Shown here one piece after another: positions 1-64,000 of a stretch of DNA of 64,000 nucleotides; position 1 is the stretch's first letter; each line of letters opens with the position of its first letter. A program made the position numbers and the translations under genes. The notes beneath the pieces were generated by a model. It was not told where the DNA came from and searched no databases. It was given only the letters and a program-made list of their open reading frames with translations. This DNA is from Amoeboaphelidium protococcarum X5 (Eukaryota; Fungi; Aphelidiomycota). The stretch spans positions 744,001-808,000 of the forward strand of contig JALDTO010000146.1 in assembly GCA_023515725.1 (NCBI GenBank), given 5' to 3'.

Positions 1-346
1 CTGAATGAACATCCGATTTAGTGCGCTGAATCAACGTCAAACGCGTCGTTAACCATTAACAGTTACTGTTACTTCTAGCGACTAATACTTAGGACTTCTA
101 CTATCAGTTTGCTTAGTATGTTTAATCTTTTGGTAATAACTGTAAGCGAAATTTAAAGTAAGAAATAACCAAGTAATCGCTATGCTCCAAAATCAGTCAG
201 TGATCATGGTACCTTCATACAGCAAATGATCAGGGGTACACTTACTTCTTATAACGTTAGTCACCCACTTTTCTACTTATATATACATTTAAGATTGCTA
301 TTGAAAAGGCTTAATATTCAGCAGAATTTATATCGCGTCAAATATT

Positions 347-2377
347 ATGACTATTGCAGAGACTGATCAAAATAATAAAGATGCTTCCATTTAAGGCGAT
401 TTGAGCCAAGATGATTGTAATCAAGAGGACATTGTTTATGCTCAGTTCACATTTAATGCGGAAGATGACGATGAGATTACAATTAAAGCGGGCGATCCTG
501 TGGTTGTGATATGCAGAGATGAAGGATATGATGATGGTTGGTGGTAAGGGCGTAATATTGATGGTGAAGTTGGTCTATTCCCATCCAATTTTGTAATGTC
601 TACGCCGCCTCAATTTTCAGTTTCTGTGCGAGATAGTAATGCTAATACCGCCGCTAACGTACCTCCTAGTCCACAATCAATTTCAGCTGAGAGTCCGGAA
701 CTACCTGTAAATTCTGCTTCAGATTCACCCATTGATAATCATTAAATTTAATCTCAAGATGATCCATCTAAATGGTCGGTAGATCAGGTTTGCCAGTGGC
801 TGAAGCGTAAAGGATTTCATCGATTTCAGGACGCGTTCAGAGAGCAAAATATTGATGGAAGTGTGCTACTATCATCGCGTATTGATATGACCGCCCTCAA
901 GTAATTAGGTCTCGGTACTTTGGATAAAAGATTGCGCCTATTAAATTATATCAGTCAACTAAGAAAGAATGCTGCATAATACGCGTCTTTAGATTTGAAT
1001 GGATCGTCTCCGGCCATGTCACTCAACAATTTCAAATCCTCCATGATCACAGAGTCCTCCAATGATATCCGACCACTCAGTTTTGAGTCTTTGAAATCTC
1101 TGGATAAAAGCAGTTAGAGTTCTATGGATCTGTTCAAGCGCTTGTCTAAAGAGAACTCTATGAGTGGTGATGGTTATTAGTCCTCACAGGTTGTTGCGCC
1201 GGTGAAGCCAAAGAAGAAGAAACGGAAGACTGTAAAGCTTTCGGTGGATGTCCGCGGCGATGTTTAAACTTTGGCTGATGTGTTGCGTCTTCCAAGATAG
1301 AGCGATTATATTGCAACACTTGGAACTCCGAAGCTTTCCGGCAATGAGGCGCCATCTCCGCTTGCTTGCCTATCCGCCTCTGTTGACTTTTGTGGATATT
1401 TATGGAAGCGAGGTGGTCGGAATCATTGGTCGTGGAAGAGACGATACTTTGTGATTAAAGATATGATTTTATGGTACTTTAAATGCGATAATGGAGATTC
1501 AAAGGCGCTCGGTCTGATCCCACTTCCTTCTTATGTCATTGTTCCGTCTAAAGACAATGATATCACAAGACGGAATTATACATTTGAGGCAAGACATCCA
1601 GATGCGAGAACATACTATTTCAAGGCTAACAGTTTGGTGGAGATGTAATCCTGGATGAACGCGTTAACTTAATCAGCGCTTGGTATTGAATTGAACTCTT
1701 AGCAATAAATAGTATAAAATCCAATTGTTAATCATTAAGATGATAGTAAAAGCTAATATTCTGACATCAAGCATAATACATCCTTGTTGGGCAATAATTA
1801 GATTGAGTAAGATATGGTGAATGAGAATGTTCCGACTGATTAAGAATTGGTTCGAGATTAATCAAGTGACCAAGACCATAAGTAGAATATTCTGAACAAA
1901 ATAAAGCGGATGGGGATTAATCCGTTGGAGCGACTGCCGCTCAAGTTGGATCAGCTATTACAAGAGAAAGCTGGTGAGCAGACCAATGTTGAAAAACCTG
2001 AACTACAATCCTTTTCTGATGAAGATCATGTGAATTGTATAAACAGCATCTGTAATGTGCAGATCACCTCTCTGGACGACCTCTCTGACTTTTACATCAT
2101 TGTTAAGTATCTGATATCATTGCTGCAACGTTCATAGTCACATCCAGTCACTGAAGTGAGTGCCAGCTGGTATTTGCGTAAATGTATCAAGGAGCCTTTG
2201 ACTAGAATGGATTGTTTAGAGAATGCAAATCTGCTGTGGAATATTCTTCAAGGTGCGGATTGTCAGCATGTTATCGCCGAACTCCATGATTAGAATACTA
2301 CGCCAAAAAGGTTGGTCGATGGTGACAGTTCATAGCTGAAGACACTGTTAGATATTCTAAGAAGTTATATCGTTTGA
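347..2377 (+). CDS. Boi1/Boi2/Pob1-like polarity scaffold (SH3-SAM-PH) with an extra C-terminal CH-like domain, ~676 aa
   Basis: One frame from ATG347 to TGA2375 with TAR=Gln. SH3 (YAQFTFNAEDDDEITIKAGD...DDGWW[TAA]GRN...GLFPSNFV), SAM (DPSKWSVDQVCQWL...FREQNIDGSVLL), PH (CGYLWKRGGRNHWSWKRRYFVIKD). Track ORFs 1451 and 1910 lie in this frame. Confidence 0.85.
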
Positions 2378-2501
2378 TCAAATTTGTAAACGTATTGAAT
2401 TGTTAAAAGTTTGCATGCCTTCGATCTTACACTATAGATTCGTTCATTCGTTCGTTCACTCATTCATTCATAGTAACTAACAAATATCGTCTTCATCGAG
2501 G

Positions 2502-5500
2502 TCATTCAACATTGGACGTGACAATAGCAGCCGCAATATTCTATTCCTGTCCATCACCAACCATCGCAGAATCTCCATCCACACCTCCTACGCGTGACAT
2601 CCTCTTTCTTCCACCAGGGAGAGGTGGCTTACTAGATGATGGCCTCGAAGGTGGTAAAGCTGGCAGTGCAGGCGTTGCTTTTGGCTCCGTGGATAACTAC
2701 TTATCAGCTGGTTGCGATGCTGAGGAGGTCACATACAACGTATCTGCCAATCTATCACTAGCCACCGGCATACTTGTATCAGCAGCAACAGGTGTCTATT
2801 GCATGACAACACTCTCTGGCCTTCTCGGTCTTGCAGGAGGCATTGGCTTTGATTATAACGGCACAGCAGCGGCGTTTTAAACTGTTGCCGCATTCTAGCT
2901 ATCTGCCGGTGTAGGGGAAACCGGCTAGCTATTAGGCTATAGTTACTATACTGAGTTTCCATCATTATCTCCATCTGATGATGTGCTAGTCTTGGTGCGA
3001 AGTCGCATATTGGAACGCCTATTTAGAATATTAAATATACCAGACGGCTTTTCACCAGGCGAATGAGGCTAATGCGGTTCACCAGCAGGTCGCGGTGGCG
3101 GCTAAGGTGTCAAATTACCCGATGCGGCAGAATCTTATTTACCATCCAGAGCTCTATCAATAGCTTACCTAGTCTAATCATCTACTTTGCCAGCACTGGA
3201 CAATCTAGATTTAGACAATGAACGAGTCAAGCTGGTCAGGAATGACTTTTTACCGCTCTTCTTAGACTCGGTGGTCATCACACTCGCCAGACTGGAAACA
3301 CTGGTATTCGCCGGAATATTACCAACACCTGTTAGATTTCTGGATGAAGCATTGAATTTACCAATAGACAATATCTTAGCCTTGATCGTGCCACCCCACT
3401 TCTTCTTGTCATTATCCCCACCTGATCCATCTCCATTAGCGATACTGCTCAGACTCATTTTGGATCCCATTGCGTTCTTGTCTTGCATCTACGACTAGTT
3501 CATACTAGCCACGGAATTCGAACGATTTCTGGAAAACCAACCAGCCATATTTGCCATGCTACCCTTTGCACCTTATATTTATCCAAGAGGAGTAGGCTCC
3601 GTTGCACCTCCATCCGGCTGAGCCAAACTAAGTGTGCTCTTATTGCCATCGTCCGCTCCTCCCCCTCCCCCAAATATACTTGCTCGACGTCCTCCGTCTT
3701 TAGAGGAAATAGATTCACGTCTTTTGCCATTCTGACTGACACGTCTAAATAAAGCTTTACTAGCAGTGGATGAAGCATCTGCAGCGGCTTGCATCAGATT
3801 AGACATTTTGTTCAGAGCACTTTGACTCGCCATCATCGCTGAAGCTCCTTTAGTCAGAACTAAGCTCTCTGTGGTGTAAACATCGATAAACTTTGCGTCA
3901 ACTGCGGCCTGAGAATTCTGCATCTACTGCTCCTGATTGTCAGAATTGCTAGACATTACAGATGGAGCAATACTTTGATTGTCATTATTACTCAGCGAGG
4001 TGTTTTTGCGTCGATTGCCGACATCAGAGCCATTCGCAGCCGCAGAACTACTTCTTGTACGAGCACTCTCAGGTCCTTCTGCAGGAGTAGCCAAATCGTG
4101 GTTACTGTCTAAAGTCTCTAGATAGTTCACCTTACTCACACCTAACACTTTCTCCAAGTCCAGCATCCAGCCTCTCTTCTCCTTTGAGGATTTAGCGCCC
4201 AGATCTACACTGCGGAACACGGGTGCCGCTTTATCATTGCTACTAGGCTATTCCCAAGTGATACGCCACGAATTCTTCAAAGCAGCACGTCCAAAACTAT
4301 TCGGCTCGATGACATCGGAACTAAGCTCTTGAATACTCACAACATTCTTCACAGGGATTATATGCTATAGCAGATAACTTCCACTTTTCTTGGCACTCAA
4401 CAGCAGCAATACGTCCTAGAATAGAAAAGTGCCCAGATATGGAGTGTCTGTAATAAATGAAGGATTCACCATAGACGCTGTGATGGTGAATGGCATATCA
4501 TGCTACCCGTGGTCGGCCACGTAGATACCAGACCCACGCAGAAGATTCCCAATCTTATTAAAGAAATCCTAAGCCTGAGGATGTAGGTGCACATACTTGA
4601 GCTCATCCACAACGGACAACTCAAACAGCTCCAATAGGGCCTTAATGGTGACATAAGGACTAGACTAAACACGACTGAACAGTAGCTCCTTCTTCGTATC
4701 ATTCTCAGCCCTCTTCTTCTTTTCATTAATGGTGGCAACAAGAGCCTTGATCTACTGCAAAGTCTAGGATAGCTCTTCAAACTCGGGCGTCCCCTTAGGA
4801 GTGGCCTTTAGCAACTCATTAAATAGCAGCGGGTACTTGCATATTCTCTGAACCGGTTTGATAAGAAAATCTTGAATCTCCAACTTGCTGTTCATCTTCT
4901 ATTTGCAATCTTCATGAAATGACTGGTAAGAGTTTGGATGGGTGCGTCTTATGATAGCCAGCGTGTTCAATGCCTTGTCATGAAGGGAACAGAATGGTAC
5001 ATATACAGACTCAAGCTTCTACATCATGGTGAGGAAACATTTCGCTATAGAGCTAATTGATGGATTATCACAGACTGGCTAATCAGCAGCAGAAGAAGAA
5101 GAGGGTGTCAGTGGTGTCAACTGTCCCCAGGGAGTACGTACGGCATCCTCCAAGATTTTAAGCACCAGTTTCTGCACGCGTAACAGATTCGCCGCGTTTC
5201 TCACAATTGCCTGTTTCTGATCAAAAGTGATCCAGCCACCGCCACGCTCATTTCCAAACTGGGTGTTCTAGACAATGTCTGCCGCAGTACTTGCCTCTGT
5301 CCTCTGTGCCTGGGATGCAACTCCTGCTAGATAAGCTCCGTTCAGGGGATCAAGGAAATTTCGAACCAAGTTGTTCAAATCATTCACGTATCCTCTCTCG
5401 GTCTCAAACAGCTCCTACGTGACCAGAAATCTCTTCATTCTCTTTCGCTCCTGCTCCTCTGGTGATAATTGCTACTCTGACGATATGGCTAGATTCTCAA

Positions 5501-5675
5501 CTTCAATCTCTAGTGCAGCTTTGATATCACTCGCTCCATCATCTATTTTTATGCTATCTGAGCCATCAATGCGAGCGGAAGCCAGGATATCAGGATTACT
5601 GATAACCAAAGACTGGCTGATATTTTTTGCCTATTATTGCAAAAGATTCTCTTCTCCTTACAATGTGCTACTCAT
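2502..5675 (-). CDS. Rho guanine nucleotide exchange factor (DH-PH) with long low-complexity C-terminus, ~1057 aa
   Basis: DH motifs RFLVT[TAG]ELFETERGYVNDL and FLIKPVQRICKYPLLFNELLKATP. Track ORFs 3174-4220 are in the same frame. Ends at TGA 2502. Confidence 0.88.
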
Positions 5676-6194
5676 AAATCCTTTTTGTATTATCTGAAAT
5701 TGTAGATGTACACTTTGCGTTCAAGTATAAGCTTAACAAAAACTGCGATAAGTTTATAAATAAATTAGTGAGTTCATAGAATGTCTATAATTATGACCAG
5801 ATTTTTAGTCTGCATTGTTTCATGGCAACAAACTTGATGCGCGAATCATCACTGATCAGGATCGACTCTGAGTGAGCTTGTTGAATGAAGTAGGATCTTT
5901 TTATATTTACTTACTGAGTTTAAAGCATAATATTCCGAGTAAGAGAGTCTGTAATAAAGAATGTTATAAGAATTAAAGTGTATCTAATCGACATATTTAC
6001 ACCTTGTTCGCCTGTTCCAATGTAGGCAGACAGGTGAATCTACGTGTTCATTCTTTATGAAAGTCCTGTAGTTTCAACGCGTAAAAAATCAATTTGGCGG
6101 CATTTAGGAGAACCGGCGAGAGTACGTGATGTAAACAAAATCAACTGCCAAATCTCAGTAAAAATATATTTATTCAAAAGTCAGCAAAGTTTGA

Positions 6195-7187
6195 TCAAAC
6201 TTAAACTTGACTAAGCAAAATTTCCTATTTCTCGGAATATTTAGATCTCTTCAACGTTCTTTGAGGCAGCGATGTCAAACCAAACATGTTCCATATTGGA
6301 TTAAAGCACCCGTTAATCCAGCATACTCTCCAAACACAAGGATTTAACAACAACACGGTGATGACAACCATAAATATATATATAAAACCGTAGAAGCTGT
6401 AGAGCAACCAGTATAGCCATTAATACTCTACTTATACGAACGCGAAAAGAGTAGATGCAGATTGGGGAGCCTTCAGCACAATAGAGACATACTGGCTTTC
6501 ACCGCGGTCAATAACGCAGATATTTTGCTCGCATTTGACGCCATTCATTATGCTGTACGATGGGAGCGTGAAGTTTACTGTAGCATCAAACATAAGCTCA
6601 GAGTAATCATCCAGATCCACATATGCCTAAATTTGTCTTTAAATATACTCCGGGTACGGATTCAATGGATTTAGCAAATTAGGGTACGGATCACTAGGAT
6701 CGCATTCCTAAGTTTTAAAATCGACATTGTACTACTAAGTACCGGTTTAGTTCAGATTGCATCGCAGCTGGTGATAATATAAGCCCAAATCAACAAAGTC
6801 TTTTCCAGAAGGTGATTTGCCGCTACAAGCGAGTTCCACTTAAGCTGTAGAGTCACAAACATGGACCATTTGACTAAACCATTAAAATCTTTAAGCACTA
6901 AAGCCGGAGAACTAAAACTTCTTATAATATGAAGTGTCATTGTTCCTAGAGACCTGTACTGGTAAATCAAGCCCATAGTACATATCGACACCCTAAGGGA
7001 GAGTGACTCGTACTCTTTGCCACCCATCCATTGCAAATTTCCAATGTGAAGTCAAATTAGAGCCAACCTCGAGATAGTACGCGCCCATTCTGCCATACTC
7101 TAAATAAATTCTAAACGTAGAATACATTACGGCAATAATGAGCAGATACACGGCAATAAAGAAGTAGATAGGACGAGCTTTAAACAT
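6195..7187 (-). CDS. Uncharacterised membrane protein with N- and C-terminal hydrophobic segments, ~330 aa
   Basis: Track ORFs 6993-7187, 6432-6620 and 6225-6407 join in one TGA-free frame. TM-like segments IYFFIAVYLLIIAVMY and LYSFYGFIYIFMVVITVLLL. Confidence 0.75.
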
Positions 7188-7453
7188 CTTACGCGGCAGT
7201 TATTAGATTAGTACGTGTGATCAAGAGAAGGAGACGGTTTTCAACACAGCCCATTTCGTTTCGTACTCACTCGTAAAAAACATTACGTTAAAGCACGTGT
7301 TTGCTACTCAAACTTATCATTAATCGGCATCGATCAAAGGACGATTGCTCAGGTGGTATTAATGTGTGAGCACCAAAAGTATTCGAAATACAAATATAAA
7401 AACATGAAATTTATTATAATAATACAAGACAACATCAATTCAATTAGTTAGAT

Positions 7454-9148
7454 TCAGAGCCACCAACTGAGTAAACGAGACCGATAACTTGGCAATTGAG
7501 TTCGACTATGAATGGCGTTAGAAGGTCGACGCTGGTGATTCGACGTTTAAATAGAATTATAATGACTTTGTACCGAAGTCAGTTGGCCATTAGTATAATT
7601 CAACCGTTCGCCATTTTGAATAGAGCGTAGAACTTGATTCCATACTTCATCCGCGGGAGTAGAGGTGTTTCCAGACACTTGACCAGCTTCACCCCGGCTC
7701 GAGTGATCATTTGTACATACTACTTTCTACTCGTCCAATGTACTAATAGTAGAGTGCATCTTGAATACGCGGCTTAAAATAAATGTCATCTCTTACGCGT
7801 GTCTACCTTAATGGAGAGCATCAGAGAGTTGGCAGATACTTTTGAACAGAGTGTGCAGCATTTGGAAATGAGATACAACAGAGACTGATATCAAGTTGTC
7901 TTATGCAGAGCTAGCCTGCAGAGATGTGCTTCTCTGTTAGAGACAGGGAGCATAACCATCCAGAGTAGAAGTTTCAGAGAGCATTGCCAGACACGACATT
8001 GAATTACGACACTAATCATCATCAGTTTTCGAATGTGAGTCGCGCACAAAGTCACGGTTTATGAGCATTTAACGCAGTTGATATATTTCATCATTATTCA
8101 TCATAGTCAGAGAGGATCTTATAAACTTCAATTATTACAAATCATCTCTAAACCATATGACATTACAGCGAATGTTTTCAGATATCAGAAATTCAGGAGA
8201 TGAGAGTAAAGTTTATACCAACATAAGACGAGGTAAAGCGAATATTAATAATGGATCCTGCTCATTCACATCTTCCTAAAGCACCAACTGTTCACGTAAG
8301 CAATATTCCAACGTTTCAGACATCAATAAAGTAAGTAAATCCGCCTGAGATATCTCACCGAGATTCCTAGTCATGACAGTAGCTTGAAGAGAATTTATAT
8401 GCATTTCATTACTCGTTTGATCCGGTCTATTCTGGATGAGAGAGAAATAACAGTAACAGATTCTTTATTCAAATGTAGCCCAGCACGAGTCAAAGTCTCC
8501 AATAACTTGACCCAAATTAGCCAAAATGTTTTCAGTAGTCAGTTCCATTGATGTAAATGATCTCAAAACAAATCTCAATGCCTCGAATGCAGCGCATAAG
8601 TATTGCGCTGATTGTTTCAACGTGTCAGTGAACATTTCAATATCTCGAATTCGAAATCCACCATTAAGTGCCTGGGCGGCAAATAAAATATTTTCTGAAA
8701 ATCCAGATGACAATTCCATTTAATCTTCATAAGGTAAAAGGTTTCTGTATGAGCGGGAGGATTTTACTGTGGACGGAGTCGACTCATAGATCAAATCAAA
8801 GGCAGCCAGCAGATGTTTTTGTAGACGATGAACTCTCTCCGTGAGCTTTTTGTAAATTCCAGAATTCACATTTCTTTACTAATGTAGTTCTTGTACACAG
8901 CGAACCAGAGCATCATCTACATTATACCACACAGAATGTTAAGTAATGTCACAATACTATATGAATATTAATTGATTGTACATACCAAAAATGCAAAACT
9001 TTTGTATGGTATTCACATCATCCAAGTTGCTGATTACGATGCTGGGGCTAATCTTCAAATACTTGAAAATAGCCGCAAAATTTGTACGAGGAGCCTGCAT
9101 GTCTCGATTTAACTAGAGATTCGACCACGATTATATTGAGATTCTCAT
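7454..9148 (-). CDS. LST2/ZFYVE28 (lateral signalling target 2)-like protein lacking a FYVE domain; probable intron 8917-8985
   Basis: Segments QKFCIFDDALVRCVQEL, ENILFAAQALNGG, FDSCWATFE, LMSETLEYCLREQLVLQEDVNEQDPLLIFALPRL and LHTLFKSICQLSDALH resemble recalled ZFYVE28 blocks (FYYADEEL, LWFGAECLAAG, FDVLFAEFE, FCETVERAL..EPALMFSIPRL, LHRLFVCISGVADQL). Confidence 0.75.
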
Positions 9149-9396
9149 ATAGTATTACTTTCAGTACTCGATTTTCTTGTTCTTTGTGCTTTTGTTTTCA
9201 ATGCCAAATGTAAAAGATGAAACGAGTGAGAAAAATCTGTCGAAACAAGTCGCGTTAACGGGTGAAACGAGAAACATTTTTAGTCAAGAGCTCGACCAAG
9301 ACGAAATGGATGATAGTCGCAATCATCATTATCATGTTTACTCATCTCTGCCGCGCGTTCACTAGCACACATATATATATATATAGTACTCAGCCT

Positions 9397-11154
9397 TCAA
9401 ATAGCTGGTCTATAGCTACCGTGTCTTAGCTCACTATCTTGGTTGAAAGTGAATCCTTGAAACTGGGCAGGATCAATGCCATTGCCACCGCTCCCAGACA
9501 GTACAGAGCCATCAACGTTAGGAGTCTTGCCAGTCTTCAATGTAACATCCTGATCAGTGAAGGCAGGATCAAAGTTGCTCACATCGTGCTCCGAGTCAAC
9601 TTGAGGCTTGAAAGGAGGAGCCATCTACTTCTTGTACAAGTTATCCCAGTTTATGTTCTTGAAGAAGGGATGCTTCTTGATCTCCTCACCATCTGTTGGT
9701 CCGCTGCCGAGACGCGTCTTTGGATCGCGATCAAGTAGTGCGGTGATCAGACTCTTGGCCAAAGGACTAAAGTTGTCCGGAAACACCAGGTCACTGTACA
9801 GAATCTTTCTATACATCGCATGATGATTATCAGCGTAGAAAGGAGGTACACCGTGCATCATTTCATACAGCAGAATACCTAGTGACCACCAATCAACAGC
9901 GCGACCGTAGCCTTGACCAAGCAGAATTTCCGGTGCTAAATACTCAGCAGTGCCACAGAAAGTTTTAGTCAGCGAGTCCGTTGTCATGTTCTCCTTACAT
10001 AGACCAAAGTCAGTTAGAGCAACATGGCCGTTGTAATCCAACAGAATGTTCTCTGGTTTCAAGTCACGGTAGATAACATTCTGCTTGTGCAGATGGTCCA
10101 ACGAAAGCAAAATCTCGGCACCGTAAAATTGAGCTCTCTCTTCATCAAAGCGACCGGACTATTGCAAGTGATAGAACAACTCACCACCATTCATAAAATC
10201 CAGCACCAGATAAAGCTTGTCCTGAGTTTAAAATGCAAACTTGAGACCAACTAAAAACGGATGATTGGTCAACTTCAATATGTGCCGTTCACTCATGGTG
10301 TGCTCAACTTCCTATCTCTCGATAATATCCTTCTTGTAGAGCACTTTCATAGCATAAATACGATTAGTATCGCGTTTACGCACCTAAAGGACTTTACCAA
10401 AGCTACCTTTGCCTAACACCTTTAACAGTTCAAAATCATCCGGAGTTAAAGCCTTCTACTCTCCGGCTTTGAACACCAGTTGAATGTGTAAATCACCAAA
10501 CACCTTCTCTTTCCACTATCGCGGCAATAATCTGAACCAGTTATCAGTAACTTTGTTGTCCATGCGCGGTGGTCTGATCTTGACATAACCCAGAAATTGA
10601 TCATTAGACTTTTGGCCCTTCTAACCAGGTTATCCAGTGTGAGGCATTTTGTCGTAAATGGTCAAGATAACCTCCCCATCCGGCCTTGTCACGTCAAATA
10701 CTGCTTCGTGTTTCCACAAAGGAGCCACCTTGATACCAGTAGAAGTTTTCTGATTATCATGATTTGGCGTGCGTCCTTGATGTGCCTTGTGAGACTCAGT
10801 GTTATCAATCTCTGCGTTCAGCGACGTCGCCTCCTTCGTAATAAACTCATTGCCTTCAAATGAAACAACACAATATGGACGCGGTGCAGCTCTCTTCACA
10901 GCTAGATTTCTACACAATCAAATATGATATTAGAGTTTTAGTCTAATAAATTTATATACTTACTTTGCTTCTACAATTCTAATGACTGCAGTCATAAAAA
11001 AGATACATATACACGATGGTAATAAAGTTCATGGGCTGTTGAGATAAGATGACTTACATAAACGGCCTTTCGCTTGATTAGGAGCGTTTCTCACTGATGC
11101 GTTCAGCGATGCCTTTCCACCTGCCGATGGTTGATTTTCTGGAATTGAGTCCAT
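9397..11154 (-). CDS. SCH9: Sch9/Ypk-type AGC kinase with N-terminal C2 domain; introns 10986-11057 and 10910-10963
   Basis: GKGSFGKV, YRDLKPEN, DFGLCK, TFCGTAEYLAPE and hydrophobic motif FQGFTF. The C2 domain is restored by splicing (GRLFIRIVEAKNL...RPYCVVSFEGNEF...PLWKHEAVFDV). Both introns are GTAAGT...AG. Sch9 versus Ypk assignment is tentative. Confidence 0.88.
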
Positions 11155-11343
11155 ACTTGAAAGAGTATTCTATTTTTCAAGAGTGTGCAAGCTTATGGGA
11201 AGAAAAAGATTTTATATGAGGTGAATCAACCCAAAGGCTATAATTAAGCACGTACACCTGACTTGAAAGCGAAGGTTTCGAGTTAAAAATAGCACATTTC
11301 CATCACATTCTTCTCTTGAACTACAACAAAATCATTATTATTA

Positions 11344-24984: not shown

Positions 24985-26053
24985 ATGCCCGTGAAAATTG
25001 CCGTCATTGGCGGATCTGGAATTTATCATGTGGATCATATGGAGTTGGTGGATGAAGTCTACCCATTGACTGTAATATTGTAATTATCTGTCTTGCCATC
25101 ACAATTACATTTGTGAATCCGTGTAGCCTTGGGGATATCCGTCAGACAAGATCAAGATCTGCAATCACTCTGAAGGTGGATTTCAGATTGCATTTCTGTC
25201 AAGGCATGGCAAAGGTCACTTCTATAATCCATCAGAGGTTCCTTATCGCGCCAATATCGCTGCTCTGAAATCTCTTGGTGTTGAAGTAATTATTGCATTC
25301 TCAGCGGTAATCTATCTCGTGTATCTTTACGCGTATTTTGATCAGTTATGCTTGTCATTTACTTTTGTAATGTAGGTCGGCTCACTGAAGGAGCATATTA
25401 AACCGATGGACTTTGTTCTGCCAAGTCAGTTGGTTGATAGAACTAAAGGTGTCCGTGATCATACATTTTTCGATAATGGAGTTGTGGCTCATGTCGGATT
25501 TGGAGACCCTATCACACAAGAGCTGAGCGATATGATTCTTCAAGTAGCCAAGTAGGAGGGTGTAATGCGTCCACACTCTGCTCAAGAAGAAATCACTATA
25601 CATTAGGATTGTACTCTGGTCGTGATGGAGGGCCCAGCATTTTCTACGCGTGCAGAATCCAATTTCTATCGCTCTGCTAATGGCCTGAATGCGGATGTCA
25701 TTAACATGTCGTCCCTTCCAGAAGCAAAACTGGCCAGAGAAGCAGAGATATCATACGCTGTCGTCTGTATGGCCACTGATTATGATTGTTGGCGTGAGAG
25801 TGAAGAATCTGTCTCCGTAGAGGGAGTGGTCAAAGTGATGCACCACAATTCCGATAATGCAAAGCGCCTTCTCTCTGCACTGTTGGATACCATAGAGGGT
25901 AGAATGAAAGCCAACAATGGTCAGCTGTTGATCGGCACTGGCCGTGGAGCGGTGATAAAGGGAAGTATGAAGCATGCTGTGATCACCTCCCCGCACCACC
26001 GCAACGCAGATCAAGTCAAGAAACTTGATTACATCCTACCAGGTTATTTTTGA
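24985..26053 (+). CDS. MEU1: S-methyl-5'-thioadenosine phosphorylase; introns 25072-25126 and 25307-25375
   Basis: [70 protein letters not shown]. Confidence 0.95.
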
Positions 26054-26158
26054 ATAAAGTTTTTTTATTACTAAAATTCAAAAATATTTTTTATAAAACG
26101 CGCGTAATAGTTGCTCTTTACCATTGCCTTTTATCTTTCCCGCAAACTGTATTTTAAA

Positions 26159-26606
26159 ATGACATTCAGAACGGCACTATTATCCGCCGTTGCAGGTGGA
26201 GTTACCTCTGTGCTGACATATTAATACATTCATGAATAGCTACATCCTAATGAATAATCCTACGGGAATGATCAAACAACAAGTCAGCAGTCATTGACAA
26301 GTTAGATTTCGGAGACTTATCATAATGCATTGGCTATGGTTGGATAATCTTAGAGTGGCTCTCAGTCATTGAAGAGAAGCGTAAATGACTTGGATCTGGA
26401 CAAATTCAAGGTATTATTATTATTATACACTCGGAATTAATTATTATAATTTTTAGCGTATAATTGTTCAGTAGGTGTCTCAGGCTGATGCCATGTCTTA
26501 AAAGCAGTCTGTGGATAAGGAGCTTGACTATTAAGTGAGGCGATGGAAAGACGCCTGGAATACTCAGATTTACAACTTGAGTGAACAACTTAATAAATAC
26601 TTATGA
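26159..26606 (+). CDS. Small mitochondrial-type protein, possibly MICOS subunit Mic12-like; intron 26411-26456
   Basis: N-terminal hydrophobic ALLSAVAGGVTSVLTY and C-terminal RRWKDAWNTQI resembling the Mic12 KxxWNxxI motif. Not visible in the track because of TAR codons. Confidence 0.55.
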
Positions 26607-26817
26607 CTTTATCAATAGTGTACCTCAGTTTCAAACTTTTTATAATTTTGATATGAGTTATAATAGGTAGGTATGTATAGTTGACATCTTCCTTCTCGTT
26701 CGATTCCAATCGTCGCGTGAGACAAATTTCTATTTTTGACATGAAGCTTCTTCATTCATCTTTTCTCCGTTTAAATCACATAAGGAAATATTTTTGGACA
26801 ACGTATCTGAGATAATA

Positions 26818-27429
26818 ATGCTGGCTGTTAGATACGCGTGTGATCCTTGCATTAGAGGCCACAGAGCCTATAAGTGCCGTCATACTGATAGGACATTGCG
26901 CCCAGTGAGATCGAAAGGTCGACCTCAGACTCAATGTGCAGAGTGCAAGAAAATTCGAAATAGATTTAATAATCACATCAAATGCACTCACTAAAATGCA
27001 TAATAGTAGTAATCATCATCAGATTAACAGTCACAAAGTGATGAGGTTGAATAATTTTCACAATTTGATAATCCACAAATGATGGATGTCGACTAGATTG
27101 TGGACGAGCTGTAGAATATCCCTGCTGAAACATTGGTGCCGCGTGACTGTAGTTTGCATTTGGATTGTTCGTGCCGGGGTGGAATATGTTGCGGTCCGTC
27201 ATATAATGAGTCATAATAATATTAGCAGTACTGTGACTCCTGCTCAATATCATGTACTTGCAGAAACAAGTTTTATTAGATGCCTGAATAGCAAGATCAA
27301 CCGGTGTCATCATCATAAATGAACATTGTGCAGGCCGTGCTCGATGCTCAGCGTTGCTCTTGTGGATGTTTCAAAAAGTTGTCAGACTGCAGTGACTGCC
27401 TCAGAGACGATTGCTCTCTACTCACGTGA
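26818..27429 (+). CDS. Copper-fist (Ace1/Mac1/Cuf1-type) transcription factor with Cys-rich C-terminus, ~203 aa
   Basis: RYACDPCIRGHRAYKCRHTDRTLRPVRSKGRPQTQCAECK...HIKC is the copper-fist signature. The frame continues through TAR codons to TGA 27427. Confidence 0.88.
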
Positions 27430-27552
27430 TTATTGCAAAGATTTATTCATTTAAAATATAGTTTTTCATTTTAGAATTAATTATTACTCTTCGAAAGGTA
27501 TTTTCTTCTTGGTCATTGATTGAGTTATTTTCGCCGATTGGCCAAGAGTGAA

Positions 27553-30408
27553 ATGTTGCAGCAACTGATCACTGATTAAATCAAGAGTGAGAATGCGTTG
27601 GTCATTGTAGCACCAGGACTGGACATATTTGACTCAATTCTGTAATGGATAGTTGCCTGTATAAAAGTAGATTTGAGTAAAAACAATAATAATGAAGTGC
27701 CATTAGTATTTCTGCTGAATGCATCAGATGAAGAAAATCAACTAATTCGAGACTCAATTCAACGTCAAGGCCTGCGACAGAAGTAGGGTGATTTGTTCCG
27801 AGTAGTCGACTCGACTCTCTCCGTTCAGGATAGACAGAAGCTGTACCTGCGGGGTGGAGTGATCAGTGTTGGTACGCGATTTCTTGTAGTTGACTGGTTG
27901 AATGACCGCGTTCCGTATCCTCTAGTCTCTGGCGTCATTCTAATGCATGCGGACAAGTTGGCCAAAAGTCTTGAGGCGTCTTATGAGTCATTTGCGCTGA
28001 AACTGTTTCGCGAGTCTAATCAGGCCGGTTTCATAAAGGCTTTCAGTGACAGGCCGGAAGCTTTCGCGGCTGGTTTCAACCGATTGGAGAAGACGCTGCG
28101 CTATCTTCATGTTGATCAAGTGTACTTTTACCCGCGATTTCATGTTCAGATTGTCTAGTCATTGGAGGCAGTCAGTATTGATATGCATGAATGTTAATAG
28201 CCAATGACTGCTGCAATGAATCTGATCTAACGCGCCCTGATCGACATTATGGATGGTCTCTTGCTGGAGATTCGGAGATCTAATCAAAATCTGGATGCAG
28301 AGACTCTGACTGTGGAGAATGCTCTAAGTAAAGATTTTGACTTATAGCTAAGATTCCTTTTAAATCCTCAGTGGCACCGAGTATCTCCGCGAATGAAGAG
28401 AACCATATCAGATTTGACAGAGATGAGAAAGCTGCTCAAGTATCTGGTGCAGTATGATTGTATTTCCTTTTGGGAGTACTTGGAGAATGCACTTCTCAGT
28501 GAAGGATTGAATAGGGACGGCTTTGTTAGTCCTTGGCTCACTATGGATGCTTCAGATACTCTGATAAAGTATGCAAGAGAACGCGTATATAAAGTTACTA
28601 ATGGTGATTCTGGAGTTAAGTAGTTGCAGACTGTTTTAGAGTTGAATCCAAAGTGGATTTTGGTTTAGGAATTGATCAAGGAATTTGAGACTTTGAGTAG
28701 CATTACTAAAAGTACACGCAGGATTCTGATATTAGTGAATGATATCAAGACTTCACACTTATTGAAAGAGTTCCTGTGCTGTGATGAAGAGGTTGCAGAT
28801 TAGTATTAGGAAGTTTCAGATAATCATTATATGCAAAAGCTGTGGTCCAAGTATACTTATCGTTCATAACAAATGAAGACTTTGATTACAAAACTGAAAG
28901 AGCAATCTTCTAGTAATGATATGGTCTAATAGCAGTCAGTTACTACAACATCTGGCAGTGGCGAGTAGCAGCGACCATAACAAGCCATTCCTTAGCCTGC
29001 TAGGAAGAGATAGCGTAGATAGAGAGGTGCTCATAATCAGCTGAGTGGAACAATACCTGCCGGTGATAAGAGTAAGAGCGCAGAGCTAAAATTTGAGAGT
29101 ATGCTTAATCAGATTCAGGAGGAAGGAATGCATTCTTTACAGGCTACGGATGACATGGATGATCTTTATGACGACATCTTGCAAGTATCATAGACTGCTA
29201 TTGGTGAATTGGCTATGATAATCAACGACTCCACCCATATAGTTATTCAAGTGTACGATAACGACAATTACGGTATTGCGTAGTAGCATTTACAGGATTT
29301 TCATCCAGACGCGGTTATTATGATGGACCCCAATCCGTAGTATATTCGTGAAATTGAAAGCTTTGCACTACTGAATCCATCTCATAAACTGCAAGTGTCT
29401 TTTGTCGTTTACGAACATTCTGTTGAAGAGTAGAGATATCTCACCACCATAAAGAAGGAGAAGCAGGCATTTGAGCGTTTGATTAGGGAGAAATCTGTGC
29501 TATCTGTGCGCGAAGGAGATTTAAGAGTTCATCGAGAGGAGCTGTCTTCATCTAATGCTTTAGTAAATAGAAATAGAATTGGAGGTGGCTCTTTATAGTT
29601 GGATTTGCCTGCATTGAATGCTTCGATACCATTAGCTGAGAGGCCATTGATAATTGTGGATATGCGCGAGTTCAGATCACAATTGCCCGTTATACTTCAC
29701 GCTAATGGATTTCATGTTAGGCCTATCCAGATTGAAATTGGCGATTATATCCTTACTCCCAAGATTTGTGTTGAGCGTAAGAGCTTACCCGATCTGGTGG
29801 GCAGTATCTAGTCGGGCAGATTATTTAGTTAGTTGGAGGCCATGTCGCTGCACTATGAGACTGTCATTCTACTGATTGAGTTTGATCCTGGCAAGTCGTT
29901 CTCGCTTCAAGACATAAAGATTCACACCACCGGCTCAAATGCTCAGTAGAGTACCGTCATTCAACGGTTGGTGTAATTTACGCTATAGTTCCCGAACATG
30001 AGAATTGTTTGGTCGACATCGCCGCATGCCACTGCTGATATATTCAAGGATCTCAAGTCTAAATAACCGGATCCTGATGTCGAGGCTGTTATGCGTATCG
30101 GTGCAGACGTTTTCCTGTAATAACAGCCGTAGAATCACATTGAAAATGGTTCTAGTGGCACAGTCAACAATAATGACAACGGCGAGTCTGCGGCCAATTC
30201 AACGTCTCTGGAATTCAATGTGATCCCTGTCGATATGCTTCGCCTTATGCCTGGCTGCGAAGGACTCTCATGGAAATACGTGGTAAATCAAGCTAAAGAT
30301 TTAAAAGAGCTTTGCATGAAATCTCTGTCCGAATTATAAAATACCTTGGGCAATGATGAAGGCGCTCGATAACTGCACAAATTTCTTCATGACAGCTAGA
30401 ACAAGTGA
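27553..30408 (+). CDS. RAD1: DNA repair endonuclease XPF/Rad1/Rad16 (ERCC4), ~951 aa
   Basis: [23 protein letters not shown][TAG][46 protein letters not shown][TAG]SGRL. Confidence 0.95.
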
Positions 30409-30509
30409 ATGAATTATACCTCTGTGAAATACACTGACTATTAAATGGTTTTTTAAATCTTATAGATATTCATGAGCTCTGACAGTTAAGTTTACAACTA
30501 ATAAGAATA

Positions 30510-32342
30510 TCAATGTTAGCATTAGAGGCCTTATTGAATGTGATTTTAAACCAGTTCCAATGCAGCACCTAAAGACCATCCAGTCTCGATGCCGTTAATC
30601 TTCTTTCTGATTATCAATTTCTATCTCGGATCCAACCCATATCCAGTATGTAGCAAGTGGAAAATATAAGTGAGATCCAGACAAAGCTCTGGCATGTACT
30701 TTCCAAGCTTTGAATTCTAAGTCTTCTTCTAACTGGCTGTCATCAGAGACATTGCATGAGAGATAAACTCATCACGACCGCCGAAATGAGACCATAAATG
30801 ATCAGAGATACCAATGGTGGATACTGATTTGGGATTACAGATAACATGTGCCAACTATTGGACATCTCTTACCGTCCACTCGGCATGGGAATCTTTATCA
30901 GAATCTAGGTGAAGTATCATTCTAGTCTTGTCATAAAAGTAGGAGAAGGCGTACAATTCCGCACCATCCAAGTCGGTAAAGGATTATTATAAATGAGGCT
31001 AGAAGATACCATTGAATGAACATGATGCGGGCTGGTATGTGCAAGTCTTTTTATCGAATAATCTCCTGATAATATCGCTGCATTACTCATACGACTTTTA
31101 ATCACTCTTTGCTCCAACCATTAGAATAGAGCTCTTTTAGTTCTATGACTGTTTTACTATTTCAGTGTAAGACTCTGGCATACACGGATTTATGAAAACT
31201 GCCTATAAATCAACTCCATCAGATTTAGTACCTAATGAGGCAGTATATTTCTTGACCAGACTTTTATCTTTTACTTACAGCGAAGGGGTGTCAATAACTA
31301 TCTTATTGACTTGCTTGCGAGCTTCCATTAGACCATACCCAAGATAACTGTACTGATACAGGACAAACTCGCGATTACTTATCACCTTCTCCTCATAATA
31401 ATCTCCACATGCGTCCTCCTGTTTAGGATCTTTAACAATATTCAATGGTGGAACTGAACACTGCGGTTCAATCGATGTGATCAGAGATGGATCATGAAAG
31501 TTGGGCTGGAATACAATCTACGTAGATCCACCACCAAGATCCATTATACCAATAGTCGCTTATCCTTATACAGTTAACTAACTTGCAGATTCATTCAACT
31601 TTCCCATTAGGAAATTCACAGTCATCCAGGCATATAGAGCCTCATCTTTTCCATCCATGATCCCCACTGCATTACTGTTACTACCACCACCTGATGCGGC
31701 TGAATTATGGACCTCCTTCATCATATAAAATGGCCACTCTGATCTCAAGTACTAATATACAGCTTTCAATATCATATCCGCTTTATTTCCCTCCAACAAT
31801 CGAAGTCCAGCGGTGGCTCTTACAATCAGAGGTGTACAAGATTACTAATGCTTCGGTATATCTTACACAGCTGTTTCAAGCAGAGGCTTCAGACTAAGAG
31901 CAGCCAGTCGGGGATCATCGCTGTAATGAGACAGGCCAGGTGTAAGATAATCGAATGTCTCATTGAGGAGACGCAGCGAAGCATTGTCGTTTACACAGAA
32001 CTTGTACACGTGTATCCTAGAGCCAGTGGAACCAGCATCTATCACAATACCATAGGTAAGTTCGCTGCACTTGTTCTCTTCTGATTATTACGATTAAAGC
32101 CTTGTATGCAGTGGAGAGTAGTATTGTATAAAAGTCATCATAGAAGTTCCAATCTTGAGCCAATAGAAGATTACCAACATGGCGACAATTAGGGATAACA
32201 TCTTGTAGGTGAAAAAGTTCTAGAATCCGTATCTCCGCTATTTCGCTTGTCGTGATTATAAATGTCCTTCTGATGACATACTATTAGAGTCAATCTATAT
32301 AGCTTCCTTGGAGGAAGACTTGCGATGTTAAATTACGCTCAT
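30510..32342 (-). CDS. GDA1: GDA1/CD39 family nucleoside diphosphatase (Golgi GDPase-like, type II membrane), ~610 aa
   Basis: Apyrase conserved regions VIDAGSTGSRIHVY, ATAGLRLL, MDGKDEALYAWMTVNFL, DLGGGST[TAG]IVF, ETGWSLGA, plus an N-terminal TM segment. Confidence 0.93.
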
Positions 32343-32890
32343 ATTGCTGTATGTGAAATATTCTCAACAAGCTGTGTTCAAAACAATAAAGAAGAGAGAG
32401 AGAACATTTTCTCGATATCAAAGCTTTAGTTCATAGAGAATTGAAACATTTATTATTAGAGTAAATATTTTTGTGAGTACTTGAACCTGTAAAGAAGGCT
32501 ATTTTGTTTTATCGTATGTATTGAATGCAATTGTAGATCTCCGCTACTGCGGATGTAAATCAAACCCCTGAGACACCGAAAGTCCTTAAAATCGAGGGCC
32601 AACGCGCCGTGTCTAATCTACTTTATTTTACCTTTGCGCGATATATTAATCTGGACTCACAAAATGTTGGAATCTGAGTGTATTCACGGAATCGTGATTG
32701 GTCGTTTCAGAGACTAAAACACGAAGATTGGAGAGAAGTGATATTGATCAAGACTGATTGGCTGGAATCTATATTGATCTTAGCGAACAACCTCTAGTTA
32801 GAATGAATAATGAATTTCTTCCCGTTTGAGAACGAATACATTTACATTTTTACTTGAAAATCCAACACAAAAATATATCTGATATTTGAT

Positions 32891-33352
32891 ATGAATCCGT
32901 TCGAGAGTTATATGCTTTGTCCGTGCTGCGGAAGACCGCTGGTAAATGAGCACAATGTACGAATTTTGAGGCTAAGAATTCTGGCCAGTGGCGCGGCTTG
33001 TGGATTGGCAGGTGCCGCAGCATTACCTCTGCTAGGATTTGGTTTAGCTGGCATTACCTCAGGTAGCTTTGCAGCATGGGTATAAGTGCCAGCGGTTGCC
33101 GCAGGAAGTACTTTTGCCATATTGTAATCTCTTGGCGCCACTGGAATGGGAATTGTTTTGTTTGGCAGTATCGGTTCAGCTGTGGGATTGATATTGCCAT
33201 TGGCTGCTAGTTTAGGCTGGTGTACGTGCCAAACTAATACTAACGATGACTGTGCTAAGAGCAATATGAATATCGTTGAAAACAATCAGCCTGACTCTAA
33301 AAAGGTTGGTGATCCTACGAGTGAAGGCTCTGATTTGAAAACTACTCTGTGA
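32891..33352 (+). CDS. IFI6/IFI27 (ISG12)-like small membrane protein, ~153 aa
   Basis: LGFGLAGITSGSFAAWV[TAA]VPAVAAGSTFAIL[TAA]SLGATG matches the GF..AGI.AGS.AA...VAAGS..A.LQS.GA motif. Confidence 0.8.
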
Positions 33353-33617
33353 AAACTACACAGTGAAAGCATCATGAGAATTTGCGCTTTGAATCAACCC
33401 AGTTCAACAAAGACCTGATTTAGTCAAATACATTGCTTAAGCAAAGAGGAATCCCTCTTGTGAATTTCACTTTCTATTATCTACAAAGCTTGCCCACTTT
33501 TTACTTTTAGCGGTAGACGTTGTTTATTGATAGGATGTTTTTACGGCAAATATGGATGCATTCAATCTGAAATAAATATTGTATTATGTCAAAGTATCAC
33601 TGGATTCATCATTATTA

Positions 33618-35003
33618 TCATTAAGGACAGGTTATAAGGGATGCAGACGCGTAGACATTGTAATTAGTTCTGGCTCTGAATTGGACCCAATCATCTGGAA
33701 GACTATTAATTTGCAAGTCAAAATGAACATCCATACCTACTTCATTCTTATCAGACTGGCCATTGTCGAAGTAACACCACAGTCCTTCATCTGGACACTG
33801 ATCACCTATCACAACAGTGAGTTCACTGAGTGTGGATACTAGCTGGCGATCAGCTTCTGGTTTCTTGCCACCATAATCTTGGTTAATACGGCCTTTAGGT
33901 GTTATACGCCAGCAGGTGTTACCGTAATTCTTATTCCAGTAGTTGAGACCGATAGCTGCCACTGCCATTCCATTAATCTTACCTGGACGCCAAGCACAAG
34001 ATGTCGGAGATCCAGACTTTTCGTACCAAGTGATTGAAGCCTCCAAATTAGAAGCTGGACTTTCATTAGGTTTATCCAAGCACTAGGAATGCCCAAACCA
34101 ATGCTGGTTACCAGATTCCTCAGCAGTGGGAAATCGAGTCTTCCCATAGCGATTAGCCTCAGTGCCATTATTGCCAGTTTACTGCTATTCTGGATATGAA
34201 GGAGGATTTGGGGTAGGTGTTGATGGTTGTTAGTCTTGAGGTGGCTACTCATCCGGCTTTGGGACTTAATACTATTCTTATTCTTATTATTACTGTTGTT
34301 GCTATTACTCGCCTTCAGCCTTCTCCCCCTGTTAATTTGGTGGAGGATTCGGTGGGGTTGAGACATTAGGAATTTACGACTCTGGAGCTTCCTCAGGTGT
34401 AATCGGCGCAGGCTGACCATCTGGCAGATAGTTGTTAGCGTCACCACCTCCATTACCAAAGAAGTTGCTGAAGAATGGAAATCCTGATAGGAAATTCATC
34501 TAAGCAGAAGGCTGTGCGATGTTGAAGGATTATTACGGAGTAGGACTCGGATTCGGAGCAGTGGGTGGTTGAGGTGCCTCAGGAGACGCGACTTTCTGTG
34601 TAGGCTACATTTAAGCATAGGAAGGCGAGTTTCCAGGTGATGGCGCGCTTTAGCCGGATTGAGGCTTAGGAGGAGCAGGAGCAGGAGAAGGATTGGTAGT
34701 CGGTTGACGCGGTGTAATAGGAGGCGGACTGGCTTTCGGCGGACAAACGTACGGCTTAGGCATTTAAGCTGACCCTTTAGCAGCTGATTAACATTAATCT
34801 TCAAGACTCTGGCACTGACTACGCATGGACTCAGAGAAGGATGGACAATTCCAGCACTTTTGAGCAGATTGCTCGCGACATCGCTAATGGAGAGCATTGT
34901 CCCAGCCACCTTGTTACTTCTTGTTCTGATTATTTTGAGGTAGAGATTGGACTGTACATTATTGACTAATTAACACGGCGGATATGATAATTTCGTATTT
35001 CAT
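33618..35003 (-). CDS. Secreted protein: six-Cys module, Pro/Gln-rich linker, C-terminal GH45-B/expansin-like DPBB domain, ~461 aa
   Basis: Signal-like MKYEIIISAVLIS. C-terminal ASITWYEKSGSPTSC...VAAIG...NTCWRIT...VVIGDQCP..LWC...KNEVGMDVHFDLQ...CP[TAA] then TGA. Confidence 0.8.
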
Positions 35004-35312
35004 GGCTAAATATATGTTTCTTGTTTAATTGTTAAGAGAAGAGTGGGATTAGTAAGTACTACCGTGACATTGTTAGATTTTGTGATCAGATTGATCTGTT
35101 ATCATAGGCTCTGCCGGGCGCTATGGGTTGCAATTGTCACTGCGCCTGACCAAGCTGATCACTTGAGCTTTAAGACTTTCATTGATAATTCGACTTATCT
35201 AATGGTTATTTAGGAATCACTGAAAACAGCGTAAAGTGGAGATGGTGATAAGATAGTAGCTAATAAGTAAAACTAAAATATATTCATTATTGATTAGAAC
35301 GTGTCAACACAA

Positions 35313-36605
35313 TCAGTAAGAAGGCTTATTCTTCTTCGCGTCCTTGTCCTTGATATCATCTTCACAGTCCTCATCTTTAGGCTGCACCTTCTTTGGAGGT
35401 TCCTCCTCGCAGTCTTCATCCTTTGGCTTCTAGACTGGCTTCACGGTGAGAGGAGCTGGTGCGGTGCTGTTAGCAGGCTTCACTTGAGGAGCTGGCATAG
35501 TGCTATTAGCAGGCTTTGCAGGGGCTGGCATAGGAGCTGGCTTCGCTGGAGCTGGCATAGGAGCTGGCTTCGCTGGAGCTGGCATAGTGCTATTAGCAGG
35601 CTTTGCAGGGGCTGGCATTGGCATAGGCTTTGCTGGAGCTGGCATAGGCGCTGGCTTTGGTGGAGCTGGGGCTGGCTTTGGGGCCACAGGAGCTTTCTTT
35701 GGCTCATCCTCCTCACAATCTTCATCCTTCTTGTATTTATGCTTAGGCTTACATTCTTCGCAGTCCTTGTCATCCTTCTTGGGCTTCGGCTTTGGTTTGC
35801 AGTCTTTGCAGTCCTTGTCACCCTTGGCCTCATCTTTAGGAGATGGTTTTGGCTGTGGCTGTGGCATCGGCATCGCAGGCTTAGTTGCATTTACAGCGGG
35901 AGTTGGAGCGACTGGTTTGGGCATAGGAGCAATTGGTTTGGTAGCTGGAGGCACAGGTGCAGCAGGCATAGACTGATTAGCAGGAGGCATCGGCGCTACT
36001 GGCTTAGGAGCCGCAGGTATCGGTGCTGGCGGCTTTGGAGCGGCAGGCATTTAACCTGGCATTGGCTGAGGTTTTGGTTGACTAGGATTTGGCATAGGCT
36101 ACTCAGGCATCGGTTACGCTGGTTTTGGCTAAGCAGGCATCGGCATAGGCTTTGGCTACGCAGGCATTGGATTTGGCATGGGCTAACTAGGCATTGGCTG
36201 AGGTTTTGGTTAACCAGGATTTGGCTAAGCAGGCATTGGCATAGGCTAAGCAGGCATCGGCTTACCTGGACCTCCTGGACATTGGTAAGGCGGAGGCATT
36301 TAATCACGACCAGAACATGCTCTCTGACATTGATCTTTGATTTTGTCGCAGTCTTTCATGCCCATTGGGTTGCCACCAGCACAGCTCACACAAGGTTGGT
36401 ATCTTGTGCTCAGGCATTCATCGTAAGCAGCACCATCATTTTTACCACCCATGCCACCAGGAAGACCTCCTTTGCCCATAGGGCCTCCTTATTTGTCGTC
36501 ATCGCAGTCTTTGCCTTTCTTGCCCTTAAGGCCTTTAAGACCGTGATGGCCGATGGTAGCAGAGACAGCAGCAAGATATAATGCAATTAAGGTATAAGAT
36601 TTCAT
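35313..36605 (-). CDS. Secreted non-catalytic Pro/Ala/Met/Lys-rich repeat protein carrying the same six-Cys module, ~430 aa
   Basis: Signal MKSYTLIALYLAAVSA, Cys module, PMPAQP and PAPAKPAPM repeats, KDCKDCK, KDCEECK and DEDCEE motifs. Track ORF 35430-36050 is in frame. Ends at TGA 35313. Confidence 0.85.
35455..36262 (-). repeat. Coding imperfect tandem repeats (27-30 nt units, PAPAKPAPM / PAPAKPANSTM / PMPAQPNPGQPKPQ)
   Basis: Repeated units such as ggagctggcttcgctggagctggcatag are directly visible. Confidence 0.85.
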
Positions 36606-36953
36606 TTTTATATTTAAAATTGTGTTGATATAGTTTATAGAATAAAAAGATGATGGAGGCAGATACTGAACTTATAACGGTGCTGTGAGTTCTGATCTGT
36701 GTGACCAGATTGTGCTGCATTGATTGGTTGATTCGAGTCGCACCATACTCGCCTGACTTCAAATGTAACCAGAACTGATCCATCGATTTGTACAACCTCT
36801 GAAATGCTGCGATGAAGCTCAGAGATATCAGAGATATGAGCTTTTTAAAATGTATAATATATGAGCACTGTATAAAAGGAAATAATATGTGTAATATCAA
36901 AATTCATTGCTTTTTATTCATCATAGATTCAATCAAATTAAAAACTCAATTAA

Positions 36954-38303
36954 TCAACATGCAACTTGAGTTGCTGAGCCATACATAGCACCATATCTTC
37001 CAATCATCTCCATAACCTCAGGATTTGATGTCATAGACTCATCTTGGAAGTCAAAGTGAATCTACTTACCAGCCTGATTGAGATCAGTTTTAGATTCCTG
37101 AGCGCACCACTTCAAATTCTCATAACGCGGACAGCAGTCACCGACCTTTACCTTTATGGTGAGAGTCTGGTCAGGCAGCGGATTCTCCGCAAATTTCAAA
37201 CCATTTGGAAGCTCTGCATCAGTCAAATAACCTTCCAAATTGAGCTACCAACACTGGCCACAATTTGCACCATAGCCCATATCACCATCGTTTGGTGCTC
37301 CGAAATAAGCAGCATTGATGGCAGCGACAGGGAAACCTTCCAGAGGACCTTTAGGCTTAGCGCAAGCAGTCATCTCAAATCTGTTTTCAGTTTTGCTGTA
37401 ATGAGTAAAGCTAGCCTTCATCAGCTGACCATCACCATATGCAGGACTATTTGTTGGGGCACCGGGTGCCGGAGTTGGTGCTGGGGAAGGAGAAGGAGAT
37501 GGGGATGGAGATGGATGTGCACCATCTGTAGCAGGGGCGTATGCCGGCGCAGGGGAAGCACCATTACCAGCACTAGGTTGAGGTGCAGTTGGAGCAGCAA
37601 CTGGGGCACCACTTGGAGAAGAAGTCGAAGGACCAGGAGCAGAGGAGTTTGCACCAGCATAACCTGGAGCATTAACCAGAGTAGAGTTGGAAGAGCCAGA
37701 CGCTTCACCAGCCGGAGCAGAAGGAGGACATTGAAATGGATCAGGCATGCCACTGATCTCACCACGACCTAATCTTTGGCAATCATCTTCAATTTGCTGA
37801 CACTTGGCCTATTGAGGTTGCATGCTCACGCAATCCCAGCACGGTTGAGCAACAGTGTCATGACACTTTCTGTATTGCTATTCATCCCAAGGATTACCAC
37901 CAGAATTGTTTTGCTGAGGAGCCTGAGCAGTTGCATTTTGATCAGGAACATAAGATGGAGTGTTTGGAGCAGGAGCAGCGGAAGTTGAATTCTGTGTGGA
38001 AGGAGCACCAGAAGTATCCTGTGCAGGAGGTGCAGCAGTGGTGTTTTACTCAGATGCCATAGCAGGAGTGTTTTGCTCAGGAACATAAGCAGGAGAGTTT
38101 TGTACAGGAGGAGCAGCAGTGGTGTTTTGCGCAGTTGGAGCAGGTGTAGGCTAATTATCAGCCGCCTTAGCAGGAACATTGTGTGCAGGAGGGGCAGCAG
38201 TAGCATTTTGCTGGGAGTAAGCAGGAGCATTGTTGTGCTGAGGATACGCGGCCACAATTGCACAAACAGAGGCCAACATCATCATTCTAATAGACTTTTG
38301 CAT
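36954..38303 (-). CDS. Secreted protein: Pro/Ala/Gln/Asn repeats, six-Cys module, P/S/A linker, GH45-B/expansin-like DPBB domain, ~449 aa
   Basis: Signal MQKSIRMMMLASVCAIVAA. C-terminal KASFTHYSKT...TAC...VAAINAAYF...GANCGQCW[TAG]L...KVGDCCPRYENLKWCAQ...NQAGK[TAG]IHFDFQ...QVAC then TGA. Confidence 0.82.
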
Positions 38304-38573
38304 TTTACAGAGAGTTTATTATTATAGTTTATTTATTTTATAGGATGGAAGTTTATATATATTTATAATGGAGAAAAGAAGATAGGTCATCATAAGACTT
38401 TTATAACGGCATGTACCATATACCACATTGATTGCAGTTGTAACGTAATCTCGTTGATCTCATTGGCAATCATGCAATCTGGTACCACCTCATTATGATC
38501 AGTCGTTTCCCATGCAGTTACACAAGCCGATAAGGTGAAACAAGACAAGATTAGAAAGTCGTCCCTGTATAAA

Positions 38574-39752
38574 TCATGATAAGCATCTATTATTGGCCTC
38601 CTTCATGAGTTTTTGCACATTATAAGATCGTTTGGCATGATACTCGGGCGCGTCATAACTTCTCCAGGCGCGAATCAGTAACCCATACACCCTTCTGTCA
38701 GGGCTTATACCAAGAACTTCCATGTCAGACTTGACTCGCATGAATTCTTCAATACAAACAACATCATCAGCTGACTTTTGTCTTAATTTAAGCATTGCAT
38801 TCAAAAGTGTCGTATATGAATATAATGACAACAACGATTGATGTTAGATAGACGCGTAAAACTCGGAAAGTTATTAACCCAATTACTTGAGCTCAATCTC
38901 ACTATCTTCCTTCAATACTGATATACTATTTGAAAATGTTTATAGTACCAAATTAACAGCAACTAACTAATATGAGGAATTAGCATCCACGACATACGAG
39001 CGCAAAGTGGCGAATTTCTACAACGCACGGTTTGTGTCACCAAGATCTGCAGATGTCCTTATACTGGCGGTTAATACCTGCCGTTTAATATTATAATGAT
39101 GTAAGAGATCAGGCAATCCCATAATATCGCTGTATAATCTATCAAACAATGTCGCATCTCGCTTCTTAAATTTGGACAGGGCTTCACACATTGTTGCCTT
39201 CAGTTTATTGCTATTCACCTGGTCTTACTAACGCGCACATAACGTGTCATCTTTTAGCCACTCTGTGCACAGCTACTACAACTCTTCAAATTTTCTATTC
39301 TGTGCCAAAAGTCTAATTCGAGTGACAAGCACACTTCCATCATTTTCCACTTGGGACAGTGGGGCCAATTCGTCTTCCGCACCAGAGCATTAACCGGCTT
39401 GCATCATCACGCGTCCAGCCAAAGTCTTCAAGGCCACGTCATTGTGAAACGATTCCTGGTGCTTTTAATACAAATCGAGAAACCGCTTGGAACGTTGCGC
39501 TGCCTAAGCCTTAGTGAGCGTGATGCAATCAGTCGGCTCAGAAAACATCTCCAGTCCGTTGTTCGCAGTCTGATCTATCCTGCCATGAAAGCAAGCGCGT
39601 CCAAGATTAATGAGCAGTTCCCTGATATCCTCTTTCTATTACGCTTAACTGAGCGCATTTGATGCTTTAAATGTCAACTTCTTTAGCTATTGCGCAATTG
39701 AGTTGAACTATGTACTACTAACTGAATGTAATCTTTTGCCGATTTTCAACAT
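38574..39752 (-). CDS. Putative mitochondrial pentatricopeptide-repeat (PPR) protein, ~392 aa
   Basis: Basic/Ser N-terminus MLKIGKRLHSVSST and PPR-like SYTTLLNAMLK...MEVLGISPDRRVYGLLIRAW. Track ORFs 39018 and 38574 are in frame. Confidence 0.65.
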
Positions 39753-39861
39753 TGTGATATTTTAACGATTTGGAGCAGAAAGGATCAGCAAAATTTTTCA
39801 TCTTTACTGTCAAAAGCGCCTTAGCAGATTTTTGACGATATATTTAAATTAAATCAGTAAA

Positions 39862-41045
39862 ATGGAGTATGATTATGAAGGGCTTAGTACGTAGCATTCA
39901 ATGTCGAGTCATTTAATGGCTGGTGCTTTGGCGGGAATAACTGAGCATTCTGTGCTATATCCTATCGATCTCATTAAGGTAAGCTATAAAGATCATATAT
40001 TTCCATAAGTGACGTATAACTTTTTCATATATTCTTGTAGACACGTATGCAAGTACTTAGCGCTGGACAAAAGAATGTTTATACCTCAATTGGGAATGCA
40101 CTCAGTTAGATCTATGTGAAAGAGGGATTCAGTGCCTTATGGAAGGGCTTACCAATGATGATTCTCGGAGCAGGGCCATCGCATGCTCTCTATTTTGCCA
40201 CGTATGAAGAATCTAAGCGATATCTCAATTTTGATGCTTAGGATCAGTCGAATGCAGTATGGAAGGCTGCTGTATCTGGAGCTGCGGCTACTCTTGCTAG
40301 TGACGCGTTTATGAATCCTTTTGATGTGATCAAGTAGCGAATGCAGATTGGCTACGCATCTCTTGTCACTTGCGTCGATACCTCATGTGGTGCTACTGTA
40401 AATCCTTCTAGTCGACTTACTTTGCCTGCTGGTGGTTAATCGGAGCCTATTCTACGGTATCGCTCTATATGGCATTGTTTTACGCACACGCTGAGAAATG
40501 AGGGAATCAAGGCATTCTACTAATCCTATCCGACCACCATTTCGATCAGTATCCCCTTTCAATCAATACATTTTGCAACATATGAGTATTGCAAAGAAAC
40601 ATTGTATCCATATTTTGCTGACTTAAGTAAGGCTAATGGTGGTTATTCTCCTTCCTTGCATATTGTATCAGGTGGTGTGGCTGGTAGCTTTGCAGCTCTC
40701 TTGACTACACCTCTGGACGTGTCCAAGACGTTGCTGCAGACGAAAGCTACTTCGACATGTCCTTTAATACGAGACAGTAAATCGCTACGTGATGCTGTGC
40801 GAATTATATATATGAGAGAAGGATTGAAGGGATTTATGCGCGGTGCTAAAGCTAGAATGCTTGGTGCAATGCCATCGTCTGGGCTTTCATGGCTAGTTTA
40901 TGAGTTCTTCAAACGAGAGTTTAGGCCCACTGCTGGCGATTAACGGCCATCGCCAATATAGAAATCTTCGTTGGAATGTGAAAGGTCGAAGAATGTCGAT
41001 TATTCTCGTTTATAAAATGGTTCAGACGTAAAGTTAATAGAATGA
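39862..41045 (+). CDS. Mitochondrial iron carrier, mitoferrin (Mrs3/Mrs4-like); intron 39979-40040
   Basis: DYEGL..., AGALAGITEHSVLYPIDLIK^TRMQ, GAGPSHALYFATYE, SDAFMNPFDVIK[TAG]RMQ, SYPTT, TTPLDVSKTLLQT. Confidence 0.93.
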
Positions 41046-41181
41046 AATACACACTTAAGGTCGATACTTTTCCAACCTTCGCGTTTTATCGGTTTTCTGA
41101 TCTGGCTTGCTTTGATTCGGCTTTCTCTATCAAATACTCCCCCGATTGAAATTGAAAAACGCGCAAACATACAACTAAAAT

Positions 41182-41505
41182 ATGGTGAGTCTTAGAAGTA
41201 AGAGATAGAGAAAAAATAGATAGTTGCGCCGATAAAGTATATATGGCCCTATGGAGTCTGCTCGTATTGAGCGACTAGCAAAGAAATAGGCTGAGCTGGT
41301 GGAGAACGATCTAGTTAATGATGTTATGGCAGTGGACACTGATCACGGTGAATCCACGGCAGTTGCTCCAAAGTCATAGTCAGTCTAAGCAGAAGATTCC
41401 TCCATGGAAATTGATGGTCACGATATCAAAAAGAGCAAGTCGTAAGTGAAAAGCAAATCCAGAAAAGTGCACAAGCGCAAGCGATCATGGAAGAACAGAT
41501 TTTGA
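41182..41505 (+). CDS. Small basic nucleolar protein, DUF2423 (YBL028C)/LLP-like, ~107 aa
   Basis: MVSLRSKRQRKNRQLRRQSIYGPMESARIERLAKK with a Lys/Arg-rich tail, read through TAR codons. Confidence 0.7.
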
Positions 41506-41818
41506 TCCTGATGCCGCATTCTATCATGTACTGAATATATTCGTATCTTCATCACTAGATTTTTGCCCTTATTTTCGCTCAGTTTTCTTAAATTAGGCGT
41601 TCCAAACCAGCGAGTTAAACGAGGCAACCGCGAAACTGTCGTGTGACTCAACACTTGGCAGCGATGACAATTGTTATCGGCGCTGTGAATCTCACGCGCG
41701 CCGTGTAAACAATCGGCTCTCGCTTACCTAAGTCTGAAAGTATACACAACAAACATCTCTACTTCTAGCACATTTTACTGTCTAATTTTCAAAAAGAAGA
41801 ATTAAGATAATACTAACA

Positions 41819-42592
41819 ATGAGCCTACCTACGTATCAAAAAAGGAATAAATTAGCGACTAGGAATGGTAAGCGTTACGGGCTAAGAAAGCGTGGGCAAA
41901 CAGCGGCAACGTCAACAAAGCAGCGTCAGAATATAATCGAACGCGGCGACAGCGCAACAGATCTGAAACGGAACAGGACTAGTAGGCGGCGCATTGGTAA
42001 ATCTGCTGTTGGTGTGTCATCAAGATCTACTACATTTGCTAAATCTACTATCAAGGATAAGAATGTGTTCTCTGATGAGCAGTTGTTTTAAATAAAGGAG
42101 AACCATACACCTGACTATTAGAATCAATCTGACGCTTTCGAATCAATCACTCCTGATATATCTGAAGAGGAGGAGACGGAATTTGATCTGCCTGTCAATC
42201 CAAAGTATGAAAATTTGTTCACGTTTAAACTGATTGACGACTCTGAACGCCTAAAGAATACATCCTCACCTGATGTGGAGATTAAGCCACTCAGTCTAGT
42301 TGGCACTCTGCTGTCACCATTCAGAGACGATAACATGTGTGCCAAGTCTATTCCTGACTTACAATTGAGTGATATTGAGTTTGAGCACGATGATGGATTT
42401 CATTATGGTGTGTTAAATAACAATTATGGTAATGTTAGTTTGATATAGAATGATTAGTCTCATGCTACATGTGATCAGTTGGAACTGCCTTTAGCTGATG
42501 AGTTTCTCAACTGTTGGCGATTGCAAGCCGCTCTTGATCCAGCCGCGCCGTCATCTCACTTGAACTTGACCAAAGATTGCTTTCATCAATGA
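41819..42592 (+). CDS. Uncharacterised disordered protein with basic N-half and acidic C-half (securin-like candidate), ~257 aa
   Basis: Track ORFs 41819 and 42215 join in one frame ending at TGA 42590. Contains RxxL, KEN and PDVEIKP. Confidence 0.65.
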
Positions 42593-42720
42593 TTTGCATT
42601 TAATGAGATTATCTGATATAGGCATTAAAATTGTACAAGGTGCACAATACAATATTTTTGAAAATGGAAAATGATGAATACATATGGAATTGTACTTAAT
42701 TTATTAATATACTTTTTCTA

Positions 42721-44928
42721 TCAATCCTCTGTTTCAATGATTGAATTCCATTCATTATATAGAGTGGATATACGCTGTGGATTAGACAAATGCTTGTAAT
42801 ATGGATCAAACGGGAACCAATGCTCTGTCGTCTACTCTGTCAGTGACTCTAGATAGTCAATTTCGCTGTCGTCTTGATCTGGATTAGCGCCTTCAGTTCC
42901 ATTAAACGCTCCAGCCATGCTGATGGAACTTTCAGAGTCAGAGCCACTCAAAGCGGTCGCCGCGTTATGAAGCTTATTCTTCGAATTCTGTACATTATCT
43001 TCAGCCAAACCATTACGCGTAAAGTTAAAACAATACATAATCTATAATTCCTTACAGATACTGGTAAACTCTTCGACAATGTGCTTATCGCATACTTTTA
43101 ACGGATTCAAAGAACTGAATAATACCCGCTACAAGCCACCTTCAACCTTCCACCACGACATGAACTCTGCTTCGATGCCAAAATTCTAAAAGCGATTTCC
43201 AGACGACGATGGAAAGCCTTGATCCTTCAAGTCAATCATTCCTTGTGTAGAAGAGGACGCTTTTCGGACGTGTTTCCTGTCACCTTCAAGTACAGCTTCA
43301 TCTTTTTCATGGCCATTATTAAAATTGAGATCCGAAATGGAGCCGCCATTCTTCAACTGACAGAGTTCCCTCCACCGGAAACAGAACACGTACAGAACAC
43401 ATTGTACAATCTAATACCATATTTGTCTTTTTTACTGGGTAGACTCGGGAGAGGAAAAGTATTACAACGATGCGTGAAGCCACTAACAGCAAATCTTCAA
43501 CGACGAGCATATCATCTGAGGACTCACATGTTTCGCCCTGGCCATAAAACTGCCGAGATACGCCGCTGCAGACTTTTTAATGTATTCAGTAGAATAGTCA
43601 TGTATGCGTCGTCTTTTCAGTCGTCCTGCGCCATTTGGAGTACCAGTGCTATTATCGTCAAACACTTTACCCAGCAGATAAGATATGAAAGCTTCCGAGA
43701 ATGCACTATCAAGTGATGAGATGTAAAGCATGATTAACTGTACATATTTGGTATGATACGTCTTTAAGATAATCTTATCAAATATATTCAGCGCATATAT
43801 ACAAAACTATTACAACTACGGATTTGCGACGCTATTATCTTGCTCTGGTCGTTTCCTCTTACCATTTACAACAGTCTCACATTCCTCACCGCATTCTGCT
43901 TTAAGATCATCTATATGATCAAACAGCAGTTGAATAATGACATCCAACTTCTTAAGCATGAGTCCATTACGCGTCAAAACTTCAGTATTATCAACAATAT
44001 CGCAAGCATTATCATCATCTGAGTCGAACAACTCTGCTTCACTCTCATCATCGCTATCACTATCAGAATCAGTAGAGGATTTGCCTTCTTAATCAGCGAA
44101 TCGAACCTGCTTTGAAAATGGACATTGGGCATTTGTAAATAACTAGATATCCTCCTCATCTTCCAGTTCTTCCTAGTCTATAGTAATTTCAGCATCCAAC
44201 TAGACTAATCGCTCGAATATCAAGTAATAAATAGGCTCTCGGAGAGCATCAATATGCGACGCAACGGCGAGAGACATCTAAGTCATTACTCTCTGATCCC
44301 TCAGACTTCCATACTTGTCAGGATATCGCGACTGCAGCAGTGTCAGAATATTCTTATAGCCAGCACCAGTCTGCGAGGCAAGCTATTTTAACAATCTGCA
44401 TATATCTCGATCATGAGCTGAAGACTATTGCTTCGAGAAGAGGAGGAGATCCCGCCATTGAACAAAAATGCTATCCAAGATCAAATCGCAAATCACAACA
44501 CCATGGTACGCGACAAGGTTCATCATAAATTGTAAGCAGTCGTCAAGATATCCAGGCTGATCAAATTGAATATTTTGAATGAGAAACATCACCAGTCCGC
44601 AGTGTTCCGATAAGTCAATCATATGCACAATAGGGTGTACACTGCGTATACATTGCAATCTACAGCTCACTTTCTCCGCGACATCCAGAGAATTTAAATC
44701 ATTCAGCCATTTAAGATATTATTACTGCGGACCTTCAAGAACAACTTGCAAATTATCCTTATCGAATTCTTAATATTTTAATTACACCATAATTTCATCA
44801 AGTAAACGCAAATTCGACAAATTTTCATTGAGCGCTTAAAGAGAGTCGTTACTGAGCAAGGGAGAGAAGAGAACAGATCAAGCGCGTTACATTCGTCGGT
44901 CGATCCACGTTTGATATGCTGTAGTCAT
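42721..44928 (-). CDS. RRN3: RNA polymerase I transcription initiation factor RRN3/TIF-IA; probable 39-nt intron 44852-44890
   Basis: LKKLDVIIQLLF, SAAAYLGSFMARAKHV, YVFCFRWREL, LNPLKVC, WFPFDPY. The 5' exon is inferred. Confidence 0.85.
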
Positions 44929-45412
44929 TACAATTGGTGATGCTCTTGTTTCACTTATGAAGGGAATCTATCAGTAAAGTTAATGTGCAATTTGGTTAAA
45001 AGAATTGTGTTTATCGTAAAACTACATTGCTGCCTTAAATTCACAAGTAAAATAGTCAAGATTGAGAGGCCAAGTCTGCATCACACTGATAGTGGCGTGA
45101 TACTCTAAAATCGGTCTGTAATTCTTTACACAGTTTCAGGTACATACAAATAAAGTTTCTTTTAGGAATTATAAACGCTGTCATCAACTCTTATGTTCAA
45201 ACATTATTTTTCAATACGATATCCTTTCTGACTATCCTTAGAAGTACCATGATAAGGGGCTAATTACTGGCGCGTACAACAGATGGCTCAAGTCACGTTT
45301 TGCCTTAAATCCTCATTATCACTTTAATAATTAACAACAACTTTGATACCATTAATACTCATTTTTATATAATATAAAATAGTCTTTGCGGGTATATCTA
45401 TATATTTTATCG

Positions 45413-46780
45413 ATGATAATTGGCTACAATTAATCATTTAAATTCCGGAATGCACTGGTGATGTATGTGCTTTGCTGGGCATTGATGATGAACGCGTCAC
45501 CAACCGACGCTAATCTCCTCATTAAAGCTCAACCTTAATAATTGGCACCTGTCGCGTCACCTTAATAGTGTGGAAATGGCGTAGTGGAGGGCGACGAGGA
45601 CTGTGATTATGGTGCTCCGTAGTCTGAAGGGTGCTGTACAGATAAGTGCAAGAATCTGCCAGACTTTACTACATAATGTCCCAATGCAGGAATCTGTTAA
45701 AATGGAAAATGCATTTCTAGATAGTCACAGTGCTCGAATTTCAACAATAGATATTTTATTATTGGAAATCAGAGTTATACCGGGCCATTTACACCATGCG
45801 ATCCTGTAGGTAATAAGACTGTGTAGAATATTGAGAATACCTGTAATCTCGCCTGTCTTGGTCAAGCGTAAAGTAATCTGTGCATAGATTTTACTCAGTA
45901 TCTCAGTCCTAATAATAATTTTGATAACACAGTCGGTGATGGCATCATCTGTGGTCCATCTTAATCTGGAAATGAACTGGGTGTCTGCTATAAAGGTAAA
46001 TGTGATCTTCGGATATGCAGTGCCAGTCTGTGCAACAATAGAGGTCGATGCTACAGGACAAGAGGTAGCCAATTTGAATGTCGATGCGACTCTGGATTCA
46101 ACGGCCCGACGTGTAATATTGGCCGAGATTGTGGAGGTGAATTAGATTACTGCGGAGTGTGTAATGGTGATAACTCTACCTGCTCGTTTGATTTCTATAA
46201 TCTCAAATACACGCTGCCTCCTGATGATAGAGTCGGCTCGGGGTCGGGAATTTCGAATAATCAACTCTTTCAGACATGGGGCATTCCCATTATAAGTGCC
46301 GCGTCTGCTGCCGTCATTTTACTGTCAGTGTTTTTTGGTCACCGATATGTGCGTAATAGGCGGAAACATAAGAGGGCGTAGAAGAATAACTACAAGCGAA
46401 ATATGAAAAGGGCCAACAGTACATCGTCCTCCATTTCGAATAGCTCCGTGAACTCCTTCGTCGCTGGCGGTAATAAACGAAAGAATCTCGGGCGGCGTCC
46501 ATCGCAAACGAGCGCTAACCGAATGGGCATAAGTGTGAAGTTTGATGAGTACCGCGTGACGCTCCCATACACTGCCAGCATGCCTGATGAATTGGATCTG
46601 AAAGAAGGTGACATTGTGTTTAAACTCTTTGAGTATGACGATGGCTGGGCTAAAGGATATAATACGTCCACTTAGAAAGAGGGAGTATATCCAGTGTCTT
46701 TTACCGAAAGGGTCGATTATTCGCGATCATCGGGGTCTACACAACAATTGAATAGTCAGACGAAGATGCAAAGTGTGTGA
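45413..46780 (+). CDS. Type I membrane protein: ADAM-like disintegrin/Cys-rich and EGF ectodomain, TM, cytoplasmic SH3, ~455 aa
   Basis: CGNGVVEGDEDCDYG...CCTDKC, EGF CNNRGRC...CRCDSGFNGPTC, DYCGVCNGDNSTC, TM WGIPIISAASAAVILLSVFFG, SH3 YTASMPDELDLKEGDIV...DDGWAKG...EGVYPVSF. Alternative start at ATG45461. Confidence 0.85.
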
Positions 46781-47035
46781 CGATGTCTTTGTTGTAGAGG
46801 AAGATTTTTGTATGTTTTTTACCAACACCAGTGTATTCAATAGATTCTATACATCGTAATTTACAAAATTTTCTGTAATATCTTTTTCGAACGGTTCATT
46901 TTACCGTACACTCCTCCCATTAATTAACAATCAACCTAATCTGATTGTATAGCATTACCAAAGCCAAAATATCTGTAAATTAAATCAAGGTTATACAATA
47001 ATAGAATGAATAATGGATAATAAATATATATAAGA

Positions 47036-48651
47036 TCATAGATGCTATTATTACTATTCAATGTCTTCAACATGCAGCACCTCCTTAGAAGCTCTCGTAT
47101 CAACTGGAGCATTCTGTAACTTGCCACTCACATTACCAAACCACTTTTATAACGGATTAGATGATTCGTTATTTGGCTGCTACTGGCCAAAAGTTGGAGA
47201 TGAGTCACCACCATTGGATTACTACTACAACGGCAGTTATTATTTTTATTGCTACTGCAAGCCAGCAGGTCCGCTCATGGCAATAGGACTCACAGGTAAA
47301 GATGGTCTAAACTGCAGCAACTGCTCCGGCTGAATAAATGGAGGCTACAGAAACTGAAGTAATGGCTCAGGTACAGGCTAGCCAGATTAGTAGATAAGCA
47401 GAGCCAATATGTGCGGCGGTGGCGGTAGAACCGGCTGACCATCAACAATCAAAGGCGGTGGCACAGGAGCATTAGGCAATGCATTTGGAGATGGAAGTCC
47501 GGGTATGACAGGCATCAATGGCAATGAAGGCGGCATCTAAACGACAAAATTGCTGTTTACATCCAAATCTTGAGCCAGTTACAGGTCTTTAATCACAAAA
47601 TCTTTCTAAACATATCTAGTACCTTCATTGGCATAAGCCAACTTTCTTAGTGGTTATTTCACTGCATTATTGTTCTCCTACTATTTACCAGTTCTCGCCT
47701 TAACCTTGCCATCTAATTAAGTGACAGTATTAGCGGGGGCGTCCTTCTACTAACCAGATACAGACTCTGTCTATTACAATTCCTACTGCTACTTCTTCTT
47801 CTACTTTTTACCAACACTCTTCAGAGGAGAAGATGGCTATGGAGAAGATTATAAAGATGATGTCGCAGTTCCAAGTCTCTTCAAAACACTGGTGGGAACA
47901 TTAATGGATGACGTAGAAGAAGATCCCTTTCTCTTGGTAGACGATAGTGAAGGTGGCGGAGTTCTCTTACCCGCAGATGCTGGTTACGATGACATTTAAG
48001 ATCCCTGACCTTCTGCAAATTATTATTACTAATTGACAGAGGAACTACTTTATGCCGATGGAGTGGTATCCGTCGTGACACTGGCATCCAAATTAAAGAA
48101 TCTTCCACCAAATCTACTTTGACGCAGACCCTGTTCAGGTGCTACTGAATTTCCCACCTGCTCACCATCAGCCTCATCAGCAGGCAATTCCAATAGATCA
48201 GACTAGAAAATAACATCTTCGACACTGTTAACATAATCATCGTGATTGAACTAGATGGCTTAATCCTATAGCGGGTATTAAGTACCAAGCTATTACTGTT
48301 ATAATGTATCGTCAGAGTGAGAAGACTAAGGTGCAGCAGGCAGCCCACTCATTTTCCTCATTTCAGCCTTGAACTTTTCCATATCAAAGACGTCAGGCTA
48401 TTACTACTACTACTGCTATCTATGTTAATCTTGATGAACTTAACCATCATAATTACCATCGCGCTATTAATGCTGCTACGAAAGCCATAGATTAACAGAA
48501 CTCTCACCAGCTTGAGGTGCAGTCTTCTATCTATGATGACGCTAAGTAGGTGCCGGTATTCCAGGTGGTGCGGCACTGAATCCAGGCGGCAACTTTTTCA
48601 ACCCAGGCGGACCACCACGAATTCTACCGGCAACTTACGGCGGCTAAAACG

Positions 48652-48687
<36 letters not shown>

Positions 48688-48880
48688 GACCATAAAGATG
48701 ATGGCTATGAGGAAACTGACCACCATTATTCAAATGCTAATTATCATCATCCTGGTCATGAGGTAATTGGTACAATCTTTTACTCCTCACACCATCCTTA
48801 TTCAGCGATAGAATCTACGGTATTGAATACTACTTGGATTTACCAGAAGATTGATCACTATCCCCACCCGTCTTGTTCAT
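47036..48880 (-). CDS. Gln/Pro-rich disordered protein, candidate eIF4E-binding 4E-T/Eap1-like factor, ~614 aa
   Basis: Single TGA-free frame. N-terminal YSIPQIL (near YxxxxL-phi), DMEKFKAEMRK, SRFGGRFF, C-terminal VEDIE, and poly-Gln tracts. Confidence 0.6.
48653..48685 (-). repeat. (TAG)11 run encoding poly-Gln
   Basis: (CTA)11 on the + strand, in frame with the 47036-48880 CDS and preceded by a CAG codon. Confidence 0.9.
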
Positions 48881-49037
48881 CTTAATAGAGTAAACTCTCA
48901 AGCGTATCGTGTATTATAAGTGAACGGGGTTACTCTATCTACGTTCGTGAGAAGAATAAAATTCACCTGAGCAATTCACAGCACAAGAACACGCAGCGGC
49001 GATTAACAAGAAAGAAAGAAAAGGGGAGTTGAGCGAG

Positions 49038-49060
49038 TGAATGAATGAATGAATGAATGA
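49038..49060 (+). repeat. (TGAA)n microsatellite in the divergent promoter region
   Basis: tgaatgaatgaatgaatgaatga is directly visible. Confidence 0.85.
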
Positions 49061-49371
49061 GGAAAGCGCGCGTTTTTGGGTAGAGAATGACCATGATGAG
49101 AAACAAGGAGGAAAGAGAGAGACTCCCCGATGAAGACGAAGGCTTTACAGAACAAAGTCTGACAAGAGAGAGACATTTGCGAGAGAAAAGAAAAGGAATG
49201 AGAAAATCTTCTGAACATGTTTCTGTTTCAGTAACTTTTCGTAACGCGATTCCTTTCTCTTTCGTTATAGATGCCAGTTAAACTTGGCGTTCTATATCAA
49301 GTTTACACTCTTTTATAATACATTCAGAGTTGATTTAGTAGACTCCTGAATACTTGGAATTAACCAAATAT

Positions 49372-52300
49372 ATGCTCTCACGTCAGCCGGTGGAGGGTGT
49401 GACTGCCAAAGACAATATTCATGTTTTGGTGAGAATCAAGCCGCCTGTGGAGTCGAGTGATGATGATTCTGGTTTCTGCGCTGTGGCTAGAGATTAGAAT
49501 GCAGTCTTGCTGGTTTAGAATTAACAGTATGCTTTCGACAAAGTGATATAATCTCGGTGTTCAGATCAGTCTCAGCTGGAGGTATTCGATTTCATCGCAC
49601 GGCCACTTTTGGATAATTGTCTTGATGGCTATAATGCCACTATATTTGCATATGGCTAAACGTCTTCTGGTAAGACTTATACTATGCAGGGAAATGACGA
49701 TAATCCTGGTATTATTCCTCTGTCGCTGGATTATTTATTTAGACGTATTCAGTAGTAGGTGCAGTAGCTGGAATAAGGAGAGAGTATCACTTGGTAAGTT
49801 AGATGTTCTTTTGTTGAAATCTACAATGAACAAGTGTACGATCTATTGTCTGATGAACAATCTCAGTCACTCCAGATTAGATAAGATCTGAAGCGTGGTG
49901 TATATGTGGAAGGGGCAATAATTGAGTTGGTTCAGAGCGCTGCGAATGCTCTCCGCATATTTGACATTGGTGTATCGAGGCGCAAAATTGCTGCAACTTC
50001 GCTGAATCGGGAGTCTAGTAGATCTCATGTTATATTCACAGTTTATGTCCAGAGTAAGGTTCTGGTAAATGGCGTGTATGATGTTAAAGTTAGCAAATGT
50101 CATTTCACTGATCTTGCGGGCTCAGAGAGACAAGGTAAAGCTGACACGTCTGGTTAGAGATTGAAAGAGGCAGGTAATATTAATAAGTCTCTACTTGCCC
50201 TGGGTAATGTTATCAATGCATTGGCTGATAATTCTTCATCTTCTACTACTACTACTTACGCTACTTAGAATTTAAATGATAATTCATCAGATAGTGGATT
50301 GAATATTATGCGCAAGAGTAAATTTGTTCAATATCGCGATTCTAAACTCACATTTTTGCTTAAAGATTCGCTGGGTGGTAATGCTCTGTGTCGTATAGTC
50401 GCCTGTATAGTTGGCCATGATAAAGATTAGCATTTGGCAGAGACAATAAGTACTTTGAGGTTCGCTGATAGAGCAAAGATGATTAAAAGTTTTGCGTCTG
50501 TGAATCAGGAGTTTGTGGGAGATGTTACTTCACTGGTTGATGAGATTTCCAGGCTGAAGCACGAAGTTTTAATGTTGAAAAGTCATTAGCTGTAGCAGGC
50601 TGGTCATTCATCATCTTAATAGTTAACGGTTTAAGATAATTCTTTATCGGAGCGCGGTAATGAAAATGGTGATAGAAGAGATGACTAAATTGCTGAGTGG
50701 GCTCTGAATGACTAGAGATAGCTGAGACTTGAAAAAGAGCTTTTGCAGCAGTAGTTGTCTTAATAAGAGTCACTGATTGAGTCTTTGGACCGTAAATTGT
50801 AGAATGAAAAGATGATTGTAAAGTTGAAGGATTCTGTAATAGGAAAGTTGAAATCTGATTAATATTCGTCAGTTGAAATTGAATTAGTTAAAGAAATTGA
50901 GCATCTTAAGCAAGAGTTGTAGAGTAATCCTGCTGTAATACGCTTTGCCTCGGATAATCTTAGGCTGAGGCAGGAAGTTGAGAGATATGAGCAAGTAATG
51001 CCTGAAATCAACAGAGTTGAGCAGTTGCAGTTTGAGAGTAAAAAGATTCAGTATGCTCTATCTGACCGCCTGCTGGAATTGGAGCAAGAGAATAAGTTGA
51101 TGAAATAAGATGCAGAATCGAACCTAACTCAACAACATCCAGAGCTGTTGGAGAAGCTTTAAAGTCTGATATAAAAGTATCATCAAGTCTCTGAAGAGAA
51201 AGCCTTATTGTAGAAGGAGTATGATGGTCTGTTTGATCAACTTTCTTGGAGTAAAAGTGAGTATTCTTAATTGCAGAAGGACTCGTTGAAATCTGAATAA
51301 TAATCAAAAGAACGTGAAAATAAATTGTAAGAGGATAATGAATAGCTGCGTATCTAGGCCGAGAAATTAGTCCAATAGCTCAGCTCTCTTGAGACTAATT
51401 AGCTCTCTCGATAATCTGAGCATGAAAGGTAGTTGTCTGAGCTTAGAAGCTAAATAAGTTTATCATAGGATGAATTGAGGGCCAAAGATTAACAGATTCT
51501 GTAATTGAAGAATGAGTTGGAATCAGTGCGGAGAGTCATGGAGCAAGTTCAAGAGAAGGAGAGGTATTTAGATGCGGCAGTAGAGAAATTGCAAATAGAG
51601 CTAGAGTCGAAAGATTTTGAAATTGATAATCTGAAGCAAGATTTGGAGATTGCCGTGGATGGAAAGACTTTGGTTGAGAGTTAATTAACTGCTTAAGCTG
51701 AAGTCCTCCAGCGTAATTATGATGAATAGTTGTAATTATGCGTTACTCAATTTAAGACTTAGATTGACGAGCTTTAGTAATAAAACCAAGAGCTGCATCG
51801 ACAAATTGAACTGATTAATGCCAGTAGTAAAGATTCAGACTCTAAGTAGCTTCACAAGTTGTTGTCTGAATTGAGATTGAAGGAGGAGGCTCTGAGTTTG
51901 CAAGGCAGGGAGTTGGTGCAATCTGCCGCTGATTGTGCTTAGTTGCGTTCATAGATTGTTAGTTTGAATGATAGCGTCAGTGATCTCTAAAAGTAATAAT
52001 CGGAGCTGGGAGTGTCTTATTAGAACTAGTTGATGTTGTATAAAACGAAATTAGATGAGATGGAGTCGATGCTTTAGGAAACGATTAAGAAATATGACAA
52101 TTAAAACGCTTTATTGGCAGAATTTGGGTAACTGATTGATAAGGCCAATTAGTTGAAGGCAGTGCCTAATGGCGAGTAGAGTTTAAGTGATAAATTGAAA
52201 CAGTTGCTTGATCACAATGTAAAGCTGGAGGAGGAGAACGACAAACTGGTCAAGCATAACAATGTGAAGTAAAAGCTCTAGTATCATCTGCAGATAAAGT

Positions 52301-52389
52301 AGGAGAATAACGATTTGAAAGTTGAGAATATGAAGCTGGTATAGGAGAACGATAAACTCATAAAGAAACTAAAAGAGCAGAGTCTATGA
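49372..52389 (+). CDS. KIF15: Kinesin-12 / KIF15-like motor, ~1005 aa
   Basis: [10 protein letters not shown][TAA][38 protein letters not shown], long coiled coil, and C-terminal HMMR/KIF15 motif LVKHNNVK[TAA]KL[TAG]YHLQIK[TAG]ENNDLK. Confidence 0.9.
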
Positions 52390-52493
52390 CTTTTGATGAT
52401 CATCTAAACTGCAAATAAAGTGCGTATATCACGATAAAACTTATAATGTCAGAACGTGCAAAATATAAAGTTTCCTTTTCATGTTTAATAATC

Positions 52494-53433
52494 TCAAGCT
52501 GAATTCTTCCAGTAATTATAAAACTTGTCGCCATATTTGGCAGCATCCTCTCCCTTTCTGTCCAATTCGGTGATCTGCTGAGTCTTACCATCACGGCCAC
52601 GACGACCAGCAGCACTGGAGGCAGCCACTTTGAAATCTTCACGAAGCCAACTCTCAACCACGGTCAATAGAGGAGAATCGAAAGACTGGCGCGCATCCGA
52701 TTTCAAAAACTAAGTCTCATACTACTGCATAACATTCGCAAACTGGTACGTCTTGATTATAGTACCACTTCTTATATGTGCAATATGAGTTGGCCAATCT
52801 CCCAAACCATCAAAGATATGAGTAGCATAGATGACTGTAGCCTAATTGCAATCATTCTTGAGGTAATCCAACAGATTTCTACGTACAATAACGTCCAGAT
52901 CCACAGTGACTTCATCTTGCAACAGAACCTGGAAAGGTTTCAGCAATCCCATCAAGATCTAAACTCTGCGACGTTCACCATCAGAAATCTCGTTCATATG
53001 CCACTCAACATTAACATCCAGAATCTGTATCAACTTCTGCACACGGTCTCCGTAACGCTCACTGCCCATAGACTTGAGCAGAGATGAGACCACCACATCG
53101 CCATGCACAATCGGATTCTAAATAAACTCTGCACCCAAGTACTACACCTCATCCGGAGTGTCACTATATGCATCGCGCCCCATCACCTGAACCTTGGCAT
53201 GAACAAGTCTCTTACCAGCGAGAACTCTAAGCAGCGTTGACTTGCCAGCTCTACACAAATAAGATATGACCAACAACTTCTCGTTCAAAAGACTTTAGGT
53301 GAAAATCCTACCCATTGGCACCAACTAAAAGACATCGCGCACCGTATGGCAAGTGCAGATTAACATTGTCCAGCACTTTGGGACCGCCATAAGAATAGGA
53401 CAAGTTCTCCACTGTGATCGCTTCCTTCTCCAT
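52494..53433 (-). CDS. CAF16: Soluble ABC ATPase CCR4-associated factor 16; intron 53251-53311
   Basis: RCLLVGANG^[53 protein letters not shown]. Confidence 0.9.
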
Positions 53434-53720
53434 TGAGTTTAAAAGTAGTATTTCAGTATGAAGAGGTAATTACTGTGTGACGTAATGTGGAATGAAACTA
53501 GGAGGGAATTGGGGAATGATGATGATGATGATGAAGGACTGAGCGAGGCGAAAGCTTAAAACAGAATAGCGAATGGGCGTTATGCGTTTCAGCCACTCAG
53601 AGATACGTCATTCCATCAATCAATTGAAAGAAAAGAACCGATAACAAGGGTCAGTATACTTTGGTCAAAATCTATAAAAGAGGGAAGTTTAATTCATACG
53701 AAAGATATATTGCAATTAGT

Positions 53721-54734
<1,014 letters not shown>

Positions 54735-54906
54735 TTTCAAGTCTTGATATAATCTGTATTATCAAAGTATCAAATCGTGATAAAAATAGATAAATGTAGA
54801 TCAAAGTTTAAAAATCCAAATTTGAGTTTGACCATTTTTCACAGTTTAGATCATAATCTTGCCTAATAATTGCACTTTGGTAATAGTATCTAAAGATATT
54901 AATAAT

Positions 54907-57396
54907 ATGAGCGGATAACAGTTTAATGTGATTATTGATGATAAATGTGCAGATGATAGAGTTTATATATCCACACTGGACATGAACAGGCAAAAGTATG
55001 CCGTTCTATAACCTTTACTATTGAATGAGAAGTTGGTTCTCACAGCTTGGCCTGACGCGTCACTGGCCAGTAATACAGTCAAGATTGGCTAATTGAGCGC
55101 CGAGAATTTGGATATTATAGATAATGCTAGTAATAACTCCTTTATACATGTATTTAAGTGTGATAATTATGTATTTAATCGTGTCAAAAAGGTGATAATC
55201 GCGCCATTATAAAGTGTCAGGATAAAGAAGGACGTTCTGTTGCATTTGGTAAAGAATCACTTATTACAGGTGCAATACTGTACGCAAAAGTAGAATATTG
55301 CTATCAAGTACTTGAATGACAGTATAAAACTGAGTGTGAAATGTCAACTCGATTTAGAGTCAACTCACGTGCCATCACTCATATCTAAAGATTTATCCTC
55401 CTTGCAGTCTATCACTTCTGTTGGAGTAGTGTGCCAAGACACAATTTTTGCTGTAAAGTCTCGCAGTAATAATAGTGCTCGTGCATAATCTGGATCTTCC
55501 ATTGCGCCAATGATTGCAGGGATGAAAAGTTAATTGAAGTTGGTCCGTGATATAATTGAGCTTCCACTCACACGGCCTGATCTCTATGCCAAATACAATA
55601 TTAAGCCTGTTAAAGGAATTTTGCTGTATGGACAGGCAGGTACGGGGAAGACACTTATGGTTAGATCTTTGGCTAGAGAGTTGAACCTAAGACTGACTGT
55701 GATTAATGGCGCGGAGGTGGCGAGTCAGTACCATGGCGAGTCTGAGAAAAAGTTGAGGGATATTTGGCAATAGGCTCGTGATGATGCGTCTTCTTAAGAC
55801 TTGGTTGAAGACGGTCCGGACAGTGGTGATGAATGTGCTGATATCAGTACTCGTAGAGGCAGCATATTGTTTATAGATGAGATTGATGCTCTGTTTCCTA
55901 GGCGCGATACTTCTCAGAGTGAGACTGAGAAGCGGTTGGTGGCTACAATGTTGACTCTTATGGACGGTATGGAGCAAAGTTTCAGTTAAAGTGATGGCTC
56001 CAATACTAATACTAACTCGGTTAATTAAGGTCATATGATTGTTATTGGTGCTACAAATAGACCGAATGCTCTAGATCCTGCACTAAGGAGAACTGGCCGT
56101 TTTGATAAGGAGATTGAGATTGGAGTTCCTTCATCAGATGAACGATTGGATATATTTGATCTCTACCTATCCAAGATTCCTCACAACTTATCGCGGGAAT
56201 AGATTATTAGTATTGCTGATTCCAGTCATGGATATGTAGGTGCTGATATTGCTGGTCTCTGTCGTGAGGCTTCCCTTTTAGCGATGGAGCGCGTCATTGG
56301 TAGTTCAGGCGGTTCTAGTATATCTGAGTCTCCATTGAAGTTGGTGCCAGATGAATAGCGTGATAGATTAGTTGATAGTATCAAGAGTCTTCAACTAGAC
56401 AGCGCTTAGACTGATCATTTGGTGAACTATGAAGACTTTCTACATGCCAAGACACTGATTAAACCATCGGCAATGCGTGAGATATCTTTAGAGATTCCAA
56501 AAGTACATTGGAGCGATATTGGTGGCCTTGAAGATGTTAAGCGGAGACTGAAAGAATCTGTAGAATGGCCTATTCAGAATCCCCAAGTATTCAAGTAGCT
56601 CGGTATTGAACCACCCAAAGGAGTTCTCCTATATGGACCTTCAGGTTGTAGTAAAACTTTACTTGCAAAGGCTATAGCTACAGAGTCTGGTCTCAATTTC
56701 TATGCCATCAAAGGATCGGAACTGTTCAGCAAATGGGTCGGTGAGAGTGAAAAGGCTGTAAGAGAGGTGTTCAGAAAAGCTAAAGCATCCAGTCCGTCCA
56801 TTGTATTCTTTGATGAGATCGATGCTGTCGCTGTAAAGAGGAGTGGAGTTGGCAGTTCTCCATCAGGTACTAATAATGGAAGTTCCGTGGGCGATCGCGT
56901 ATTGATTCAACTTCTCAATGAGATGGATGGTGTAGAGATGTTGAGTAATGTTATTATAATTGCCGCCACTAACAGACCTGATATATTGGATCCTGCTCTT
57001 CTTCGCCCAGGTAGACTGGATCGTCTGTTGTATATTCCACCACCTGATAAGGAGGCTCGACTGGCTATACTTGGGATTCGTACTGCGAAAATGCCACTCG
57101 CTGACGATGTGGATTTGAACGTGTTAGCTGAGAGGACAGATGGTATGAGCGGAGCTGAGATTGTGGCTTTGTGTAGAGAAGCTGCTATGGATGCTTTATC
57201 ACTAGTTTATCATCATTCTCAATAATCAGGAAGTAATGCTTCTGATAAAGTTTAGACACGTTCAGATGATCGTGATATCACTGTTAAAGTCTCTATGACC
57301 AACTTTGATTAGGCATTTAGAGTTGTACGTCCAAGAATCTCTCAAACAATGTTGAGCCAGTATGAGAGATTCGCGCAATCCCTTAACAATAACTGA
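54907..57396 (+). CDS. AFG2: AAA ATPase Afg2/Drg1/SPATA5 (60S maturation), ~829 aa
   Basis: Two AAA domains: [13 protein letters not shown]...FIDEID and [13 protein letters not shown]...[24 protein letters not shown]. The GCSKT Walker A in the second domain is typical of the Afg2 family. Confidence 0.9.
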
Positions 57397-57484
57397 TCAA
57401 GCTATAGTTGGCATATTAATCAATTGAAAAATAAAAATCAACTAAATCAACAATAGACTTGGAATTATATTAAAAATTCCGATA

Positions 57485-59932
57485 TCACTTCTTTCTCTAC
57501 TAATCCTTTGCAGCTTTAATAAGGGGAATCAGATTCCGTAGAGGATCAGCCTTGGCCAAGTATCCATGACGGAGGAGTTCTGTCGCGGTGGGTCTTCGCT
57601 CGACATCAACCTCCAATGAGCGGTCGAGGAAGTTTTTGAATATCGGCGACAATGACTCAGGATTCTGGAGCTTCGGTGTACCATTGGTGGCAATGAGATA
57701 AAGCGCTCTCAGAGGATTCTCATTCAAGTACGGAGGCTCACCTTCTAACATCTCGATAGTCATGATACCCAGAGACCAGATATCAACTTTCGGCCCATAC
57801 TCTTTACGACTCACCACTTCGGGAGCCATCCAATACGGAGTACCAACCATTGTGGTACGCTTAGTCTGCGTCTCGCTGAGTTGGGCACAGAATCCAAAAT
57901 CTGTCAATTTTATGCCACCATTAAGACCAAGGAGGACATTGTCACTCTTGATATCTCTATGTATGACACTCTTCGAATGCAAATGCTCCAAGCCTTCAAG
58001 CACTTCTTTACAAACGGCAGCAATCTATCCTTCAGACATCATGCTACAAGTGACAACATCAGTCAATGCTCCACCCTCCATGTACTCCATAACGACCCAA
58101 AGATCAGTCTTGTACAGAAAGGAGTCGATGTAATTGACAATATTCTTGTGCCTACTATCTTTCATCACCAGAATCTCATTAATAATCAGCTCCTTCTTGG
58201 GTTATTATTCCAAATTCATCTACTTTATAGCCACACATAGACTGGTCGATATCTGATACGCTGTGAACACTCCACCACTCGCGCCTTGACCAATCTTGAC
58301 AAAGTTGCGATAAAGCTTAGTTGGATCATCAGGATTTACCACAGCTTTCAATCTCTCCACAAAATCATCAGATCCTCTATGCTTGGCCGTTCTTCTAGTA
58401 GATGGCACCTCCTTAGCTGCGGCATTGGTCGCTCCCGTAACAATTGTCTTGTTAGGATCATCATCCAGGTCGGTATTTAACTGGGTATTAGAACCATCTT
58501 TACGACTCTATGACTTGGCTGGAATTTGTGGAATCTTTTGCGGTTGCTATTATTATTACTACTACTGCTAGAGACTTCCTGCTAACGGTGAACCGACAAC
58601 TATAGTCTAATCACTACTCGGGGACTCGGTGACTTGTTACAGTTATCCAGACTTTCCTCCTTAAGCTGCAGTCTTATTCGAGACATCAGTAGAATGTACA
58701 GACATTGTATGCTGCGGTCGTGGAATAATAGAAGGCGGCCTCTCTTTCTTACCTTGAACCACCTAAGTATTAACTTGAGTATTAGCAGGTACTGGAGGAG
58801 ATGGTAGCTATGGCTATTACTATTACTATTACTACTATTAAGAGTACTGCTAATACTGCTATTTCTTCAAAGTACTACTCTACGAAGATGGCAATTACTA
58901 CGGCTATAGCTGCTGTTATTACTATTACTTTGCCAGAGCAGGCTACATGTACTTGTTGGACCAATTATTCTCATTCTTCACCCCCTGGGTATAGAACTCG
59001 AGCACATCTATGACAGCTTGGGGATTCTTCTACTGCTCCTGTTTGGTAATACCAGACCGTTCAAGCAGATTCTTCCAACTCTCCGGCAGCCCGGTAAACT
59101 CTCCAGTCTCAGCCACGAATCCGACATGAACTGTGTGCTTAAACTCAAACGGATTCGATATCTCCAACTTTTTAGTCTCTGGTGCCAGAAAGTCTTGCAC
59201 GGCATTGTGGATCTTGCTAAACACTGTGCCGAATCCCTTCTGCTCTTTAACACTACCACCACCAGAGCCACCGGAGGTAACACCGTCTTGCTGTCCAGAT
59301 GGGGAATATGATATTCCAGCATTTCTCTAAGCCTCTGCAAGTGATGTAGTGGGTATTGATAAAATGACTCCATCTTCACCACCAGCACCACCCACCCTCT
59401 AACCACTGCTACTATTATTATTGTTGACAGCTCTGTTATTACCACTCTTCTATTGCTGAGGAGGCGATCCTGGTTTTCGAGGCAATGGCACAGGTGGCGG
59501 TCTATGAAACTACTGTGGTTGCTACTGCTATTACTATTATTGCTGTTGTTGATTCAATAGAGGAGCAATCTGGGCACTTTGTTACAGCGGGGCAACATTC
59601 AGCGGCGCAATATCAGCTCTTGATGAAGTCTCACTAGACGGCGAATACTACTATCTCGCCGCAGATTATGACTATTACTGCTATTGATACTATTAAGAAG
59701 ATTAAGGCTAGGCAGGTCTAGGTAGAGTCGGAGCATTGTTTACACTACCACCATTATTATTACTATTAGTACTACCTTGACTCTGAATGTGCTTAGATCT
59801 AGGCTTAACTTGAGGAGGTTCTTTTCCACCATGAGATTATTGTTTTGACTGCTGCTATTGTTATTAAGATTACGACTTGATAAAGGAATTACTGTGATGT
59901 ATCCTAGGAGGAGGTATAGGAGGAGTAGACAT
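57485..59932 (-). CDS. STE20: Ste20/PAK kinase with CRIB domain and Gln-rich regions, ~815 aa
   Basis: [19 protein letters not shown]...[10 protein letters not shown], kinase [12 protein letters not shown][TAG]MNLE[TAA][TAA][36 protein letters not shown]. Confidence 0.94.
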
Positions 59933-60846
59933 TGTATGGGATGTATTATTTAAAGCCAAATGATCAAAAAGTCTCTCTATGTACAGATGGTACCCTTATG
60001 AAGCAGTAAATAAATTAACAGATGAACTATTTAAGCAGGAGCAGCAATTCTAAGAATATCAATTATCCAACAGAGTAAACTGCAAATTATTAATCTAACA
60101 GCAGAATAAAGAGAACCCTGTGATAGAAATCGAATTTTACTGAAAGACGAACGGACGGCTGCTTAGTTGTTTGAAAAGACTCGTTGCCTGCTTTGATTGT
60201 CTGGTCATCCGTCCATCGCTGCCTGTCGCTCGCAGGTCGTCTTGAGAAAACAGAAATATTGCGGCGCGCTTTTAAGCCAAGGGTGTTAGATGTATTGACG
60301 GTTTCTCAGGATATGAAGATTGAGTCGTTCGCCTGTGGCTGATCAAGGGGTCCGCCTTTGTTGACACGGTTCTTCTGATAGGTAGTTTTTAGGATTTGAA
60401 TAGTGAATTTGAGTAATTGAAAATAATATTACCTGGAAATAGTGTTTCCATGACTGACAAATATGTCCATTGGAACGGTGGTTCCCGTGTCTCTGCCAGT
60501 ACTAATTGTAAAAGCAGCCCACGTAACAAAGGGGCTACAAGTGAACGTTTGCTCTAGTAATCAACGCTCTTTGCGATGGTGAATTGAAACAATTCTTCTT
60601 GATAAACGTATATTTGAGGACATATCAATCGGATATGAAAACTGTCAACTTTTACTTGATCTTGTAAGGCTTTTCTGGGGTTTTTGAGAGGTAAATCTAT
60701 GAATCGCCTAATGATCATCATAACAAACTGGGCGACAGTGCTTTGTCAGGAGCAAGATAGGGACACTGAGGCGTGAGTACTGACCCGTATCTTTGACAAA
60801 CAACGGCAAAAGTAATTTAGATATTGCGAAAATATAATAAATATCA

Positions 60847-62073
60847 ATGATGACTTTAGTGATAAATTTCGCGTTAATGATGATGCTCATCACATGGTCT
60901 ATGGTTAAAGTTTAATCTGCTGGCACTGAAGAATCTACAACTCCAATGGTCTGTAATGCAAATGATGATCCTTAATGCGCTGCGTCAAATAAGTTTAATC
61001 AATTTCCCGAGTTTTCTGAGCTTTAACAAATGCAAATACTAGAATATTCAGGTAATAATCAAGCTTTTGCTGTGAGCAGATCTGCCTGGAAATACTTACG
61101 CGCCAAGTCTGACTAGGAATTGATGGTGAAAGCGCGTAAAGCTGATCGGTTACATTTACTTATGAAGCAGTGGTTACTCCAAGGTAAAGAAGATCTCGCT
61201 CATTAGTTGTAAAGATAATATATAACAGAGTAATCTGACTCTAGATTTGCGGAAATAGTCTGTGGTTATGCTGACAAGATAAACTATTTAGACGATTGGG
61301 CTCATGCTGTGACGATTTAAGATAACAATCAGGAGTAGACCATACCAGATAATTTACTGCAGTCGTGTATCAAGTCCGCTTTGCTGCAATAAAATAAACC
61401 GAATTTTGATTGGGCCTTCTCAATGTAACCCTCGAGTTCTATTCAAGCTAGTGCTATTGCTGATAGTTTGCATGCGGGCGGATCTTCTGCTTTTGAATAT
61501 GCCATTGGTACATGGGAGTTTGATGTTGATGTTTGGCATTTAGTGCCGGGGAAATTATGTGCACACGGAGCTATTGAGGTTCTGCAAACGCTTCTTGATT
61601 GTGCAATCTTTCAGTCGGATAATGGCATGTTACCTGACCAAGTGGTAAAAGATATTTGGGAGAAATCGTTTTCAAGGTTTGACCCGAAGCTTTGGAGGTA
61701 TGTGATGAGCCGTCGTGATTTACTGGTGCTGCATCTTGCCTTCTTAAGTATTAAAGAAATAATGCTTTCGTCTACGTATAGTCTTATTTAAAGAGGGCAG
61801 AATAATGGCTATCTACCGGCCGCGTTCAGGTAACGAATGATCACTATGGCTATCTAGAATCAATATCCAGAGTCTATTGCATATCTTGCAAACTGCCCAA
61901 TTAAATGGTATGATGAATTAATGGCGTTTTTGCAGACAGAGATTAAATTTCGACAACAATTTAGAATTAAAGATTTGGCTGAACGCCGCATTTTGGCTGG
62001 ACTGATTGAAATTGAGCCTGTTCAGCCCGAATGGGAGCAGTTTTGTCAAGATTATAGACCAGTGCCTCACTGA
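60847..62073 (+). CDS. Putative secreted helical-repeat protein with F-box-like N-terminal motif, ~408 aa
   Basis: Signal-like MMTLVINFALMMMLITWSMVKVQSA. TGA-free frame including track ORF 61468. Confidence 0.65.
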
Positions 62074-62176
62074 TAGTAACGTAGATAGTTTCGATTAGTC
62101 GGAAATATATAAAAGATTTAAAGTAAACAGTCATAATCGTTCATATTTATTTTGTAGATTGACAACCAATGATACA

Positions 62177-64000
62177 TCATTTTAAATCAGCACTCTATCT
62201 AAAGTACGAGTGGACAACTACAGAAATCTTTTGCATAAAGAGACTGACAGGGATCGACACGTCATCTCCCTTTTCACAGCGAGTCTATAATGCAACAGCC
62301 AGATCGAAAAGCTTTGGAATATACTGTTAAATCTAGTCATGCTGATTACTTTAAGCCAAATGTTGATCATGCCAAGACAAATGGACAACTTAATACCAAA
62401 TGATACAGACAACATTTCTCCAATTGTTAATATCGCGGACATGCTTTTACAGATCCGAATGAAAATCAATGTAACGCTTTGATATCAGTAGACATTATTA
62501 CATAGTGTCATCAAAGTGAGAACCAGCTCTAGCAAATCTATCACCCAAATTACGATAGGAATTAAAGACAACGCAGATATAGAGACTCAGTGATATCGTC
62601 TCCTGCTTAACCAAGTCTGGCATTTTTTGAACCACACCACTCGTTTTCAGGGCCAGCCGCAACTCATAATCTTCATTAAACGTCCTAGCAAACCGAAATG
62701 ATGCAGTAATCTACGATAGCCAACGGTTTTAAAATTACTCAGGCATCAAGGTGAAGCAATCAGAAGGAAACAACTTTGTCTAATCACCAACCAAAGACTT
62801 TAAAGGTTTGCCTCCAAGAATGTTCATGATAGGATCATCAATCTTAAACATCAAGTCTTTCATCATTGATAGTATCATGAGATGAACCGCGCATTTCATT
62901 ATAGCTTTGTTGATGTTGATGGATGAGATGATTTATGCTTCATTCTCTGCTTCAACGTCAGTAAACTTTACACTACTACTACCACCGCCAGAGGTGCTTT
63001 ACTTGGGATATTGGAACAGATCATGCGGGAGAGTCTTTTTAAACAGCTGTTCCAGCCCGCCAGTAACACTTTCCCAACAGCCATTATCAAATTACTTGAA
63101 GTTTTGCACAATAATAGAACTGAATCCCAATACGGCAGACTGCGCCAAAGAGTCAGAATCACGATCCAGTAGTCATGAAAGACAAGCGATAACGTAGGAA
63201 AAAAGTTACTCATTTCCTCTGAGCACATCAAAGTTGAGCTTACACAACTCCAACAATCTTCTGATACAGTGAGAGTATAAGCTATCAAGTGAACTTTCTG
63301 GCTGACTAGGAGTTCCCTCTTGCAGATTCAAAATTGGAGATACAACCTTTTTCAATAAAATATACCACTGGCCATCGGCAGCATTGAACAATGTTATCAC
63401 ACTTTTCAGTTTGTCAAATAGCATATCCATCACTTTAAGTCGCATCTACTAATTCTGAGACTCCAAAATTATGTTGGTAAATCCAGAAAACAGAGGAATC
63501 CATTTGAAATGCAAATCATCATCACTGGCATGCGTCTGTCCAGATTTCTTGTGAAGATCGCCAAGTCTACTTATAGATTCCACCAACAGATTCAGCACCT
63601 CATTAAAGATCAAGCGATGATCGTCAACGTCTTTCAAAGTGCTGGCGGCAGAACTTTCTCCGTCTTGGCTCTCAAATCTTTACACAAACGATACGACACA
63701 TTACACGTAATCAACCAAGTACTCATCAACGACACCAGTATGATTCCTAACAATCTCTTACAAGAGTCCAAAGGCTTTTCTTATAATTTATATATCACTA
63801 TCAGTCTACTATGTTGAAATAGAAATCACCACAAATATCGATTTCCACCCAGATTATATCGATTTCTAGCGAGCCATGATAATCTGCGACAATGATTAGA
63901 AAATCATCTCTTTCGCAGCGACGTGCTTGCTATTTCTCATAATATTCTCAAACGGCCTCAAAGCTTCACAATGACCATCAAACTTCGACAACTCGGTGCG
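62177..64000 (-). CDS. SEC7: Sec7/BIG ARF-GEF, C-terminal HDS region (5' part lies outside the window)
   Basis: LRPFENIM...KEMIF.SL.QII.AR...I[TAA]SGWKSIF, KWIPLFSGF, MKCAVHLMIL, FARTFNEDYELRLAL...MPDLVKQET resemble Sec7/BIG C-terminal motifs. Confidence 0.82.

Follow-up and report, generated by a model that had tools for sequence, protein, structure and literature searches.

A six-cysteine module common to three adjacent, probably secreted proteins of Amoeboaphelidium protococcarum, two of which carry GH45-type domains

Introduction

Amoeboaphelidium protococcarum is a parasite of green algae and belongs to the aphelids, the sister group of fungi. CBM1 (a small beta-sheet wedge), CBM18 and LysM occur singly on enzymes and in multiple copies on enzyme-free proteins, with variable copy number. 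In Gymnopilus dilepis an N-terminal CBM1 is joined through a linker to a GH45 subfamily C domain (PMC10909974), and the roles of individual residues in the GH45 enzyme PcCel45A have been described (PMC4643802, PMC5829257), including a lowered activity of its N92D variant (PMC4643802). An appressorium serves Amoeboaphelidium for attachment and a penetration tube for piercing the wall (isolate FD01, PMC3577820); wall cellulases of aphelids have been proposed from a transcriptome, direct proof being lacking (PMC6299283). The open-access literature searched contained no account of aphelid genes for GH45 or expansin-like proteins.

Results

The window analysed here is a 64,000-nucleotide stretch of the A. 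protococcarum genome, in which 122 open reading frames of at least 150 aa were obtained with code 6 as compared to 17 with the standard code. Genes A, B and C are open only if TAR is read as Gln (28, 12 and 6 in-frame TAA/TAG codons, respectively), such codons also being present inside the modules (4, 1 and 2). All three are intronless and on the minus strand, the absence of introns from A and C following from their identity with database proteins P0016 and P0018. The preliminary description of three adjacent, co-oriented genes with a common module, readable only with TAR as Gln, is thus borne out. The features of the locus are as follows.

33618..35003, minus strand: gene A, ATG at 35003, stop ending at 33618, 461 aa; probable signal peptide, six-Cys module, Pro/Gln-rich linker, GH45-B/C-like double-psi barrel domain
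33621..34088, minus strand: GH45-like domain of A (PF22514, 33.3 bits, cut-off 27)
34737..34904, minus strand: module of A, aa 34-89 (pN/pS 0.09-0.12)
35313..36605, minus strand: gene B, ATG at 36605, stop ending at 35313, 430 aa; probable signal peptide, one module, stalk, no catalytic domain
35488..35669, minus strand: tandem 27/87-nt repeats encoding the Pro/Ala/Met stalk of B
35722-35825 and 35985-36240: additional repeats of gene B
36273..36440, minus strand: module of B, aa 56-111 (pN/pS 0.07)
36954..38303, minus strand: gene C, ATG at 38303 (alternative at 38285), stop ending at 36954, 449 aa; probable signal peptide, Pro/Ala/Thr/Asn stalk, module, Ser/Pro linker, GH45 subfamily C-like domain
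36957..37415, minus strand: GH45 subfamily C-like domain of C (PF22514, 84 bits; phmmer to 3x2l, E 3.3e-8)
37722..37889, minus strand: module of C, aa 139-194 (pN/pS 0.04)

Signal peptides had been assigned to all three proteins; they were called here solely from N-terminal hydrophobic peaks (Kyte-Doolittle 11-mer; 1.95 for A, the weakest, 2.29 for B and 2.52 for C) and are rated as probable. The stalk of C carries N-glycosylation sequons. Stop-free pieces or database identifiers served as queries in the protein searches.

The common module comprises about 56 aa with six cysteines, B having one extra (seventh) Cys, and all three copies conform to the consensus given in the preliminary description. 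Pairwise non-Cys identities between the A, B and C modules amount to 14-16 of about 50 positions as compared to 3.4-3.9 in shuffles, and not one of 20,000 shuffles scored as high, establishing that the likeness exceeds chance. An HMM trained solely on copies from other loci retrieved from the six frames of the window exactly B (E 5.5e-14), A (2.7e-7) and C (1.1e-5), the next match being at 0.28; a nucleotide pattern based on the Cys spacing performed no better than its control (185 versus 212 matches). Judged from its sequence, the module constitutes a genuine conserved domain to which no described family corresponds, with the spacing C-x7-C-x2-C-x9/11-C-x6-C-x12/13-C in most copies. The only aromatic residue present in every copy is the F/Y before C6, beside an invariant Pro, which may serve core packing. 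The enzyme-borne modules of A and C form a clade of their own (support 96/94) and have two Trp in common, the Trp after C2 being confined to these two, while the Tyr before Gln that is common in the family is replaced by Ala in exactly the enzyme-borne copies.

The AlphaFold2 model of the C module (pLDDT 86.6) has helices at residues 5-22 and 28-43, an extended Pro-rich tail and no strands; the predicted fold is therefore a helical hairpin plus Pro-rich tail, for which we infer disulfides C1-C5, C2-C4 and C3-C6. The small beta-rich fold of CBM1, CBM18, CBM14 or the CBM10 dockerin is absent from this predicted model, for which no fold match was obtained. Searches of Pfam, PDB sequences, Foldseek (PDB, BFVD) and the ESM Atlas returned nothing significant, VIA-align yielded generic helical matches only (best Z 5.1), and neither twin CX3C nor twin CX9C spacing (alpha-hairpinin/CHCH) is found in the module. 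In Pfam, 17 module pieces searched at E-values of up to 5, and whole proteins at up to 1, gave no match to CBM1, CBM18, CBM14, LysM, CBM10 dockerin, CFEM, hydrophobin or ShK. The statement that the module is not CBM1, CBM18, LysM, hydrophobin or fungal dockerin was thereby upheld, as no described family was matched by Pfam or by Foldseek of the AlphaFold model, nor could any CBM be linked to it by sequence or by fold. Among 1.84 billion protein representatives the module was recovered from A. protococcarum only, and scans of metagenome and bacterial contigs gave no relative. Rejected candidates were Penaeidin on P0003 (E 0.029; 15.5 bits, under the cut-off of 25), DUF3551 (E 0.013) and P0008-P0010 from the representative search, which are repetitive and lack the module Cys pattern (best repeat below 9 bits).

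It is very improbable that the module belongs, in strongly diverged form, to a family already known or to the type of Cys-rich repeat present in P0007 from the anaerobic fungus Pecoramyces. P0007 did reach E 1.2e-7 over 8 repeats, the inner copies of which share C-x7-C-x2-C-x11-C-x6-C, and the third Foldseek match was the alpha-hairpinin-type leader of Jug r 2 (E 5.3). Single P0007 copies, however, score at most 15 bits, the profile-profile comparison gave an hhalign probability of 20% over 39 columns, and the repeat has its sixth Cys at the N-terminal side, lacks the Pro-x-x-aromatic-x-Cys tail and, in the end copies, has six residues between C2 and C3; Pfam and fold searches gave no match of weight.

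The GH45-type domain of C retains S298, T300, Y302, D389 and N396 at the positions of PcCel45A Ser14, Thr16, Tyr18, Asp85 and Asn92, and C400, N409, H416 and D418 at those of Cys96, Asn105, His112 and Asp114, D418 corresponding to the catalytic acid within the HFD motif; Asn92, Asn105 and Asp114 are catalytic in PcCel45A, and the three catalytic positions were located through point-mutant entries among the PDB matches. Seven of nine relay residues are identical to PcCel45A, the exceptions being Trp at Phe95 and Leu at Gln93. The Asp base of subfamilies A and B is absent from C, with no Asp after the Tyr18 equivalent. In A, as aligned to C, equivalents of Ser14, Thr16, Tyr18, Asp85, Cys96, Asn105, His112 and Asp114 are kept (HFD at aa 427-429, nt 33725), Glu406 or Asp405 occupies the Asn92 position, an Asn92-type base thus being absent, and the best PDB match is the GH45-B structure 5xbu (E 0.039). 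Both proteins end with the barrel, Pfam returning PF22514 only, and the CBM63 that follows the barrel in canonical expansin EXLX is absent. Word-based searches with the GH45 domains returned A. protococcarum only or nothing, which, owing to length and word limits, does not imply absence elsewhere. On sequence, the two domains resemble endoglucanases of GH45 subfamily B/C more than they do expansins; A and C are two probable cellulases, C being a GH45-type candidate with the full catalytic residue set and a presumed enzyme activity. Of the preliminary proposal that A and C join the module through Pro-rich linkers to a wall-loosening-type domain, the linkers were found, whereas non-catalytic wall loosening fits less well with domains that are closer to GH45-B/C and keep catalytic residues.

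Gene B carries its module on a non-catalytic repeat stalk, as had been proposed, tandem repeats being present and a catalytic domain absent. The stalk contains 32% Pro, abundant Lys, Ala and Met, and repeated acidic Cys motifs; its repeats differ in length between strains, the orthologue in a second strain being of 431 aa. The protein has 15 Cys, an odd number, which together with the seventh Cys of its module and the acidic Cys motifs would suit a structural role, as would the location of most module copies in Pro-rich enzyme-free proteins. The module would then be a compact, protease-resistant bead of the cyst wall, appressorium or penetration tube of the parasite, in a disulfide-linked Pro-rich matrix including the GH45s. 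We consider this unlikely, since the six module Cys can pair internally in the well-predicted monomer, non-Cys positions are strongly conserved and the Trp residues particular to enzyme-borne copies are left unexplained.

The module proved not to be private to the trio: 24 copies are spread over 13 genes of the A. protococcarum genome, 18 of them at other loci in enzyme-free proteins of secreted type, mostly Pro-rich. Just 4 of the 24 are on enzymes, corresponding to only two module-bearing enzyme genes per haploid set. Each enzyme has one module and each enzyme-free protein 1-5, and strains differ in copy number. A GH45 paralogue on another contig (C70) is without a module, indicating that the module is accessory and lies outside the catalytic fold. 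A small two-module Cys-rich protein 15 kb outside the window was rejected as a family member.

This distribution bears on protein docking, whereby modules would bind each other or a partner and the multi-module proteins would be scaffolds collecting the two GH45 enzymes. A single copy on enzymes and 2-5 on flexible linkers elsewhere is a scaffoldin-like layout, the enzyme-borne modules are a separate subtype, and protein binding is frequent among helical hairpins. In cellulosome-type systems, however, enzyme and scaffold bear different modules, whereas here they are homologous; moreover, B has a single copy and the enzyme genes with a module number just two per haploid set. Two modules in tandem are predicted to fold independently, the model showing them unpacked (pTM 0.41, linker pLDDT below 50), a weak test given a shallow alignment of 7 rows. 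Docking is accordingly judged improbable, and the scaffold organisation of A, B and C suggested in the preliminary description was not supported.

Between homeologues and strains, pN/pS is 0.04-0.12 for modules, 0-0.07 for the catalytic domain and 0.3-0.6 for linkers, and the GH45 domain of C has no amino-acid change between copies. The module is under purifying, not diversifying, selection, which argues against an effector role, in which the module would act at the host-parasite interface on a membrane or protein of the host and might, for instance, block an algal defence enzyme or plug response; the fusion to a glucanase in the usual CBM position does likewise. Such an effector is quite unlikely, even if the module is small, Cys-rich, species-restricted and tandemly expanded, with an identity of only 15-40% among paralogous copies, one array 4-9 kb from telomere-like repeats and two proteins of 166 aa, with two modules each, of fungal-effector size.

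Discussion

The reading that we favour, to which we give slightly less than an even chance, is that the module is a lineage-specific polysaccharide-binding or wall-anchoring unit, present as one copy per enzyme and as tandem copies in adhesive or wall proteins. Its more specific form is possible but doubtful, namely that of a new all-helical, three-disulfide CBM family, an aphelid substitute for CBM1 by which GH45s, along with multi-module adhesive proteins, are directed to the wall of the green alga at the site of the appressorium and penetration tube. Of the carbohydrate-binding or docking module first put forward, carbohydrate binding is retained as the best guess and docking is not. The module in A and C is a discrete non-catalytic domain on a carbohydrate-active enzyme, which is one of the defining traits of CBMs; its position in the order module-linker-GH45, the same as in the Gymnopilus dilepis enzyme, counts for polysaccharide binding, and purifying selection similar in strength to that on the catalytic domain fits a fixed ligand. 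Also in favour are the distribution and strain-dependent copy number, which resemble those of the CBM1, CBM18 and LysM families, the module-free GH45 paralogue, the separate clade of enzyme-borne modules with its two Trp, and the predicted independent folding of tandem modules. Against it stand the lack of a link to any CBM, the small share of copies on enzymes, a sole universal aromatic that may be engaged in core packing, and the Ala in place of the common Tyr in the enzyme-borne copies.

A polysaccharide-binding module would replace a CBM in function with a different, disulfide-stapled all-helical fold. In A and C the single copy would tether a GH45 endo-beta-1,4-glucanase to the wall via the flexible Pro-rich linker, and the enzyme would nick cellulose or related glucans locally. 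B and the 2-5-module proteins encoded elsewhere could be adhesive, lectin-like or wall-coating, tandem copies giving avidity, and the spare cysteines of B may allow cross-linking. The ligand would be either a glucan of the algal wall or the cyst wall of the parasite itself, and the proteins would be secreted to act in attachment, penetration or exit. The locus supplies two GH45-type candidates for aphelid passage through algal walls, one with a complete catalytic set. The module is small and should be easy to express; if it binds polysaccharide it would found a CBM family of its own, one of unusual fold, and its proteins could serve as markers of parasite attachment in algal ponds, whereas without binding it would be another species-restricted secreted Cys-rich domain.

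Compared to known systems, the domain of C aligns with PcCel45A (3x2l) and GtCel45A (8bzq) at E 3e-8 and keeps the set from Ser14 through Asp114. It shares the Trp at Phe95 with GtCel45A and differs from PcCel45A by the Leu at Gln93; the match stops at residue 142 of 180, the C-terminal part including Trp154 being absent, while C, a putative endoglucanase, adds a long linker and the six-Cys module. A differs from PcCel45A by Glu/Asp instead of Asn92. Mollusc GH45-B enzymes (AcCel45A, 5xbu; MeCel45A, 1wc2) are the best PDB matches of A and of a joint profile (E 0.002-0.011) and have the CP..WC..N..G..HFD region in common with the aphelid domains; their N-terminal Asp is absent here, and an Asp replaces their Asn before the CP motif. 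Expansin, loosenin, swollenin and cerato-platanin share with A and C the double-psi barrel, PF22514, the HFD motif, Asp85 and Tyr18, but A and C are without the CBM63 second domain, their PDB matches include no expansin or loosenin, and the loop with the Asn base of GH45-B/C is retained in C. Like alpha-hairpinins and twin-CX9C CHCH proteins the module is predicted to be a helix-loop-helix with two probable cross-links; it differs in its C-x7-C and C-x6-C spacing, in its third Cys pair and in its Pro-rich tail, and the fold matches are not significant. Fungal cellulosomes likewise place an accessory module, the dockerin, on secreted enzymes and have multi-repeat non-catalytic proteins, the scaffoldins, in contrast to the aphelid module, which is without a Pfam match, predicted to be helical and the same on both kinds of protein. 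The CBM1 of the Gymnopilus dilepis enzyme differs from the aphelid module in that the latter is predicted to be all-helical and has no Pfam match, and yet that enzyme, like A and C, consists of a small N-terminal Cys-rich module followed by a linker and a GH45-C domain.

Results

The window (C146:744001-808000, from a genome of 23.6 Mb) is read with TAR=Gln, and on its minus strand the genes C, B and A follow one another in that order:

38303-36954, minus, gene C, 449 aa
36605-35313, minus, gene B, 430 aa
35003-33618, minus, gene A, 461 aa

Database proteins are exactly identical to the products of A and C, and the C-B-A order is conserved in assembly GCA_023515745.1 and on one Logan contig. 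Hydropathy scanning, as distinct from a signal-peptide predictor, detected a hydrophobic N-terminal stretch in all three products and a C-terminal hydrophobic anchor in none. Of the Gln codons, TAR accounts for 28/57 in A, 12/24 in B and only 6/35 in C. The neighbourhood of this trio occurs twice in the genome (second copy on contigs C254 and C312; stretches L019 and L021-L023), as expected for a hybrid or duplicated genome, with synonymous differences of about 10-25% between the two copies in A and C. An IFI6/IFI27-like gene (32891-33352, plus), whose second-strain counterpart matches PF06140, adjoins the trio and is convergent with gene A. Beyond the window end, a small secreted-type Cys-rich protein of ~120 aa (C146 about 822700-823080, minus; L055) gave no match to the module profile.

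All three genes are covered by contigs, ~5% divergent from the window, of three runs of unrecorded type from a single study; cover is scant or zero at 33394-33590 and 38319-38515, and in one run a contig ends in poly-A at 33393, between the IFI6/IFI27-like gene and gene A. By these features the contigs look like transcripts, and they carry no information on level, strand or stage. Short contigs over B and C were found in a freshwater metatranscriptome.

The ~56-aa six-cysteine module that the preliminary description had claimed to be common to A, B and C, and unrecognised, is a real, unclassified domain. Pairwise identity among its three copies is 36-40%, their non-Cys identities are ~4 times the shuffled mean, and a profile built without them recovered exactly those three places in the window. 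Comparison of homeologous copies and the second strain gave pN/pS values, all from small counts, of 0.04-0.12 for the modules (4-9 synonymous changes each); the linkers of A and C reached 0.3-0.6, and the C-terminal domains stayed at 0-0.07. Two profile searches of the genome converge on at least 24 copies, and the module is thus a family not confined to the trio:

6 copies, trio and its second copy (C254, C312)
8 copies, two genes of 166 aa with two modules each, in two genomic copies (C135, C264)
10 copies, three Pro-rich genes on C244, 3-4 modules each

Among these genes only A and C bear an enzyme domain, and their modules form a single clade (support 96/94). The C244 genes lie 4-9 kb from CCCTAA and CCCTG telomere-like units that open the contig (C244:1-75; L056:1-75), so that the array is subtelomeric; the matching second-strain locus encodes 3, 5 and 3 modules. 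In this assembly an in-frame TGA near C244:8400 interrupts array gene 1 (C244:7752-8804, minus; L017:4753-5805); the annotation of its second-strain counterpart gives a single gene of 317 aa. Just upstream of the second-strain module protein P0004 (L053:9830-10702), another frame encodes one more module and a start that resembles a signal peptide; the N-terminus of the database model is apparently incorrect, and a frameshift or mis-annotation may explain it.

Searches of Pfam, PDB and the Atlas with the module returned no match, and among 1.84 billion representatives its profile found nothing but A. protococcarum proteins, a 90-aa B fragment in sequencing-run data, and four weak matches on repetitive proteins. 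Membership of a known family is very improbable, and restriction of the module to A. protococcarum may be proposed provisionally. The one plausible outsider, the Pecoramyces repeat protein P0007, scored no more than 15 bits per copy and 20% by hhalign, and has no module-type tail. This secreted-type EukProt entry has eight six-Cys repeats with Pro/Thr/Lys linkers, none matching Pfam families, and its repeat could be a module of anaerobic fungi that has yet to be described.

The AlphaFold2 model of the module (mean pLDDT 86.6) has helices at 5-22 and 28-43 followed by an extended Pro-rich tail, and fold searches with it gave generic helical matches only. Because the cysteines are spaced 8 residues apart on helix 1 and 7 on helix 2, we infer disulfides C1-C5 and C2-C4, with C3-C6 probably holding the tail back; this last pairing fits four copies in which C3 is Phe and, among those read, an extra Cys stands seven residues after C6. 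A two-module model, from a shallow alignment (pTM 0.41), has both hairpins folded and the linker disordered, and tandem modules may resemble beads on a string.

The C-terminal domains of A and C both pass Pfam PF22514, which covers the barrel common to expansins and GH45-B/C, and both are probably GH45 cellulases. The best PDB matches of the C domain, with no expansin among its matches, are the subfamily C enzymes PcCel45A and GtCel45A. Its N396, N409 and D418 align with Asn92, Asn105 and Asp114 of PcCel45A, positions flagged by point-mutant PDB entries, and Ser14, Thr16, Tyr18, Asp85, Cys96 and His112 are also kept in the alignment, all of these being catalytic or relay residues of that enzyme (PMC4643802, PMC5829257). 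The A domain is closer, by weak scores, to mollusc subfamily B entries and has Glu or Asp at the Asn92 position, so that A could be a variant or a weak enzyme, or else a loosening protein. Both domains look closer to GH45-B/C endoglucanases than to the wall-loosening type first proposed; GH45 and expansin-related proteins are themselves not sharply separated (10.1101/2025.10.08.681111). A GH45-like paralogue with 51% identity to A (C70:45594-46634, minus; L020:8116-9156) has a short two-Cys N-terminal motif and a Pro/Ala/Tyr/Gly repeat linker, lacks the module, and has HLD in place of HFD.

Discussion

Gene B had been cast as a scaffold. It has a single module followed by 318 residues at 32% Pro, with stalk repeats that differ in length between strains, and could not be multivalent through the module; a docking device is a quite unlikely reading of the module. 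The 15 Cys of B, several within acidic motifs, leave at least one free for cross-linking. A structural part of the parasite's own wall or tube is a rather doubtful reading of the module, and an effector binding a host protein is an unlikely one. We tentatively favour, at somewhat short of an even chance, a module that binds a fixed ligand, a function suggested by architecture: the module is present singly on enzymes and in tandem on enzyme-free proteins, a distribution which, together with its absence from one paralogue and its strong constraint, fits such a role. The parasite uses an appressorium for attachment and a tube to pierce the wall (PMC3577820), and these structures would be the expected site of the module proteins. 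A and C, with module, flexible linker and GH45 domain in succession, have the same layout as a CBM1-linker-GH45C enzyme, in which the binding module is likewise N-terminal (PMC10909974).
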